Below are positions 1 to 64,000 of a stretch of 64,000 nt of DNA, one piece after another. Positions within the stretch are counted from its first letter, which is position 1; each line of letters starts with the position of its first letter. Both the position numbers and the translations under genes were made by a program. The stretch is from an uncultured Nitrososphaerota archaeon. Its GTDB lineage: Archaea; Thermoproteota; Nitrososphaeria; Nitrososphaerales; Gagatemarchaeaceae. The notes under the pieces are model-generated. The model had not been told where the DNA came from, ran no database searches, and saw only the letters and a list, made by a program, of their open reading frames with translations. The DNA lies in assembly GCA_963838925.1 (NCBI GenBank), contig CAWISW010000001.1, positions 320,001 to 384,000 of the forward strand. Reading direction: 5' to 3'.

Positions 1-676
1 CTACTGCAGGGCGTACGGCCTCCCGGTGGTCGGGGGGAAGGTAAGCTTCTACAACGAGGACTCTGCGACAGGCCGAGCGATAAAGCCGAGCCCGATCGCC
101 CTCGTCGTCGGCCTGGCCTCCAGAGCGGAGAACCTCAGGACGATGGCTTTCAGGAAGGAGGGGGGCTCGGTGGTCGTCGTCGGCAAGACGAAGCCCGAGC
201 TCGGGGGGTCCGAGCTCTCATCGAGGTTCCCGGCGTCCGTGAGAGGGATCCAGCCGTCTCCCAGGGTAGACGCGCGAGAGGACCTCAAGACCTGCCGAGC
301 GGTCCTGAGGCTGATCGACTCGGGAGCCGTTGACGCGGTCCACGACTGCTCCAGCGGGGGGCTCGGCGTCGCGCTCGCGGAGATGGCGATGGCGGGCGGC
401 TTGGGCGCGAGGGTCGACGTCTCGACCGTACCGGGCAGCTGCGCGACGCCCCTCGACGCACTCTTCTCCGAGTCCCACGGGAGGTTCGTGGTCACGGGCG
501 CGGACGGGAGAGCGGTATCTGCGGCCCTGCGCCGCGCGGGGGTGCCCCACGAAGTGATCGGGAAGGTGGGCGGGGCGGCGCTGTCGTTCTACTCCGGGAG
601 CTCGCGTCTCGCGAGCGTCCCCATCACGTCGATGCGCGCAAAGTGGGAGGGCGCGATACCGGGGCTGATGGACTAG
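1..676 (+). CDS. purL: Phosphoribosylformylglycinamidine synthase subunit PurL, C-terminal part (5' truncated by window)
   Basis: Open frame from window edge; motifs VVGGKVSFYNE, AVHDCSSGGLGVALAEMA, LFSESHGRF; directly upstream of purF. Confidence 0.95.
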   Translation, partial: YCRAYGLPVVGGKVSFYNEDSATGRAIKPSPIALVVGLASRAENLRTMAFRKEGGSVVVVGKTKPELGGSELSSRFPASVRGIQPSPRVDAREDLKTCRAVLRLIDSGAVDAVHDCSSGGLGVALAEMAMAGGLGARVDVSTVPGSCATPLDALFSESHGRFVVTGADGRAVSAALRRAGVPHEVIGKVGGAALSFYSGSSRLASVPITSMRAKWEGAIPGLMD

Positions 677-2107
677 ATGGGCGCCAAAGAAGCGTGCGGT
701 GTGTTCGGCGCATACTCGAGCAAGGGGACCGACGTCGTCCCTAAGATACTGAAGGGCCTCGAGGCACTCCAGCACAGGGGGCAGGAGTCCTGGGGGATAG
801 CGGTCAACGGGAAGCCCGTCTTCAAGCGGATGGGCCTGGCATTCAACTGGACGAACTTCGCCCGAGAGCTCAACGGGTACAAGGGGGGCTCGGGAATCGG
901 GCACATCAGGTACTCGACGAAGGGGCGCTCCAACCTGGGCAACGCGCAGCCGATCCAGTTCGGGAGCGAGTTCAGCATCGCCCACAACGGGACCATCGTG
1001 AACACCGAGGACCTCCAGAAGACCGTCCTGGCGTCCCGCTCGGGCGCCGACTGCTCCACCGACACGAAGGTGGTGGGGCACAGGCTCCTCCAGATCCTGA
1101 AGGAGGAGAACGACTGGTTCTGGGCATTCGAGCGCCTCTCCAAGGAGGTAAAGGGCGCGTACACCTTCACGATAATCAACAAGCAGGGAGAGGTCTTCGC
1201 GGCGAGAGATCCGAGGGGCTACAGGCCGCTCTGCATCGGGCTCCACGAGAGGTCGGGGACCTACATCGCAGCCTCCGAGAGCTGCGCCCTCACCGCGGTC
1301 GAGGCGCAGTTCATCCGAGACGTGGCGCCGGGAGAGATGGTGCGCCTGGGCAGCCCCAAGAAGGGGTTCGAGGCCTTCCGGTTTGCGCCCAAGGTCGCGT
1401 CCGCCCACTGCTCCTTCGAGTACACCTACTTCGCCCATCCCGCGTCGGTCATCGACGGCGTGAACGTGTACGAGGCGAGGAAGAACGTGGGCAAGATCCT
1501 CGCCCGACGGAGGAGGATGAAGGGGAAGGTCGTCATCCCGGTGCCGGACTCGGCGCGCCCCGCTGCGCTCGGCTACTCGACGGAGAGCGGCATCCCGATG
1601 GACGAAGGGCTCATGAAGGACAGGTACAGGCGGAAGGGCAGCATGAGGAGCTTCATCGAGCCCAAGCAGGGCGGGCGCGAGGAGGTGGTGAAGAGGATCA
1701 TTCCCATCAAGGAGACCATCCAGCACAAGGACGTGATCGTGGTCGACGACAGCGTCGTGCGCGGCACCAGCTCCGAGATCATCGTAGAAGCCCTCCGCGA
1801 GGCTGGCGCCAAGAGCATCAAGATGGCGATAACCTTCCCGCCCATAATGCACCCGTGCTACATGGGGGTCGACTTCCCCAGCAGGGAGGAGCTCCTCGCG
1901 TACAGGGTGGCGCGCGACGAGACGGACATCGAGGCGATCAGCGCCAAGGTCGCGAAGTCGCTGGGGGTCGACGAGCTGCACTACAACGACATCGACGGGC
2001 TCGCGGAGGCGATAGGCCTCCCGAAGGATAGCCTCTGCTTCGCGTGCATCAACGGGGACTACTCCAAGCTGGGCGCGGTCAAGCCCAAGAAAGAGTTGAA
2101 GGCCTGA
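677..2107 (+). CDS. purF: Amidophosphoribosyltransferase
   Basis: N-terminal CGVFG after short propeptide, LQHRGQES, GHIRYST, PRPP-binding VVDDSVVRGT, C-terminal Cys cluster. Confidence 0.97.
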   Translation: MGAKEACGVFGAYSSKGTDVVPKILKGLEALQHRGQESWGIAVNGKPVFKRMGLAFNWTNFARELNGYKGGSGIGHIRYSTKGRSNLGNAQPIQFGSEFSIAHNGTIVNTEDLQKTVLASRSGADCSTDTKVVGHRLLQILKEENDWFWAFERLSKEVKGAYTFTIINKQGEVFAARDPRGYRPLCIGLHERSGTYIAASESCALTAVEAQFIRDVAPGEMVRLGSPKKGFEAFRFAPKVASAHCSFEYTYFAHPASVIDGVNVYEARKNVGKILARRRRMKGKVVIPVPDSARPAALGYSTESGIPMDEGLMKDRYRRKGSMRSFIEPKQGGREEVVKRIIPIKETIQHKDVIVVDDSVVRGTSSEIIVEALREAGAKSIKMAITFPPIMHPCYMGVDFPSREELLAYRVARDETDIEAISAKVAKSLGVDELHYNDIDGLAEAIGLPKDSLCFACINGDYSKLGAVKPKKELKA

Positions 2108-2113
2108 GCGCCT

Positions 2114-2752
2114 TTGCCCGCCGCCCCGACCTGCAACATAGGAATCCTCGTCTCCGGCAGGGGGAGCAACATGCTCGCCATCATCCGCGCCATAGAGCGC
2201 GGAGGGATCAAGGGCGCGAGGGTGGCCGTCGTGATAAGCGACAAGCGCGACGCGAGGGCACTGAAGTCGGCGCTGAGCCACGGGATCGAAGCCGTCTGGC
2301 TCGACCCGGCCGAGGCGGCCAGCAGGCTAGACTACGACATGAGGCTCCTCGACGTCCTCAGAGACAAGGGAGTGACCACGAAAGGCGGTCTCGTCGCGCT
2401 CGCCGGTTTCATGAGGCTGCTCTCGCCCGAGTTCGTCGACGCGTTCAAGGGCAGGATCATCAACATCCACCCCGCCCTGCTCCCGTCGTTCCCAGGGCTG
2501 AGGGCGCAGGAGCAGGCGCTCGAGTACGGGGTCAAGGTCTCGGGGTGCACCGTGCACTTCGTTGTCCCCGAGGTCGACTCGGGCCCGATAATCCTCCAGG
2601 GCGCGGTGAAGGTGGAGGAGGGGGACTCCCCAGAGTCCCTTTCAGCGAGGATCCTTAGGCAGGAGCACAGGCTCTACCCGCTCGCGGTCAAGCTGTTCGT
2701 CGAAGGAAGGCTAAAAATCGAGGGCCGCAGAGTGGTGATAGCAAGGAAATGA
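2114..2752 (+). CDS. purN: Phosphoribosylglycinamide formyltransferase
   Basis: ILVSGRGSN, LAGFMRLL, INIHPALLPSFPG, GCTVHFV..EVDSGPII; TTG start. Confidence 0.96.
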   Translation: MPAAPTCNIGILVSGRGSNMLAIIRAIERGGIKGARVAVVISDKRDARALKSALSHGIEAVWLDPAEAASRLDYDMRLLDVLRDKGVTTKGGLVALAGFMRLLSPEFVDAFKGRIINIHPALLPSFPGLRAQEQALEYGVKVSGCTVHFVVPEVDSGPIILQGAVKVEEGDSPESLSARILRQEHRLYPLAVKLFVEGRLKIEGRRVVIARK

Positions 2753-3627
2753 CCGCCACCATAATGGACGGCAGGGCACTGGCGGCGGAGATCAAGTCCC
2801 GCCTCGCCCAAGAGGCGGCGATGATGAAGGGCGCGGGGGCCGTCCCGAAGCTGGCGACCATCCTCGTGGGCGACGACGCGCCCTCCAAGGTCTACCTTGG
2901 GGGCAAGCACCGCGCGGCGCAAGAGGTCGGCATAGGCCTCGAGACCTACCACCTCCCGGGGACCTCGCCTCCCCAGGACCTCTCCCTCCTGATACGCAGG
3001 CTCAACTCAGACAAGTCGGTGAACGGGATCCTCCTCCAGCTTCCGCTGCCCGGGCACCTGGAGCCGAGGGAGATGATTGAGCAGATCTCGCCAGCGAAGG
3101 ACGTCGACGGCCTCACGGCCGCCAACATGGGCCGGCTCTTCTACAACCAAGGCATCCTCGTGCCGTGCACGCCCAAGGGGATAATGGAGCTGCTCCACCA
3201 CTACAACGTCCCGCTCACGGGGTCGAGGTGCGTGATCATCAACAGGAGCGCCCTGGTCGGGAGGCCGCTCATGCACCTCCTCCTCGCCGAGGACGCGACC
3301 GTCACCGTGTGCCACTCAAAGTCCGTCGACTTCATCTCGATCACGAGGCAGGCGGACGTCGTGGTCACAGCCGTCGGCAGGCGGCCCGGCTTCACCCTGA
3401 CGAGGGAGATGGTGAAGGAAGGCGCGGTCGTGGTCGACGTCGCGATGAACAGGGTCCACGGGAAGCTCACCGGGGACGCCGAGTTCGAGGAGGTGTCGCA
3501 GAAGGCCTCCATGATAACCCCCGTCCCGGGAGGCGTGGGGCCGATGACCATCGCCATGCTGATGGAGAACACCCTCATCGCCACCGCGCTTCAGAACGGC
3601 CTGAAGGACGCGGGGGTGCTGAAGTGA
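2749..3627 (+). CDS. folD: Methylenetetrahydrofolate dehydrogenase/cyclohydrolase
   Basis: GILLQLPLP, KDVDG, PCTPKG, TVTVCHS, ITPVPGGVGPMT. Confidence 0.97.
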   Translation: MTATIMDGRALAAEIKSRLAQEAAMMKGAGAVPKLATILVGDDAPSKVYLGGKHRAAQEVGIGLETYHLPGTSPPQDLSLLIRRLNSDKSVNGILLQLPLPGHLEPREMIEQISPAKDVDGLTAANMGRLFYNQGILVPCTPKGIMELLHHYNVPLTGSRCVIINRSALVGRPLMHLLLAEDATVTVCHSKSVDFISITRQADVVVTAVGRRPGFTLTREMVKEGAVVVDVAMNRVHGKLTGDAEFEEVSQKASMITPVPGGVGPMTIAMLMENTLIATALQNGLKDAGVLK

Positions 3628-4242
3628 TTGCTGCGGGACGCCCGTCGCGGTAACCCGGCAGACGTGAGGGAGAGAAAGCAGGGGATCAGGGCCGCCGCTC
3701 TGCGCAAGAGGAGGTCCATCGCCCAAGGAGAGCTGGCGGAGCTGAGCACCCTCGTCGAGTCGAACCTGCGGTCGCTGAGGGAGTACCGGGACGCGCGGCT
3801 CCTGGTGTCGTACTGCGCCAAGGAGGACGAGGTCCAGACGCGACACATCATAGAGCGCGCCCTCGGGGAGGGGAAGCGGGTCGCCGTGGTCGTCACCGAC
3901 GTCTCGTCCAAGACCCTGAGCTTCTCCGAGATAGACTCGTTCGAGGACGACCTCGCCCCCGGGGCGTTCGGGATACTCGAGCCGAAGAAAGGTCACCTCC
4001 GCCCCATCTCCATCAGGGAGGCGGACCTAGTCCTCGTGCCCCTCGTGGCTTGGGACGAGAAGGGGCACCGCCTCGGCTACGGGGCAGGGTACTTCGACCG
4101 CGCGCTCGCGGGAGCGAAGCGGGTGACGAAGGTCGGCCTCGCACTGGAGTCTCAGCGGCTCCCCAACATCCCGGCGTCCAGGCACGACGTCCCCCTCGAC
4201 GTCGTCGTGACCGAGAAGAGGGTGGTCAGGCCGGCGCGATGA
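3628..4242 (+). CDS. 5-formyltetrahydrofolate cyclo-ligase
   Basis: FGILEP, LVLVPLVAWDEKGHRLGYGAGYFDR, HDVPLDVVVTE. Confidence 0.93.
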   Translation: MLRDARRGNPADVRERKQGIRAAALRKRRSIAQGELAELSTLVESNLRSLREYRDARLLVSYCAKEDEVQTRHIIERALGEGKRVAVVVTDVSSKTLSFSEIDSFEDDLAPGAFGILEPKKGHLRPISIREADLVLVPLVAWDEKGHRLGYGAGYFDRALAGAKRVTKVGLALESQRLPNIPASRHDVPLDVVVTEKRVVRPAR

Positions 4243-4299
4243 ACGGAGCGGGCAAGAAAGCATTCAAAAACACTCGGAGCGGGAGTGGGTAGCGAGAGA

Positions 4300-4743
4300 A
4301 TGCCAGAGGACATACGGGTTGCAATAATCGCGGGAAGCAAGAGCGACCAACAGGTCGTCGACGACGCCGTGAAGGCGCTCACCGAGCTGGGAGTCTCGCA
4401 CGACGTCCAGTTCCTCTCGGCGCACAGGAACCCGGAAGGGCTGCGCAAGTACCTCGCCGGGTCGAAGGCAGAAGTCTTCATCGCAGTGGCAGGCCTCGCG
4501 GCGCACCTCCCAGGCGTGATCGCCTCCCAGACCATCAAGCCAGTGATCGGGGTCCCAGTGAGCGCCAAGCTCAACGGCCTTGACTCTCTGCTTTCGATCG
4601 TGCAGATGCCGCCCGGTGTCCCCGTCGGCTGCGTGGGGATCGACAACGCGAGGAACGCGGGCATCCTCGCCGCCGAGATCGTGGGCCTCCGCGACCGCAA
4701 GGTCAGCGGGAGGCTGGAGAAGATGAGGCTAGCGTGGCGATGA
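4300..4743 (+). CDS. purE: N5-CAIR mutase / AIR carboxylase
   Basis: [39 protein letters not shown]; ATG 4300 preferred over GTG 4285. Confidence 0.96.
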
Positions 4744-5594
4744 GGGGCCAGTCGCAAAAGCCCCCCGGGCGATTCGTCCGGTCGGGCAAGGTCAAGGACA
4801 TCTACGACCTGGACGCCGGCCACCTGCTCTTCCACTTCACCGACCGCGTCTCGGCGTTCGACGTGGTCCTCCCGACGACCATCCCTAGGAAGGGGGAGGC
4901 GCTCTGCAAGATGGGGGCGTACTGGTTCGAGACGCTCGGAGTGCCCCACCACATGGTGAGGCTCGAGGGGAACAACATGATGGTCGTCAAGAAGCTCAAG
5001 ATGATAATGGTCGAGTGCGTCGTGAGGGGGTACCTCTACGGGAGCCTCTTCGAGAGGATGAGCAAGGGCGAGGTCTCCCTCCCAGTGCCGAAGACCTTGG
5101 CGGCGAAGCTCCCGGCTCCGTTCTTCGACCCCACGACCAAGTCCGAGGTCCACGACGAGCCGATCACCGAGGCCCAGATCATCAAGGACAAGCTCATGAC
5201 GGCCCCCGAGCTGAAACAGGTGAAGTCGTCGACGATCCAGGTCTACGAGAAGATGTCCGAGAGGGCGAAGGGCGCGGGCTTCATACTCGCGGACCTCAAG
5301 CTGGAGTTCGGAAAGGACGCCCACGGGAGCATCCTCATGGCCGACTCCATCGGGCCAGACGAGTTCAGGATGTGGCCGTCTGCCTCCTACGCCCCTGGCA
5401 AGTCCCAGGAGAGCTACGACAAGCAGCCCATCCGCGACTGGCTCCAGTCGTCCGGCTACAAGGCAGCGCTCGACGCCGCCAGGAAGGCGGGAAAGCCCGT
5501 CCCGACCCCCCCAGAGCTTCCTCGCGAGCTGGTCGAAGAGGTGAGCCGGAGGTACGCCCACGTGTACGAGAGCATCACCGGCAGAAAACTCTAA
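4740..5594 (+). CDS. purC: SAICAR synthetase
   Basis: [41 protein letters not shown]; ATGA overlap with purE stop. Confidence 0.96.
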
Positions 5595-5626
5595 GCGTCG
5601 CACAACGACCAGGAAAAGGCCCACCC

Positions 5627-6700
5627 TTGCCCAAGGAGAACCGAGAGAGACACGGCGACGCCTACGCCCGCGCCGGCGTCGACCTCACCAAGGTCCGCTC
5701 GATCCAGGGGACGATAGCCGACTCCCTCTCAGCCACGTTCGAGACGAGGAAGGGCAAGTTCGGCGAGCCGGCGATGAGGATAGGCCACTACGCGGGGCTG
5801 ATCGACATCGGCGGCCAGAGGCTCCTCGCCATGCACACCGACGGAGTCGGGACGAAGGTGCTGATAGCCCAGGAGATGCGAAGGTTCGACACCATCGGCA
5901 TCGACTGCGTCGCGATGACCGTGAACGACCTCATCTGCATGGGCGCCGAGCCCGTGGCGCTCCTCGACTACCTCGCGCTCCAGAAGGAGGACGACGAGCT
6001 CGTGACGCAGATATCCCGGGGGCTCGTGGCGGGCGCAAAGGACGCGGGGGCCGCCATCGTGGGGGGTGAGACGGCGATAGTGGGCGACCTCCTGAAGGGG
6101 ATCGACGGCTACGGCTTCGACCTTGTCTCGATGGGGGTCGGGTTGGTGAAGAAGGGGTCGCTCATCGACGGGAGCGCCGTCCGCGAGGGCGACGCCGTGG
6201 TGGGGATAGGCAGCTCGGGGCTGCACTCGAACGGATACACCCTTGCCAGGCGCCTGGTGAGAGGCCACAACCTCGACGAGGAGGCCGCGGGCCTCGGCGA
6301 GAGCATAGGCGAGGCCCTCCTGAAGCCCACGAAGATCTACGTCGCCCCCACCCTCGACGCTGTGAGGCGGCGCGAGGTGCACGGGATAGCGCACATAACT
6401 GGCGGAGCCTTCACCAAGCTCACGCGCCTCGTCGGCCAGAGGAAGCTGCAGTTCAGGCTGAGCGCGCTCGAGAAGGGGAGCGCCCCGCCCATCTTCGCGT
6501 TCCTCCAGGAGGAGGGGAGCCTGAGCGACATGGAGATGTACAGGACCTTCAACATGGGCGTGGGGCTCTGCCTCGTCACGCCTCGCGACGAGGTCGAGGG
6601 GGTGATCCGCGACTATAGGAAGAGGGGCTTCGACGGCTGGCAGATAGGCGCTGTGAGGAAGGGCGAGGGCGTGACCGTAGGGACGAAGCGCGTATCCTAG
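5627..6700 (+). CDS. purM: AIR synthetase (phosphoribosylformylglycinamidine cyclo-ligase)
   Basis: YARAGVD, TDGVGTK, VAMTVNDL, GGETA, SSGLHSNGY, AHITGG, MYRTFNMGVG; real start probably TTG 5627, not 5015. Confidence 0.95.
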   Translation: MPKENRERHGDAYARAGVDLTKVRSIQGTIADSLSATFETRKGKFGEPAMRIGHYAGLIDIGGQRLLAMHTDGVGTKVLIAQEMRRFDTIGIDCVAMTVNDLICMGAEPVALLDYLALQKEDDELVTQISRGLVAGAKDAGAAIVGGETAIVGDLLKGIDGYGFDLVSMGVGLVKKGSLIDGSAVREGDAVVGIGSSGLHSNGYTLARRLVRGHNLDEEAAGLGESIGEALLKPTKIYVAPTLDAVRRREVHGIAHITGGAFTKLTRLVGQRKLQFRLSALEKGSAPPIFAFLQEEGSLSDMEMYRTFNMGVGLCLVTPRDEVEGVIRDYRKRGFDGWQIGAVRKGEGVTVGTKRVS

Positions 6701-6717
6701 AGCCGCGGCCCGCGCCC

Positions 6718-8169
6718 TCAGTACTCGACCTTGGGTCGGCTCGCTTTCTTTCGCCCAGCAAGGATCGGGGAGACGACCTTCTTGAGGAAGAGCTCGCAGC
6801 TCTCGCGGGCGTCGCCGGTGTGGGTGGAGGGGTCCAGCAGCAGCTTGATCTGCTTCTTCGAGAGCTTCGAGGCTATCACCCTGTCCTCCGAGAGGAGGCG
6901 CCCGATGGGGTTCGGCTCGCCCTTCATCACCGACTCCCACGCCTTGAACGACTTTGACCTGATGAGCTCGTGCATCTTCTGCCTGTCCTCCCCCTTCGCG
7001 ACGAGCTCCATCATCACGGCCTCGGTCCCTGCGAAGGCCCCGAACCTCTCCAGGTTCTTCTCGATCATCGCGGGGTACAGCCGAAGGCCCCTCATCAGCC
7101 TCTCGTAGATCGCGAGGCACTCGTCCACGGCCAGGAACGCCTCGGGGATGACGATCCTCCTGGCCGCCGAGTCGTCGAGGGTCCTCTCGAGGATCGTGTT
7201 CGACGCGTTCATGAACGCGACCATGGGCATCACCGAGACCACCCTTGCAAGGGAGCACATCCTCTCCGCCGTGACCGGGTTCTTCTTGAACGGCATGGCG
7301 CTCGAGCCGACCTGCGACTCCTCGATGGGCTCTGAGAGCTCGCCGAAGGCGGGGGACTGGAGCACGCGCATGTCCAGGCCGAACTTGGCGCAGGAGGCCG
7401 CGACCGAGGCGAGCGCCGAGAGGACGAGGTAGTCCAGCTTCCTGGGGTATGTCTGAGTGGAGACGTCGAAGTACCCTATCCCCAGCCCCGACATCACGTC
7501 CTCCTCGAGCCGCCTCACCTTCGCTTCGCTCCCCAGGAGCTTCCTGAAGCTCGCCGAGGTTCCTACGGCCCCCTTGACGCCCTTGCCCTTCAAGAACTCC
7601 TTCCTGATCGTCTCGATGAGCCTGATGTCCAGCACGATGTCCTGGGCGTAGTTCGCGAACCTGTACCCGACGGTGGTGGGCTCGGCAGGCTGGAGGTGCG
7701 TCCAACCCATGCAGACCAGCCCCTTGTGCCTCCTGACCCTCCCCGCGGCGGCGTCGAGGCAGCTCACCAGCCGCCCCAGCAAGAGCTCGAGCCCCTTGTC
7801 GAATATCATGACGTCGGCGTTGTCCTCGATGTCCATGGAGGTCGCGCCGAGGTGCAGCTTCCCTCCCCCCTCCCTCGCCTGCTCTGCGAAGACCCTCAGC
7901 TCAGCCATGAGGTCGTGCTTGATGCGCTTCTCTATCTCGTGGGCCCTTGCTATGTCTACCTCCTCCTCGCCAGAGCTCCTCTTGATGCCCTCGAGCTCTT
8001 TCCCCGAGAGGAGGCCGAGGTCCGCCTCTGCCTCCGCCAGGCTCAGCCACACCTTCCTCCACGTCGCCCTCCTGCGAGTCTCGGAGAAGAGCGCCCTCAT
8101 CTCCCCGCTGCCGTAGCGCCACGTGAAGGGAGAGAGGTAGGAGTCGTAGCCGTAGGCGCCGTCTTTCAA
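6718..8169 (-). CDS. purB: Adenylosuccinate lyase
   Basis: YLSPFTWRYGS, HLGATS.DI.DN, GWTHLQPAEPTT, signature GSSAMPFKKNP. Confidence 0.96.
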   Translation of the reverse strand: MKDGAYGYDSYLSPFTWRYGSGEMRALFSETRRRATWRKVWLSLAEAEADLGLLSGKELEGIKRSSGEEEVDIARAHEIEKRIKHDLMAELRVFAEQAREGGGKLHLGATSMDIEDNADVMIFDKGLELLLGRLVSCLDAAAGRVRRHKGLVCMGWTHLQPAEPTTVGYRFANYAQDIVLDIRLIETIRKEFLKGKGVKGAVGTSASFRKLLGSEAKVRRLEEDVMSGLGIGYFDVSTQTYPRKLDYLVLSALASVAASCAKFGLDMRVLQSPAFGELSEPIEESQVGSSAMPFKKNPVTAERMCSLARVVSVMPMVAFMNASNTILERTLDDSAARRIVIPEAFLAVDECLAIYERLMRGLRLYPAMIEKNLERFGAFAGTEAVMMELVAKGEDRQKMHELIRSKSFKAWESVMKGEPNPIGRLLSEDRVIASKLSKKQIKLLLDPSTHTGDARESCELFLKKVVSPILAGRKKASRPKVEY

Positions 8170-8214
8170 GTGCCTGCCCTGCCGTCGCCGCCTTGGGATT
8201 AAACCTTGTCGCGC

Positions 8215-9888
8215 TCACCACTTGAACTCCACGAAGAGCTTCTTGGCCTCGCGGCTGGCCCAGCTGTAGGAGAGGGCGGTTACGGCGACGGCGAAGGCGA
8301 GCGAGACCAGGTAGAGGGCCTGGACCTTCGACTCGAGCCCCGGATAGAGAGCCAGCGCGTCGCCGACGATCGAAGGGAGGGCGGTGATCACGACGACGAC
8401 CATGCCGACTATCACCATCGCGATTATCCCGAAGGGGTCGACGAACCTGGGCCTGGGCCTCTCTTGGAAGTCGGGGTACTTCGCCCCGAACGCCGTCCCG
8501 ATGCAAACCTCCTGTGCGGTTATCGCTACCGCGATCACGAGGTTCTGGAGCGTGGCGATGGGCGGCGGCCTGGTGATGACCGTGACGACGACGAATATCC
8601 CGATGGTCGCGACCATGGCCAGCAGCATGGATGTGAACAGCTTGGCGCGCAGCACCTGCTTGGCGGTCAGAGGGAGGGAGTAGAGCAGGGAGGCGGACCT
8701 CTGCTCCTGACCGAAGCTTATCGACGAGATGATGAGGCCGAAGAGACCGCCCACGAACCAGATGGGGATCTGGTCGGTCGCTGAGGGGACCTGGGGCGTC
8801 GCGGTGGACGCCTGGCTCACGCCGGGGTTGACGAATATCTCGAAGATGAACACGATGCCGAGGACAAAGGGGATCGCGAAGTACTGGAGAAGCTCGCGAC
8901 GCCTCGTCAGCCCCTTGAGGTCCTTCTTGACGAGCGTCGCCTCCGCGGCGCTCAAGCCGAACAGCGAGAAGAAGGGAGAGCCCGCGCCGGGCTTGTACTC
9001 CCCGCCCCCCACGCTCACCTGGGAGGGCGTCGGCGACCAATACCTAGAGCGGACCTTGATGGCCACCCAGAGCATCCCCGCGGAGAAGGCGACCGTCGCC
9101 GCGGTGTATGCCGCGTTCTGGGCTACGTCGCCCACGAGGCTCGCCCTGACTGCGAGGGACGCCCACAGGACAGGGAGGAACTCGACCGCGTTGAGCGCCG
9201 AGTTGAAGCTCCCCACGAGGTCGATGAGGAAGACGAAGTTGAATATCACCTCGACCACCAGGATCACCCCGACCGTGGCCGCAAGCCTGAGGACGAGCGC
9301 GCCGCGCCTGGCGCGCCCCATCACGACGTTGCTGACCCTGTTGATGGCCGCCCTCAATATCTCGACGATCGCCCCGCCGTAGAACAGGGAGACGCAGCTC
9401 AGGGCGAGCATCTCGACCCAAGTCCCCCCGTATCCGAACCTCACTGCCGGCCCGAGGGTCAGCCCCATTATCACGGAAGGCACCAAAGAGTAGGTGTACG
9501 CGACGGAGATCACGGAAGCGGCGACGTACTCCCTCTGCGTCACCGGGAGCCAGTTTATCGCGTCGCTGGAGGCGAACTTCGAGGACGCGCTGAGCTCGAA
9601 GAGCACCCCCGCGACCAGGACGATGCTCGGGACGAGGACTGGGACGAAGACCAGGCTCTCCTTGACGGCCGCTATGAGCGACTGTCCCTGTGCAGACGGC
9701 AGCGAGAGGATGATTCCGGCGACGAAGAAACCCAAGAGGGCGCAGGCGGCGAAGGCGACCGCGTCTATCACCCCAAGGAACGAAGGGTTCCTGAAGATGC
9801 TCTCGCCGCCTCTCCCGCTCCGCCCGGATCGCAGCTGGGACTTTGCGAGTATCAGCGCGATGGCGTAGACTCGGCCCTTCGTTGTCAT
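8215..9888 (-). CDS. ABC-2 type exporter permease (multi-TM, duplicated membrane domain)
   Basis: About 12 hydrophobic segments; LLYSLPLTAKQVLRAKL motif; downstream of ABC ATPase. Confidence 0.8.
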   Translation of the reverse strand: MTTKGRVYAIALILAKSQLRSGRSGRGGESIFRNPSFLGVIDAVAFAACALLGFFVAGIILSLPSAQGQSLIAAVKESLVFVPVLVPSIVLVAGVLFELSASSKFASSDAINWLPVTQREYVAASVISVAYTYSLVPSVIMGLTLGPAVRFGYGGTWVEMLALSCVSLFYGGAIVEILRAAINRVSNVVMGRARRGALVLRLAATVGVILVVEVIFNFVFLIDLVGSFNSALNAVEFLPVLWASLAVRASLVGDVAQNAAYTAATVAFSAGMLWVAIKVRSRYWSPTPSQVSVGGGEYKPGAGSPFFSLFGLSAAEATLVKKDLKGLTRRRELLQYFAIPFVLGIVFIFEIFVNPGVSQASTATPQVPSATDQIPIWFVGGLFGLIISSISFGQEQRSASLLYSLPLTAKQVLRAKLFTSMLLAMVATIGIFVVVTVITRPPPIATLQNLVIAVAITAQEVCIGTAFGAKYPDFQERPRPRFVDPFGIIAMVIVGMVVVVITALPSIVGDALALYPGLESKVQALYLVSLAFAVAVTALSYSWASREAKKLFVEFKW

Positions 9889-9903
9889 GCTCCCTGCCCC
9901 CTC

Positions 9904-10689
9904 CTATCGGGAGAGTTCCCTGACAACCTCGCCTATGTCGTCCGTCCCGGTCATCTTCAGGAAGACCTCCTCCAGGCTCGAACCGGGGAGCCCCGCGGTC
10001 TGCCTGAGCTCGGCGACCGTCCCCTCGGCCATTATCGTCCCCTGGTACATGATGGCCACCCTGTCGCAGAGGGCTTGCGCTATCTCGAGCACGTGGGTGC
10101 TGAAGAGGATCGAAACCCCCTCGCTGGCCAGCTCCCTGAGCAGGTCCTTCACCAGCCGAGCGGAGCGCGGGTCGAGGCCGTTCAGCGCCTCGTCAAGGAC
10201 CAGTATCTGCGGCTTGTGGACGAGCGCGGAGATCAGCGTGATCTTCTGCTTCATCCCCTGCGAGTAGCCGCTGATCATCTCGTTCTCGTGCCCCGCGAGC
10301 TGCATCCCCTCGAGGAAGTGCGAGACCCTCTCCTTCCTCTCCGACGGAGGGACGCCGTACATCTCGGCCACAAAGTCGATGTACTCGATCCCCGTGAGGA
10401 ACTCGTAGAGCTGAGGGGTCTCCGGGACGTACCCGAGCTTCTTCTTCAGCTCGACGGGCGCGGTCGCCTCGTCCTGGCCGTTGATGAAGACCTTCCCGTT
10501 GTCGGGCTTCAGTATCCCCAGCACCATCTTCATGGTCGTGGACTTGCCGCTTCCGTTCGGGCCGAGCAGGCCGAGGATCTCCCCCCTCTTCAGAGTGAGG
10601 TTGATGCCCCTGACCGCCTTGACGTCGCCGTAGGACTTCACGAGCGCCTCGAGCCTGAGGGCGGCCTGCTGGTCGGGGGGAGAGTCCAA
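9904..10689 (-). CDS. ABC transporter ATP-binding protein
   Basis: Walker A GPNGSGKST, signature YSQGM, Walker B ILVLDE, H-loop STH. Confidence 0.95.
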   Translation of the reverse strand: MDSPPDQQAALRLEALVKSYGDVKAVRGINLTLKRGEILGLLGPNGSGKSTTMKMVLGILKPDNGKVFINGQDEATAPVELKKKLGYVPETPQLYEFLTGIEYIDFVAEMYGVPPSERKERVSHFLEGMQLAGHENEMISGYSQGMKQKITLISALVHKPQILVLDEALNGLDPRSARLVKDLLRELASEGVSILFSTHVLEIAQALCDRVAIMYQGTIMAEGTVAELRQTAGLPGSSLEEVFLKMTGTDDIGEVVRELSR

Positions 10690-10780
10690 CTAGATCACGA
10701 TGGAAATCCCCCGCGTGATATAGGTTGTGAATCCTTCGAACCCTTAATACGCCGAGCAGAGACCGAAACCGCGACCCCAA

Positions 10781-12799
10781 TTGACAGGAGAGGCCGAGAT
10801 ACTCGGCGAGTCCCTCCCGTTCGAAGAGCGAATCGAGCTCCCCAACTGGGCGCACCGAAGGGCCGACCTCGATGAGTACCGCGCCATGCACGCGTCGTCG
10901 GTCAAAGATGCCGCGAACCAGTGGGAGCGCGTCGCCAACGAGCTCCCCTGGCAGAGGCACTGGGACAAGGTCCTCAGCGCGGGAGACCATCCCCACGTGG
11001 CGAAGTGGTTCGAGGGAGGCGCGCTGAACCTGTCGCAGCTCGCGCTGGACAGGCACGTCCAAGGGCCCAGGAGGAACAAGGTGGCGCTCATCTGGGAAGG
11101 CGAGGCGGTGGGCAAGGACGGGGAGCCCTCAGAGGTGAGGAAGCTCACCTACTTCGACCTGTGGAGGGAGGTGAACAGGTTCGCCTTCCTGCTGAAGAAC
11201 AACTTCGGGATGAAGAAGGGCGACAGGATGGCCGTCTACCTTCCCATGATCCCGGAGGCGTTCGTCGTCCTCCTCGCGGCGGCGAGGCTGGGCGTGACTT
11301 TCACGGTGGTTTTCAGCGGTTTCAGCGCGGAGGCGCTGGCTTCAAGGATCAACGACCTGGGCGCCAAGCTGCTGGTGACGGCGGACGGGCTGAACAGGAG
11401 GGGCAAGCAGGTGGACCTCAAGGGGATCGCAGACAGCGCGCTGGAGCAGACCAGGACGGTCAGCCAAGTCATAGTCGTCAGGAGGACGGGCTCGAAGGAG
11501 GCGAACATGAAGCCCGGGAGGGACTACTGGTTCGACGACCTCATGCGCGGAGTCCCGACCTCCGCGCGCGTCGAGCCGGAGCCGCTCGAGAGCGAGCATC
11601 CGCTCTACGTCCTCTACACTTCCGGGACCACCGGCAAGCCCAAGGGCATGATCCACGACACGGGCGGTTACGCCGTCCTCCTGCACGCTACGATGAAGTG
11701 GGTCTTCGACATCAAGGACGACGACGTCTACTGGTGCCCCGCCGACATCGGGTGGGTCACGGGCCACAGCTACGTCGTCTTCGGCCCGCTCATGGAGGGG
11801 GCGACCGCGGTGATCTACGAGGGGACGCTCGACTTCCCCCAGCCCGACAGGTGGTGGCAGGTGATAGAGAGATACGGCGTCTCGGTCTTCTACACCACCC
11901 CGACTGCCACTCGGATGCAGATGAGGTTCGGCGAGGACTTCGTGAGGAAGCACGACAGGAGCTCCCTCAGGCTCATGCACAGCGTCGGCGAGCCGATCAA
12001 CCCGTCCGCCTGGAGGTGGCTCTTCGAGGTCGTGGGCGAGAAGAGGTGCCCGGTGGGCTCGACCTGGTGGATGACCGAGACAGGGGGAGTGATGATCAGC
12101 AACCTCCCCGGCCTCATGCTCATCCCGATGAAGCCCGGCACGAACGGGCTCCCCATCCCCGGGATAGACGCCGACGTCGTGGACGAGAAGGGCGAGTCCG
12201 TGCAGCACGGCCAGAAGGGCTTCCTCGTCATACGCAACAGCTGGCCGGGCATGCCCGGCGCACCGACCGGGATGTGGGGGGACCCCGAGCGGTACGCCAA
12301 GCAGTACTTCGAGCGCTTCCCCTCGAAGGGCTTCTTCTTCTGCGGGGACTACGCGGTCAAGGACAACGACGGGTACATCTGGGTCGCCGGCAGGGCAGAC
12401 GAGGTCCTGAAGGTCGCCGGGCACAGGATAGGGACCTTCGAGCTCGAGTCGTCCATCGTCTCCCACAAGGCGGCCTCCGAGGCCGCGGTGGTCGCGATCC
12501 CCGACCCCATCAAGGGCGAGGTGCCCATCGCGTTCGTGGTTCTTAGGCAGGGGTACGCGCCCGGGGAGGAGCTGCGAAAGGAGATACGGCTCTGGGTCAG
12601 GAGCAACTTCAGCCCCATCGCGGAGCCGTCGCAGGTCTACTTCGTGAACAAGCTCCCGAAGACCAGGAGCGGCAAGATAATGCGGCGGCTCGTGAAGGCC
12701 GTGGCGGAAGGCAAGCCGCTCGGAGACGTCGCCACCCTCGAGGACGAGGCGTCGGTCGAGGAGGTCAAGCAGGCCTACGAGAGCCTCACGGTAATCTGA
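10781..12799 (+). CDS. acs: Acetyl-CoA synthetase (AMP-forming)
   Basis: YTSGTTGKPKG, ADIGWVTGHSY, TWWMTETG, GRADEV, PKTRSGKIMRR (acetylatable Lys). Confidence 0.96.
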   Translation: MTGEAEILGESLPFEERIELPNWAHRRADLDEYRAMHASSVKDAANQWERVANELPWQRHWDKVLSAGDHPHVAKWFEGGALNLSQLALDRHVQGPRRNKVALIWEGEAVGKDGEPSEVRKLTYFDLWREVNRFAFLLKNNFGMKKGDRMAVYLPMIPEAFVVLLAAARLGVTFTVVFSGFSAEALASRINDLGAKLLVTADGLNRRGKQVDLKGIADSALEQTRTVSQVIVVRRTGSKEANMKPGRDYWFDDLMRGVPTSARVEPEPLESEHPLYVLYTSGTTGKPKGMIHDTGGYAVLLHATMKWVFDIKDDDVYWCPADIGWVTGHSYVVFGPLMEGATAVIYEGTLDFPQPDRWWQVIERYGVSVFYTTPTATRMQMRFGEDFVRKHDRSSLRLMHSVGEPINPSAWRWLFEVVGEKRCPVGSTWWMTETGGVMISNLPGLMLIPMKPGTNGLPIPGIDADVVDEKGESVQHGQKGFLVIRNSWPGMPGAPTGMWGDPERYAKQYFERFPSKGFFFCGDYAVKDNDGYIWVAGRADEVLKVAGHRIGTFELESSIVSHKAASEAAVVAIPDPIKGEVPIAFVVLRQGYAPGEELRKEIRLWVRSNFSPIAEPSQVYFVNKLPKTRSGKIMRRLVKAVAEGKPLGDVATLEDEASVEEVKQAYESLTVI

Positions 12800-12870
12800 C
12801 GATTCTCCTTGCGAGCCTTAAATAACGTCCACGGCCGGGACGGTAGAACAGCCGGAGTGTTGTCCCAGTC

Positions 12871-13980
12871 TTGCTAATGATACCAGGGCCTTCTCAGCCC
12901 GACCCGGAGGTCCTGAAGGCGCTCTCGGAGCCGGTGCTCCCTCACTACGGCGCGAAGTGGAAGGGCATCTACGAGGACACGACCTCCAAGCTGAAGAGCG
13001 TCTTCGGCACCTCCAAGAGCGAGGTCATCCTGATGCCCGTCCCCGGGCAGGTAGCCGTGGAGACCTCCGTCGTCAACCTCGTCGGGCGCGGAGGGACGGG
13101 CTTCGTCTGCGTGAACGGCGTCTTCTCAGGCATGATCCCGCAGATGATGAAGGCGATCGGTGCGAAGCCGGTCGTGATACGCTCCAAGCTCGGCTCAGGG
13201 CCGACCCCCGAGGACGTAGCGGCCGCCCTCGACGCCGCTGGAAAGGACGTCGCGGGCAGGGCACTGTTCCTCGTCCACACGGAGACCTCCACCGGCGCGG
13301 CGAGCTCTCCGGCCGAGATCTTCAGGGTCTGCAGGAAGAGGGGCGTGCTCACCGTCCTCGACGCCATCTCGACCTTCGGAGGGATGGAGGTCAAGATGGA
13401 CGAATGGGGAGCCGACTACGTGATAGGGTACGCGAGCAAGGCGATGGGCGGGGTGTTCGGCGCGCAGCCCGTGGCGATAGGCAAGGCCTCCTGGGAGGCG
13501 GCGAAGAAGAACAAGCCGCGCATCCACAGCTTGTTCCTCGACCTCAACACTTGGAGCGACGCCATCGAGAAGGACGGCTCCTGGGGCCACCCATATCCGT
13601 CCTCCATGCCGACCTCCGTCATAGTCGCCCTGCGAAAGGCGACAGACCTCGTGCTGAAGGAGGGGCTCCAGAACCGGTACAAGAGGCACGCAAGGGCCGC
13701 CGCCCAGGCGAGGGACGGCCTCGAGGGGATGGGGCTGGAGATCTTCACGGAGAAGCGCTTCTACTCCAACACCGTCAGCGTCGCCAAGGTGCGCCCCGGC
13801 TGGTCGGCCGCCCTGCGGAGGATGCTCCTCGAGGAGTACGACATCATGATAGCGGACGGGCTCGAGTCCCTGAGCGGCAAGATAATCAGGATAGGTCACA
13901 TGGGGACGTCGGCCACGCCCAAGGCGATATCTGCGACCGTCGACGCCCTCTCAGACTCGCTGGCCAAAGTGAGACCATAG
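12871..13980 (+). CDS. Class V PLP-dependent aminotransferase (alanine-glyoxylate/serine-pyruvate type)
   Basis: LMIPGP, VHTETSTG, VLDAIS, ASKA (PLP lysine), IRIGHMG; TTTAAATA box at ~12818. Confidence 0.9.
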   Translation: MLMIPGPSQPDPEVLKALSEPVLPHYGAKWKGIYEDTTSKLKSVFGTSKSEVILMPVPGQVAVETSVVNLVGRGGTGFVCVNGVFSGMIPQMMKAIGAKPVVIRSKLGSGPTPEDVAAALDAAGKDVAGRALFLVHTETSTGAASSPAEIFRVCRKRGVLTVLDAISTFGGMEVKMDEWGADYVIGYASKAMGGVFGAQPVAIGKASWEAAKKNKPRIHSLFLDLNTWSDAIEKDGSWGHPYPSSMPTSVIVALRKATDLVLKEGLQNRYKRHARAAAQARDGLEGMGLEIFTEKRFYSNTVSVAKVRPGWSAALRRMLLEEYDIMIADGLESLSGKIIRIGHMGTSATPKAISATVDALSDSLAKVRP

Positions 13981-13984
13981 CAGC

Positions 13985-14992
13985 TCAGAGAGGGAGGTTC
14001 ACAGCCTTCCCTTCCTGCATCGACTTCCTCGCTGCGGCGGCGATCTCCACGGCCGCCTTGCCGTCCTGAGCCGTCACCCTGGTGTCGGAGTCCTTGACGA
14101 TGGAGTCCACGAACGACTCCATCTCCAGCCTGTAGGCCTCGGCGAACCGCTCGGGGTACCACGCGTAGGTGGCCACGTCTTCGTGCGAGCCTTTCAGCAC
14201 CCTGATGCTGCTGGTGGCGTCGGGCCTGGTGAAGATTGCTCCCTCCGTGCCGAGCACCTCGACCCTCACGTCGTATCCGTAGCTGGACATCCTGCTCGCG
14301 TCCACCTGCGCGACCACCCCGTTCGCAAGCGAGAGGTTCGTTATGACAGTGTGCTGGTCGGGCTCCGAGCGCGGCGACCCCTCGGCCTCCACCCTGCTCA
14401 CCTCGCTGCCGCAGAGCCATCTCACCAGGTCGTAGTCGTGGGTGCACGTGTCGAAGAATATCCCCCCGCTGCTCTTGAGGTCGGGCCACTGCGCGGGGTT
14501 CGGGACTGGGTCCCGGGTGTTCGACCTCACGAGCACGATGTTGCCTACCTCGCCGGAGTCTAGGGTCTCTTTCACCTTGACGTGGAGCGGGTCGAACCGC
14601 CTCTGGTATCCCACCTGGAACTTCGCGGGCGACTTCTGGCTCGACCTCAGCACCTGCTCGGCGTCGTGGTAGTTGTTCGCGATCGGCTTCTCGCAGAAGA
14701 CGTGCTTGCCCGCTTCGCACGCGAACTTTACGATCTGCGGCTTGTGGATCGTGGGGGTCGCGATGACTATTGCCTGCACCTCGCGGTTCTCGACGAGCCT
14801 GAGATAGTCGGTGAAGACGTTCGTGACTCCGAACTCTGCCGCCAGTCTCTTGGCCGAGTCCTCCACGACGTCTGAGACGGCCACCAGCCTGGCGTTCGAG
14901 ACGCCCTTCGCGAGGTTGGCGGCGTGGATCCTTCCCATCTTGCCCGCGCCGATTATCCCGACGCCGACCTGACCGCTCCCCTGTGCCGCCAC
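13985..14992 (-). CDS. Gfo/Idh/MocA oxidoreductase (inositol 2-dehydrogenase-like)
   Basis: GIIGAGKMG, HVFCEKP, VGYQRRFDP, SGGIFFDTCTHDYD, YGYDVRVEV. Confidence 0.9.
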   Translation of the reverse strand: MAAQGSGQVGVGIIGAGKMGRIHAANLAKGVSNARLVAVSDVVEDSAKRLAAEFGVTNVFTDYLRLVENREVQAIVIATPTIHKPQIVKFACEAGKHVFCEKPIANNYHDAEQVLRSSQKSPAKFQVGYQRRFDPLHVKVKETLDSGEVGNIVLVRSNTRDPVPNPAQWPDLKSSGGIFFDTCTHDYDLVRWLCGSEVSRVEAEGSPRSEPDQHTVITNLSLANGVVAQVDASRMSSYGYDVRVEVLGTEGAIFTRPDATSSIRVLKGSHEDVATYAWYPERFAEAYRLEMESFVDSIVKDSDTRVTAQDGKAAVEIAAAARKSMQEGKAVNLPL

Positions 14993-15090
14993 GACCGGGC
15001 CTCCTCTTCGCGTAGTGGTAAAAACGATTCCTCCTTACTCTCCTGTGGCGCCGGAGACTTGCTCGGTCTGAACTTGGCCCCCTTTCCGGT

Positions 15091-15246
15091 CTAGTCTCTA
15101 GGTCCTCTTCTCTCGATCTCTCTCTTCAGCGTGTCAGGCATGGGCCTGCAGCCGCACTCCCTCGCGTGCTCCATGTGCCAAGCGACCCTCTGGTCGAAGG
15201 TCGGGTCCTTCGGCATCGGGTGGGCAGAGTGCCAGCCCTCGTTCAT
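15091..15246 (-). CDS. Small His/Cys-rich protein, 51 aa (MNEGWHSAHPMPKDPTFDQRVAWHMEHARECGCRPMPDTLKREIERRGPRD)
   Basis: Hand-translated, not in ORF track; fills gap between lsrF and the dehydrogenase on the same strand; WH..HPMP...QR.AWH.EHA..C.CRP pattern resembles a small conserved hypothetical family (from memory). Confidence 0.7.
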   Translation of the reverse strand: MNEGWHSAHPMPKDPTFDQRVAWHMEHARECGCRPMPDTLKREIERRGPRD

Positions 15247-15295
15247 GCTCAATGTCCCGAGCGACGGCTCGTAGCAGTCCTGTCTCCGGACGTGC

Positions 15296-16141
15296 CTAGG
15301 AGCGCCCGCGGCGCGTGCGGCGAGGGGCGGGGTGAGCGGTCAGCTCCTCGATCTTCGTCTTGGTCGAGTTGAAGAGCTCGAGCGCCTCCTTCTCCGTGGC
15401 TCCCTCGTGCACGATCGCGCTGATCGCCTTGATCATGGCGACGGGGTTGTCGTTCTGCCAGATGTTCCTCCCCATGTCGACCCCCACCGCGCCCTCGCCG
15501 ATGGCGCTCGAGACGAGGTGGAAGACGTCCGCCTCCGTGTTGAGCTTCGGCCCTCCGGCCACGACAAGCGGGACGGGGCAGCCCTCGACCACCCTCGAGA
15601 AGCCGTCGCAGTAGTATGTCTTCACCAGGTGCGCGCCGACCTCGGCCGCGATCCTGCATGCGAGCGAGAGGTACCTGTCGTCCCTCTTCTCGAGCTCCTT
15701 CCCGACGGCCGTTATCGCCATCACCGGCATCCCGTACTCCTCCCCCTCGTCGACCAGCTTCCCCAGGTTCAGGAGGGTCTGCTTCTCGTTCGGCGCGCCG
15801 ACGAATATGGAGAGCGAGACCGCGGTCGCGTTGAGGCGCACCGCGTCCTTCATCGAGGTCGTTATGCCCTCGTTGCTCAGGTCGTCCTGGAGTATGCTCG
15901 TCCCTCCCGACACGCGAAGCAGGATCGGGATGTCCCAGTCGGGGTCTACCGAGCTGCGGAGGATACCGCGCGTCACAGAGACGACGTCCGCGTAGGGGAC
16001 GAGCGGCTCGATCGTCCTGCGCGGGTTCTCGAGCCTGCGAGTGGGACCCATGAAGTAGCCGTGGTCGCATGCCAGCATCACCGAGTGACCGGTGGACGGC
16101 CTGATCATCCGAGACATCCTGTTCTTCAGTCCATAGTCCAT
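15296..16141 (-). CDS. lsrF: LsrF-like class I aldolase/thiolase (DhnA family)
   Basis: MDYGLKNRMSR, MLACDHGYFMGPT, VKTYY, VVAGGPK, GVDMGRNIWQ. Confidence 0.85.
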   Translation of the reverse strand: MDYGLKNRMSRMIRPSTGHSVMLACDHGYFMGPTRRLENPRRTIEPLVPYADVVSVTRGILRSSVDPDWDIPILLRVSGGTSILQDDLSNEGITTSMKDAVRLNATAVSLSIFVGAPNEKQTLLNLGKLVDEGEEYGMPVMAITAVGKELEKRDDRYLSLACRIAAEVGAHLVKTYYCDGFSRVVEGCPVPLVVAGGPKLNTEADVFHLVSSAIGEGAVGVDMGRNIWQNDNPVAMIKAISAIVHEGATEKEALELFNSTKTKIEELTAHPAPRRTRRGRS

Positions 16142-16195
16142 CGTTGTTTCTGCCTCCTTGTCACCGTTCAGTGATATTATCCTTTGCGCCCTAGC

Positions 16196-16600
16196 CTAAC
16201 GCTCTCTCGCTTCGTCAAAGGCTCTGTTCGTGAGCTCGTCCGCCTCCGAGTTCTTCTCGCGCGGGATCCACTCGAAGCGGAGCCGCGAGAACTCCGTCGC
16301 CATCTCCTTCGCCTTCAGGTACTTCTCGCGGTATCCTCCGGACTTGACCTTCCAATTCCCTTCCATCTGGTTGACTAGCAGCTTCGAGTCTGAGAAGACG
16401 GTTATCTCCTCGTCGCGGCGCACCTTCAGGTGCTCGAGCGCCTTGACCAGGCAGAAGTACTCTGCGAAGTTGTTCGTCACGCCCGCGCCCGCTACGCCGT
16501 GCCCGGAGTGGGCCCTCTTCCCGCCCTCGTAGACGACGTACCCGTAGGTTCCCAGGCCGGGGTTGGGCTCGGCCCGCCCGTCAGTGTAGACCTCGATCAC
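16196..16600 (-). CDS. rnhA: Ribonuclease HI
   Basis: VYTDG...NPG, TNNFAEY, SDSKLLVNQM.G, WIPREKNSEADEL. Confidence 0.93.
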   Translation of the reverse strand: MIEVYTDGRAEPNPGLGTYGYVVYEGGKRAHSGHGVAGAGVTNNFAEYFCLVKALEHLKVRRDEEITVFSDSKLLVNQMEGNWKVKSGGYREKYLKAKEMATEFSRLRFEWIPREKNSEADELTNRAFDEARER

Positions 16601-16717
16601 GGGCGCTTGGCCTTGCGCAGGCCAGATATGTTGTTTCAGGGGACGTTCGATTAGAATTGGGGGAGGTTGCCTCCCTTCGAGGCCAACCCCTTCGTCCGTG
16701 CTGACGCCGAGGCGCGC

Positions 16718-17083
16718 CTACTCCTCGTTGTCTTCCAGTTCTTCAGTGATCTCAGCGACCTCTGCTGCGTTAGAGATCTCCGAGGCTCCTGAAGCGGCGG
16801 TCGTAGCTGAACCCTGCACGACGGTGCCCATCGCGTACCGGTTCGAGACCTGCGTCACCTTGATCCTGGCCGACTGCCCTTGCTTGCCGCCGGCCACGAA
16901 GATGACGAAGCCGTCGATCTTTGCAATCCCGTCGCCACGCCTGCTGATGTCGGAGATGGTGACGTCGTACTCCTTGCCCACCTCGACTGGCTTTGGCTTT
17001 GAAGAATCGAAACCGCTGTCTCTATCTCTGCTGCCGAATCCGCCGCGGCTCCCAAAGCCGCCTCCACGTTGTCCGAAACTCAT
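16718..17083 (-). CDS. TRAM-domain RNA chaperone with Gly/Arg-rich N-tail and acidic C-tail
   Basis: KPVEVGKEYDVTI.DISRRGDGIAKIDGFVIFV, typical of archaeal single-TRAM proteins. Confidence 0.92.
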   Translation of the reverse strand: MSFGQRGGGFGSRGGFGSRDRDSGFDSSKPKPVEVGKEYDVTISDISRRGDGIAKIDGFVIFVAGGKQGQSARIKVTQVSNRYAMGTVVQGSATTAASGASEISNAAEVAEITEELEDNEE

Positions 17084-17227
17084 CCGTTATCACTTCCTAC
17101 CGCAGTTTCCTTCGGTGAAGGGCGTAGCCTGGCCGAAGTAATTAAGTCTATTCTGGGTTCGCTCCGACTTTCCCCCCTGCCGGTGGGAATAGCGATAAAT
17201 AGCGAGGCGGGGTCAAAGAAGACGGAA

Positions 17228-18109
17228 TTGAAGCAGCGCGATTTCACGCACTTCGTCGACCAGCTCGCAGAGAAAGGAGAGCCGTTCGTGGTGGCGACCG
17301 TCGTGCGGATCCACGGCTCCTCGCTAGGCAAGCCGGGGTTCAAGGCCGTCGTCTCCCGCGAGGGAAGGATAGTCTTCGGGACGATAGGGGGCGTCTGCCC
17401 AGAGTCCGCCATCGCGACGATGTCGCTCGAGGCGCTCAGGACGGGGCAGGCGAAGGTCGTGAAGGTCCACCTCGAGGACGCGAGGTCGGCGGTGGACGGG
17501 ACGCTCAGGAACGCCAGCCCCGACGAGGTTTATGTGGAGACGAACTGCGGGGGGACGATGGAGATCTACGTGGAGCCCTACCTCCCAGCGAACAGGCTCG
17601 TCCTCATCGGCCAGGGCGGGAAGGACGACGTCGAGGACGGGCTCGTGAAGCTGGGCAAGACCCTCGGCTTCGAGACCGTCGTGATAGACCACCTGCCCGT
17701 CCTGAGCGAGGACCCCGACGCTCTCATCACAGACCTCGACTACGACGTCTCCAAGTTCCAGTTCAAAGAGTCAGACTCGGTCGTCGTGCTGACCAAGGGG
17801 GAGCGGGACGTCCCCACGCTCGAGGCCATCTCGAAGGCGAAGGTGAGGTTCGTCGGGCTGATGGCCAGCCTCCAGAGGGTGAGCGAGGACGTCGAGCAGC
17901 TCAGGGCGCGGGGAGTCGCGCCCGCCTTCCTAGAGTCGCTTCACTCGCCCGTCGGGATAGACATCGGCGCGGTGACCCCCGACGAGGTGGTGGTCAGCAT
18001 CATGGCCGACGTGGTCGCCACGAAGCGGGGGAAGCACGCCCCCCACGCGGTCTTTCTGAGCAAAGTGCTGGGAGGCCAGCTGGGCTCCCAGCCTTCGCGG
18101 GCGGACTAG
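17228..18109 (+). CDS. XdhC/CoxF molybdenum hydroxylase maturation factor
   Basis: [50 protein letters not shown]; TTG start inferred. Confidence 0.9.
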
Positions 18110-18112
18110 CCC

Positions 18113-19015
18113 ATGCTCCCGCGGAGCTTCCGGTACTTCTCGCCGACCTCCTTGGAGGAGGCCTCCGACCTCCTGAAGGAGCACGCGGGGGACGTCAAGC
18201 TGCTCGCGGGCGGGATGAGCCTCATCCCCCTGATGAAGCTGCGGCTCGCGTCGCCAGCATACGTGGTCGACATCGCCCGCGTGAAGGGCCTCGACTACAT
18301 CAGGAAGAGCGACGACGGCAAGTCGCTATTCATCGGTCCGCTCACAAGGCACCACGCGCTGGAGTCCTCCCAGCTCGTGGCGGAGAGGGCGCCCCTGCTC
18401 GCAGAGACCGCCGCGTCCATCGGGGACCCGCAGGTGAGAAACAGGGGCACGATCGGAGGCGCGCTGGCCCACTCAGACCCCAGCGGCGACTGGGGAGCGG
18501 CGATCCTGGCGATGAGGGGGACAGTGAAGGCCTTGGGTCCCTCGGGGGAGAGGAGCATCGCGATAGACGACTTCCTGGTAGACACGTTCACCACAGCGCT
18601 CAAGGAGGACGAGATCATCACCCAGGTCTCCGTCCCCCTCCCGCCCGAGAAAGGGAGCGGCTCGGCGTACATGAAGCTCGAGAGGAAGGCGGGGGACTTT
18701 GCGACCGTCGGCGTCGCCGTCCAGCTCTCGCTCCAGGGCGGGGCCGGAGGGGACGCCTGCACCTACGCCGGGATCGGGCTGACGGCGCTCGGGCCGAAGA
18801 ACCTGCGCGCGAAGATGGCCGAGGGATGCTTGGCGGGCCGCAAGCTCACGAAGGAGTCCATCGCCGCGGCTTCCTCCGCCGCAGGGAAGGAGTGCTCGCC
18901 GAGCGACGACCCGCTGCGAGGCTCGGCGAAGTACAAGAGGGAGATGGCAGGGCTCTTCACGAGGCGCGCGGTAGAGCTGGCTGTCGCCAGGGCTCGGGGA
19001 CAGGGACCCTCATGA
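18113..19015 (+). CDS. Molybdenum hydroxylase FAD subunit (CoxM/CutM-like)
   Basis: [42 protein letters not shown]. Confidence 0.93.
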
Positions 19016-19518
19016 CCAGCTCTCCCAAGACGCCGGTGAAGATCAGGGTCAACGGCGAGGACCGCACCAAGGAGGTCGAGCCTCGCATGCTCCTGGTGCA
19101 CTTCCTGAGGGAGGATCTCGGCCTGACGGGAACCCACGTGGGGTGCGACACCTCCAACTGCGGCGCGTGCACGGTCCTCCTCGACGGCAAGTCGGTGAAG
19201 TCCTGCACGGTCTTCGCCGTCCAGGCCGACGGCACCGAGCTGACGACGATCGAAGGGATGCAGGACGCGGACGGCCAGCTCCACCCCATCCAGAAGGCGT
19301 TCTGGGAGAACCACGGCCTCCAGTGCGGCTACTGCACCCCCGGGATGGTGATGCAGGCGGCCTGGCTGCTGAGCGAGAACCCTCACCCCTCGGAGAGGGA
19401 GATACGCCTGGGGATCTCAGGGAACCTTTGCAGGTGCACGGGCTATCAAAATATTGTAAAGTCCATCGACGAGGCCGCGAAGGCCATGAGCTCAAAAGGG
19501 AAGGACGCGCGCCGATGA
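19012..19518 (+). CDS. Molybdenum hydroxylase 2Fe-2S subunit (CoxS/CutS-like)
   Basis: [33 protein letters not shown]; ATG 19012 overlaps coxM stop. Confidence 0.94.
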
Positions 19519-19534
19519 GCCTAGGTGCCTAGGT
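19519..19534. repeat. 8-bp tandem direct repeat GCCTAGGT-GCCTAGGT (possible excision/rearrangement scar)
   Basis: Read directly; lies where the large-subunit gene would begin (ATG 19515 gives only MSLGA*). Confidence 0.6.
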
Positions 19535-19725
19535 CACTTGGTGACGAGCGGGGCTGGGGCCGTCTGTAGCCTGTGCGCCCGGCCGTGCCTGTACATGTGG
19601 ATGTAACAGTACTTGGCTCCGCACACATGGCAGGTGAAGAAGTACTCTTTCCCAAGAGCCTTTCCGCAAAAACTGCAACTTGCAGTCTTGCTCGTCTTTG
19701 ACTCCGGGTACATCTCGTTTGCCAT
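19534..19725 (-). CDS. Small zinc-finger protein (AN1-like)
   Basis: CSFCG...FTCHVCG..YC..H...H...H ligand pattern. Confidence 0.75.
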   Translation of the reverse strand: MANEMYPESKTSKTASCSFCGKALGKEYFFTCHVCGAKYCYIHMYRHGRAHRLQTAPAPLVTK

Positions 19726-19772
19726 GCCCTACTCTGCAAGGCTTTGTAGGCCATGGTGATTCTTAAGCATAG

Positions 19773-19812
19773 ATATTGGAATATTGGAATACTCAAACCA
19801 ATATTGCAATAT
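19773..19812. promoter_or_regulatory. AT-rich inverted repeat, candidate operator
   Basis: ATATTGGAATATTGG-N10-CCAATATTGCAATAT, arms 14/15 complementary, upstream of zinc-finger gene. Confidence 0.55.
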
Positions 19813-19820
19813 TTGCACAA

Positions 19821-20765
19821 TTACGCGTTGTGCCCGACGACCATCTGCCCCACCACCGACGTCCACGCCCTTGCGCAGTTCCCCGGGTCGTACCCTCCCC
19901 CTCCCAAGGCGACCATCCTCCCTCCGCAAGTCCTGTGCGCGACCTGATGCAACGCTCTTGCGACCCGGGCGTGGAATTCTTCCGAAAATTTCAGCCCCCC
20001 GATGGGGTCGCCCGCCAGCCCGTCGGCCCCGCATTGGAGGATGACGAACTCCGGGTCCGCGCGGGTTGCAAATTCTTCAAGTTTCGGCAGGATGTCGCGG
20101 ATTCGCTCGTCTCCCTCGCCCGGGAGGAGGGGGACGTTGAGCTTGGTGCCCCTTGCTGCGCCGATTCCCGTCTCGTCCTCCCTGCCGCTGCCCGGATACA
20201 GGAACCTCCCGTCCTCGTGGACGTCGAAGATGAAGACATCGGGGTCGGACACGTAGGGATAGAAGACCCCGTCGCCGTGGTGCACGTCGATGTCCACGTA
20301 GAGGATCCTCCTGAGGCCCCTCTTCCTGAGCAGCTCGATGGCCACGCCTATGTCGTTGAAGACGCAGAAGCCCGCCGAGCGGTCCGGGCGGGCGTGGTGG
20401 AGGCCCCCCACCGGGTTGAAGCCGTGGTCCGCCTCCCCGTCGACGACCATCTGCACGCAGGACAGCGTCGACCCGACCGCAGTCTCCGCGGCCTCGAGGA
20501 CTCCCTTGAACGCGGGGGTGTCCCCCTCGTCGAGGAAGCCGTAGCCGAGGGTCGAGGCCTTCTTCACGAACTCGACGTGGCCCTTCTTGTGGAATAGCTC
20601 GAGGGTCTCCTCGTCGGCCTGCTCCGGTTCCACATCCACTTCCCCGAGCCGCATCTTGGCGAGGGCCTCCCAGAAGGCCACCACTCTTGCCGAGTTGAAG
20701 GGGTGGGGCGCGGGGAACGAGTACCTGAGCAGGCCTTCCCCCTTGACGACGCATGCGCGGCACAT
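19821..20765 (-). CDS. Histone deacetylase-family (AcuC-like) deacetylase
   Basis: GGLHHA, GFCVFND, YVDIDVHHGDG, YPGSG, QCGADGLAGDP, GGGGY. Confidence 0.93.
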   Translation of the reverse strand: MCRACVVKGEGLLRYSFPAPHPFNSARVVAFWEALAKMRLGEVDVEPEQADEETLELFHKKGHVEFVKKASTLGYGFLDEGDTPAFKGVLEAAETAVGSTLSCVQMVVDGEADHGFNPVGGLHHARPDRSAGFCVFNDIGVAIELLRKRGLRRILYVDIDVHHGDGVFYPYVSDPDVFIFDVHEDGRFLYPGSGREDETGIGAARGTKLNVPLLPGEGDERIRDILPKLEEFATRADPEFVILQCGADGLAGDPIGGLKFSEEFHARVARALHQVAHRTCGGRMVALGGGGYDPGNCARAWTSVVGQMVVGHNA

Positions 20766-20775
20766 GGGGCTCGGG

Positions 20776-21828
20776 TCACATCTTGGTTGCCAGAGAAGAG
20801 ACGGCGGTCCTGAGGGAGTCCGCCCCGGCCTTCACGAGCTCCGACGGCCTGACCATGCCCATGCCTTTGAGGAGCTCTTCGGAGATCAGCCTGTTCGGGC
20901 CTGACGTCAGCTCCCCGGTCACGTTGGAGTAGTCGGGCTCCTTGTCGAGGGCGTAGCAGTGCATGGCGTGGATGTCGAGGACCGACCTGACCACCTCGTA
21001 CCCGAGGAACGAGTAGCACTCTACCGTGTCCAGCGACTGGAGCAGCTCCGTCGCCTTGCCGCGCACTATCGCCATCGCGTCGTCAGCCCGGTACCTGCCG
21101 AACCTCAGCGACATCTGCATGTCCATGGCGGTGGTCCGCATGACGTCGTAGAGGACGGAGACGGTCTCCAGGCGGTTCTCGCAGGACGCCCTCGAGGCGA
21201 GCCTGAACCCCGACGCCTCGGTCCACTCCTTGAAGCTCGCAGACTTCCTCCTGGAGAGCCCCTTCATCTGGGCGAAGAGGTGGCTGGGCGAGGGCACCTG
21301 GAGGCTGGAGAATATCTCCGAGAAGCAGAGGTCGGTCGAGGCCGACGTCAGCCAAAAGTCTGCCTCAGGCAGGTTCTGCGCGACGTTCTGGTCCACCCTC
21401 CCCAGGGCCTTCAGCGCGGCGGCGAGGTGGGACTCCGCCGCCTTGGCGCAGTTCTCCCTGAACTTCCTGTCGCAGTTCGCGACGGTGCCGGCAAGGAGCA
21501 GCGAGCCGTCCCTCAGGATCTTTGCCCTCGCGAGCGCGGCGGCGAGCTCCGGGTCCGGGTTGCGCAGCTCCCTCTCGGGCCTGAACACTATCTTCGCGTA
21601 GAACTCGCCCGCGCGCACGTACTTCGGGGGCGTGGGGTCCTTGCTGACCACGATGAGGTCGTACTCGCAGCTCTTCCTCGCCATCCTCGCCGTGTGGCAT
21701 CCCACGATGGCCACCTCGTTCGAGGGGTACGTCTTCAGCACGCTGAGGATCGTCTGCGTGTTCGGGTCGACATCCTGCGAGGGCGGAGGGACTCCGCGCG
21801 TCCTCGAGGCGGCAGGCCTGCGGCTCAT
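20776..21828 (-). CDS. Conserved hypothetical protein, nucleotidyltransferase-like N-terminus
   Basis: IVGC......SCEYDLIVV resembles pol-beta NTase motif; helical C-terminus; coding-like codon use in operon. Confidence 0.6.
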   Translation of the reverse strand: MSRRPAASRTRGVPPPSQDVDPNTQTILSVLKTYPSNEVAIVGCHTARMARKSCEYDLIVVSKDPTPPKYVRAGEFYAKIVFRPERELRNPDPELAAALARAKILRDGSLLLAGTVANCDRKFRENCAKAAESHLAAALKALGRVDQNVAQNLPEADFWLTSASTDLCFSEIFSSLQVPSPSHLFAQMKGLSRRKSASFKEWTEASGFRLASRASCENRLETVSVLYDVMRTTAMDMQMSLRFGRYRADDAMAIVRGKATELLQSLDTVECYSFLGYEVVRSVLDIHAMHCYALDKEPDYSNVTGELTSGPNRLISEELLKGMGMVRPSELVKAGADSLRTAVSSLATKM

Positions 21829-21847
21829 CGCTCCATCCCCATTCCCC

Positions 21848-22870
21848 TCAGTCCGTTATGAGCGCCTTCATGCACTGCTGCTCGGCCGCCGCAGCGAAGG
21901 CCTGCTCCGACTCCGCCAGGGGGAACCTGTGCGTGATGAGGTCGGTGACCGAGACCGCGCCCGCCGCCAAGAGCTTCGTCGCCGACGCCGTCTCATTCTC
22001 GCTCGACGCGTAGCTCGTCACCACGGACGTCCCGTTGAGGAACATCTGCGCGAGGTCGATCGTCCCCTTCGCCCCCCTCTTCGGCGCACCGAAGAGCAGC
22101 ACCCGCCCGCCCCTCGCAGCCTGCCTCGTGGCGTCCTCGAAGGCCGAGGTGCTCGCGGTCGCGACCACCACGAGCTCGGGCCCTCCCGGCATCGCTGTCC
22201 GGAGCGTCCTCTCCTTCTCCTCCTGGTTCGCGGGGTTGAAGACGACATCCGCGCCGACCTTGCGGGAGAAGGAGTTCCGGTACTCGCTCACGTCGCCCAC
22301 GGCGACGTTCTTGATCCCCGCGTGGCGAAGAAGCTTGAAGATCATGAGCCCCACTGGACCGGCGCCGTAGATCGCAGCGCCCCGCACGCGTTGCACGACC
22401 GCGGTCTCCAGCCCCAGGATGCAGCACGAGAGCGGCTCGATGAAGCTCGCCTCCTCGTAGCCGAGGCCCTCGGGGAGCTCGATCACCGCCCCGCGGTCGA
22501 CGTTGAACTTGGGCACGATGAAGCGCTCCGCCAGCCCGCACGGCTCGAGGTTGTGCTTCGCGAACTCGTAGCAGTAGGTGGTCTTCCCTCGCTTGCATAT
22601 GTCGCACGACAGGCAGGGGACGTGGTGGTGCGCGAACACCCTCATCCCGCGAGAGACGTTCTGCACGCCGCGGCCGACCTCCTCCACCTCTCCCACCGCC
22701 TCGTGACCCAGGATCTTGGTGGTTATCCCGACTCCCTGGACCTTCTCGAGGTCGGTACCGCAGACCCCGCAGCACTTTAGCTTGACGAGGACCTCCCCCT
22801 CCGCTGGGGATGGCTCGGGGACGTCCTCGATCCTTACGCCCCCGGCTTGCCCGACAAGCGCAGCTTTCAT
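21848..22870 (-). CDS. Zinc-dependent alcohol/polyol dehydrogenase (MDR family)
   Basis: CGVCGTD, GHE, C..C..C.......C, EPLSC, GAGPVG. Confidence 0.92.
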   Translation of the reverse strand: MKAALVGQAGGVRIEDVPEPSPAEGEVLVKLKCCGVCGTDLEKVQGVGITTKILGHEAVGEVEEVGRGVQNVSRGMRVFAHHHVPCLSCDICKRGKTTYCYEFAKHNLEPCGLAERFIVPKFNVDRGAVIELPEGLGYEEASFIEPLSCCILGLETAVVQRVRGAAIYGAGPVGLMIFKLLRHAGIKNVAVGDVSEYRNSFSRKVGADVVFNPANQEEKERTLRTAMPGGPELVVVATASTSAFEDATRQAARGGRVLLFGAPKRGAKGTIDLAQMFLNGTSVVTSYASSENETASATKLLAAGAVSVTDLITHRFPLAESEQAFAAAAEQQCMKALITD

Positions 22871-22951
22871 TCTGAGTTACGTGAGCTCCTTCTTGAGAAG
22901 GCTATAAGCGCGCGCATGAAAAATCCATGTCGGCATCCCTGCTCGCCCAGC

Positions 22952-23080
22952 TCACTTTGGAAGTCCGGAGACGTCCTCACAATCGAGCAGTGCGCCGCAG
23001 TTCGGGCATTGATACTTACAAGTGCTGATCTGGACCATCATCGTGCCACAGTAGCAGCGCTCGCCGCTCTGTCTCGACAT
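22952..23080 (-). CDS. Small CPxCG zinc-ribbon protein, 42 aa (MSRQSGERCYCGTMMVQISTCKYQCPNCGALLDCEDVSGLPK)
   Basis: Hand-translated; CxCG and CPNCG knuckles typical of archaeal zinc-finger micro-proteins. Confidence 0.7.
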   Translation of the reverse strand: MSRQSGERCYCGTMMVQISTCKYQCPNCGALLDCEDVSGLPK

Positions 23081-23196
23081 GCGCACCGAGTACCTCAAAA
23101 CCGAGAAACCCCGCCTCGCTAAAAGCACTTCCGCGCTCCTGCGTTCCCGCGGAGCCTTGGTTTATCTACGGACCTAGGCGTCGGAGATGGGCAGTC

Positions 23197-23997
23197 TTGG
23201 CGAAGGGTAGCGACAAGTGGGGGCAGGGTGGCGGGCCGAGGATCCGGGTCGAGGTCATCCTCGCCGTCCTCGTGGCCGTGAGCTTGGTCGGCGTCTACTT
23301 CTACTACCTCGAGGGTCGCGGGCTCTCGGGCACCGAGCAGGGAGGGGTCACGACGGTCACCACGACCGGCATCGGCTGCAACGACAGCAGCTTGCCCCCG
23401 GCCGCCGAGAGCGTGGAGGCAAACCCGACGTTCTTGAACCTCAGCGACGGGCTCTGCTACAACTACATGGGGGGGTCGGTGCCCTCCGTCATGCTCTTCG
23501 CCTACTACAACGGCACCATCGCGTACCCGTGCGGAGACGCGCCCTTTCTCCTGCCCGCTTCCGTCATCCAGGTCCAGACAGACGGCTCGGGGGGAGTCAC
23601 CGCCGCCCAATTGGTGAGCCCGAGCGCGGCCGCTCCCCCAGCAGAGAGGTGCGCTTCAGCGATCCCCCTCGAGGTCGCGTCGGTCACCAGCGTCGAGTCC
23701 ACGATCCCCGCGGTCCCGCAGCTGAACGTCACCCTCACCGTCCCGGTCGGAGGGATGCCCATCGCCAGCGTCCAGGCGGTCTTGACCCTCGACGGGGGGT
23801 CGCAGAAGTTCCAGTTCAACGGCGTGACCGCCACAACGCCGCTGACCTCTCCCAACTCGGTCTCGAGCACGGAGATAGTCCTCTCTGACCTCGCCTTCAG
23901 CGGCAACGAGGTCTACCCTATGACCATCTCAGGCACATACAGCGGAGGGCAGACCTTCAGCTACGTCGTCCACTTCCAAGTATACGGGGCACCCTGA
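23197..23997 (+). CDS. Membrane-anchored extracellular protein
   Basis: N-terminal TM helix; Thr/Ser-rich beta-type ectodomain with 4 Cys. Confidence 0.7.
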   Translation: MAKGSDKWGQGGGPRIRVEVILAVLVAVSLVGVYFYYLEGRGLSGTEQGGVTTVTTTGIGCNDSSLPPAAESVEANPTFLNLSDGLCYNYMGGSVPSVMLFAYYNGTIAYPCGDAPFLLPASVIQVQTDGSGGVTAAQLVSPSAAAPPAERCASAIPLEVASVTSVESTIPAVPQLNVTLTVPVGGMPIASVQAVLTLDGGSQKFQFNGVTATTPLTSPNSVSSTEIVLSDLAFSGNEVYPMTISGTYSGGQTFSYVVHFQVYGAP

Positions 23998-24095
23998 CGG
24001 GCAGTTTCGGTGGAAAACGCGCGAAAAGGGTTTTAGCCATGCGTTTGCACATGGAAATCCAGCTTTTGCCGCCACCGCAGGACTCGGACGAAGGG

Positions 24096-24326
24096 ATGCC
24101 CAGGCTTGTCAGGAGGAACCCTAGCAAGCCCGTGACGAAGTACTGCGTCAACTGCCTCGCCCCGCTTGAGAAGGGGAGCGAGCTCGGCGGCTGGCTCGTG
24201 CCCCAGGACTACTACTGCAAGAAGTGCGGCTACAAGGGGTACGTCTACCTCGAGGACAGGAGGAGCGAGGACGAGGAGGAAAGGCGCGAAAAGGCGCAAT
24301 CGTCGGCCGAGCGCCGAGACCCATAA
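24096..24326 (+). CDS. Small zinc-ribbon protein
   Basis: YCVNC...GWLVPQDYYCKKCGYKG; ATG 24096. Confidence 0.75.
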   Translation: MPRLVRRNPSKPVTKYCVNCLAPLEKGSELGGWLVPQDYYCKKCGYKGYVYLEDRRSEDEEERREKAQSSAERRDP

Positions 24327-24331
24327 CCAAG

Positions 24332-25492
24332 TTGTCCCCCAAGGCGAGGGCCCTCAACCCGCCCCTCTCGGAACCCGACGACCCAGAGCCTTATCCGAAG
24401 GTGAACTGGCTCTTCTTCTTCGTCGGCATCATCATCTTCACGGTGGCTATGATGTTCGTGTCGTTCCCGGCCGGCCTCTACACCGTCTTCGGGACGCACC
24501 TCTCGAACAGCTACACAGCCTCCACCCGCGTCACCGCCCTGACCTACGACTTTGTCTTCGCGAGCGTGCAGATCCCTGTCTTCGGCCCAATCTTCAGCAC
24601 CCTGGGAGGCATCTTCGTTCTCTTCTCCGCGATCTACTTCGCGTTCCTCGTGTTCGCGGCGAGGCAGGGCTCCGGCCTCCTCGGGGCGCTCCGCTCGTCC
24701 ACCACAAGGGGGTACGACGCGCTCTTCACGAACCCCCTCGCCGCCACCACGGTGCTGGTCGGGGCGACCAGCCTCATGACCCAGCTGGTCGACTCGGTCC
24801 AGACGAACGCCGGGATCTCCACGGGATCGCTGAGTGGGGACCCGTTCTCGCTGCTCGTGGACTTCACCGTCGCCCCCCTGCTCGAAGAGACCACGTTCAG
24901 GGTGATAATGCTGGGCATCCCGGTGCTGGTGCTCTCCCTCATCCTGCTCCGGGGCTTCTCTCTGAAAAAGGCGGCCAAGGTCTTGTGGCGCCCGTCCTCT
25001 TTCTGGGACGTCGACGAGACCGAGGAGGTGGTGACGCCGCGCACATTCAGCGATACGAGCCCGTCGATCTTCCCTGACCAGCAAGCAGACTCTCTCAAGG
25101 TGAGGGCGATGAAGCCAATCGTCTACGTGTTCCTGCTCCTCTCCTCCCTCATCTTCGGATATGCGCACTACGCCTCCGGGGCCGGGTGGGGGCCGGGAAA
25201 GATCAGCGAAGCAGCCCTCGCCGGGCTCGCCCTGGGCTACCTGTATGTCAAGTACGGCTTCCACACCAACGTCCTGCTCCACTGGTCGATCAACTACGTG
25301 GGGAGCGTCTTCTCGTTCCTCGCCCAGGGCCTCTGGGGGGTGCCTTGGACCTCCAACACGGGGAGCTTCCTTGACGTCATCCCCACCGTCGAGATAATCT
25401 TCCTCCTAGGCGTGCCGTCAGCGCTCATCGTGGCAAACGAGCTGCTGAAGCAGGCAATGGGCGGGAAGAAGAAGGGGCTGCCGGCGCTCTAG
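24332..25492 (+). CDS. CPBP (CAAX/Rce1-like, Abi) intramembrane metalloprotease
   Basis: APLLEETTFR (EExxxR), SSLIFGYAH (FxxxH), LLHWSINY (HxxxN); multi-TM; TTG start inferred. Confidence 0.9.
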   Translation: MSPKARALNPPLSEPDDPEPYPKVNWLFFFVGIIIFTVAMMFVSFPAGLYTVFGTHLSNSYTASTRVTALTYDFVFASVQIPVFGPIFSTLGGIFVLFSAIYFAFLVFAARQGSGLLGALRSSTTRGYDALFTNPLAATTVLVGATSLMTQLVDSVQTNAGISTGSLSGDPFSLLVDFTVAPLLEETTFRVIMLGIPVLVLSLILLRGFSLKKAAKVLWRPSSFWDVDETEEVVTPRTFSDTSPSIFPDQQADSLKVRAMKPIVYVFLLLSSLIFGYAHYASGAGWGPGKISEAALAGLALGYLYVKYGFHTNVLLHWSINYVGSVFSFLAQGLWGVPWTSNTGSFLDVIPTVEIIFLLGVPSALIVANELLKQAMGGKKKGLPAL

Positions 25493-25606
25493 CCGCGTTA
25501 GAATCCGCATGGGTTCAGGCTGAGAAAACCATGCGTTCACTGGGGGCAATCCGACCGTGGGGTTAGATTTTGCACGGGGGAAAGTGACTTTCGGTCATGC
25601 AAAGAG

Positions 25607-25627
25607 CAGATTTATAAATCTGGATTA
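25607..25627 (+). promoter_or_regulatory. TATA box inside a perfect 16-bp palindrome CAGATTTATAAATCTG, overlapping motif ATCTGGATTA
   Basis: TTTATAAA at 25611-25618, 23-30 nt before ATG 25641 (leaderless archaeal geometry). Confidence 0.7.
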
Positions 25628-25640
25628 ACGTGAAACGGAC

Positions 25641-25778
25641 ATGGAACTCGACCAGAAGGTCAGATACGCTCTAGTGGCTTTCGCTCTAACCTCGGCAATC
25701 CTGGCAGGGCTCGGGATTCACACGGGGCAGCTAGGCATGCACTTGAAGGCGCTAGAGATCGGCGGCGGGATGGACTAG
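25641..25778 (+). CDS. Small exported peptide precursor 1, 45 aa (MELDQKVRYALVAFALTSAILAGLGIHTGQLGMHLKALEIGGGMD)
   Basis: Hand-translated; own TATA box; basic N-region plus hydrophobic helix plus Gly-rich C-terminus; stop 6 nt from stop of convergent regulator. Confidence 0.75.
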   Translation: MELDQKVRYALVAFALTSAILAGLGIHTGQLGMHLKALEIGGGMD

Positions 25779-25784
25779 CGGTCG

Positions 25785-26957
25785 CTAGCTTAGGTCTCGA
25801 ATCTTAAGCACGATGCCCTCGAGGCGGGGCATGAGCGCGGCGCTGTCAAAGGTCCAGCGGCCGGTCCGCTCGTCCCAAAGGTTGTGGCCTATGGTGAACG
25901 ACTTCATCTCCCTCCTGTCGAGCAAGAACATCTCTGCTCTGTTTCCATAAGGCTTCAGAAGCCTCTTCAGATACTCGAGCGCTTCGTTCACGACTTCCAG
26001 CGGGAAGAACAGCTGCGAGTAGTAGGCGTCGCCCGCGGCCTCGGACCAGAGGAAGGGAAGGCGATTCAGCATGCTCCGAAGCGTCATCTTCTCCTGCTCG
26101 CTCATCTCGCGGACGATCAGCGAGACGCCAAGGTACTCGTGCTTCCCGAACTTCTGGAGCCTTTCGGCGCTGAAGTCGTACTTCATTCCGTTCCAGGTTA
26201 TCGAGTAGTCCCTGATTAGCCTCTGGCCCAGGACGTGATGCGCGTAGTGCCAGCCGAGCGTCTTGTAGTTGACGTCGATGCCGTTCACCTTCTTGATTGC
26301 CGCCCGAATCTCCATCAAGGAGCGGTCGCCGTCCTTCCAAAGCTCCTTCAGGATGAGCAGGTCGATCTTGTCCACTCTCTTCCTCTCGGAGATTGTTGCC
26401 CGGGCGGCTCTTTCGTCGACGGGTGGCGGCCTGCTCCAGTCGAAATCCCAAACGCCCTCGTCGAAGTTGAAGCACTCGGCTCGCATCGGCGAGACCCTGA
26501 ACCAGGGGCAGTCGAAGAACTCGACCGAAGAGAAGACCCCCTTCTCCGCAAGGCTCTCGATGAAGCGGTGGAACTCCTTAGTGAACTCTCGCGGAACTCC
26601 GGCGTGGACTATGTACGTGTCTTGAGGCATGGTTCCCGCATACGCCACGACGTAGCACGTCTCGCTCATCGCCTCGAAGAGCTCGTGCGCCTTCTTGCTG
26701 TAGGGGTCGCAGACCTTGAGCTTCATCACGACCCTGGTCAGTCCTAGGGCGCCGTAGTCGACGTCTGCCTTTATCTGAAAACCCCTCTTGACTATCTTCT
26801 CCTTGTATCGGTACCTGACGCTCTCCTTGAACTGCCCCAGCCGCCTCGATATCTCGGCGATGTCGGGACCTATCTCCGTGATCAGCTTTACGAGCGCGAC
26901 CGTGTTTTCACTGGCATCGTGCTGAACTCCGTCGCTTTGTGGCGGCACGACATCCAA
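25785..26957 (-). CDS. Double-HTH Lrp/AsnC-like transcriptional regulator (paralog A); start uncertain
   Basis: N-terminal HTH (IAEISRRLG..KESVRYR), second HTH (DKIDLLILKEL...TLGWHY), RAM-like intervening domains; colinear with 58084-59175. Confidence 0.75.
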   Translation of the reverse strand: MDVVPPQSDGVQHDASENTVALVKLITEIGPDIAEISRRLGQFKESVRYRYKEKIVKRGFQIKADVDYGALGLTRVVMKLKVCDPYSKKAHELFEAMSETCYVVAYAGTMPQDTYIVHAGVPREFTKEFHRFIESLAEKGVFSSVEFFDCPWFRVSPMRAECFNFDEGVWDFDWSRPPPVDERAARATISERKRVDKIDLLILKELWKDGDRSLMEIRAAIKKVNGIDVNYKTLGWHYAHHVLGQRLIRDYSITWNGMKYDFSAERLQKFGKHEYLGVSLIVREMSEQEKMTLRSMLNRLPFLWSEAAGDAYYSQLFFPLEVVNEALEYLKRLLKPYGNRAEMFLLDRREMKSFTIGHNLWDERTGRWTFDSAALMPRLEGIVLKIRDLS

Positions 26958-27065
26958 GAAATTATTACAGGCTCGAAGTACGGAGTTTCTATATTACGTG
27001 TTATGGAATGGGCTTCTAGATTCCGCCTTCTGCGAGCAGCCGAGCGCGAGTCTATTCGCAGTCTA

Positions 27066-28013
27066 CTAGATTCCGAGCGCCGAGCGCAGGCCCTTGTACC
27101 TGTTCCTGATGGTAACCTCGGTGACGCCCGCAGCCTCTGCGACGTCCCGTTGGGTCTTGTCCTCACCTTCGAGGGTGCAGGACACGTAGAGCGCGGCCGC
27201 CGCGAGGCCCATCGGGTCCTTCCCGGCCGAGATCCGCGCCTCCTCCGCCTTCTTGAGTATCTCTAGAGCCCGCCTCTTGGTCCTCTCCGAGAGCTGCGCC
27301 CTCGACGCGATCCTCGAGACGCACTTCGTGGGGTCGACCACGGGCATCTTGATGTCCATCTCCTTCAGGAGCAGCCTGTAGCACCTGGCGATGTCCTTCT
27401 TCTTCACGTTGGAGACGTTCGCGAGGTCCTTGAGCGTCCTCGGGGTCTCCCTGTCCCTGCAGGCCGCGTACAGGGAGGCGGCGATTATCGCGGAGATGGA
27501 CCTTCCCCTCACCAGCCCCCTCTCCAGAGCCTTCCTGTAGATGTAAGCAGCCTTCTCGACAACGGCGTCGGAGACGGAGAGCTTGTCAGAGAGCCTGTCC
27601 AGCTCGCTGAAGGCCTGCCTGAGGTTCCTGTCCTGGGGCTCGTGGACCTGGCTCCTGCTGTCCCACGTCCTCAGCCTCTCCACCGTCGCCTTCATCGATC
27701 CCGAGAGAGACTTGCCGGAGGCGTCCTTGTTGACGGCTCCTATGACCGTGGCCAGGCCCATGTCGTGCATGGCTATCGAGGTCGGGATGCCGCCCCTCGA
27801 CCTGTCGTCCTTCTCCTCCTTGGAGAACGCCCTCCATTCGGGGCCCGTCTCCTCTATCTTTTCCTTTACCACGAACCCGCAGCTGCTGCAAACCAGCTCT
27901 CCCCCGGCGTTGTCCACGACCATGGGACCCTTCCCGCACCTGGGGCACTTGTCCAGCGCCTTCTGCAACCTCATCAGCCTCGAGAAATCTCTTTCAGATG
28001 ACAAGCAATACAC
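27066..28013 (-). CDS. tfb: Transcription initiation factor IIB (start may be ATG 27974)
   Basis: CPRCG...GELVCSSCG zinc ribbon, GPEWRAF, two cyclin repeats, GKDPMGLAAAALY, VTEVTIRNRY. Confidence 0.97.
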   Translation of the reverse strand: MYCLSSERDFSRLMRLQKALDKCPRCGKGPMVVDNAGGELVCSSCGFVVKEKIEETGPEWRAFSKEEKDDRSRGGIPTSIAMHDMGLATVIGAVNKDASGKSLSGSMKATVERLRTWDSRSQVHEPQDRNLRQAFSELDRLSDKLSVSDAVVEKAAYIYRKALERGLVRGRSISAIIAASLYAACRDRETPRTLKDLANVSNVKKKDIARCYRLLLKEMDIKMPVVDPTKCVSRIASRAQLSERTKRRALEILKKAEEARISAGKDPMGLAAAALYVSCTLEGEDKTQRDVAEAAGVTEVTIRNRYKGLRSALGI

Positions 28014-28136
28014 TCCGGTAAGGCGTGAGCCAAACTTGCAAATCTTTTACACCTATTTAGCTTTTGTGGAGAATTAGGCCTTCTGAGGTTCAGGTTTGCA
28101 TCCGTTTTCTCCTTGGGAGAATCGACGGCCAGTGCA

Positions 28137-29458
28137 GGTTCTGTTAACTCTTCAGCTCAGGCAGTGGGCGAGTCAACTTGCTGGCATCGACTCGGAGGAT
28201 TAGGGTCTTCCTCGTCCCGTTCCCCGTCACTGCTTCACCTGCCAGCCCTTTCTCCTCCTCTATCGTGTGCGAGCGACTTTCCTCCTCTCGCCTCTCCGAC
28301 CGAGGAGAAAGGGAACGGTCGAACCTGGACCGCCCCCTCTCGGATAGGTTCAGGGCCGCGTTCACGTCCCTGTAAATCCACTCCTTGCACTTCTGGCACC
28401 AGAGCATCCTCGCGTGCGCGACATCACCCCTTGCAGGATTGTGGAGCTTCTCCCCACACGCCGAGCACGTCGAGGATGACCCGTAGGTCTCAGACTTTGT
28501 CAGCAGAACCACAGTCAGGCCCTTCCATGCTGCCTTGTATTCGAGCATCTTCTTCGCCTTCCGGTGGGGCCACGAGTTGAGCCTGAACCTGTAGCCTGCA
28601 CCTTGCCCGTTCCCTCTTTGGTACAACCTCCTGATGTCGGTCAGGTCCTCGATAGCAAGCGCAGCCCCTTGCCTCGCCGCGTCATCGACGATATAGTTCG
28701 TGGCCGCGTGGAGGATCTGGTCGCTCCTGTGACGGGCCCTACTCCAGTACTTGCGGGCGAGATTCCTTCGTATCCTGACGTCGTTCCTCTTGAACGATCC
28801 GACTATCTCCCTGGTCGTCTGCCTCATCTTGACCAACTTCGTCATCTCGACCAAGGTGACGTTTTCTTTATCACCGAACGTGATGTTCTTCTCGTTCCTG
28901 TCCAAGCCATAGACTCTTCTTATCTCAACAGGTTCGATGTGCTTCGAATAGCAGAGCGATAGCGAGTCGGGAGTTATGGTGAGGCTCCTGACCTTCCCCT
29001 CTGAGAGCTTCCTGACCGCATATTGATTGAGCTTTATGTCGAAATACTTGTCACGTCTCAGCGGGATGAAGAGCCTCCCCTTCATTGTGATGAAGAAACC
29101 CGAGATGATACATGAAACCGGTCTCAAAGGCCTGGGATGGGCTGCTTTGATTCCTCGCTTCTCGCCTTTGTTGCGACTTTGGACGACTGCGCAGGCGCGC
29201 GTTATCGACGCGACCTTGTAACAAGAAGGAAACTCGGTGTTCCTGAGCGTCCGGTAGAATCCCTTCATCCCCTTGCGGTTCTCAATCCCATGTGCTTCGG
29301 CGTAGTTGACTGCGTCATAGGTCGCTGTTAGACATTCGTTAAGCAGACCACGTAGCTGCTCGCTGGAATGCGATTGGGTGACACACTTTGTTGCCCGCAA
29401 CAATCATCTGGGATGCAATCGTATAAACGCGCCCATGAGCCGAAGAGTTACCAGAGCC
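28137..29458 (-). mobile_element. Non-autonomous tnpB-only element with 23-bp TIRs and 8-bp TSD (copy 1)
   Basis: TIRs 28137-28159 and 29436-29458 (20/23 complementary); direct repeat CCAGTGCA at 28129-28136 and 29459-29466; no transposase inside. Confidence 0.9.
28144..29403 (-). CDS. tnpB: TnpB-family RNA-guided endonuclease
   Basis: RuvC-I VYGLDRN, RuvC-II LAIEDL, zinc ribbon SSTCSACG/WCQKC, RuvC-III RDVNAALNL; stop lies inside TIR. Confidence 0.88.
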   Translation of the reverse strand: MLRATKCVTQSHSSEQLRGLLNECLTATYDAVNYAEAHGIENRKGMKGFYRTLRNTEFPSCYKVASITRACAVVQSRNKGEKRGIKAAHPRPLRPVSCIISGFFITMKGRLFIPLRRDKYFDIKLNQYAVRKLSEGKVRSLTITPDSLSLCYSKHIEPVEIRRVYGLDRNEKNITFGDKENVTLVEMTKLVKMRQTTREIVGSFKRNDVRIRRNLARKYWSRARHRSDQILHAATNYIVDDAARQGAALAIEDLTDIRRLYQRGNGQGAGYRFRLNSWPHRKAKKMLEYKAAWKGLTVVLLTKSETYGSSSTCSACGEKLHNPARGDVAHARMLWCQKCKEWIYRDVNAALNLSERGRSRFDRSLSPRSERREEESRSHTIEEEKGLAGEAVTGNGTRKTLILRVDASKLTRPLPELKS

Positions 29459-29530
29459 CCAGTGCATCAAGCTTTTATATCGAGCCCGGCACTTTGTCGC
29501 CAGGTCGCGCTCGTGGGCTCAGAGTTGGTC

Positions 29531-30160
29531 ATGTTCGAGAACGCCCTCCAGTTCATCGGGGCGTTCGTGGCCTTTTCCATCGCCCTCGTCGCATACAAGG
29601 GTGTGCGCGAGACGAGCAGCTCCTCGATGCTCAGGCTCGCGGCTGCCTTCGTCTTCCTCGGGGCCGGGTTCGTCCTCCAGGGGCTGGACAGCGTCGGCGC
29701 GTTCGGCAGCATCCCTGGGCTCTCGACCTCCATCGACACGATAATGGTCGCCGGCATGTTCCTACAGACGGTGGGCTACTTCTTCTTGGCATTCTCCCAC
29801 GTCCTGGACGTGGTCGTCTCAAGGCGGCTGGGGCCGCTCCTCGTGCTCCTCCCGATACTCGCGGTAGGCCAGACCAGCGTGGAGACCGTCCTCCGCAGCC
29901 TGTCCTTCTACTTCATACTGTACGGGGTGCTAGAGACGGCGCTCTCGTATACAAAGTCGAGGAACCCCAACACGCTCTTCATCGCGACCGGGCTGGGCAT
30001 GCTCGCCGCCGGGTGGTGGGTCTCGCTCGCGGCACCCGACCTCGTATTGTTAACATTGTTGCAGCTTTTGATGAGAGAAGTTGGACTGATTGCGCTATTC
30101 GTCCCAGTCTTGAGATTCTCGTTCAGGAAGCCAGGAGACTTGTTGAATGCCCCAGTATAG
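29531..30160 (+). CDS. Multi-pass membrane protein (about 7 TM), possible sensor
   Basis: Hydrophobic helices throughout; overlaps start of downstream wHTH gene; TTTTATAT box at 29473. Confidence 0.7.
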   Translation: MFENALQFIGAFVAFSIALVAYKGVRETSSSSMLRLAAAFVFLGAGFVLQGLDSVGAFGSIPGLSTSIDTIMVAGMFLQTVGYFFLAFSHVLDVVVSRRLGPLLVLLPILAVGQTSVETVLRSLSFYFILYGVLETALSYTKSRNPNTLFIATGLGMLAAGWWVSLAAPDLVLLTLLQLLMREVGLIALFVPVLRFSFRKPGDLLNAPV

Positions 30161-30434
30161 GACCCAGGGCAAGATCATCGCGGACATCCTGGTCACCGCC
30201 CGAGACATGAACACCGACGGCCAGGGCGTGGGGATCACCACGCTGCTCAGGCGCGGGAACGTCTCCTACAGCAGGATGACCAAGCTGATAGTCGACCTTG
30301 TGGGAGCGGGCCTCCTTCTCGAGGAGACCATGGAGAAGAACTCAAAGTATCGCATAAGCGACAAGGGGATGATGTTCCTCCAGGCATACATGCAGTTCGA
30401 GGACTTCGCCCAGTCCTACGGATTGAGACTCTAA
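30147..30434 (+). CDS. Winged-helix transcriptional regulator (archaeal HTH_45/DUF4364-like)
   Basis: YRT..KIIADIL...ITTLLRRGNVSY..M..L...L...GLL...YRISDKG. Confidence 0.85.
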   Translation: MPQYRTQGKIIADILVTARDMNTDGQGVGITTLLRRGNVSYSRMTKLIVDLVGAGLLLEETMEKNSKYRISDKGMMFLQAYMQFEDFAQSYGLRL

Positions 30435-30513
30435 GGGCCTCTCTCGCGGCTTTAGGCTAGCTTTTTTACTGCCTGTAGGTGCTGTCGCGTCCGGAGCGGT
30501 CGGCTAGCAAGAA

Positions 30514-31431
30514 ATGATTGGCTTCCTAGGGGCAGGCAGGGTGGGCGCCCAGGCGGCGCTCGAGGTCGCGTCCGCCGGCATCGACGACGTCACCCTCGTG
30601 GACATCCTCCCCGGGCTTGCCGAGGGCGAGGCCATGGACATATCGCAGAAGATAGCGGAGACCGGCGTCGACGTGGAGGTGAGGGGCTCGACGGACTTCT
30701 CCGCGCTCCGCGGTTCCACGGTGGTGGTGATAACCGCCGGGCTGGCACGCAAACCCGGCATGACCCGGATGGACCTCCTGGAGAAGAACGCGGGGATAGT
30801 CTCCGCCGTCGCCAAGGAGGTCGCGAAGCACGCCCCCACGGCGGTCGCCCTCACGGTGACCAACCCGATGGACGTCATGAACTACGTGGTCCTGAGGAAG
30901 ACGGGCTTCCCGAAGGGGAGGGTCGTGGGGATGGGCGGGATACTCGACCTCTCCCGGTTCAAGTCGACCATCTGCGCGATGCTCGACGTCTCGCACTCGT
31001 CGATAACCTCGCTGGTGATAGGGGAGCACGGCGAGAGCATGCTCCCCCTCCCGAGGTTCACCTCGATAGGGGGCGTCCCGCTTTCCATGCTCATGGACGA
31101 GACCCAGATCGGGCTGGCCATCGAGACGACCAGGCGCGTCGCGATCGACGTGATCTCGAAGAAAGGGGCGACCGTGGACGCGCCGGCGAACGCGGTGGTC
31201 AAGATGGTCAAGGCCATCGCTTGGGACCGCAAGGAGGTCATCCCCGCCTCGGCCTACCTCGAGGGAGAGTACGGGGTCGACGGCCTCTGCATAGGGGTCC
31301 CCGTCGTGCTGGGGGCGAGGGGAGTCGAGAGGATACTCCCGCTCGACCTGAACGAGAGGGAGAAGGCCCAGTTCCATAGGGGCGCCAAGACCATCCGCGA
31401 GGGCATAGCCGCGATAGGCGCGGCCCTCTAG
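30514..31431 (+). CDS. mdh: Malate dehydrogenase (LDH-like)
   Basis: GAGRVG, ITAGLARKPGMTRMDLL..N (Arg specificity), VTNPMD, LD.SRF, GEHG. Confidence 0.93.
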   Translation: MIGFLGAGRVGAQAALEVASAGIDDVTLVDILPGLAEGEAMDISQKIAETGVDVEVRGSTDFSALRGSTVVVITAGLARKPGMTRMDLLEKNAGIVSAVAKEVAKHAPTAVALTVTNPMDVMNYVVLRKTGFPKGRVVGMGGILDLSRFKSTICAMLDVSHSSITSLVIGEHGESMLPLPRFTSIGGVPLSMLMDETQIGLAIETTRRVAIDVISKKGATVDAPANAVVKMVKAIAWDRKEVIPASAYLEGEYGVDGLCIGVPVVLGARGVERILPLDLNEREKAQFHRGAKTIREGIAAIGAAL

Positions 31432-31542
31432 CTCCGACCGCAAGCAAGAACTACGCGGATTGACGAAAACAGCGAGATATGGCTCGCCGTCGCTCATTTC
31501 CCCGAATACTTTTATTGCCGGTATGACGGCGTTGGGACGACA

Positions 31543-32721
31543 TTGCTCATAATAGCACTAGTGAAGGGCGTCCCGGCCAGGCTCACGAAGGTCGTGAGGG
31601 TAGACAACATCGTCCAGCGCGACGCGATGGAGATGGTCGTCAACCCCAACGACGAGAAGGCCATAGAGGCTGCCGACTTCCTCAAGAGGAAGGTAGGGGG
31701 CAAGATAGTCACTCTCAGCATGGGGCCCGACGCCAGGCTCAGGCCCATCCTCACCCCGCTCTACGGCGCGGAGGCCACGGGGGTGGACGAGGAGATCATA
31801 CTCAGCGACCCCAAGCTCGCAGGCTCCGACACGGTGGCCACGGCCTACGCTGTGGGGCATGCAGTCTACAAGATTTACGAGAGGCACGTAGTCCCGTTCG
31901 ACACCCTGATCAAGCTCCTCACCGATGGAGCCTCCCTCCAGGAGATAGAGGCAAAGGCGAGGGAGCTCTACGACCAGAACCTCATCCCCAACAAGGTGTA
32001 CAACGAGGAGCCGGGTACAAGGACATCGGTGATAGGGCACCTCGTCAACGGCAACCTCTCGAGGGAAGAGGCCATTCAAAGGCTCAAGACCGAGAGGTCC
32101 AACGTAACGAAGTTCGTGATATTCGCAGGGATCAGGACGGCAGACGGCGAGACGGGAAGCGTAGGCCCCCAGGTCGCCGAGGTCGTCTCCCAGAAGATGG
32201 GGGTGGAGGTACCGCACTCCACATACGTCGAGGAGCTCGACGTCGACCCCGACACGCTCCGTCTCCACGCCGGCAGGAGGATAGGAAGGTGGATGCAGCG
32301 CCTGGAAATCGAGGCCCCCTGCCTGATGACGTTCGCACCAGAGTACCAGGCTAAGGAGATAAAGTCGGTAGACTTTGGGAGGGTCATCGAGAACTACTAC
32401 AAGGGCAAGGTCAAGGAGCAGATGAAGTGGACAGCAGACGCCCTTGACGCCGACCCGGCCCGCCTAGGCTTCGGCGGCTCCTGCGTCATCGTGGGTCCAG
32501 CCATCATTATGGGCGCTCCAGCCTCCCAGAAGACCCTCGACAAGAGCCTGGTCTTCACCAAGAGCGTCGACAAGACGGCGTGGGAGGGCAAGGAGTACGG
32601 CCCGTTCTCAAAAGGCGACGTCGCTGACTCGCTGCCGCAGACTCTCAAGGACGACCTCTTTGCCAAGGGAGCGCTCGCGACCTACACGCTTCAGATGCTC
32701 GGACAGGAGTTGGTGGCATGA
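31543..32721 (+). CDS. etfB: Electron transfer flavoprotein beta subunit (FixA-like) with internal insertion
   Basis: LVKGVP, NPNDEKAIEAA, LSMGP, LSD.KLAGSDT.AT, DGETGSVGPQVAE. Confidence 0.88.
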   Translation: MLIIALVKGVPARLTKVVRVDNIVQRDAMEMVVNPNDEKAIEAADFLKRKVGGKIVTLSMGPDARLRPILTPLYGAEATGVDEEIILSDPKLAGSDTVATAYAVGHAVYKIYERHVVPFDTLIKLLTDGASLQEIEAKARELYDQNLIPNKVYNEEPGTRTSVIGHLVNGNLSREEAIQRLKTERSNVTKFVIFAGIRTADGETGSVGPQVAEVVSQKMGVEVPHSTYVEELDVDPDTLRLHAGRRIGRWMQRLEIEAPCLMTFAPEYQAKEIKSVDFGRVIENYYKGKVKEQMKWTADALDADPARLGFGGSCVIVGPAIIMGAPASQKTLDKSLVFTKSVDKTAWEGKEYGPFSKGDVADSLPQTLKDDLFAKGALATYTLQMLGQELVA

Positions 32722-33857
32722 GCACCACAGCCCCGGCGGCCACGACCTCTGCCAAGGTGACCCTGGCGGACTACAAGGACGTCTGGGTCTTCCTGCAGCG
32801 CGACGACGGCCACCTCTCCAACGACTCGCTGGAGCTACTCGCCGCGGGAAGGAAGGTCGCGGACCAGGCGGGCCAGAAGCTCGTGGGGCTACTGCTCGGG
32901 AACCACCTCAGGGGTCTGGCTGAGGAGGCCGTCGACCACGGCGCCGACGATGTCCTCGTGGTGGACGACCCCGCGCTCCGTACGTACAACACGATGAGGA
33001 TGATAGACACCCTCGAGGCGATGACGCTGAAGAGGAAGCCCTATGCGATAATCTTCCTAGCGACCGAGTTCGGCAGGGAGCTCGCGGCCAGGCTAGCATA
33101 CAGGGTGAACACAGGAGTCGCGACTGACAACGTGGACTTTGAGGTCCAGGACTACTTCAACCCGAAGTTCAACGAGATGTTCCCCAAGACCCTTACCCAG
33201 GTCAGGCCTGACTTTGGGAGCAGGGTCGCGAAGATCTGGACGCCACGCCACAGGCCACAGATAGCGAGCCTGAAGCCAGGGAGCTTCGCACCGCTCCCGC
33301 GCAACCCCGCAAGAAGGGCGAGCGCGAAGATCGAAAAGGTGCAGTTGCCCCGCCCCGGCAAGACCTACCCGCTCACGGTGAAGGAGCTCGTCGAGCTTCC
33401 AAAGCCCAATTTCGACCTCGAGCACGCCGACGTTGTCATCGGCCTCGGGATGGGCATCCTCCGCGGAGCGGACGGCTCTCCGAGGAACCCCATCGACGCC
33501 TTCAAGCTCGCCACCGAGCTCAAGGAGCTCATAGAGAGGAAGTGGGGCCTCAAGACGGAGATAGGGGCTTCGAGGGGGCTGGTCATGGCCAACGTGAAAG
33601 CTCTAGAGGGGATAATCACTCGCGACCACGAGCTGGGTCAGACCGGGACCCTCATCAGTCCGCAGCTCTACATCGCCCTGGGAGTCAGCGGCTCCGCCCC
33701 CCACAGGGGAGGGATCAAGGCAAAGAAGATTCTCGCGGTGAATCCCGACCCCACGGCACCTATCCACCTGGCAGCCCAGTACTCCGTGGTCGCCGACCTC
33801 TACGACTTCGTCCCGAAGCTCATCGACACGCTAGAAGCCCTGCCCGACAAAGCTTGA
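32718..33857 (+). CDS. etfA: Electron transfer flavoprotein alpha subunit (FixB-like)
   Basis: GRELAARLA, QVRPDFG, GASR, GQTG...P.LYIALGVSG..H, AVN.DP.API. Confidence 0.9.
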   Translation: MSTTAPAATTSAKVTLADYKDVWVFLQRDDGHLSNDSLELLAAGRKVADQAGQKLVGLLLGNHLRGLAEEAVDHGADDVLVVDDPALRTYNTMRMIDTLEAMTLKRKPYAIIFLATEFGRELAARLAYRVNTGVATDNVDFEVQDYFNPKFNEMFPKTLTQVRPDFGSRVAKIWTPRHRPQIASLKPGSFAPLPRNPARRASAKIEKVQLPRPGKTYPLTVKELVELPKPNFDLEHADVVIGLGMGILRGADGSPRNPIDAFKLATELKELIERKWGLKTEIGASRGLVMANVKALEGIITRDHELGQTGTLISPQLYIALGVSGSAPHRGGIKAKKILAVNPDPTAPIHLAAQYSVVADLYDFVPKLIDTLEALPDKA

Positions 33858-35578
33858 GTGCCACCGGCGCCGAATACGACGCGATCGTGGTAGGGGCCGG
33901 ACCCGGAGGGTCGGCTGCGGCGCTCACGCTGGCCCGCAAGGGGGCGAAGGTCCTCCTCATCGAGAAGGCGAAGGTGCCCGGTGAGAACAACGTCTCGGGG
34001 GGCGTGCTCTACGGCGACTTCACCAAGGGGTACGGCCTGAAGGACCTGGTCCCCGAGTTCGAGTCGGAGGCGCCCCTCGAGCGGAAGGTCCTCTCGCACG
34101 AGGTCAACATCCTCTCGGCTCCAGACACGAGGAGCGGGACCTACCAGCGCTACCACCTCGACGGGAACTCCTTCCTCGCCAGGCTCGGCTTCTTCACCGT
34201 CGAGATCCAGACGGGACACGACTACACGGTGCTCCGGAGCGAGTTCGACCGATGGTTCGCCGAGAAGGCCGCCGATGCCGGCGCGGTCCTCATGGCGGGG
34301 ACGACCGTTCGGGGGCTCCTGACCGACGCGCCCGAGAAGAAACCGGAGGGCGTCGAAGACGAGGGCGAGCACGAGCCCGCGGTCATAGGCGTTAAGACAT
34401 CAAGGGGCGACATCCGCGCGAAGCTCGTGATCGACTGCTCCGGGGTGACCTCGAACCTCGTCGAGGAGGCCGGGCTCAGGGGGCAGCTCGGGCCGAGGCA
34501 GCTCTACCACTCGATCAAGCACGTCTTCCGCCTCTCGAAGGACGACGTGGACAAGAGGTTCAAGCTCAGGGAGGGCGAGGGCCGCGCGATAAACTGTTTC
34601 GGCGACTTCATGCAGGGGGTGAGCGGGAGCGCCTTCATCTTCACCAACCGCGACACGGTCTCTGTGGGGGTCGTCGCCTCCGTCGACTCGATGGTGCGCG
34701 CCTTCACGGAGCACTTCGACGCAGCGGGCACCCTGCGCGACGTGCTCGACGCCTTCGAGGCGCACCCCTACACCTCGGACCTCCTAAAGGGGGCCGAGCC
34801 CCTCGAGTTCTCCTCTCACAACATCCCCCGCGGGCACGTCGCGATGCTGAAGAAGCCGTACGCCAGCGGCTACCTCCCGACTGGCGACGCCCTCGGGGCG
34901 TTCATCAAGATCGGCCCCCTCTTCGACGGAATGAGGCGCGCCATCGCGAGCGGGATCATGGCAGCCGAGGCATACCTCCTCGCGAGCGAGTCGGGCTCCT
35001 TCCGCGCGTCCAACCTCTCCCGCTACAAGGACATGCTCGCCCCCCTCTACGAGGACGTGAACAGGTCTGGGAGGGAGAGCTTCTTCGCCGAGAGCGGGTT
35101 CGCCTACGGCACCCTCCCTCGCCTCCTCTTCTCTTCCTCGGTCTTCTCGAAGAAGGTGAAGTTCGAGGCTGCGACCGAGCCCAGGGCGGTGAAGAGCCCC
35201 CCGCCGCCGTCCGATGCTGACGGGCCCTCGGCCCGGATCACGGTCGACCTCGAGGCCGCTTCCAAGTCTTCTGTCAAGCCATGGGTCCCCATCTGCCCCG
35301 TGGGGTGCTTCACGCTGGTCACCCCGAAGGGGACGTTCGTCTCCTACAAGGACCTCTACGCCTCGAACTACAAGGCGGTCGCCTCCTCCCCCGCGAACCA
35401 GAGCGGGCTCGACGTCCTCGCCTACCGGGAGACCGTCAAGGACATACTCGAGGGGACCCTGGCCTTCGACGGGAGCTCGTGCGTAGGCTGCGGGACGTGC
35501 GCCGAGATAGGCCCGAGGGAGCTGGTGGCGCTCGAGCCCGAGGAGGAGGGGCGGGGCGCGCGGTACAGCTACGGGTAG
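33854..35578 (+). CDS. fixC: FixC-like flavoprotein fused to C-terminal FixX-like ferredoxin
   Basis: YDAIVVGAGPGGS, N.SGG, YTVLR..FD.W, GDA; C-terminal ICPVGC and CVGCGTC; TTG 33854 overlaps etfA stop. Confidence 0.85.
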   Translation: MSATGAEYDAIVVGAGPGGSAAALTLARKGAKVLLIEKAKVPGENNVSGGVLYGDFTKGYGLKDLVPEFESEAPLERKVLSHEVNILSAPDTRSGTYQRYHLDGNSFLARLGFFTVEIQTGHDYTVLRSEFDRWFAEKAADAGAVLMAGTTVRGLLTDAPEKKPEGVEDEGEHEPAVIGVKTSRGDIRAKLVIDCSGVTSNLVEEAGLRGQLGPRQLYHSIKHVFRLSKDDVDKRFKLREGEGRAINCFGDFMQGVSGSAFIFTNRDTVSVGVVASVDSMVRAFTEHFDAAGTLRDVLDAFEAHPYTSDLLKGAEPLEFSSHNIPRGHVAMLKKPYASGYLPTGDALGAFIKIGPLFDGMRRAIASGIMAAEAYLLASESGSFRASNLSRYKDMLAPLYEDVNRSGRESFFAESGFAYGTLPRLLFSSSVFSKKVKFEAATEPRAVKSPPPPSDADGPSARITVDLEAASKSSVKPWVPICPVGCFTLVTPKGTFVSYKDLYASNYKAVASSPANQSGLDVLAYRETVKDILEGTLAFDGSSCVGCGTCAEIGPRELVALEPEEEGRGARYSYG

Positions 35579-35591
35579 ACGCTGCTCGCGC

Positions 35592-37010
35592 CTAGCCGGT
35601 GCCGGAGTTGAGCCTCTCGAGCTTGAACGCCGAGTGTATGGCCCTCACCGTCTCTTTCGCGTCTCTCTCCGCCACGATGAGCGAGATGTTCTGGTTCGAG
35701 GAGCCCGACGCGATCATCTTGATGTTTATCCCCCTGGCGGAGATCGCCCCGAAGGCCGTGGCCGCCACGCCCTTGGTGGTCCTCAGCGACCCCCCCACTA
35801 TCGCTACCGCGCTGACGTCGTTCTCCGTGAGTATGTGTCTGTAGCCGCCCTGACCGAGCAGGGCCAGCTCGAGGGCGTTCACCCCCTTCTCCATCGACGA
35901 CCTCGCGACAACCATGCTGATGTTCGACTCCGACACGCTCTGGGAAATCATCAAGACGTTGATGCCGCTTCGGCCCATGACGTCGAATATCCTCGCCGCG
36001 CTCCCGGGCTTCCCCACCATGCTCGCGCCCGCCACGGTGATGATCGCCACCTCCCTCACAAGCGCCACCGCCTTCACCACGTTCTTCGAGTAGAGCTTGG
36101 GGTTCCTCTTCACGACGGTGCCGGGGTCCTTCGGGTGGAAGGTGTTCCTGAACCTGACGGGGATTCCCTTCTCCGCGACCGGCTCCAGCGTGCGCGGGTG
36201 GAGCGCCTTGGCGCCGAAGACCGCCATCTCTCCGGCCTCCTCGTAGGAGATCTCCCGGAGGACCTTGGCGTTCGGAACGATCCTCGGGTCGGCCGTCATG
36301 AGGCCGTCGACGTCGCTCCAGATCCAGACCTCGTCCGCGTCGATGGCGGATGCGATTATCGTCCCCGTGAAGTCCGACCCCCCACGGCCGAGGGTGGTCG
36401 TGTCCCCGCTCTGGGTGGCCCCGATGTAGCCCGTGATGACCGGGGTCTTCCCCTCCTCGAGGAGGGGAGCGAGCTTCTCCCTCACCTGGAACTTGGTCAC
36501 CTCCATGAGGGGCGTGGCGTCGCCGAACCTGTCGTCGGTCATTATCCCCGCCTCTCCGCCCGTCATGTAGACGGCGCGCATCCCGCGCTCTATCAGCGCG
36601 CCCATGATTATGGGGTTGGAGAGCCTCTCGCCGCACGCGAGGATCGCGTCCTTCGACCTGGGGGTCAGCTCCCCGAGCACGGTGCTCCCCCGCGCGAGCT
36701 TCTCCAGCTGGCTGAGCGTGACGTTGAGCACCCCGAGCACCTGGCGCCTCACCGCCTTGTCGCTCACCGTCGCGCTGAGCGCGGCGAGGTGGCTCTTCCT
36801 TATCGAGGCGAGCCTCTCCTCAACAGGCTTCTCCAGCCCCTTCGAGGCGTCGGAGCAGAGCGCGAGGAGCTGGTCTGTGACGTCCCCCATCGCCGAGCAG
36901 ACGACGACGACGCTGTGGCCCTTCCCGCTGTCCTTGACCCTCTCCGCGACGTTCTTTATGCGCTCGGCCGACGCGACGGAGCTCCCGCCGAACTTCATGA
37001 TTATCTTCAT
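35592..37010 (-). CDS. lysC: Aspartate kinase
   Basis: MKFGGSSV, VVCSAMGDVTD, TTTLGRGGSD, DVDG.MTADPR, two ACT domains. Confidence 0.96.
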   Translation of the reverse strand: MKIIMKFGGSSVASAERIKNVAERVKDSGKGHSVVVVCSAMGDVTDQLLALCSDASKGLEKPVEERLASIRKSHLAALSATVSDKAVRRQVLGVLNVTLSQLEKLARGSTVLGELTPRSKDAILACGERLSNPIIMGALIERGMRAVYMTGGEAGIMTDDRFGDATPLMEVTKFQVREKLAPLLEEGKTPVITGYIGATQSGDTTTLGRGGSDFTGTIIASAIDADEVWIWSDVDGLMTADPRIVPNAKVLREISYEEAGEMAVFGAKALHPRTLEPVAEKGIPVRFRNTFHPKDPGTVVKRNPKLYSKNVVKAVALVREVAIITVAGASMVGKPGSAARIFDVMGRSGINVLMISQSVSESNISMVVARSSMEKGVNALELALLGQGGYRHILTENDVSAVAIVGGSLRTTKGVAATAFGAISARGINIKMIASGSSNQNISLIVAERDAKETVRAIHSAFKLERLNSGTG

Positions 37011-37011
37011 C

Positions 37012-38085
37012 TCAGCCCAGACCCCCGCTGATGCCGCTCATGCTGTAGGCTGAAATCGTCGCTCCCTGCCCGTTGATCTTCCCCCTGATCTCTATCAAGT
37101 CTCTCAACAACGACGAGGCGGTCTCGGGGCCTCCCGCCCCCTTCCCTATTATCACCTTCGGGCCCGAGTACTCGCACTCGAACTCGACGGCGTTGTTCGC
37201 GCCGTTTATGCAGAGGGGGTGGTCCCTCTTTATCACCGTGGGCTCGACGACGAGGCCCCTCTCCGCGGAAACCGACGCTATGAGCCTTATCGCCTTTCCC
37301 TTCTTCTTGGTCTTCAGGACCTCCGCTGAGGACATCCCCCTTATCCCGCTCACCTTCACGTCCTTGATCCCCGCCTTGCTCAGCTGCAGGTGGTTCGCTG
37401 TGATCACCAGCTTGACCGCGCTGTCGTACCCGTCGATGTCCAGGGAGGGGTCTGCCTCCGCGTACCCCGCCTTCTGCGCCCCGTCCAGCGCCTCGGCGAA
37501 CGGGACGCCCTGCTGCTCCATCCTAGTGATTATGTAGTTGCAGGTCCCGTTGAGTATTCCCCTGATCCCGATGAGCTGGTCGCCGACGGAGCAGGTCTTC
37601 CCAAAGTCGAGCACCGGCGTCCCCCCTCCCACCGCCCCGCTGAACCTCAGCTGGACCCCGTTGTGCCGCGCGAGCTCGTGGAGCGCGTAGTACGCCAGGG
37701 AGAGCGGGCCCTTGTTGCACGTTACGACGTGCTTCCTGCTCTCGAAGGCGGCCTTCATGTGCGAGAACCCGGGCTCCCCGGTCTTGAAGTTGGTTGGCGT
37801 GGCCTCGATGAGGACCTCGGCCTCCAGGTCCCTTATCACGTCGGCGGCGCTACTCTGCCCCTCGGCCCTGCGCCCCTTCGGGCTCACCCTTCCCGTGTCC
37901 TTCTTCGACTTCAGCGCTCTCTTGAGGTCGACCCCGTGCTCGTCGATGAGCCATCCGGAGCTGTCCATGATGCCGACCACCTGGGGCACCAGCCCGTAGT
38001 TCGCCGCGAGCTCCTTCTCCTGGGCCATGAGGAGCCGGGCAAAGCTCTGCCCGACTATCCCGAAGCCGGCCAGGACCAGTCTCAA
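37012..38085 (-). CDS. hom: Homoserine dehydrogenase
   Basis: GFGIVG, VVTCNKGP, AVGGGTP, GILNGT.NYI, GYAEADP..DIDG.D, GAGGPETAS. Confidence 0.95.
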   Translation of the reverse strand: MRLVLAGFGIVGQSFARLLMAQEKELAANYGLVPQVVGIMDSSGWLIDEHGVDLKRALKSKKDTGRVSPKGRRAEGQSSAADVIRDLEAEVLIEATPTNFKTGEPGFSHMKAAFESRKHVVTCNKGPLSLAYYALHELARHNGVQLRFSGAVGGGTPVLDFGKTCSVGDQLIGIRGILNGTCNYIITRMEQQGVPFAEALDGAQKAGYAEADPSLDIDGYDSAVKLVITANHLQLSKAGIKDVKVSGIRGMSSAEVLKTKKKGKAIRLIASVSAERGLVVEPTVIKRDHPLCINGANNAVEFECEYSGPKVIIGKGAGGPETASSLLRDLIEIRGKINGQGATISAYSMSGISGGLG

Positions 38086-38193
38086 GGACGGTGCCCAGCC
38101 CCGGTTCGGCTTTAGGAGTTTCGGTGGTGCGGGCCTGCCTTCGGAAGCCTTCCGGGAATGGTTAATAGTTCCAAGAGGCCATTTTCACGCGAC

Positions 38194-39546
38194 ATGAGCG
38201 CCCCCAAGGAGCGTGCGACATTCCTGACGCAGGACGAGATACCGACCTCATGGTACAACATACAGGCGGACCTCCCGGAGCAGCTCCCGCCGCCGCTCGA
38301 CCCGGGGACGCACAAGCCCATGTCCCCCGAGCCGCTCTTCAGGCTGTTCCCGAAGGAGCTCGTCGGGCAAGAGGTCTCCCAGGAGAGGTGGATCAAGATC
38401 CCCGACGAGGTGCTCGAGGCCTATCGGTGGCTGCCGCGCCCGACGCCCCTCTTCCGCGCGTACAAGCTCGAGAACTTCCTGAAGACTCCGGCGAAGATCT
38501 ACTACAAGTGGGAGGGCGCCAACCCCACGGGGAGCCACAAGCCGAACACGGCGCTCGCCCAGGCCTATTACAACATGAAGGAGGGCACGAAGAGGCTCTC
38601 GACGGAGACGGGCGCCGGTCAGTGGGGCTCCGCGCTCTCCATGGCGGGCGCCTACTTCGGGCTCAAGGTCCGCGTCTTCATGGTGGCCGCGAGCTACAAC
38701 CAAAAGCCCGGCAGGAGGACCATGATGGAGACCTGGGGCGCGGAGTGCGTCTCGTCCCCGAGCAACAAGACCAAGTTCGGCAGGTCCCTCCTCGCGAAGG
38801 ACCCCAAGGATCCGGGGTCGCTTGGCATCGCGATAAGCGAGGCGATTGAAGATGTGCTCGCCGACGACGGCGCGAAGTACAGCCTGGGCTCGGTTTTGAA
38901 CCACGTCCTGCTCCACCAGACCGTCATCGGGCTGGAGCTGAAGAAGCAGCTCGAGATGCTCGACGTCACACCAGACATGGTCGTGGGGAACATCGGCGGG
39001 GGCTCTAACTTCGGAGGCTTCTGCTTGCCTCTGATGGGCGACAAGATCTCCAAGAGGCTGCGAATGGACTTCGTCGCCTGCGAGTCGAGCGCCATCCCGC
39101 ACACCACCAAGGGGAAGTACACCTACGACTTTGGTGACACGGCCGGGATGACGCCGCTCCTGAAGATGTACACGCTTGGGAAGGACTACAAGACCCCGCC
39201 AATCCACGCGGGAGGCCTGAGATACCATGCGATGGCTCCGATAATCTCCTACCTCATCAACAAGGGATACATGCGCTCCGTGGCTTTCACCCAGAAGGAG
39301 GTCTTCGAGGCCGCCGTGACCTTCGCGAGGACGGAGGGCATCATCCCCGCCCCGGAGTCCGCGCACGAGATCAAGTTCGTAATCGACGAGGCGCTAAGGT
39401 GCAAGGAGAAGAGGGAGGCCAAGGTCATCGTCTTCAACAACTCGGGGCATGGGCTGCTCGACCTGAGCGCGTACCAGGCCTACCACGACGGGAAGCTCGA
39501 GGACTGGGCGCCGACGAAGATAGAGTACCCGAGCATGGTCGCGTAG
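38194..39546 (+). CDS. trpB: Tryptophan synthase beta chain, TrpB2 type
   Basis: WYNIQADLP, GSHKPNTA, TETGAGQWG, GGGSNFGG, IHAGGLRYH, PAPESAH. Confidence 0.95.
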   Translation: MSAPKERATFLTQDEIPTSWYNIQADLPEQLPPPLDPGTHKPMSPEPLFRLFPKELVGQEVSQERWIKIPDEVLEAYRWLPRPTPLFRAYKLENFLKTPAKIYYKWEGANPTGSHKPNTALAQAYYNMKEGTKRLSTETGAGQWGSALSMAGAYFGLKVRVFMVAASYNQKPGRRTMMETWGAECVSSPSNKTKFGRSLLAKDPKDPGSLGIAISEAIEDVLADDGAKYSLGSVLNHVLLHQTVIGLELKKQLEMLDVTPDMVVGNIGGGSNFGGFCLPLMGDKISKRLRMDFVACESSAIPHTTKGKYTYDFGDTAGMTPLLKMYTLGKDYKTPPIHAGGLRYHAMAPIISYLINKGYMRSVAFTQKEVFEAAVTFARTEGIIPAPESAHEIKFVIDEALRCKEKREAKVIVFNNSGHGLLDLSAYQAYHDGKLEDWAPTKIEYPSMVA

Positions 39547-39559
39547 TCTGCCAAACGGG

Positions 39560-40895
39560 CGGTGGACCGCCCTCGGCTTCATCCGTGAGGTAGGGCGAAT
39601 GGGCGCTTAAATCGAATTTGCAGTTTTGGGTTTCGGCCCAATTGAAGTCAGCTCTCCGGTTTCGTCTCTATCCGAACAGAAAGCAGGAGTGGAGGCTGAT
39701 AAGGATGGTCGAGGCCGGGCGGCGACTGTGGAACATTGCTCTCTGCCACAGGAGACTGCGATGGGAGCAGAAGCGACTCTCCACCTCTTACAGCCAACAG
39801 TGCTTGATTCTTACTGCAGAGAGGCGCTTAGACCCGTTCTTGAAAGAGCTGTACTCACAAGCGGGTCAAGAGATACTCAAGCGCCTCGACAGGGCATTCC
39901 AGTCGTACTTCGACGGACGGGCAGGATATCCGAAGTTCAAAAAGTTCTCCGAATCGGGGTCGTTCACGTATCCTCAGGCTTACAAAGGATCTGTAAAGCC
40001 AGACATAGTGCGGAGGAGGCTCTTCCTCTCAAAGGTGGGAAATGTCAAGGTGGTTTTCCACAGAGAACTGCCTTCCGGGAGCGCGAGGTTGAAGACCTGC
40101 ACCATTGTTAGGGAACCGAATGGCGAATGGTACGCGTCTCTGGTCTACGAGGTATACAGGGAATGGCCTCAACCGTGTAAGGCGTTTACATCGCCGGTTG
40201 GAGTGGATTTAGGACTGAAATCAGTCATAACCACAACCGATGGAATCAAGATTGCACACCCTCAGTTCCTCAGGAAATCAGAGAGGCGGCTGAAGCATCT
40301 GAATCGAGCGCTTTCCAAAACGCTGAAAGCTTCGAGGAATAGAGAAAGAGCTCGCATAAAACTTGCGATCTGCTCGTCGACCGTCACGAGACAACGGACA
40401 GATTTCAATCAAAAACTGAGCCCATCACTGGTGCGGAAGCACGATTTGATTGCCTTTGAGGACCTGAAGGTCAGGAATATGGTCAGGAACCGCGTTGTTG
40501 CGAAGTCCATTATAGATGCCGGATGGCATCAGATTCGAATCCTTACAGAATACAAGGCAACATGGGCAGGGAAGCTCGTTGTGGGGGTGCCGGCAGCCTA
40601 CTCGAGCCAGGAATGCTTCTTTTGCGGCACGCTAAACCAGGTTCCTCTAAGCGTCCGCGTCTTTGACTGCCGAGGTTGCGGCCGGACGTTGGACCGCGAC
40701 CTAAACGCGGCGTGGATAGTGCTGAAGCGAGGATTCGCTCAGGTAGGGCAGGACATGCCCGAACTCAAGCCTGGGGAGACAGGACCTCTACCCGTCCCGG
40801 CAACGGGACGCGCAAGCCCCGTCGGTGAAGCAGGAACTACACGCGGCGAGCATCGAGCCGCTGGAATCCCAAAACCTCAGGTGGGAAGGATGTCA
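39560..40895 (+). mobile_element. IS200/IS605-family tnpB-only (IS1341-like) element; left boundary approximate
   Basis: Left subterminal hairpin CGCCCTCGGCTTCATCCGTGAGGTAGGGCG; right end GGAATCCC...GGGAAGGATGTCA; lower GC than flanks; no TIR/TSD seen. Confidence 0.75.
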
Positions 40896-41309
40896 CTTTT
40901 TCGACTCGCGCACGTAGTCTTCGAAGATCGCCTTGACCTTGTCGGCGGCGAGGCCGGAGCCCTCGGTCACCCCCTTGTCGGTGACCTTGATCTTCTCCAT
41001 CACGATTATGGCCCCTATGTCCTCCCTCACCGAGACCAGCCCGGGGAACACCCTGTTGAGCCTCTCGCCCAGGGCCTTGAAGTCGAACGGCCTGTCCGTC
41101 AGCCTGATCTCGCGGACGTTGTCGCCGTTCATGGCGACCTTGAAGACGTTGGGCCCCGCCCCGACCACCTTGTCGAGGACGATGTTGAGCCTCTCGTCCG
41201 CCCCCACGAGCTGGCCGTTGTACTCCTTCCCATCGGCCGTAACAACCACGACGTGCCTGCCAAGGAAGGCGTTCAACTCCTCCCCGAACTTTCGAAACAC
41301 AACCGATGA
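39642..41309 (+). CDS. tnpB: Canonical IS605-type TnpB; frame runs past the element end antisense through the Sm gene (meaningful part ends by ~40895)
   Basis: RFRLYPN HTH, GYPKFK, VGVDLGLK, IAFEDL, SSQECFFCG...CRGCG..DRDLNAA. Confidence 0.9.
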   Translation: MKSALRFRLYPNRKQEWRLIRMVEAGRRLWNIALCHRRLRWEQKRLSTSYSQQCLILTAERRLDPFLKELYSQAGQEILKRLDRAFQSYFDGRAGYPKFKKFSESGSFTYPQAYKGSVKPDIVRRRLFLSKVGNVKVVFHRELPSGSARLKTCTIVREPNGEWYASLVYEVYREWPQPCKAFTSPVGVDLGLKSVITTTDGIKIAHPQFLRKSERRLKHLNRALSKTLKASRNRERARIKLAICSSTVTRQRTDFNQKLSPSLVRKHDLIAFEDLKVRNMVRNRVVAKSIIDAGWHQIRILTEYKATWAGKLVVGVPAAYSSQECFFCGTLNQVPLSVRVFDCRGCGRTLDRDLNAAWIVLKRGFAQVGQDMPELKPGETGPLPVPATGRASPVGEAGTTRGEHRAAGIPKPQVGRMSLFRLAHVVFEDRLDLVGGEAGALGHPLVGDLDLLHHDYGPYVLPHRDQPGEHPVEPLAQGLEVERPVRQPDLADVVAVHGDLEDVGPRPDHLVEDDVEPLVRPHELAVVLLPIGRNNHDVPAKEGVQLLPELSKHNR

Positions 41310-41312
41310 CAT
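40893..41312 (-). CDS. Sm-like RNA-binding protein with C-terminal domain (SmAP3 type)
   Basis: Sm fold V.T.DGKEY.G.LVG.D..LNIVL, then FDFKALGERLNRVFPG; ATG 41312. Confidence 0.88.
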   Translation of the reverse strand: MSSVVFRKFGEELNAFLGRHVVVVTADGKEYNGQLVGADERLNIVLDKVVGAGPNVFKVAMNGDNVREIRLTDRPFDFKALGERLNRVFPGLVSVREDIGAIIVMEKIKVTDKGVTEGSGLAADKVKAIFEDYVRESKK

Positions 41313-41421
41313 CCGATTCGATTCCTGAACCTCCCGAGAGGGTATATAGGAATTATTTCGGCCGGCGCTGGTAACTCCTCGGCGCATAGGCGCATATATT
41401 TGAATAACGCGAAAATGATTA

Positions 41422-42696
41422 TTGCGAGCGACAAGGTCCGTCACCCAGTCCCATTCCAGCCAGCAGCTTGCAAGCTTGCTCTCAGAGTGTCTGACGATGA
41501 CTTGCAACGCCATTCACTACGCCCAAGAACACAAGATCAAGAGCCGCAGAGGAATGAAAGGGTTCTACAGGACGCTCAAGGACGTCGAGCTGCCTTTGTG
41601 CTACAAGGTCGGGTCGATATCGCGGGCTTGCGCCGTCGTCAACAGTCGCGAAAAGAGCGAGAGGCGAGGAGTCGCGGTCGGCCACCCCAAACCTCTTCGC
41701 CCGGCCGTTTGCATCACCTCGGGGTTCTTCATCACGATGAAGGGGAGGCTCTTCATCCCGTTGAGGCGTGACAGGTATTTCGACGTCCAGCTCAATCAGT
41801 ACATAATGGACTGGCTCGCCGACAAGAAAGTGAGGAGCCTCACCATTGCTTCCGACTCGCTCTCACTCTGCTACTCGGAGGACATCCGTCCAGCCCCTGT
41901 CAGGAGGGTCTACGGCGTCGACAGGAACGAGAAGAACGTCGCCTTCGGGGACAGAGAGAAGGTCATCCTGGTCGAGATGAAGAAGATTGTCAGGGTCAGG
42001 CAGACGACGAGGGAGATAGTCGCCTCGTTCAAGAGGAACGACGTCAGGATGCGAAGGAAGCTCTTCCGCAAGTACTGGAGGAGGGCGAACCACAGGGGCG
42101 ACCAGATCCTCCACGCGGCCGCGAACTACGTCATCGACGTGGCGGCGAAAGACGGGGCCGCGCTAGCCATCGAGGACCTAAGGGGCATCAGGAAGCTGTA
42201 CCGCAGGGGGAGCGGTCAGGGACCTGACTATAGGTTCAGGCTCAACTCATGGCCGCACTGGAAGGCCAAGAAGATGCTCGAGTACAAGGCCGCTTGGAAG
42301 GGAGTGACGACGATTGCGCTCACGAGGTCTGACACCTATGGATCCTCGTCGACGTGCTCGGCGTGCGGGGAGAGGCTCCGCAGTCCTGCGAAGGATGATG
42401 TCGCGCACCGGAGGATGCTGTGGTGTCAGGCCTGCAGTAGGTGGATAGACAGGGATGTGAACGCGCCCCTGAACCTGTCCATGAGGGGGCGGTCGAGGTT
42501 TGACCGTTCCCTTCCTTCCCGGTCGGAGCGCAATGAGGAGGAGGAAAGGCGCTCGCAACAAGCAACTCCCTCTTCCATCCCGACCGTGAAGGAGGAAGGG
42601 CTGGCAGGTGAAGCGGTGACGGGGAACGGGACGACTACCCTAATCCTCCGAGTCGATGCCAGCAAGTTGACTCGACGGCGTGAGCCGAAGAGTTAA
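41422..42696 (+). CDS. tnpB: TnpB-family RNA-guided endonuclease, paralog of 28144-29403
   Basis: VYGVDRN, LAIEDL, SSTCSACG/WCQAC, DRDVNA; colinear with copy 1 over full length. Confidence 0.88.
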   Translation: MRATRSVTQSHSSQQLASLLSECLTMTCNAIHYAQEHKIKSRRGMKGFYRTLKDVELPLCYKVGSISRACAVVNSREKSERRGVAVGHPKPLRPAVCITSGFFITMKGRLFIPLRRDRYFDVQLNQYIMDWLADKKVRSLTIASDSLSLCYSEDIRPAPVRRVYGVDRNEKNVAFGDREKVILVEMKKIVRVRQTTREIVASFKRNDVRMRRKLFRKYWRRANHRGDQILHAAANYVIDVAAKDGAALAIEDLRGIRKLYRRGSGQGPDYRFRLNSWPHWKAKKMLEYKAAWKGVTTIALTRSDTYGSSSTCSACGERLRSPAKDDVAHRRMLWCQACSRWIDRDVNAPLNLSMRGRSRFDRSLPSRSERNEEEERRSQQATPSSIPTVKEEGLAGEAVTGNGTTTLILRVDASKLTRRREPKS

Positions 42697-42703
42697 CAGA
42701 ACC
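42598..42703 (+). ncRNA. Putative omegaRNA scaffold overlapping tnpB 3' end (equivalent in copy 1 at ~28137-28248, minus strand); 5' end unknown
   Basis: Near-identical between copies; stem CGAGTCGA/TTGACTCG with loop TGCCAGC complementary to upstream GCTGGCA (pseudoknot). Confidence 0.6.
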
Positions 42704-42733
42704 TTTCGGCCCGAAGTGCGAGAGCGGCGAAAG

Positions 42734-44626
42734 GTGGCGCGCTTCCTCGCAAACGTCAATAACGGCCCGTCGTCGGAGGCCCTCGTGAGCGCAAGAAGGC
42801 GCTACCTCGCGTTGCGCTTCGTGGTCACCTTCCTCGCCGCCCTCTCGCTCGTGGACCTCCTCTCGATGCTCGCCGTAGTCGGCTTCCACGCCTACTCGCC
42901 TTCGGCGGTCGCGACGGGGGTCCTGGCGCCCATGACGTTCATCCTGGCGGGAGCGTCGTCGGCCGCGCTGGCCCTTTCGCTCGTCTACGCCCTCCTCGCC
43001 TACCCGGCCTACCGCAACACCACGCTCCTCCTGGCTCTCATCGTGCTTGGGCTCCTCGGGGCCCACCTCTACACCATCAACACGCCCCCGCTGGGCACCA
43101 CGGCCTCGCTGAGCGCGCCGATCGGGCACCCGGCCAACGACAACCTCGTCACCCTGTCTTCGAGCCTCACCGGGACGACCCTCCGCGCCACTGTCGCCGT
43201 CTCGGACGTCTCGGGCAGCGACGCGGTCGGCTCGCTGTCCATCGCCGTGGGGAACACCGTGCTGCCCACCTCGGGATGGACGTTCGCCCCGACCACGGTC
43301 ACCGCCTTGCAGCCTGGGTCGATCGACTCGGGCAACTGGTCCCTGCAGTCCGCCCCCTCAGGGCCCGTCACCCTCACCTACGAGGACCTGAAGTGCTACG
43401 CCACCGACAAGCAGGTCGACGGCTGCATAATGGACGAGGTCTACTACGTCCCCGCCGCGCAGACCCTGCTGGCCGGCGAGAAGTGCGCCCCCTACGCGGA
43501 CAACTGCAACCTGGAGCACCCCTTCCTATCCAAGGCCTTCATCGCTGCGGGGATAGCAATCTTCGGGAACGGGACATTCGGCTGGAGGATCTTCGAGGTG
43601 CTGCTGGGCACGTTCAGCGTCCCGGTCCTCTTCGGCATCTGCTGGTCGGTGACCCGCAACCAGAGGCTCTCCCTCTACGCCTCCTTCCTCCTCGCCTTCG
43701 AGACGCTCTTCTTCGCCCACTCCAGCATGGCGGTGATAGACGTCTCCGCCATCTTCTTCGGGCTCCTCGGCTTCCTGTTCTACTTCGCCAAGGTTCGCTG
43801 GTGGAAGTTCGATTCCATCGCCCTCACGGCCATCGCGTTCGGCCTCTCGGCACTCTGTAAGGAGACCGCGATCATGCTCCTCTTCGTCCTCCTCGCCTAC
43901 CACCTCCTCTTCGGAGACGGGAGCAGGACGCGCCGGGTCCTCTCGTCCGTCGAGCTCGTCCTGTCCGTCTTCCTGGTCTTCGCCGTGGGCCTCCAGATCT
44001 ACGACAGCCTCTTCGGGGCGGGTTCGGCGACCACGTTCCTGGGGCAGGTGGAGTTCATCCTGAAGTACGGGGCCTCGCTCACGATGACCCCGACCAGCCA
44101 GGGCTGGATCGACACGGTCCTGAAGACCCCCATCACGCCATGGAACTGGATAACATACTACTCCCCGGTCGGATACCTGATCACCAACGTGAAGGTCACC
44201 ACGGGGACGTCGTCCTACTCGTACGTCTCGGCCGGCTACTACGGCATCACCGACCAGTTCGAGGTCTGGATGGTCTACCTCTGGGGTGCCTACGCCGTCT
44301 ACCTCTGGTGGAAGACCAGGGGGACGCAGTTCGCCACCGAGTCGGACGCGAAGGACTTCAAGGTTGTGCGCCTCGCGCTCGTCTGGTTCCTCGTCATCTT
44401 CCTCGCGTACCTCGCCCTCTTCTACTACGGGCGCATCACGTACCCATACTACTTCATCCAAGCCGTCCCGGCGCTCGCCGTGGGCGCCGCCTACTTCCTT
44501 ACGAGGGGCTGGTTCCCGAAGCAGATAGCCTACATCGTCCTCGCCGGAGTCCTCCTCTGGTTCTTCATCTTCTACCCCGACAAGAGCTTCCTCCCGACGC
44601 AGCTCAGGGTCTGGCTGGGGCACTGA
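42734..44626 (+). CDS. GT-C (GT39/PMT-like) membrane glycosyltransferase with extra extracellular beta domain
   Basis: MDEVYYVPAA, NLEHPFLSK.FIA.GI, FGWR, many TMs; GTG start inferred. Confidence 0.85.
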   Translation: MARFLANVNNGPSSEALVSARRRYLALRFVVTFLAALSLVDLLSMLAVVGFHAYSPSAVATGVLAPMTFILAGASSAALALSLVYALLAYPAYRNTTLLLALIVLGLLGAHLYTINTPPLGTTASLSAPIGHPANDNLVTLSSSLTGTTLRATVAVSDVSGSDAVGSLSIAVGNTVLPTSGWTFAPTTVTALQPGSIDSGNWSLQSAPSGPVTLTYEDLKCYATDKQVDGCIMDEVYYVPAAQTLLAGEKCAPYADNCNLEHPFLSKAFIAAGIAIFGNGTFGWRIFEVLLGTFSVPVLFGICWSVTRNQRLSLYASFLLAFETLFFAHSSMAVIDVSAIFFGLLGFLFYFAKVRWWKFDSIALTAIAFGLSALCKETAIMLLFVLLAYHLLFGDGSRTRRVLSSVELVLSVFLVFAVGLQIYDSLFGAGSATTFLGQVEFILKYGASLTMTPTSQGWIDTVLKTPITPWNWITYYSPVGYLITNVKVTTGTSSYSYVSAGYYGITDQFEVWMVYLWGAYAVYLWWKTRGTQFATESDAKDFKVVRLALVWFLVIFLAYLALFYYGRITYPYYFIQAVPALAVGAAYFLTRGWFPKQIAYIVLAGVLLWFFIFYPDKSFLPTQLRVWLGH

Positions 44627-44644
44627 TCCCGGGGAGAGCCCTGC

Positions 44645-46192
44645 GTGAACGCGCTAGAGCGACACCCGGCGCTGCGCTTCGTCGTCGCCTTCCTCGCAGC
44701 GGTCTCGTTCGTGGACCTCTTCGCGATGCTCGTCATCGTGGGACTGCACGCCTACTTCCCGGCCGGCGTGGCGACGGGCGAGCTCTCCCCCATGACCTTC
44801 GTCCTCGCGGGAGCCTCAGGGTCAGCGCTCGTCCTCTCGCTGGCCTACGCCCTCCTCGCCTACCCTTCCCGTCGCAGGACCCTCCTCCTCCTGTCCCTCC
44901 TCGTCTTGGGGCTCCTCGGCGCGCACCTCTACACCATCAACACGCCGGACACGGCGAACTGCAATGACACCGCAAAGAACGTCCAGGGCTGCGTCATGGA
45001 CGAGGTCTACTACGTCCCCGCCGCCCAGACCATGCTCAGCGGCGAGAAGTGCGCCCCCTTCCAGGTGAACTGCAACCTCGAGCACCCGTTCCTCTCCAAG
45101 GCCTTCATCGCTGCGGGGATAGCGGTCTTCGGGAACGGGACCTTCGGCTGGAGGATCTTCAACGTCATCCTCGGCACCTTCAGCATCCCCGTGCTCTTCG
45201 GGCTGTGCTGGACCGTGACCAAGAACGAGCGCCTCTCGCTTTACGCGGCCTTCCTCCTCGCCTTCGAGACCCTCTTCTTCGTCCACTCGAGCATCGCCGT
45301 CATCGATGTCGGGGCGATATTCTTCAGCCTGCTGGGATTCCTCTTCTACTTCGCAAAGGCGCGCTTATGGAAGCTCAGCCACGTCTCGCTCGCCGGGATC
45401 GCCTTCGGGGTGGCGGTCCTCTGCAAGGAGACGGCGGCTCTCCTGTTCATCATGCTGATCTACTACCACCTCTTCTACGCTGAGGGCAACCGCGGCGCGG
45501 TGGCGCGTTCGACGGCCGTGCTCTGCGCGTGGACCTTCCTCGTATTCGCTGTGGGCATGCAGATCTACGACGGCGCCTTCGGCGCCGGGACGGCGACCAC
45601 CTTCATAGGCCAGACCTACTTCATCTTGGGGTACGGGGCCTCTTTCGTGATGACCCCGACGAACCGAGGGTGGCTCGACTCGGTCTTCAACACCCCCATA
45701 ACGCCACTGAACTGGGTGACCTACTACTCGCCAGTGGTATACCTCGTCACCACCGTCAAGGTGACCGCGGCCTCTGGGAACTATTCCTACGCCTCCGCCG
45801 GATACTACGGAGTCACCAGCCAGATTGAGGTCTGGCTGGTCTACCTTTGGGGCGCCTACACCGTCTACCTCTGGTGGAAGACCAAGGGCAAGACGTTCGC
45901 CTTGGAGTCCGAAGCGCGCGAGTTTCGCCTCGGGCGCCTGGCGCTGGTCTGGTTCCTCGTCGTGTTTCTAGGCTACGTCGCCCTCTACTTCTACGGGAGA
46001 GTGACCTATCCCTACTACCTCATCGAGGCCGCCCCCGCGCTGGCGATGGGCGCCGCGTACTTGCTCACCCGGGGCTGGTTCCCGCGGCCGGTGGCCTATC
46101 TCCTCCTCGCGGGGGTCTTCATCTGGTTCTTCGTCTTCTACCCTGACAAGAGCTTCCTCCCGACGCAGCTCAGGGTCTGGCTGGGCCACTGA
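44645..46192 (+). CDS. GT-C (GT39/PMT-like) membrane glycosyltransferase, tandem paralog
   Basis: Same DE and EHP motifs; colinear with upstream gene; identical C-terminus YPDKSFLPTQLRVWLGH. Confidence 0.87.
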   Translation: MNALERHPALRFVVAFLAAVSFVDLFAMLVIVGLHAYFPAGVATGELSPMTFVLAGASGSALVLSLAYALLAYPSRRRTLLLLSLLVLGLLGAHLYTINTPDTANCNDTAKNVQGCVMDEVYYVPAAQTMLSGEKCAPFQVNCNLEHPFLSKAFIAAGIAVFGNGTFGWRIFNVILGTFSIPVLFGLCWTVTKNERLSLYAAFLLAFETLFFVHSSIAVIDVGAIFFSLLGFLFYFAKARLWKLSHVSLAGIAFGVAVLCKETAALLFIMLIYYHLFYAEGNRGAVARSTAVLCAWTFLVFAVGMQIYDGAFGAGTATTFIGQTYFILGYGASFVMTPTNRGWLDSVFNTPITPLNWVTYYSPVVYLVTTVKVTAASGNYSYASAGYYGVTSQIEVWLVYLWGAYTVYLWWKTKGKTFALESEAREFRLGRLALVWFLVVFLGYVALYFYGRVTYPYYLIEAAPALAMGAAYLLTRGWFPRPVAYLLLAGVFIWFFVFYPDKSFLPTQLRVWLGH

Positions 46193-46229
46193 CCGTGCCG
46201 ATTCACGAACGTGTTAATCCTGACCCGAA

Positions 46230-47018
46230 TTGCGAAGGTTTTTCTACATCAACGCGCACCCACGCGCAGACACCTTGAGCCGGGTAGCTGAGGTCAAGTC
46301 GAGGATATCCTCGGTCGAGCTCCTCTCCACGCTGAAGAAGAGCTACAGCTACAAGGAGCTCTCGTCCATCCTCGGCCTCTCCGCGCCCATCCTCAGCAGG
46401 TACGTCAGGGGCCACGTCCTCCCGAGCCCCGCGCGCTCGGACAAGTTCGTCGCGGTCTTCCGCGAGAGGCTCCTGAAGAAGATGGTCAGCGACCACATCA
46501 GGCTCACCAACGAGGGGGCCTACGACCTCACCCGCGTCGTCCTGGACGTGGGCCTCCTCAAGCAGATAGCGAAGGTCGTCTACAGCGAGTTCGAGCCCTC
46601 TCGCGTGGAGAAGGTGCTCACGATGGAGGTGGACGGCGTCCCGCTGGCGGTGGAGATAGCGGACGAGTTCAACGTGAGCGTCGCGATCGCCAAGACCGAG
46701 CGCGACCTCGCGGCGGAGGAGTTCTACGAGCAGAGGATGGTCTACTCGCCGGACGCGGTGAAGTACCTCTACATCCCGAAGACCTCCCTCAAGAAGGGGG
46801 AGCACGTCCTCATCGTGGACGACCTGATCCGCTCAGGAGTGACCCTCGACGCGCTCGTGCGCCTCGCCGAGAAGGCCAGGGCGCGGCCCGTGGGGATCTT
46901 CACAATAGCCTCCTTGGAGGCCTCCCTCCCGAAGCTGAAGGAGCGCATGAAGCTGAACTGCCCCATCGAGACCCTCGTCACGCTCGAGCCGCCCAAGAAG
47001 CAGCAGTACAACTTCTAG
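46230..47018 (+). CDS. HTH-phosphoribosyltransferase fusion (PurR/APRT-like regulator)
   Basis: N-terminal HTH (YKELSSILGLSAPILSRYV.G), PRPP motif VLIVDDLIRSG.T. Confidence 0.85.
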   Translation: MRRFFYINAHPRADTLSRVAEVKSRISSVELLSTLKKSYSYKELSSILGLSAPILSRYVRGHVLPSPARSDKFVAVFRERLLKKMVSDHIRLTNEGAYDLTRVVLDVGLLKQIAKVVYSEFEPSRVEKVLTMEVDGVPLAVEIADEFNVSVAIAKTERDLAAEEFYEQRMVYSPDAVKYLYIPKTSLKKGEHVLIVDDLIRSGVTLDALVRLAEKARARPVGIFTIASLEASLPKLKERMKLNCPIETLVTLEPPKKQQYNF

Positions 47019-47033
47019 GAGGGGTAGCGAGGA

Positions 47034-47912
47034 TTGACAGGGCCGGCGTCCACGTTCGAGATAGACGACGAGTACGTGGAGGCCAGGATCCCTCCCAGGA
47101 GGCGCGACTCCCACAAGGGGATGAACGGGGTCGTCTGCGTGGTGGGCGGAAGCAGGACCTACCACGGGGCGCCCTTCCTCTGCGCCATGGGCGCGGCGCG
47201 CACCGGGGTCGACCTCGTCTATGTGGCGGTCCCGAGCATGGTGGCCGGCCCCATCAGGTCGCTCTCGCCCGACCTCATTGTCATCCCCCTCCCAGACAGC
47301 AAGCTCACGCGCGGCAACGCCTCGAGGCTCGCGAGCTGGCTGCCAGAGCTCGGTTGCATCGGGATAGGCCCCGGCCTCGGACCCCAGAACCCCAACGAGC
47401 TCAAGAACGCGCTGGCGATGCTCTCCGCGAAGTGCCGCACGCTCGTGGTGGACGCCGACGCCCTCCGCCCCTCAATCCTCGAGGCCCCCGAGGCCCAGAG
47501 GGCGAAGATGGTCGTCACCCCCCACGCCAAGGAGTTCGAGAGGCTCTTCGGGGTCGACCTCCCGGACTCGCTCGACGGGAGGGTCGCCGCTGTCAGGAAG
47601 GCGGCCGCAGAGCACGGGCTGGTGGTGCTCTTGAAGGGGCCGACCGACGTGGTAAGCGACGGCGACAAGGTCGGGCTCAACGACATCCACTCCCCCGCGA
47701 TGACGGTCGGCGGGACGGGCGACGTCCTCACCGGAGTCACGTCGGGCCTCGCCGCGAAGGGCGTGGGAAGGTTCGAGGCCGCCTGCTGCGCGGCCTACAT
47801 CAACGGCCTCGCGGGGGCGGAGGCCGCCAAGGAGCTCGGCATGCACATAGTCGCCTCCGACGTCGTGGCGTGCATCGCCAAGGCGATGAAGCGGTTTGAC
47901 AAGCTCGAGTGA
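47034..47912 (+). CDS. nnrD: ADP-dependent NAD(P)H-hydrate dehydratase
   Basis: SHKG.NG.V.VVGGS..Y.GAP, GPGLG, VDADAL, TPH.KEF.RL, GGTGDVL.G. Confidence 0.93.
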   Translation: MTGPASTFEIDDEYVEARIPPRRRDSHKGMNGVVCVVGGSRTYHGAPFLCAMGAARTGVDLVYVAVPSMVAGPIRSLSPDLIVIPLPDSKLTRGNASRLASWLPELGCIGIGPGLGPQNPNELKNALAMLSAKCRTLVVDADALRPSILEAPEAQRAKMVVTPHAKEFERLFGVDLPDSLDGRVAAVRKAAAEHGLVVLLKGPTDVVSDGDKVGLNDIHSPAMTVGGTGDVLTGVTSGLAAKGVGRFEAACCAAYINGLAGAEAAKELGMHIVASDVVACIAKAMKRFDKLE

Positions 47913-48600
47913 CGCCGACGGGAGTCGGCCTGGGCTCCACTCCAAGTGGAGGGGAGTGGTGGACTCCCTCGAGGCGATCATCCCGATCTACGAGAAGGGC
48001 TCTAGCCGGATCTCCCTATTCTCGGACAGGGCGATGCGCGAGGAGGTGGCCTCGTTCGCCGTGGAAGGGGAGAAGGGGGCGCCGGTCCTCGACCTCGGGG
48101 CGGGTCCGGGCACCCTGTCGAGGGTCGTAGCACGCGCGGGTGGGGCGCCGGTCCTCGCGGACGCGTCCAGGAAGATGCTCGCGAAGGCGGCCGAGTTCGA
48201 CCGGGTGCAGTGCGTCTTCGAGAACCTCCCGTTCAGGCCGGGCGCCTTCAGCGCAGCGGTAGCGGGGTTCTCGCTCAGGGACTCGAAGGACCTCGAGACG
48301 GCTCTCGCGGAGATACGCCAGGCGATACGCCCAGGGGGGAGGTTCGCGTTCTGCGACCTCGGAAAGCCTACCTCGAAGGCCAAGGCGAGCCTGGTCGGCG
48401 CCTACATCCGCGTCGCCCCCCCGCTGATCGGTTTCCTCACGGGCGGGCGCTCGGGACTCAGGTTCGGGTCGCTCCGCGACACGTACAAGCTCGTGCTCGA
48501 CAACAGGTCCCTCGCGAAGGTACTCTCAGGATACTTCGGCTCCGTGGCCGTCAAGGAGAGGCAGTTGGGCGGGTCGATCGTCGTCCGCTGCTCTGCCTGA
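47896..48600 (+). CDS. Class I SAM-dependent methyltransferase (UbiE/MenG-like)
   Basis: VLDLGAGPG, FENLPFR, GFSLRD, RPGG. Confidence 0.82.
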   Translation: MTSSSDADGSRPGLHSKWRGVVDSLEAIIPIYEKGSSRISLFSDRAMREEVASFAVEGEKGAPVLDLGAGPGTLSRVVARAGGAPVLADASRKMLAKAAEFDRVQCVFENLPFRPGAFSAAVAGFSLRDSKDLETALAEIRQAIRPGGRFAFCDLGKPTSKAKASLVGAYIRVAPPLIGFLTGGRSGLRFGSLRDTYKLVLDNRSLAKVLSGYFGSVAVKERQLGGSIVVRCSA

Positions 48601-48645
48601 CTCTTAGGGGGCGAATTGTTTATAACCTAATCATTCGGCGCCGAT

Positions 48646-50403
48646 GTGTTTTCCTTGCAGTACAAGTGGATAGTGCTCTCCAACACCACCATCGCCATGC
48701 TGATGGCGTCGCTCGACGGCACGATAGTTCTCATCTCGCTCCCGGCGATCTTCAACGGGCTCAAGATCGACCCGCTCTCATCCTTCCAGTACCTCCTCTG
48801 GATCCTCTTCGGGTACAGCCTCGTGACCGCCACGCTGCTCGTGACCTTCGGGCGGATCTCGGACATCTACGGCAGGGTGAAGCTGTACAACCTCGGGTTT
48901 GCCGTCTTCACCATCGGCTCCGTCCTCGGCTATCTCACCCCGAACACGGGGGACGCCGGGGCGCTCGAGCTCATCATCTTCAGGATGGTCCAGGGGGTTG
49001 GCGCCGCGTTCCTCTTCGCGAACGGCGTCGCCATACTCACGGACGCGTTTCCTGAGAAGGAGCGCGGCCAGGCCCTGGGCATCAACATGGTCGCGCTCAT
49101 CGCAGGGTCGATGCTCGGGCTGACGCTGGGAGGGGTCCTAGCGACCATCAACTGGCGGTACATCTTCCTCGTGAACGTGCCCATAGGCGTCTTCGCGACG
49201 GCGTGGGCCTACCTGAAGCTGAAGGAGGTCGGCGCAGTGAGGCGCAGGCAGAAGATTGACGTCTGGGGCAACCTCACCTTCGGGGGCGGCTTGACACTCC
49301 TGATGCTCGGCGTGACCTACGGGCTGCTCCCCTACGGCACTTCCTACTTCGGGTGGGGCAGCCCTTGGGTGGTCGGTTCCATGCTCGCGGGCGCAGCCCT
49401 CCTCGTCGGCTTCGTCTTCATCGAAGGGCGGGTGAAGGACCCGATGTTCAGGCTCGACCTCTTCAAGATCAACGCCTTCAGGGCTGGGAACATCGCCTCC
49501 TTCCTGTCCTCGATAGGCAGGGGCGGGACTCAGATAATGCTCATCATCTTGCTACAAGGGATATGGCTTCCGCTCCACGGCTACGCCTACAAGTCGACCC
49601 CCTTCTGGTCGGGGCTCTACATCACCCCCCTCCTCGTGGGGTTCGTGGTGATGGGGCCCATAAGCGGCCGGCTCGCAGACAGGCGGGGCGCGAGGGGGCT
49701 GGCCACGGGCGGCATGCTCATCTCCGCGACGTGCCTCCTGCTTCTCACCCTGCTTCCCTACGACTTCGTCTTCTGGCAGTTCGCCCTCATACTCTTCGTC
49801 ATGGGGCTTGGAGGGGGCCTCTTCGCCAGCCCCAACACCGTCGCGATAATGAACTCCGTCCCGCCCGAGACGAGGGGCGCCGCATCTGGGATGCGGGCCA
49901 CGGTCCAGAACACAGGGATGAGCGCGAGCACCGCCGTCTTCTTCTCCATAGTCCTAGTAGCCCTCGGGTCAAGCCTCGCGCCCGCCCTCACGGCGGCGGT
50001 GACGAGCGCCGGCGCTCCGCAGCTGGCAAGCGCCTTCAAGGGCCTTCCGCCCACCGCCGCGCTCTTCGCGGCGTTCCTGGGCTACAACCCCATCGGCTCC
50101 CTCATCCCCCCCGCCGTGATGGGCTCCCTGCCGGCTGCGGCGCAGAGCCAGCTGACCGGCCTCACTTTCTTCCCCACCGCCATCGCGCCGGCCTTCATGT
50201 CCGCCCTGCACGACGCCTTCTACATCGCGTCGGCGATGACCTTCATCGCGGCGGCCACGTCGTGGTTCGGGATGCGCAGCGCGCAGCCCGTTCGCAAGGC
50301 GGTCGCGGTGGCCCAGCAGGAGCAGGTGCCGCAACCTGTCCCAATCGCGGAGTCCGCGGCGCCCCCGGGCAGTGTCGATGAGGCGGTCGGGAAGAGGCAG
50401 TGA
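48646..50403 (+). CDS. MFS drug:H+ antiporter (DHA2, 14 TM)
   Basis: [40 protein letters not shown]; TTTATAA box at 48619. Confidence 0.92.
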
Positions 50404-50409
50404 CTCGGC

Positions 50410-50910
50410 TTGGGCTCGCAGAACTCGACGATCAAGAAGGGCAAGGCACCCGCGCCGCTCGACGAGGTCGAGCTCTGGCGCTCCCTCGCCAACGACTGGA
50501 AGCGGCTCCAGCGTGGCGCCGAGAAGAACATAATGCGCCTGGACCTCACCGTCGCCGAGCTCCGGATCCTGAGGGTCCTGCGCGAGCAGGGCACCTCGCC
50601 CATGAACCGGTTCTGCAGGGAGACGATGCTCTCGCAGCCCACCATCACGGGTGTGGTCGACAAGCTCGAGGAGCGGGGCCTAGTAGGGCGCGTCAGGAGC
50701 CGCGAGGACAGGAGGGAAGTGCTCATAGCGATCACACCGAGGGGGGAAGAGGCCTTCGTGAAGGGGATGGACCTTCACAGGCAGTTCGTCAAGAAGGCGC
50801 TCTCCGTAATGACAGCCGACGAGGTGGACACCCTCGCGTCCCTCCTCAGGAAGCTCGCCGACGCGTCTGACGCCATCGTCCAGGCGTCAGCGATTCCCAC
50901 TGCGGGATAA
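50410..50910 (+). CDS. MarR family regulator
   Basis: TITGVVDKLEERGLV.R.....DRR...I.IT..G. Confidence 0.92.
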   Translation: MGSQNSTIKKGKAPAPLDEVELWRSLANDWKRLQRGAEKNIMRLDLTVAELRILRVLREQGTSPMNRFCRETMLSQPTITGVVDKLEERGLVGRVRSREDRREVLIAITPRGEEAFVKGMDLHRQFVKKALSVMTADEVDTLASLLRKLADASDAIVQASAIPTAG

Positions 50911-50941
50911 GAGGCGCCAGTCCGCGGCGCAGACCGAAGGC

Positions 50942-51910
50942 TCACGAGGCCTGTCGAAGGAGAGCTTCCAGGTCTGCGAGCAACCCCTGGACTTCTGAGC
51001 TCGGGACCGAGCACCCGGCTGCCCTTTCGTGCCCTCCTCCGCTGCCTCCGTGCTTCTGCGCTATCATCCCTATCTCCTTCCCCAGGTGGATCTTGCTCTC
51101 CGAGGTGCTTCGAAGGCTGAACTCCGCCACGCCTCCGGCCTTCTCCTTGTAGGCGACGCCGAGGGGTACGCCGAACGCCCCGAGGAGCAGCTTCGCGACG
51201 TTCCCGGTGGCGCTCTCGCCCGTCTTCATGTAGGCCAGCCTGCCGAGGCGGGTCCCCTTCGCCCTGACGTCCTCCGCGAGCTTCCTCACGACCTCTGCCT
51301 GCTCGATCGCATGCTTTCCGACGTCGTCTATCTCGTGAGGAGCCTTCATCTTCGCAAGCTCCTTGACCAGCATCTCCGGGTAGGCGTAGTCCCTGCCGTT
51401 CTTGGCGAGTGCGTAGGCGAGCATCGTGCACTCTAGGAGGACGAACTGCCTGTCGAACGTCTCCATCATCTGGCTGGCGTTCGCGCTGGTGTCCATGTAG
51501 TCCGTCACTGCCCCGTACAGCGCCAAGAGGCGCGCCCCCTCGGGCAGGTCCTCCTTGTATCTCAGGAAGGTCAGCATCGCCGCGGAGTCCCTCACGTCGT
51601 GCCTTAGGTCGACCCCCGTCTTGACGATCTGCTGCTTCGCCTCCTCGGTGAGGTAGTGGTGGTCGACGTACGTGACCGGCATCCTCTTCGCGAGCGCCGC
51701 CAGCCTCGAGACGAAGTCGGGGAAGTTAGACGCGTTCGTCCCGAGGTCGCACAGCGTGAGACTCGTGGCCGTCTTCGGGACCCCGTCGAGCTCCTTGAGG
51801 AGGTCGTCGTAGTCTGTGAGCCTGAAGGTGCCTCCCTTGGCCGCCAGCACGATCGCGGCGGAGGAAACCCCGTCCACGTCCTTGATGTGAGAGATGCAGT
51901 GATGCGCCAA
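50942..51910 (-). CDS. DHH/DHHA1 phosphoesterase
   Basis: SH..DVDG, CDLG, VDHH, GGSGGGHERAAG; start probably TTG 51910. Confidence 0.88.
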   Translation of the reverse strand: MAHHCISHIKDVDGVSSAAIVLAAKGGTFRLTDYDDLLKELDGVPKTATSLTLCDLGTNASNFPDFVSRLAALAKRMPVTYVDHHYLTEEAKQQIVKTGVDLRHDVRDSAAMLTFLRYKEDLPEGARLLALYGAVTDYMDTSANASQMMETFDRQFVLLECTMLAYALAKNGRDYAYPEMLVKELAKMKAPHEIDDVGKHAIEQAEVVRKLAEDVRAKGTRLGRLAYMKTGESATGNVAKLLLGAFGVPLGVAYKEKAGGVAEFSLRSTSESKIHLGKEIGMIAQKHGGSGGGHERAAGCSVPSSEVQGLLADLEALLRQAS

Positions 51911-51977
51911 CTTGAAGGTGCGTGCGGACGTCGGGGTCAGCGCATATAAGGAAACCTCGGCGAGACCCGACGCCATC

Positions 51978-52349
51978 ATGATAAGCGCTCCCAGGGGCCT
52001 CCTCAAGCTCGTCTCCCTACAGCTCTTCTCGGAGTCCTCCCTCTCGGGCGCGGAGCTCCAGGAGGAGATACGCAAGACCAGCGAGGGCGTCTGGAAGCCG
52101 GGGCCGGGCTCGATCTACTTCCTCCTCGACGAGCTGCGCAAGGGCGAGCTGATCGTCGAGCTCCCACACAAGGGAGGGACCATCAGGCGCTACGTCATCT
52201 CGAACAAGGGCAAGGCGGAGCTCACCAAGCTGAGCGGGAAGATCGACGAAGAGGTCAGGAGGCAGCTGAGGCTCCTCGCCTACTGCTGCGACCACACGTC
52301 GAACTCAAAGCTCGCCGACGGTCTGCGCAAGCTCTCTGAGGCGCGCTAG
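51978..52349 (+). CDS. PadR family regulator
   Basis: PRGLLK...L, W.PGPGSIY.LL..L, Y.IS.KG. Confidence 0.88.
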   Translation: MISAPRGLLKLVSLQLFSESSLSGAELQEEIRKTSEGVWKPGPGSIYFLLDELRKGELIVELPHKGGTIRRYVISNKGKAELTKLSGKIDEEVRRQLRLLAYCCDHTSNSKLADGLRKLSEAR

Positions 52350-55300
52350 CTCTTTGGCACTCTGCTCAACTTTGGCGTGAACCCGCGCCTCACCACGAAG
52401 ACGTACGCGGCGCCTATGAAGACGACCAGCGTCGCCACGGCGAACGTCCTGATGTCGGTGTAGTCGGTGGCGAAGCTCGCGTGCACCGTGCCCGGCGAAA
52501 AGATCGACACCGCTGTCTGCAGCTTGAGCGCCGAGGCGGACTCGATCTGGGTGCCGGATACGCCAAGGGTCCAGCCTTGGAACATTATCTCCACCGTGCC
52601 CGGTATTGCGGTTAGGGTAACGTTGCGTCCAGGAGGCGGGTAGATTGTCGCGTTCGCCCCTGCCTGGACCGTCCCGCTTATCGAACCGTACGAGTATGCC
52701 ACCGACCCCTGGCCGTCGGTGGATATGTTGAGGCCGGGGAAGAAGATGGCGGTCTCGTTCGCGGCGCCTGTGACAAGCAGCGTCGGCGAGATCGTCGTGC
52801 CGTTGTACGAGAACGCGGTCGCTCCCTGCCAGTAGGCGAAGGCCCATTGCCTAGCGGTCGTCTCGTTCAGGACCACGGTCGACCCCTGGTCGTGCCACTC
52901 GTTCTGGGTCCCCTCGGCCCCGCCTGCTGGCGTGCTCACGCCCACCTCCACGTAGAACTGGTGGGCGTACTGGACGTCGAGCTTGGTCGGCTGCGCGATT
53001 ATGGCTGCGGTGGTCTGGTTTGACATCCAGCGCTCCCCGTGCGTGCCCGGAAGCAGGAGCGGGACCTCCCAGGTCGACCCGGAGTCCATCCAGAAGCCGG
53101 TCGCCGAAGGACCCAGTGGGGACAGCAGCGTCGCCCCTTCGGACGTGTAGTTCAAGCTAGGCACGGGGGGCGAGCCTCCGGACCCCTGGACCGTGTAGTG
53201 GAGCGTGTCCAGGTACTGGTGGTAGTACATCAGGTCGCCGCTGAGAGGGGCCGAGGCGATGCCGGAGGGGTTCGTCTTCGTTATCCACTGCTCACTCGGG
53301 GACGAGCTGGGGAGAAGCGCGCTCGCGGCCCAGCTTGTGCCCGAGTCTAGCCAGAATGTCGTTTGGGTGGCGTTGAGCTGTGCGAGACCCTGAACTCCCA
53401 AGGAGGTGTAGTTCAAGCGAGGATTGCTGTATGCCCCTCCATCCAAGACGCCGAAGTTAAGAACGAACGCGTACTGGTGGTAGTAGAGCTCGGTCAGAGA
53501 ACCGGCTTGGTTGATGACCCCTAACGGGCTTCCAGCGAACCAACGCTCTACCGCGGAGGAGCCCACCAGAGGATTCGTGTAGTTGAACGAGGAGCCCGCG
53601 TCTACCCAGCTCTGGGACCCCCTTGCGGAGGCGCCGAATGACGTGAAGAGAACCGAGGGAGGTTGATAAGCTGTGCCACCTCCAATGACGCTGTAACCGA
53701 AGGTGATGAAGAACTGGTTGTAATACTGCAACGACACTGTCTGTCCAGCGGTCGCGGCACCATTATTGACCGAGCTGTCCCACCGTTCGCTAGACGTAGA
53801 TCCCGCAAGGGCCGAAGGGACCGTCCAACTGGATCCTGAGTCCAGCCAAACTGAAGAGGCCGACCCGATCAGCGGAAGGTTGTCCGGTGCGCCGAAAGCG
53901 GTAAAGTTGAGTCGGGGGGTCGAGGGTGAAGTTGTAGAGCCGATGAGGGAGTACTCGAATCCCTCGAGCACCTGCGAGTAGTAGCTCGACGTGTGCTGAT
54001 TACCCCCTGCTACGTCTGTGAAGGCGTTCTGAGAGGTGGCCCACCGTTGCGTCGGTGAGACCTGCAAGAGACCCAAGCCCGCCTGAGTGTTGTAGTCTGT
54101 CCAGCCTTGACACGAGAACGTTCCAGAGCCGGTGGTGACCGAGATTGTGCAAATGGTCTGTCCGGCGCTGTCCAGCGTTGTGCCGTTGACGACGATCGAG
54201 CCAGGGGTGGTCCATGATGCCGGGCTCTTGGGGGATGCCTGGTACGTGTTCTCGACCTGATAGTAGATGGTGGCGGAGAAGGTCTGGCAAGAGCTAGAAG
54301 AGCAGCTTCCGACTGTCAGGGAGTTCAAGCCGGCTGAGGAGAGGTATCTCGAGTTAGTCCCGGCCGGAGGAAGGGTGATGGTAATGGGCGAACACCCGGA
54401 GGACGCTTGGAAGTTGTAAGGTGTTCCGTTTGCCGGGATAGACGTCGGTGAGACCGAGCACCCTGAGAGGGAAACGGTGGTCGGAGGACCTGAGTTAGCC
54501 ACTGTGATCTGTATCGTCTCGTTGACGTTTGCGGTTATTGAAAACGTTCCGCTGCTAGCCACGTTGTTCGTGTCGCCGGAGTACACGGCGGTGATTGTGG
54601 CGGACTGTGTCGGAGTGTATGTTATCCCACACGAGGCGGATGAGAGGGTGCACGGGTTTGCCGAGAAGATGCCACCCTTGTCTGTCGATTGCCAAGTGAT
54701 GATTCCAGTTGGCGAGTACCCAACGACCGTCGCGCTGCAGGTGCTAGGCTTGCCGACGAGGAGGGTCGCGGGGGAGCAAATCACGCTTGTCGTGCTCGTC
54801 GCGGGAGAGACGGTAAGGGTGGTGGAGCCTGAGCTTCCGATGTTATTGGAATCGCCTGAGTACGTTGCCAATATTGTCGCGCCTCCTGCCCCGGTTGTCG
54901 AAACCGACACAAAGCACGTTCCGGATGCGAGGGTGCAAAATGTTGGCGAGGAGGCAAGAGACGTCGTCGCGGTGCCTGAGAACTGAGTGAAGGTCACAGT
55001 TCCAGTAGCGCCGTTGGGAGGGTAGCCAGACACGGCTGCAGTGCAGGTGGTCGGTGAAGGCGACCCTACAATCACCGTCGATGGCGCGCAACTGACAGCT
55101 GTGGTCGACGTCGCCTGATTCACCGTCAGGGTGAACGTTGCCATCCCTGAGTTCGTCGGCGTCGCGCTGTCGGTAACAGTGACGGTCACGGAGAACGACC
55201 CGGACCCTACGCCGCTTGGGACGCACGTGATTGAAACCGAATTTGAACTACTGCAACCAGCAGGCAAGCCCGACCATGCATAGGTGTACGGTGTCGTCCC

Positions 55301-55474
55301 GCCCGTCGCTGGGGGCGTGGAAATGGTTGTGGACTGGCCCACGACTATTGGGTTAGGCGCTGCCGAGGGCGAAACGGTCAAGCTCGCTGCATAGGCTGGC
55401 TTCGCGGCAAACAACAAGCCCAAAGCGATGAGTACGGTAAAGACGAGAAGCGCACTCCCGTGCCCCTTTCTCAT
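52346..55474 (-). CDS. Large Ser/Thr-rich cell-surface protein with Ig-like and W-x-D-x-G...ERW...YYxQ repeats, C-terminal TM anchor
   Basis: Signal peptide ending AYA; Ig-like repeats (A.YSGD.NN); four to five ~80-aa repeats; C-terminal hydrophobic helix plus basic tail. Confidence 0.88.
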   Translation of the reverse strand: MRKGHGSALLVFTVLIALGLLFAAKPAYAASLTVSPSAAPNPIVVGQSTTISTPPATGGTTPYTYAWSGLPAGCSSSNSVSITCVPSGVGSGSFSVTVTVTDSATPTNSGMATFTLTVNQATSTTAVSCAPSTVIVGSPSPTTCTAAVSGYPPNGATGTVTFTQFSGTATTSLASSPTFCTLASGTCFVSVSTTGAGGATILATYSGDSNNIGSSGSTTLTVSPATSTTSVICSPATLLVGKPSTCSATVVGYSPTGIITWQSTDKGGIFSANPCTLSSASCGITYTPTQSATITAVYSGDTNNVASSGTFSITANVNETIQITVANSGPPTTVSLSGCSVSPTSIPANGTPYNFQASSGCSPITITLPPAGTNSRYLSSAGLNSLTVGSCSSSSCQTFSATIYYQVENTYQASPKSPASWTTPGSIVVNGTTLDSAGQTICTISVTTGSGTFSCQGWTDYNTQAGLGLLQVSPTQRWATSQNAFTDVAGGNQHTSSYYSQVLEGFEYSLIGSTTSPSTPRLNFTAFGAPDNLPLIGSASSVWLDSGSSWTVPSALAGSTSSERWDSSVNNGAATAGQTVSLQYYNQFFITFGYSVIGGGTAYQPPSVLFTSFGASARGSQSWVDAGSSFNYTNPLVGSSAVERWFAGSPLGVINQAGSLTELYYHQYAFVLNFGVLDGGAYSNPRLNYTSLGVQGLAQLNATQTTFWLDSGTSWAASALLPSSSPSEQWITKTNPSGIASAPLSGDLMYYHQYLDTLHYTVQGSGGSPPVPSLNYTSEGATLLSPLGPSATGFWMDSGSTWEVPLLLPGTHGERWMSNQTTAAIIAQPTKLDVQYAHQFYVEVGVSTPAGGAEGTQNEWHDQGSTVVLNETTARQWAFAYWQGATAFSYNGTTISPTLLVTGAANETAIFFPGLNISTDGQGSVAYSYGSISGTVQAGANATIYPPPGRNVTLTAIPGTVEIMFQGWTLGVSGTQIESASALKLQTAVSIFSPGTVHASFATDYTDIRTFAVATLVVFIGAAYVFVVRRGFTPKLSRVPKS

Positions 55475-55569
55475 CGTAAACGTCCTCCTGTTTCCAAGTT
55501 GGGTTCGCGTTTAGGGGATGCCCTAGCCTGCGGTATAAGCTCTCGGATGCCAACTTCCATTCTTCGCAC

Positions 55570-55707
55570 TTACAAGCCGAGAGGGAACGCAACCATCGCC
55601 AGCAAGAAGGCTAGGATGACCGCCACATGGTGGAGGTGGAAGTGCAGCTTTATCCGGGTCTTGAGAAGGAGCGCCTTGACCACCAATACGACGGCGGCAG
55701 TCGCCAC
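55570..55707 (-). CDS. Possible small two-helix membrane protein (MATAAVVLVVKALLLKTRIKLHFHLHHVAVILAFLLAMVAFPLGL)
   Basis: Hand-translated; two hydrophobic stretches around HFHLHH; GTG start. Confidence 0.35.
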   Translation of the reverse strand: MATAAVVLVVKALLLKTRIKLHFHLHHVAVILAFLLAMVAFPLGL

Positions 55708-55864
55708 TCAAATCAGGCCGATTTTTGGTTCTTTCGGCGGCTCCCCCGCACGAGGGCATCGCGGGCCACCGTGGATTTCTGCCGTTTTCCATAACATTTT
55801 GACGCCAAGTTCTGGTAGGAGGTCTAAGAACGATAAGTAACGGACGCGTCATCTACGTGTTGCG

Positions 55865-56180
55865 ATGATTCGAAGGTCAAAGCTTGAAGTCTTCATGGAC
55901 ATCATGAAGGTGGTCGCAGAAGAGAGAGAGATGAAGCGCACGAGGATCATGTACAAGGCGAACCTCGCCTGGACCGTGCTCAACGATGCGCTCGACTCGA
56001 TGGAGAAGAAGGGAATCCTCGAGAAGCAAGGAGACTCCCTCTGGCGTCGTCGTGACCCCAACCCCCGACGGTCTGAACCTCCTGAAGAGATTCCAAGAAG
56101 TGGAGTCAGTCTTCATGGAGCCGACCATCAGCGCGGAAGGGCTCATCTACCCGACGCACAGAATGGAAATCCTGCGCTAA
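55865..56180 (+). pseudogene. Winged-helix regulator (HTH_45-like) split by a +1 frameshift near 56024
   Basis: MIRRSKLE..MDIM...TRIMYKANL in one frame; wing and final helix (KETPSGVVVTPTPDGLNLLKRF) continue in the next frame. Confidence 0.7.
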
Positions 56181-56313
56181 ACACGCGCAAAAAGCCTCTC
56201 CGTGCGACCGTCTTCCTAGGTCCATGAGTGGGCCCGCGCTCAAGGGCGCTAGCTCACGGCCAAACGGATTCGAAGACGTTATATCCGCAGGCGCGGTCGT
56301 ACCATCCCGTCTG

Positions 56314-56682
56314 ATGGACTCCAACGAAGAGGTGCTTGCAGAGCTCCGCAAGATCAGCGAGCTCCTCACGAAGCCCCCCGCGCCCCCACAGCCCAAGGGC
56401 ATGGCGCAAGAGTTCAAGGCGTTCCTTTCGGAGTACAAGGTCCTTGGCCTTGCCGTGGCCTTCATCCTGGGTATCTACCTCGGAAACGTGGTGAAAGCCC
56501 TCGTGACCGACATGATACTCCCCATACTCTCATACGCGCTTCCTCCGGGGAAGGACATCAACACCCTCATGGCCGGACCGTTCGGCGTGGGCGACTTCGC
56601 CAACAGCGTCCTCACCTTCCTCATCGTCGCCTTGGTCATATTCCTCATAGTAAAGGCGGCAAACCGCTTCAAGATACAATAG
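56314..56682 (+). CDS. mscL: Large-conductance mechanosensitive channel
   Basis: EFKAFL...VLGLAVAFILG, LV.D.I.P, G.F...LTFLIVALVIF. Confidence 0.88.
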   Translation: MDSNEEVLAELRKISELLTKPPAPPQPKGMAQEFKAFLSEYKVLGLAVAFILGIYLGNVVKALVTDMILPILSYALPPGKDINTLMAGPFGVGDFANSVLTFLIVALVIFLIVKAANRFKIQ

Positions 56683-56724
56683 GAGGAACGCCCCCACCCA
56701 GGAGCGCCGCCCCTGGCCGGCGCT

Positions 56725-57042
56725 CTAGGGCCGCACGGCGTTCGAGACCAGCGAGTTGTACTCTCTCTGGAGCCTTGCCAGGACGCCTGTCCCTGCGGTC
56801 GTTATCCTGAGCCTGTCGCCCCCAATCCCCGGCTCGACCACGACGAACCCCTCGCCCACGAGCTCCTTCTCGAGGCGCCCGAACTCTCTCCCGCTGGGGT
56901 TGAGCCCGTAGCGCGAGTGCAGCCGAGCGAGTATCTCCCATTCGCTGAGCGTTGATTCCCTGAGCAGCGTCAGCACGAGAAGGGTGAGGTTCTGCGTGAG
57001 CCAGGCCGTGCGAAACCTGGACAGCACCCAACTCGATACCAA
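56725..57042 (-). CDS. PadR-like winged-helix protein
   Basis: LLVL.LL.E..LS.WEI...L...YG, L...GFV, IT.AG. Confidence 0.65.
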   Translation of the reverse strand: MVSSWVLSRFRTAWLTQNLTLLVLTLLRESTLSEWEILARLHSRYGLNPSGREFGRLEKELVGEGFVVVEPGIGGDRLRITTAGTGVLARLQREYNSLVSNAVRP

Positions 57043-57067
57043 CCTGACGCATCGCCGCCCTTGCGAA

Positions 57068-57442
57068 TCAAGCTACGGTCCGCAGTTCCTCTGTCAATCC
57101 TTCGCTGAGCTGCATCTGGATCGCCCGGAATTCGCCTCTCCAGGCCTTTAGCAGGGACTGCCCGAGGTGTGACGCCTCCAAGAGGACCGTCCTGCCGTTC
57201 TTCTCCTTTACGATCAGCCCTTGGTCAGCCATGTGGTCGATCACGGGATAGACCTGGCCGGGGCTTAGGAGCGTGTGGAACCTCTCATGCAAGAGCGTGA
57301 TGATGTCGTATCCGCACAGCTTTCCCTTTTCGAGATAGTTCAGTATCAGGTACTCGAGCAGGGAGTTCACCATCCCACGCCTGTACTTGCGGACGAAACG
57401 GTCTATCTCAACAGCTGATGCCGGATTCACCAATTGTGACAC
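57068..57442 (-). CDS. PadR family regulator
   Basis: LEYLIL..L....LCGYDII..L..RF..LLSPGQVYP. Confidence 0.82.
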   Translation of the reverse strand: MSQLVNPASAVEIDRFVRKYRRGMVNSLLEYLILNYLEKGKLCGYDIITLLHERFHTLLSPGQVYPVIDHMADQGLIVKEKNGRTVLLEASHLGQSLLKAWRGEFRAIQMQLSEGLTEELRTVA

Positions 57443-57618
57443 GTCAGTCCACGTTTACGGTAATCACTTAGATAAACGTTTGCCGAACGATGAGACGAAG
57501 CAGTCATCTCGAGTAGCAAGGGGCCGTCGTTCGTTCGTCCTAGTTGATTTGCGGGACGGTGATGGCTTCGACTTCAGGATTGCGAAGCGATGGGAGGGAT
57601 CGCGCCGACCCCTGAATG

Positions 57619-57726
57619 CTACTTGGCTTTGGTCGGGACCGACTCTGGAGTCGGCTTCTCTTCGAACGATATGGCGAGCTTCAAGTTGACGTTCTCCTTC
57701 GAGACAGCGATGACTTTCTCTACCAC
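57619..57726 (-). CDS. Possible 35-aa protein (MVEKVIAVSKENVNLKLAISFEEKPTPESVPTKAK)
   Basis: Hand-translated; host-like codon usage; AGGTGGAG upstream and TTAAAT box ~40 nt upstream. Confidence 0.35.
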   Translation of the reverse strand: MVEKVIAVSKENVNLKLAISFEEKPTPESVPTKAK

Positions 57727-58083
57727 TGGGCTCCACCTGACATGCAATCATAGAATTACTTTAGGAATTTAAGCAGTGCCAGCAAATGCATAACGTAATG
57801 CGTGCGCGCTCATGAAGAATCTGAATCTAGATTCGCGGCACAGGTACCCGGTTCGGATGCGGTGCGGATTTCGACGTTCGTTGGTCAAACGGGGTCCGAA
57901 ATTAACCCAAACATCAAATCGGGGCTGGTCTTATCATGCGGAACGGAGACAAAGTAAATATCTCATCCCGCGCGATGCGACGCTTGGAAGCGGTCAGGAA
58001 CGACAAAAGATGCTCCGAGGCGACACTTCCCTTTTTCGCAAACGCTAATATATTATATGGGTAATTTGACGGTGGACTCCTAG

Positions 58084-59175
58084 ATGGCAACTAACCTTAC
58101 GAAGCTCATCGAAGCGATCAACCGCGTCGGCATCCAGAACGTGTCCTTGCTTTCGCGGATGACCGGGATGCCCACCGAGACGATCCGCTACACGATGAAG
58201 AAGAGGTTCCCGAACATGGGCCTCAACATCAGGACACCGTTGAACCACAGCGCGATGGGGCTCGAGCGCTATTTCGTAAAGCTCAAGCTAACCGAGGCGG
58301 CGGAGGAGTCGCTCTCGTCGATAGTCCAGGGACTCTCTTCGAAGGCCTTCCTCACCTACTGGTGCGAGGCGCCCCTCGAGCGCAAGTACCTTTCCTTCTT
58401 CTCGGTCCCCGTGTCTTTGGTCGACGAGTTCACGGGATTCCTGGACAGGCTCGTAAAGGACGGAGTCCTCGTCGAATACAACCCGGAGCGGCTCGAATGG
58501 TCAAGGCACCCCGAGCTGAAGAGCAGGTATTACGACTTCGCAACGGGAGAGTGGTCCATCAACTGGGACAAGATCAAGAAGGCGGGAGAAGCGCCGCCCG
58601 CGCCAGACTACCCGGACGAGCCATCCGGGTCGCCCGCCATCGACGTCATCGACACGCTCATCATCAAGGAACTCGAGCTAGACTCGTGGCGCAACATCGC
58701 AGAGATCGCGCGCAAGCTGAAGCTGAACGAGAGGACCGTGAGGTGGCACTACAGGAAGCACGTCGTGGACATCGCCCAGTCCAGCTATGTGAACTGGAAG
58801 CCGGTGACCCCGAAGGAATATGGGAAGGCCGTGGGACTGGTCCACGAGTTCAAGGACATCTCGAAGGAGAGACTCGCCAAGGTCAGGGTGGTCTTCAACA
58901 ACTTCCCCTTCCCATGGTTCGAGGGCGGACGAAAGGACGGATACTACCAGGTGCAGTCCGCCATCCCGGGGCAGTACTACATGGAATCCTTGCGCTTCCT
59001 CAATGCGAGCCTGGCCGGCGTGGTGGAAGACTGGAAGGCATGGACCGTCGACGTCGCGTCCACGCTCTGGTACACAGTGCCTTACGAGAACTTCGATGAC
59101 AAGAGGGGCTGGTTCTTTGACAAGGAATCCGCGCTAGAGGCCGTGCTGCCTCAGAAGATGAAAATAAAGCAGTGA
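58084..59175 (+). CDS. Double-HTH Lrp/AsnC-like transcriptional regulator (paralog B)
   Basis: N-terminal HTH (VSLLSRMTGMPTETIRY), second HTH (IDVIDTLIIKEL..DSWRNIAEIARKLKLNERTVRWHY); TAATATATTATA box upstream. Confidence 0.8.
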   Translation: MATNLTKLIEAINRVGIQNVSLLSRMTGMPTETIRYTMKKRFPNMGLNIRTPLNHSAMGLERYFVKLKLTEAAEESLSSIVQGLSSKAFLTYWCEAPLERKYLSFFSVPVSLVDEFTGFLDRLVKDGVLVEYNPERLEWSRHPELKSRYYDFATGEWSINWDKIKKAGEAPPAPDYPDEPSGSPAIDVIDTLIIKELELDSWRNIAEIARKLKLNERTVRWHYRKHVVDIAQSSYVNWKPVTPKEYGKAVGLVHEFKDISKERLAKVRVVFNNFPFPWFEGGRKDGYYQVQSAIPGQYYMESLRFLNASLAGVVEDWKAWTVDVASTLWYTVPYENFDDKRGWFFDKESALEAVLPQKMKIKQ

Positions 59176-59179
59176 GGGC

Positions 59180-59410
59180 CTAGTTAGGCCCCCCAGAACC
59201 GCCAGGGTCTCCGCCCGATATCATGTGGAGGTTAGGCCCGCCAGACCCTCCCGGATCCCCACTGGTGATCACGTGAAGGTTTGGTCCCCCAGACCCTCCG
59301 GGATCTCCGTTGAAGATTCCGTGCACTCCATGCGCCATGAGGGCGAACGCGACGAACGTCACGGCGAACGGAGCGACCTTGATCAGCTTGCTCAGAAGTC
59401 GACTATTCAT
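59180..59410 (-). CDS. Small exported peptide precursor 2 with three GDPGGSGGPN cores
   Basis: Basic N-region plus hydrophobic helix, then 3 x 16-aa unit; stop 4 nt from stop of convergent regulator. Confidence 0.85.
   Translation of the reverse strand: MNSRLLSKLIKVAPFAVTFVAFALMAHGVHGIFNGDPGGSGGPNLHVITSGDPGGSGGPNLHMISGGDPGGSGGPN
59183..59326 (-). repeat. Three 48-nt tandem coding repeats (xHxIxxGDPGGSGGPN)
   Basis: Core codons differ only synonymously between the three units. Confidence 0.9.
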
Positions 59411-59463
59411 TGGACGAATGGCGTGGGGATTACTATTACCGCACTATGCAGGCCCGAGTTACT

Positions 59464-59480
59464 AATCCAGATACTGGATT
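59464..59480. promoter_or_regulatory. Palindrome AATCCAG-ATA-CTGGATT, candidate operator; second AATC-N9-GATT site at 59588-59604
   Basis: Read directly in the divergent intergenic region upstream of peptide 2. Confidence 0.6.
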
Positions 59481-59603
59481 CACTGGCCGCGAATCTACAC
59501 GATTAAGGATGTCCAGTTTTCATGCGATTGGGCAGGTCCGCGGGGTCTGCGTTACCGCATTCATAACCGCTATATACCATTATCATGAATCCGGAAACCA
59601 GAT

Positions 59604-60083
59604 TTGGAGATGCCTGCCGAAAGAGGGACGCGGCCCAGCCACGACGAGCTCGAGGCGATCCTCAGGGAAGGGATTCAGGACGGACTCCGCAGTGTCCTCG
59701 GTCAGAGCGGGCTCCAGATGGTGCTGAAGGAGTGCCCGCTCGAGCTCATCACCGCCGAGCCGGCGCGATTCCACGAGTTCCTGAAGGGCATATTCATGGA
59801 GGGCGGGGCGTTGGTGATTGAGCGAGAGATAGGCAGGAGGCTGCTTCAAAGACTGGGCGACGAGTTCGACCCGGCGCGGCACTCACGACATAGGTGGTTG
59901 GTTGCTGCCACCACAAGGAATAACGGGTCTGCGAGGGTGTCCAAGGAAGAGAGGGAAGTCCTTAGGCGGTTCCTCTCGCCAGAACCGCTTCCCAAGGAAC
60001 GCATCGGCAGGGCGAACGTCGGGGCAGCACCGATCGAGGTCACCGCGGCCAGCTTCGCGCGCGCGTTCAAAAAGGGAACATAG
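59604..60083 (+). CDS. Small cytoplasmic protein resembling NitrOD5/DUF3227-type domain
   Basis: I...L..VLG..G...V...........P..F...L..IF..GA.VIER.I pattern (recalled, not searched). Confidence 0.6.
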   Translation: MEMPAERGTRPSHDELEAILREGIQDGLRSVLGQSGLQMVLKECPLELITAEPARFHEFLKGIFMEGGALVIEREIGRRLLQRLGDEFDPARHSRHRWLVAATTRNNGSARVSKEEREVLRRFLSPEPLPKERIGRANVGAAPIEVTAASFARAFKKGT

Positions 60084-60086
60084 ACA

Positions 60087-60878
60087 GTGCAGCGGTTCGT
60101 CGGCGCCCTCAGCTCTGTAGTCGTAGCCTTGCTGGTGGCCCTTCTGTACGCGTTGAGGCCAGAGCCGTTCATCGCTCTCGCCCTCGTGTTCCCCACGCTG
60201 ACCAGCGTCTTCATCACCGCCCCGTCTCTCGTGGTCGCCTACGTGGCGGCGAGGGCGTACTCGCGGGAGGGGGTGCTCAGCGTGCTCTTCTTGGGCTTGG
60301 GGGCGGTGGTCTTCGGCTCCACCGCCCTTCTCGCTTCTGTGTTCGTCGACACCGAGGGGCGCAACTTCACGGCGACCGTCTTCGCGACGGGCGCCCTGCT
60401 CTCCGCTGCCCTCAGCTTCGCTTGCGCTTACCTGACTTATCTAGGTGGCACGCCCAAGGCGGCCAGCAGCCGTCTTGTCTACGCGTGGGTGCCGCTGACG
60501 GTGTTGGCGATCGTCGCGATCATGGTCGGGGCAGCCACGGGCGCCTTGCCGCCTTTCTACGCCGAGGGCGTGGGGACCACAGCCCTAGATCAGGCGGTGC
60601 TGTTGGCGGCCTCGCTCGCTTTCGTCTGCGCGGCGGCGGCGATATTCGCGGTCTTCTCGTCTTCCAGGTCTGGCGTCCTCTTCTGGTACGCCACGTCCTT
60701 GTGCGCGACGGCCGTTGGGCTGGTTGAAATCGCGTTCTCGAACGGCGACCTCAGCTCAATCACTATGCGGGGCGGCTGGGCGACCTTGTATCTGGGAGGG
60801 GTGTTGTTGGTGACGTCGGTGCTTTCCGCCGAGAGGTTGAACGGGCTGCCTTCGGGGAGGAACGGACGCAAGGCTTGA
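60087..60878 (+). CDS. Integral membrane protein (about 8 TM), stand-alone MASE-like sensor domain
   Basis: Continuous hydrophobic helices; GALPPFY.EG.G.T.L.Q motif; in operon with neighbours. Confidence 0.65.
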   Translation: MQRFVGALSSVVVALLVALLYALRPEPFIALALVFPTLTSVFITAPSLVVAYVAARAYSREGVLSVLFLGLGAVVFGSTALLASVFVDTEGRNFTATVFATGALLSAALSFACAYLTYLGGTPKAASSRLVYAWVPLTVLAIVAIMVGAATGALPPFYAEGVGTTALDQAVLLAASLAFVCAAAAIFAVFSSSRSGVLFWYATSLCATAVGLVEIAFSNGDLSSITMRGGWATLYLGGVLLVTSVLSAERLNGLPSGRNGRKA

Positions 60879-60933
60879 CGCCGGGACCAGGTCTCGATGC
60901 TCCTGGCGCTTCCCGTCAGGGAGACACCAGACC

Positions 60934-62307
60934 TTGACCGACCTCGCAACGACCCTAGGCGTTACCGGCGCCTTCGTCATCGAGGTGGGGGCTGTCCTTC
61001 TTGCGCTCAGGAACGTCCTCGGACAGAAGCTGACCAGGGTCGTCGACACGAAGGCCGTGCTCGTGTTCGCGCACGTCTTCATCCTCGCGATCTTCGCGCT
61101 GGAATACATGAGGTTCTTCCTGTCGTCCTCCGTAGGCTTCATGGACTTCTACACCTTCGGAGTGGTCTCGCTGATCCTCTGGATTGGGATCCTCCTCACG
61201 TCCCTTGCCTACATCGTCTTCTTCCGTCCGAGCGAGCGCAGCTTTGGGCAGAGGGTCGTGGCTCTCGTCACGAGCAGGCTCTTTCCCTTCGGCCTCATGC
61301 TAGTGCTCTTCGTGGCGTACATCCTGGCGGTGGACGGGTTCCTGATAGCCACGAGCCCGTTCTCCTTTGTCACTCTCCGCGACCTGACGGGGCAATCTGG
61401 CACGGTGCCCCTCTTCAACGGGACGCTGAAGGCTCTGGTGCTCTCGCTCTACCTTGTCTTCCTCCTCTTCCCCTCGCTGCAATTCGTGCTTGCGATCCGC
61501 TCGATTTCGGACCCTCAGACGAAGCGGGCCGTCAGCGTGCTGATCTGCGGCTGGGACATTATCGCGCTGGACGGGCTCTTGATCTACGGGTTCCTGCCGT
61601 CCCTCGGCGTCAACGCGTTAGGCCCAGGGCAGCTGATAGCGGGGCTCGTGCTCGGCGTCACCGGGTACTCGATGCGCAAGAGCTCCGTCCTCGAGAAGAT
61701 GTTCGAGCAGGTCGAGGCCAAGTCCCCTCGAACGGAGCCGGTTATTAATGGGGTTCTAGCGAGCGAGCGTCCCGTGTCAAGCTACAAGGGGACGATGCTC
61801 TTCGAGGCCGACCCGTCGGCGAACTACGAGCGAGCGGTGAAGGACTTTGCCCTTGAGATGATCGCTAGCGGGCGACTCGTGTTCGCGTTCACGTCGAGGG
61901 GGAGCCCCGTCTACCTACTGCTCAAGGACATCCCCGGCCTGCGCTTCTTCATCCTCTCTGAGAGTTCCTATCCCAAGCCAAGCGGAGGCTCCCTGGAGGT
62001 GATGGTCCCGCGCAGCGACTACGCCGTACTCCTGAACGTCATGGACGAGACCGTGACGCACAGCCCTGAGAAGCCGAAGGCGATTATCTTCGACAACATC
62101 TCGTCGCTCATCCTCGACGCGGGGTTCCAGGAGTGCTACAAGTTCCTGAGGCAGGTGAACGAGATACTCAGCCACGGCGACGTGGTCTCAATCTTCCTCG
62201 TGCTCTTGAAGGCGCACGACGACAAGACGCTGAACATCGTCAAGAACCTGTACTCGGGACACCTGATATTCGACGCGACCGGACTTCGCGTCCTGAAGCA
62301 GGGCTGA
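60934..62307 (+). CDS. 7TM membrane domain fused to inactive RecA/KaiC-like (DUF835-like) domain
   Basis: About 7 TM N-terminus; C-terminal IIFDNISSLIL..GF...YKFL without Walker A. Confidence 0.7.
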   Translation: MTDLATTLGVTGAFVIEVGAVLLALRNVLGQKLTRVVDTKAVLVFAHVFILAIFALEYMRFFLSSSVGFMDFYTFGVVSLILWIGILLTSLAYIVFFRPSERSFGQRVVALVTSRLFPFGLMLVLFVAYILAVDGFLIATSPFSFVTLRDLTGQSGTVPLFNGTLKALVLSLYLVFLLFPSLQFVLAIRSISDPQTKRAVSVLICGWDIIALDGLLIYGFLPSLGVNALGPGQLIAGLVLGVTGYSMRKSSVLEKMFEQVEAKSPRTEPVINGVLASERPVSSYKGTMLFEADPSANYERAVKDFALEMIASGRLVFAFTSRGSPVYLLLKDIPGLRFFILSESSYPKPSGGSLEVMVPRSDYAVLLNVMDETVTHSPEKPKAIIFDNISSLILDAGFQECYKFLRQVNEILSHGDVVSIFLVLLKAHDDKTLNIVKNLYSGHLIFDATGLRVLKQG

Positions 62308-62332
62308 TGCCTGGCCGTCTTCTGAGCGCGCA

Positions 62333-63124
62333 TTAGGCCCTGGAGAGGCGCGCCTCTTGAGGCACGCTCTCGGTCGCCTTGCCGCCCAAGACAAACCCAA
62401 GCTCGTCGCCTTCGAAGCGGACCTTCTCGACGGTGTAGCTGGTCGCCATCAGGCGGCCGGTGGCCCCCGCGACGACCCCGGTGAGGAAGTGGTCGTGGAT
62501 CCGCGTCTCCGTCGCTGAGATGATGGGCTCCCGCACCTTCACGACGAACCCGTCGGTCGTCCTCCTCATCTCGGTTATCCCCATCCCTGCCGCCCTGAGC
62601 ATCACCTTGAGGTTCTCGACGGACGTCTCGGCGTTCGCCTTGCTCCCCAACTTCTCCTGGATGTGCTTGGCGAACTCCTCGCCGCACGCCACTCCCGCCT
62701 CATGGAGGATCGCGAGGCCTCCCGTACCGTAGGTCAGCACCAGCCTCGAGGCGATGGACAACCAGGCGCTGTCCGTCATTAGGAAGCCGCGGACTTTGTC
62801 GTCTATCATTATCGGGAACAGGAACTCCTCGAAGACCACCCTGTCCTTCCTGACCGCGTTGGCCTCCTGGACGAAGTCCAGGTCCCTCACGGTCTTGAGG
62901 AGCGCATCGATCCCCACCTTGGACTCTCCCATCTCGAGGTATGCCACGATGTCCGCGGTCTTTCCCCTCGTGGCCTGGATGTGCATGGAGAGGATGTCCA
63001 CGTTCTCCTGAGCCAGAAACCCCGTGATCTGGTGCAGGACGCCTATCTTGGACTTTACGTTAAGGTGCAGCTCGTACGCGTCCTTGCTCGGAGGGGAGGT
63101 CAGGTTGAGGATTCTCGGTCTCAA
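62333..63124 (-). CDS. ACT domain plus V4R-like ligand-binding protein; start uncertain
   Basis: N-terminal ACT (KIGVL..IT..LA..NVDIL), then IL.EAG..CG, GMG, HFL.GVVAG. Confidence 0.7.
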   Translation of the reverse strand: MRPRILNLTSPPSKDAYELHLNVKSKIGVLHQITGFLAQENVDILSMHIQATRGKTADIVAYLEMGESKVGIDALLKTVRDLDFVQEANAVRKDRVVFEEFLFPIMIDDKVRGFLMTDSAWLSIASRLVLTYGTGGLAILHEAGVACGEEFAKHIQEKLGSKANAETSVENLKVMLRAAGMGITEMRRTTDGFVVKVREPIISATETRIHDHFLTGVVAGATGRLMATSYTVEKVRFEGDELGFVLGGKATESVPQEARLSRA

Positions 63125-63415
63125 AGCAGGGATTCGGAGGAATGTTCGCCTTGCGCGATAAAAGTATGATGAATCCAGCATACACTTTCTAAATATTTGA
63201 GGTCCAGTTTCGATGTCCCGATGCTGTGGAGTCGAGGGTCTGTCAAGATCGGGCGTGCTCGTATTCGCTACCCCTCTCTGTTGCCATCCGAACCTCGTGA
63301 CAGGCCTTCTCATCGCAGGCCGTCACTAGTTTCAGCGAGCCGGAGGACTCCGTCCGGACGTTCTCCACGGGAACCGAAGGACTGATGAGGAGCCTTTGAA
63401 GAAGAGGGAGAGAAC

Positions 63416-64000
63416 TTGAGGGGAAATCCAGCGGTCCTACCCCCGGTCGCCACGCTCCTGGCTCTGGCGTTGCTTCTCCTGATGGGGTCAACCGGCGCGT
63501 CGGCGGCGCATGCGTTTGAGTTTGGGAACGGAGGGTTCGGAGGGAGCGGAATGCAGGTTCCTCTGACAGCAAGCTACTCCACCATCGGTGGTGGCGGGAG
63601 TCAGGTTGTGGACGCACTGACTTTTGTGAACAACGGCGTACAGCAGACGGTGGCTCTTACCACGACCCCGACGATATACATGGTCGACTCCGGGACCCAA
63701 TGGAGCGCGCAGACCATCCTAAACGGTTCGACCAGCACCGAGAGGTGGATCACCTCGCAGGATGTCGCTGGAACGATAGTTGCGCCATTTGCAGTCGTAT
63801 TCACATACTATCACCAGTACCTCGTGACATTCAACTTCAACGTCACCAACGGTGGGGCTGGGTTCTCCAGCCCATCCGTCAGATTTGTTCAAATGGGCGG
63901 GATTGTCTCCTCACCCGCTCCAGAGGTGGTGTGGGTCGACGCTTCGTCAACCTATTCGTATGACTCGCAACTACCTGGATTCTCTTCGACCGAGAGATGG
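63416..64000 (+). CDS. Secreted/surface repeat protein, paralogous to 52346-55474 (3' truncated by window)
   Basis: Hand-translated open frame from TTG 63416: signal peptide MRGNPAVL...ASAAHA, then VDSGTQWS...STERW...YYHQYLVTF repeats. Confidence 0.85.
   Translation, partial: MRGNPAVLPPVATLLALALLLLMGSTGASAAHAFEFGNGGFGGSGMQVPLTASYSTIGGGGSQVVDALTFVNNGVQQTVALTTTPTIYMVDSGTQWSAQTILNGSTSTERWITSQDVAGTIVAPFAVVFTYYHQYLVTFNFNVTNGGAGFSSPSVRFVQMGGIVSSPAPEVVWVDASSTYSYDSQLPGFSSTERW

Follow-up and report, generated by a model that had tools for sequence, protein, structure and literature searches.

Pheromone systems in which a peptide is sensed by a cytoplasmic receptor are, to our knowledge, confined to the Bacillota and their mobile elements. 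In the Rgg-SHP systems, the SHP genes are reportedly found in both orientations, convergent with the regulator gene or divergent from it. Pro-peptides that are encoded in multiple copies on one precursor include the yeast α-factor and the PatE-type precursors of cyanobactins. A different family of regulators, the Lrp/AsnC (FFRP) proteins, consists of single modules of ~150 amino acids that dimerize through an α/β domain, which normally binds small molecules; we know of no Lrp protein that is paired with a peptide gene. Literature searches, in the excerpts of the sources that were consulted, found neither a described archaeal counterpart nor peptide-based archaeal communication. According to the excerpted text of PMC12700828, the receptors of RRNPP(A) systems possess a peptide-binding TPR core, and the cassettes combine a cytoplasmic HTH regulator with an adjacent, very small ORF whose active part is short and C-terminally located.

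The locus described here is part of a contiguous stretch of 64,000 nucleotides of archaeal DNA, which was analyzed as a whole and is referred to as the window (Table 1). A 363-amino acid regulator and a 76-amino acid ORF are encoded convergently, and the ORF list agrees with the original prediction that their stop codons are 4 nt apart (59176-59179). Measured against the RRNPP(A) systems as excerpted, and especially against Rgg-SHP, the locus shares the HTH regulator with an adjacent tiny ORF, in which a basic N-terminus precedes a hydrophobic stretch and a short, here putatively active, C-terminus; it also shares the presence of several paralogous cassettes in one genome and the diversification of the presumed active part. 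As in Rgg-SHP, the archaeal peptide gene is either convergent or divergent to its regulator. The adjacent exported pro-peptide gene of these systems has its equivalent in the 76-amino acid ORF, the export of which is predicted. The receptor fold, in contrast, is unrelated, with two Lrp/AsnC-like modules in place of TPRs; furthermore, the hosts are Archaea instead of Bacillota and phages, the head of the archaeal peptide is highly conserved, and three units are present in the precursor. Membership of the 363-amino acid regulator in the RRNPP family was rejected, since it has no TPR domain. With the multi-copy precursors, the 76-amino acid ORF has in common identical tandem cores, short spacers, a selected core identity, and a copy number that varies among relatives; it differs from them in that neither a processing protease nor a modifying enzyme is linked to it and in that its cores are Gly/Pro-rich decamers without known activity.

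Table 1. Features of the regulator/peptide locus and its surroundings (nucleotide positions of the window, unless amino acids are indicated).
Feature	Position	Strand	Description
Second small wHTH-like gene	56725..57042	-	downstream of PadR gene; co-conserved in clade; no Pfam match
PadR-family wHTH gene	57068..57442	-	divergent from regulator; Pfam PadR, E 5.4e-8
Regulator gene	58084..59175	+	ORF, 363 aa
wHTH 1; α/β domain 1 with aromatic-rich extension; then linker	~aa 1-58; ~aa 59-165	+	AF2 model of regulator
wHTH 2; α/β domain 2 with extension	~aa 186-230; ~aa 235-345	+	AF2 model of regulator
G+C-rich hairpin across both stop codons at convergent junction	59174..59193	.	terminator-like scan, consensus match only
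Peptide precursor ORF	59180..59410	-	76 aa; stop codon 59180-59182 included; begins at first start codon of frame
Three tandem 16-residue tail units	59279-59326, 59231-59278, 59183-59230 (59183..59326)	-	each a 6-residue His-containing spacer plus core GDPGGSGGPN
Signal-peptide-like / signal-anchor head, aa 1-28	59327..59410	-	basic N-flank, hydrophobic helix, small residues at end; charge and hydrophobicity analysis
Promoter block of peptide gene	59434..59465	-	TTAGTAAC, 6 nt, CTGCATA, 3 nt, CGGTAATA; ends 23 nt before ATG; conserved in clade
Perfect 7-3-7 palindrome abutting promoter block	59464..59480	.	window copy only, absent from L006 ortholog; low weight
159-aa ORF, then MASE3-like membrane protein	59604..60083, 60087..60878		divergent unit ahead of DUF835-like gene
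Membrane protein with C-terminal DUF835-like domain	60934..62307	+	weak Pfam matches below cut-offs

Occurrence of the regulator/peptide pair

Spurious ORFs of about the size of the 76-amino acid ORF are numerous in the window (63% G+C), so that this ORF, taken alone, is within chance; it is its conservation in other genomes that identifies it, on comparative grounds, as a real gene. Close homologs of the precursor comprise 59-77 amino acids with two or three units, and the orthologous position in related genomes is filled by single-unit ORFs of 40-48 amino acids. The 76-amino acid precursor is a weak match to the HMM of the peptide family (E 0.0078-0.036). Matches to the peptide profile were obtained for 211 database proteins in one search and for 114 in another; those shown mostly reach the C-terminus of the respective protein or stop ~1-4 residues short of it. 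Pfam and NCBIfam, searched with the peptide, gave no family match, and the ESM Atlas, searched with a 40-amino acid member of the family, gave no usable match.

The original prediction proposed to look for small signal-peptide ORFs beside homologs of the regulator, and such ORFs were indeed found. A survey of related genomes comprised 112 regulator loci, and a homologous ORF of 38-50 amino acids is located beside the regulator in 55 of them, 45 being convergent, with a gap of -4 to 142 nt, and 10 divergent, at a distance of 158-396 nt; as kin are not independent, there are fewer independent observations than such locus counts would indicate. All seven loci of the window's own (orthologous) clade contain the peptide ORF. 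Among five loci with strong regulator matches from other families of the phylum, inspected by eye, it was present in two. The reverse search with the peptide profile covered 151 genomes of the order; comparing the tables by hand, 56 of the 62 matches lie within 500 nt of a regulator match, and the 43 peptide-bearing genomes are all among the 50 genomes with a regulator. No match at E<=1e-4 was found in a sample of 400 further genomes from across the phylum, a result to be read with the limited reach of the profile, which misses distant members, since divergent peptides beyond its reach were seen in the two of five loci mentioned above. The remaining 57 of the 112 loci have no adjacent peptide; they form separate clades with other neighbors, namely UbiA together with a polyprenyl synthetase, or response regulators.

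The other neighbors of the pair vary (VIT1, CPBP protease, LysE-like, DUF835, PadR), and from this variable context it follows that the pair is an autonomous two-gene unit. As judged from these comparisons, the module is conserved and self-contained in Nitrososphaerales of the non-ammonia-oxidizer type and in some other lineages of the phylum. Regulator distance correlates with the distance of the peptide head (0.59) and of the tail (0.51), correlations that do not separate the hypotheses discussed below, because head and tail both follow shared descent.

Upstream of the peptide gene, the promoter block occurs at the same distance in all seven loci of the clade, which come from four taxonomic families; the intergenic DNA around it, by contrast, varies. 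The motif GTTACTA occupies its position in the block in seven of seven loci, and only one other copy (in L008) was encountered in the 2.2-4.1 kb inspected of each. CGGTAATA is likely a TATA-like box, and TTAGTAAC together with CTGCATA is a candidate operator. A sigma-70 promoter scan returned nothing, its model being bacterial and inapplicable to archaea. Pairs of CGGTAA/TTACCG, 40 nt apart, were observed upstream of the regulator or of PadR in three loci. Orthologs of the PadR gene were detected by tblastn at the same relative place in all loci of the window's clade, with Pfam applied to L120, L121, and L122; those of the second small wHTH-like gene were detected by tblastn in L006, L007, L008/L122, L009, L010, and L035.

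Architecture of the regulator

The 363-amino acid protein was modeled by AF2 with a pLDDT of 91.2 and a pTM of 0.89. In this confident model, it is predicted to consist of two fused Lrp/AsnC-like modules forming a single-chain pseudo-dimer. The two HTHs and two putative ligand-binding domains noticed in the sequence at the outset correspond to two HTHs and two α/β domains, an architecture supported by the model as well as by profile searches against PDB sequences, in which Lrp/AsnC proteins are matched by the first half at E 4.9e-3 and by the second at E 1.8e-5. In Pfam, an HTH_AsnC-type match at amino acids 186-220 (E 2e-5, 24.7 bits) lies below the curated cut-off of 27, the AsnC_trans_reg model of the ligand domain does not match, and no TPR family is found at E<=0.1; the AF2 fold is likewise free of TPRs. 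NCBIfam gave nothing. Profile, AF2, and fold matches support the double-HTH, Lrp-derived, non-TPR architecture that had been proposed.

In each half, an AsnC-type wHTH would be followed by an α/β sandwich, as in the Lrp/AsnC proteins; this arrangement is supported by the predicted secondary structure and by single Lrp proteins, which superpose along their full length on either half with Z 6.6-7.6 over 140-148 residues. Unlike these proteins, the archaeal chain of ~360-400 amino acids contains two modules in fused form, each with an additional conserved aromatic-rich extension. The best structural match is the siroheme decarboxylase NirDL, at 11% identity; Foldseek gives E 7.4e-9, and in VIA-align, NirDL reaches Z 16.5 (rmsd 4.3, 288 of 309 residues), and the next entry Z 9.6. 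The two fused Lrp-like modules of NirDL superpose on the regulator in overall arrangement, yet there is no family-level sequence match to the siroheme decarboxylases (NirDL, AhbA-AhbB). NirDL, the nearest solved chain, is an enzyme and not a transcription factor, an observation that speaks against a signaling loop. All of 105 regulator homologs are unnamed or annotated as "hypothetical", and the matches of the regulator in the ESM Atlas are exclusively unnamed or generic HTH clusters of archaea.

Head, tail, and repeat units of the peptide

The peptide shows the features of a Sec-type signal peptide or anchor, that is, a basic n-region, an h-region, and small residues following the latter. In the 76-amino acid ORF, the N-flank has a net charge of +3, the hydrophobic stretch comprises ~24 residues, and the net charge of the C-flank is -3; among 54 peptides, the N-flank charge is zero or positive in 52 and the C-flank charge zero or negative in 53. 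From these flank charges, an N-in/C-out topology is predicted. The head combines a conserved motif at the N-terminus with a helix rich in Gly, Ala, and Ser and a closing Gly residue, while the tail is acidic, Gly-rich, and faster-evolving. Met1 and the Gly ending the hydrophobic stretch are the only invariant columns in an alignment of 41 peptides, which does not include the peptide of the window. A nine-residue N-terminal motif is almost invariant across clades; in the window's own clade, the N-terminus is different and lacks it.

Two other types of leader were considered. A double-glycine leader was rejected, only ~3-5 residues following the Gly-Gly in single-unit relatives. The prepilin-type pattern consists of Lys or Arg directly before Gly, Ala, or Ser, ahead of the hydrophobic stretch; such a class III signal was rejected as well, since, inspecting the alignment by eye, the basic residue is located at least two positions before the small residue.

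The tail of the window's peptide is made up of three units, the first of which, on our reading, would begin immediately after the Gly closing the hydrophobic stretch. One unit is about as long as the entire tail of single-unit relatives. The core GDPGGSGGPN is identical in all three, with five or six of ten codons differing per pair; the 17 codon differences, counted over three non-independent pairs of units, include no non-synonymous one. It had been claimed that the core codons vary at synonymous sites only and that the core is under selection; both statements are upheld by these counts and by the same-genus ortholog, in which six of ten core codons differ between units, again synonymously only. 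Tandem Repeats Finder, applied to positions 59100-59500, detects no DNA repeat, so that the repetition is preserved solely in the protein sequence. As judged from the codon differences among units and among orthologs, purifying selection acts on the peptide.

The presence of multi-copy cores, likewise part of the original prediction, extends to the relatives, which carry one, two, or three units. A separate two-unit form occurs in the cassette-A-type clade (P0324); the tail has been duplicated independently in two clades. Within one precursor the cores are identical; from species to species, they vary at positions 6, 8, and 10 of the core. Divergence of the tail exceeds that of the head, at 0.32 versus 0.18 for regulator distances of 0.2-0.4 and 0.51 versus 0.30 for distances of 0.4-0.6. 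As the heads of paralogous peptides of one genome are nearly identical, any specificity must reside in the 12-16-residue tail.

The proposed signaling module and competing explanations

In the module, the gene for a cytoplasmic single-chain Lrp/AsnC-like pseudo-dimer is paired with that for a tiny, presumably exported peptide. The peptide would be inserted into the membrane by the Sec route, and the tail outside the cell would be the active part, probably freed by cleavage after the conserved Gly and, in this precursor, at the junctions of the three identical units as well. The regulator would bind DNA and control the cassette, and its activity would be coupled to the peptide, either by uptake, for which the RRNPP(A) systems use Opp, and direct binding in the manner of RRNPP and Rgg-SHP or indirectly, so as to form a cognate signal/regulator unit. 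In this broad sense, a signal/regulator unit is put forward tentatively, its probability being somewhat below even. The strict version, in which the peptide is re-imported and binds the regulator directly, is doubtful. It is also unlikely, to the same degree, that the locus encodes the first archaeal peptide cell-to-cell signal, with a multi-copy, Sec-exported pro-peptide being cut to signals of 10-16 residues that are re-imported and bound by an Lrp-derived single-chain receptor. Of the peptide-signaling cassette as originally predicted, adjacency, the non-TPR Lrp-derived architecture, and selection on the core have stood, whereas a true signaling loop of an exported peptide is less probable than not. 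Uptake of the peptide is possible, given the SBP_bac_5 genes in the organism's own genome; these genes are present in 133 of the 151 genomes of the order, being numerous per genome in the two main families that carry the peptide, and their presence is uninformative because it is near-universal in the order. Two properties agree less readily with a simple secreted pheromone. Conservation of the N-terminal motif and of the helix exceeds that of the tail, which is unusual for a mere signal peptide, and about half of the regulator family has no adjacent peptide. As 57 of 112 members lack it, a regulator of this type does not need a peptide. A dedicated exporter or protease conserved with the pair, as a signaling loop might call for, was not found among the neighbors of the 112 loci.

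Somewhat less probable than the broad signal/regulator unit is a single-pass N-in/C-out membrane micro-protein, which would modulate or accompany neighbors such as VIT1, CPBP, DUF835, or MASE3-like proteins, while the double-Lrp protein would control transcription in response to another ligand and without feedback. Such a role would agree with the conservation of the head above the tail and with the richness of the helix in small residues, which suggests a lasting intramembrane interaction rather than a disposable signal peptide. Membrane proteins also recur at the pair. The gene for the metal exporter VIT1 diverges from the peptide gene in 15 loci, and clustering of the 112 loci places a CPBP protease beside the peptide in three, one being cassette A of the window. 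DUF835 proteins were encountered at four loci: the DUF835-like ortholog in a same-genus genome (L006/L121; 65% identity over 194 amino acids) adjoins the peptide gene, and paralogs lie near three other regulator loci; a link of this membrane protein to the module is possible, the evidence being suggestive only. In addition, an orphan peptide gene in the organism's own genome is situated directly upstream of a gene for a 343-amino acid multi-pass membrane protein, with no regulator nearby; this protein has no homolog in the other loci fetched and no Pfam match. The operator-like block in the peptide promoter and the usual preference of Lrp α/β domains for small molecules are also compatible with a micro-protein. 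On the other hand, selected, identical tandem tails of two independent origins would better fit released products, the copies of an anchored tail would lie at unequal distances from the membrane, and 12-16 residues are very few for a modulator. Furthermore, the neighboring membrane proteins change between clades, while the regulator is constant.

Clearly less probable again is a function of the peptide as a membrane tether or anti-regulator. Here, the N-terminal motif would hold the regulator at the membrane until proteolysis, or an event at the outer tail, would free it, amounting to a minimal form of regulated intramembrane proteolysis. The near-invariance of the nine-residue motif across clades, which an ordinary signal peptide would hardly explain, and its cytoplasmic location under the predicted topology would be accounted for in this way, as would the three loci with an adjoining CPBP intramembrane protease. 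The window's own clade, however, is devoid of the motif, and nine residues would make a very small docking site. The invariant surface-type residues of the regulator, common to all paralogs, could serve as the docking partner, but they are retained identically in the peptide-less clades.

That the 363-amino acid protein is not a transcription factor at all but a NirDL/AhbAB-like enzyme, or a peptide-handling chaperone acting on the small peptide, e.g., by modification of a ribosomal peptide, or on a tetrapyrrole-like substrate, is very improbable. NirDL is by far the best structural match, and two His and two Asp residues in and close to the second HTH do not vary; the PDB, however, contains no other chain with two fused Lrp modules than NirDL, and the match may reflect architecture alone. 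A Pfam or NCBIfam match of the siroheme decarboxylase type is absent at E<=0.1, and so are heme or radical-SAM genes within the 12 kb examined (~6 kb on each side). Moreover, both recognition helices are basic, and the expansion of the family to as many as 10 copies per genome, with varied neighbors, is as in regulators. Finally, a chance open frame whose conservation would stem from a terminator or an RNA element can practically be dismissed: similar-sized spurious ORFs and the hairpin overlapping the junction would allow for it, but differences among 21 orthologous 40-codon ORFs, compared pairwise, accumulate at the third codon position (2178, 1158, and 4492 at positions 1, 2, and 3, respectively), the units diverge synonymously only, the peptide profile matches 211 and 114 database proteins, and the ORF is retained in convergent and divergent layouts alike.

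Summarizing, the pair would constitute, on our reading, a new regulator/exported-peptide module that is conserved and undescribed. Starting from one odd ORF, two families were defined, one of unnamed small proteins and one of unnamed double-Lrp regulators, with more than 50 natural pairs that offer diversified tails, a conserved block in the promoter, and natural variants in which the unit number is one, two, or three. The regulator would be the second natural single-chain Lrp pseudo-dimer after NirDL, with or without a signaling loop. If the proposed signaling were true, paralogous cassettes would be separate channels in one cell; even without it, the peptides of these abundant, uncultured archaea of the soil would represent a new class of micro-proteins linked to a regulator.

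Gene pair and tail multiplication

ORF calling returned the regulator gene and the convergent small peptide ORF of the cassette where the original prediction had placed them, with their stop codons 4 nt apart. The claimed signal-peptide-like N-terminus and three GDPGGSGGPN units were likewise seen in the small ORF, which is built of a basic N-flank (net charge +3), a hydrophobic stretch and three 16-residue units, each consisting of a 6-residue His-containing spacer and the core GDPGGSGGPN. Each pair of units differs at 5-6 of 10 core codons, and the 17 differences found in the three pairs are all synonymous, in agreement with what had been stated. Because the core differences are synonymous only and no DNA repeat was detected at the triple-unit region by Tandem Repeats Finder, the unit repeat is kept at the protein level.

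Features of the cassette, of the window's other pair (cassette A) and of neighbouring genes
Feature	Position	Strand	Description
Regulator	58084..59175	+	363 aa, ORF call
Small peptide ORF	59180..59410	-	76 aa, ORF call
G+C-rich hairpin	59174-59193		covers both stop codons
Divergent unit beside the peptide promoter	59604..62307		family-less 159-aa ORF, MASE3-like membrane protein, membrane protein with DUF835-like C-terminal domain
Big_3_5 protein	52349..55474		1042 aa, bacterial Ig-like repeats
Cassette A protease	24224..25492	+	CPBP/Rce1-like, intramembrane
Cassette A peptide	25641..25778	+	45 aa, family member
Cassette A regulator paralog	25785..26957	-	390 aa, convergent with peptide, gap 6 nt

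In a tree of the 112 regulators, six further proteins, belonging to four taxonomic families, join the window protein in one clade (SH-aLRT 100). Its more distant members carry peptides with a single unit (40-48 aa); in the same-genus ortholog there are two, with synonymous differences at 6 of the 10 core codons, and two or three units occur in three database homologs. The core is identical within each precursor, and species differ at core positions 6, 8 and 10. The only invariant columns of a 41-sequence peptide alignment, from which the window peptide is absent, are Met1 and the Gly closing the hydrophobic stretch. By our reading of the unit comparison, the first unit of the window peptide begins directly after the corresponding Gly; since, in addition, each unit has about the length of the entire C-terminal tail in a single-unit relative, the whole tail has been multiplied as one module. 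Cleavage may occur after the conserved Gly. The database protein P0324, a 52-aa relative of the cassette A-type peptide, contains two identical tail cores, from which it follows that tail duplication arose a second time, independently, outside the window's clade.

Occurrence, neighbours and promoter of the peptide gene

The small ORF is a genuine gene. The regulator is present in 50 of 151 genomes of the same order; 113 loci were fetched, and with one duplicate of the window locus and one locus without a tblastn match removed, the set comprised 112 loci. A peptide HMM was built from the first matches, and adjacent homologous ORFs of 38-50 aa were counted, leaving out three weaker matches. The expected small ORF beside regulator homologs was thereby found at 55 of the 112 loci and, in convergent position, at all seven of the window's clade, these loci being non-independent as they were drawn from related genomes. 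Forty-five of the 55 pairs are convergent (gap -4 to 142 nt), and in 10, all from one genome family, the peptide gene lies divergently upstream with 158-396 nt between the genes. In the reverse search, the peptide profile gave 62 matches in 43 of the same 151 genomes, all 43 falling within the 50 regulator-bearing ones; these tallies, like that of SBP_bac_5 below, include the unpublished genome G108, none of the fetched loci being from it. By hand comparison, 56 of the 62 matches lie within 500 nt of a regulator match (55 of 61 without G108). Among the remaining six, one sits at the end of a contig and another 775 nt behind the start of one; two are partial and doubtful, and two are true orphans, one on contig C3 of the window's own genome and one, adjoining a transposase, in genome G054.

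Pairwise comparison of 21 gap-free orthologs gave 2178, 1158 and 4492 differences at first, second and third codon positions, respectively. Database searches retrieved 211 proteins in one case and 114 cluster representatives in another, none of which has a name or belongs to a Pfam family; where such a protein is longer, its N-terminus has been over-extended. The window's genome contains four regulator paralogs, and two of the other three have a convergent ORF of 43-45 aa bearing a hydrophobic helix; cassette A, which lies in the same window, is one of these two pairs. Outside the order, five strong regulator matches from other families of the phylum were inspected, and two are accompanied by a convergent ORF of 44-45 aa with the same construction. 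The peptide profile had no match in that sample of 400 other genomes of the phylum.

Two loci of a clade otherwise scored as peptide-less (L037 of genome G085 and L039 of G029) show weak peptide-like frames (E 0.015 and 5e-4), which overlap with the regulator gene at its 3' end, extend beyond the usual tail end and may be decayed or frame-shifted peptide genes. The complete genome G144 encodes an identical regulator twice (C1:1736104-1737343 and C1:2160546-2161779; loci L010 and L035); several residues of the neighbouring peptides and also the upstream DNA differ, and the module seems to have been copied recently by segmental duplication.

All seven peptide genes of the window's clade have a promoter block in common, namely TTAGTAAC, 6 nt, YTG[C/A]ATA, 3 nt and CGNTAATA, at constant spacing to the start codon and in unconserved surroundings. 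Of 52 regions upstream of peptide genes, 18 contain the related element TGCRTA, versus 3.6% of background windows, and 12 of the 18 matches are located at -45 to -48; the promoter of the divergent-layout family differs from this type.

Neighbours beyond the pair vary from clade to clade. Divergently upstream of the regulator, every locus of the window's clade has conserved a PadR gene together with a further small wHTH gene, and a DUF835-type membrane protein recurs near the module. The divergent unit beside the window's peptide promoter may encode sensors in the membrane with a link to the module; three other regulator loci have DUF835-type paralogs nearby. In the largest peptide clade, 15 loci have the gene of VIT1, a metal transporter of the VIT1/CCC1 family, placed divergently to the peptide gene with a common intergenic region (e.g., L030, 437-1144). 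The second HTH of the regulator has two invariant His and two invariant Asp residues, and a link to metal would be possible. A CPBP protease stands beside the peptide in three loci, including cassette A, where its gene immediately precedes that of the peptide, a hint at processing. An exporter judged LysE-like from the ORF sequence is present at one own-genome locus.

A large relative of the window's Big_3_5 protein also flanks the module in the same-genus genome (L121, 8628-11000); local gene order is therefore conserved in the genus. The own-genome orphan peptide (C3:163370-164642; L115, 3371-4642), with no regulator gene nearby, is directly upstream, on the same strand, of the gene for a 343-aa multi-pass membrane protein, for which neither a Pfam family nor a homolog in the other loci was found. 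About 1 kb away, adjoining genes for a BglII-type restriction endonuclease and an SRA/SAD-HNH nuclease (C3:165579-166929; L115, 5580-6927) form a small defence-type island.

Fold and family of the regulator

Pfam detected just one AsnC-type HTH in the second half of the regulator, below threshold, and NCBIfam gave no match. A profile from 43 family members matches solved Lrp/AsnC proteins with both halves, and in the confident AF2 model (pLDDT 91.2, pTM 0.89) a wHTH, an alpha/beta domain and a conserved aromatic-rich extension follow each other twice. The two HTHs and two putative ligand-type domains of an Lrp-derived, non-TPR protein, as originally described, agree with this model and with the profile and structure matches. 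The top structural match is the siroheme decarboxylase NirDL (Foldseek E 7.4e-9; VIA-align Z 16.5, rmsd 4.3 over 288 residues, 11% identity); no other solved chain has two Lrp modules fused together. The next entry reaches Z 9.6, and single Lrp proteins give Z ~7 with each half.

The regulator family has a wide distribution in the phylum, with members in 119 of 400 other genomes, and its peptide-less clades keep other fixed neighbours, either UbiA and polyprenyl synthetase or response regulators. In one peptide-less clade, comprising L002 of the window's genome (C2:591661-595659; KaiC/RAD55-like ATPase divergently upstream) and about 20 related loci, the regulator is always followed by a same-strand UbiA prenyltransferase gene, often with the polyprenyl synthetase next as well, an arrangement suggestive of a role in controlling isoprenoid or quinone lipid synthesis.

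Proposed working and alternatives

Regulator and small peptide constitute a conserved, autonomous module in which the peptide is under selection; its tails are modular, multiplied and predicted to face outward, and its promoter is conserved. In 21 gap-free main-family ORFs, conservation is highest in the N-terminal motif and in the Gly/Ala/Ser-rich helix and lower in the tail, the last residues of which are variable. At regulator distances of 0.2-0.4 the tail difference is 0.32 versus 0.18 for the head (N-terminus plus hydrophobic helix), and at 0.4-0.6 it is 0.51 versus 0.30. The net charge is at least 0 in 52 of 54 N-flanks and at most 0 in 53 of 54 C-flanks, hence an N-in/C-out topology with the tail outside the cell is predicted. 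The peptide would insert via Sec, its tail would be released, here as three identical products, and the regulator would bind DNA at the peptide promoter, with its activity coupled to the peptide. That the pair is a cognate signal/regulator unit in this broad sense is put forward tentatively. A strict RRNPP-like loop, comprising peptide uptake and direct binding to the regulator, is rather unlikely; uptake would be possible given the presence of SBP_bac_5 genes, of which the two main peptide-bearing families have multiple copies, but being near-universal in the order these genes do not discriminate.

A regulated membrane micro-protein without feedback, though somewhat unlikely, would accord with the membrane-protein neighbours and with the conserved head. 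A membrane tether acting through the cytoplasmic N-terminal motif of the peptide is improbable, this motif being absent from the window's clade. Less probable still is a NirDL-like enzyme or peptide chaperone: we read the NirDL match as common architecture, not common function, because there is neither a sequence-family match nor heme-gene context in the locus neighbourhoods, both third helices are basic, and the family grows, regulator-like, to as many as 10 copies per genome. A chance ORF can practically be dismissed.

RRNPPA receptors are described as TPR proteins that occur in gram-positive bacteria and in the viruses of these, and their peptides as internalised (PMC12700828). The proposed likeness to Rgg-SHP and other RRNPP cassettes holds for the layout but not for the receptor fold: a TPR receptor is their defining trait, and the regulator of the module, from a different domain of life, has no TPR domain and is thus no RRNPP receptor. 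A literature search of limited reach, beyond which further papers could exist, found no peptide-signal system from archaea and no account of peptide-paired regulators with two fused Lrp units. Should the loop prove real, archaea would have their first system of this kind.
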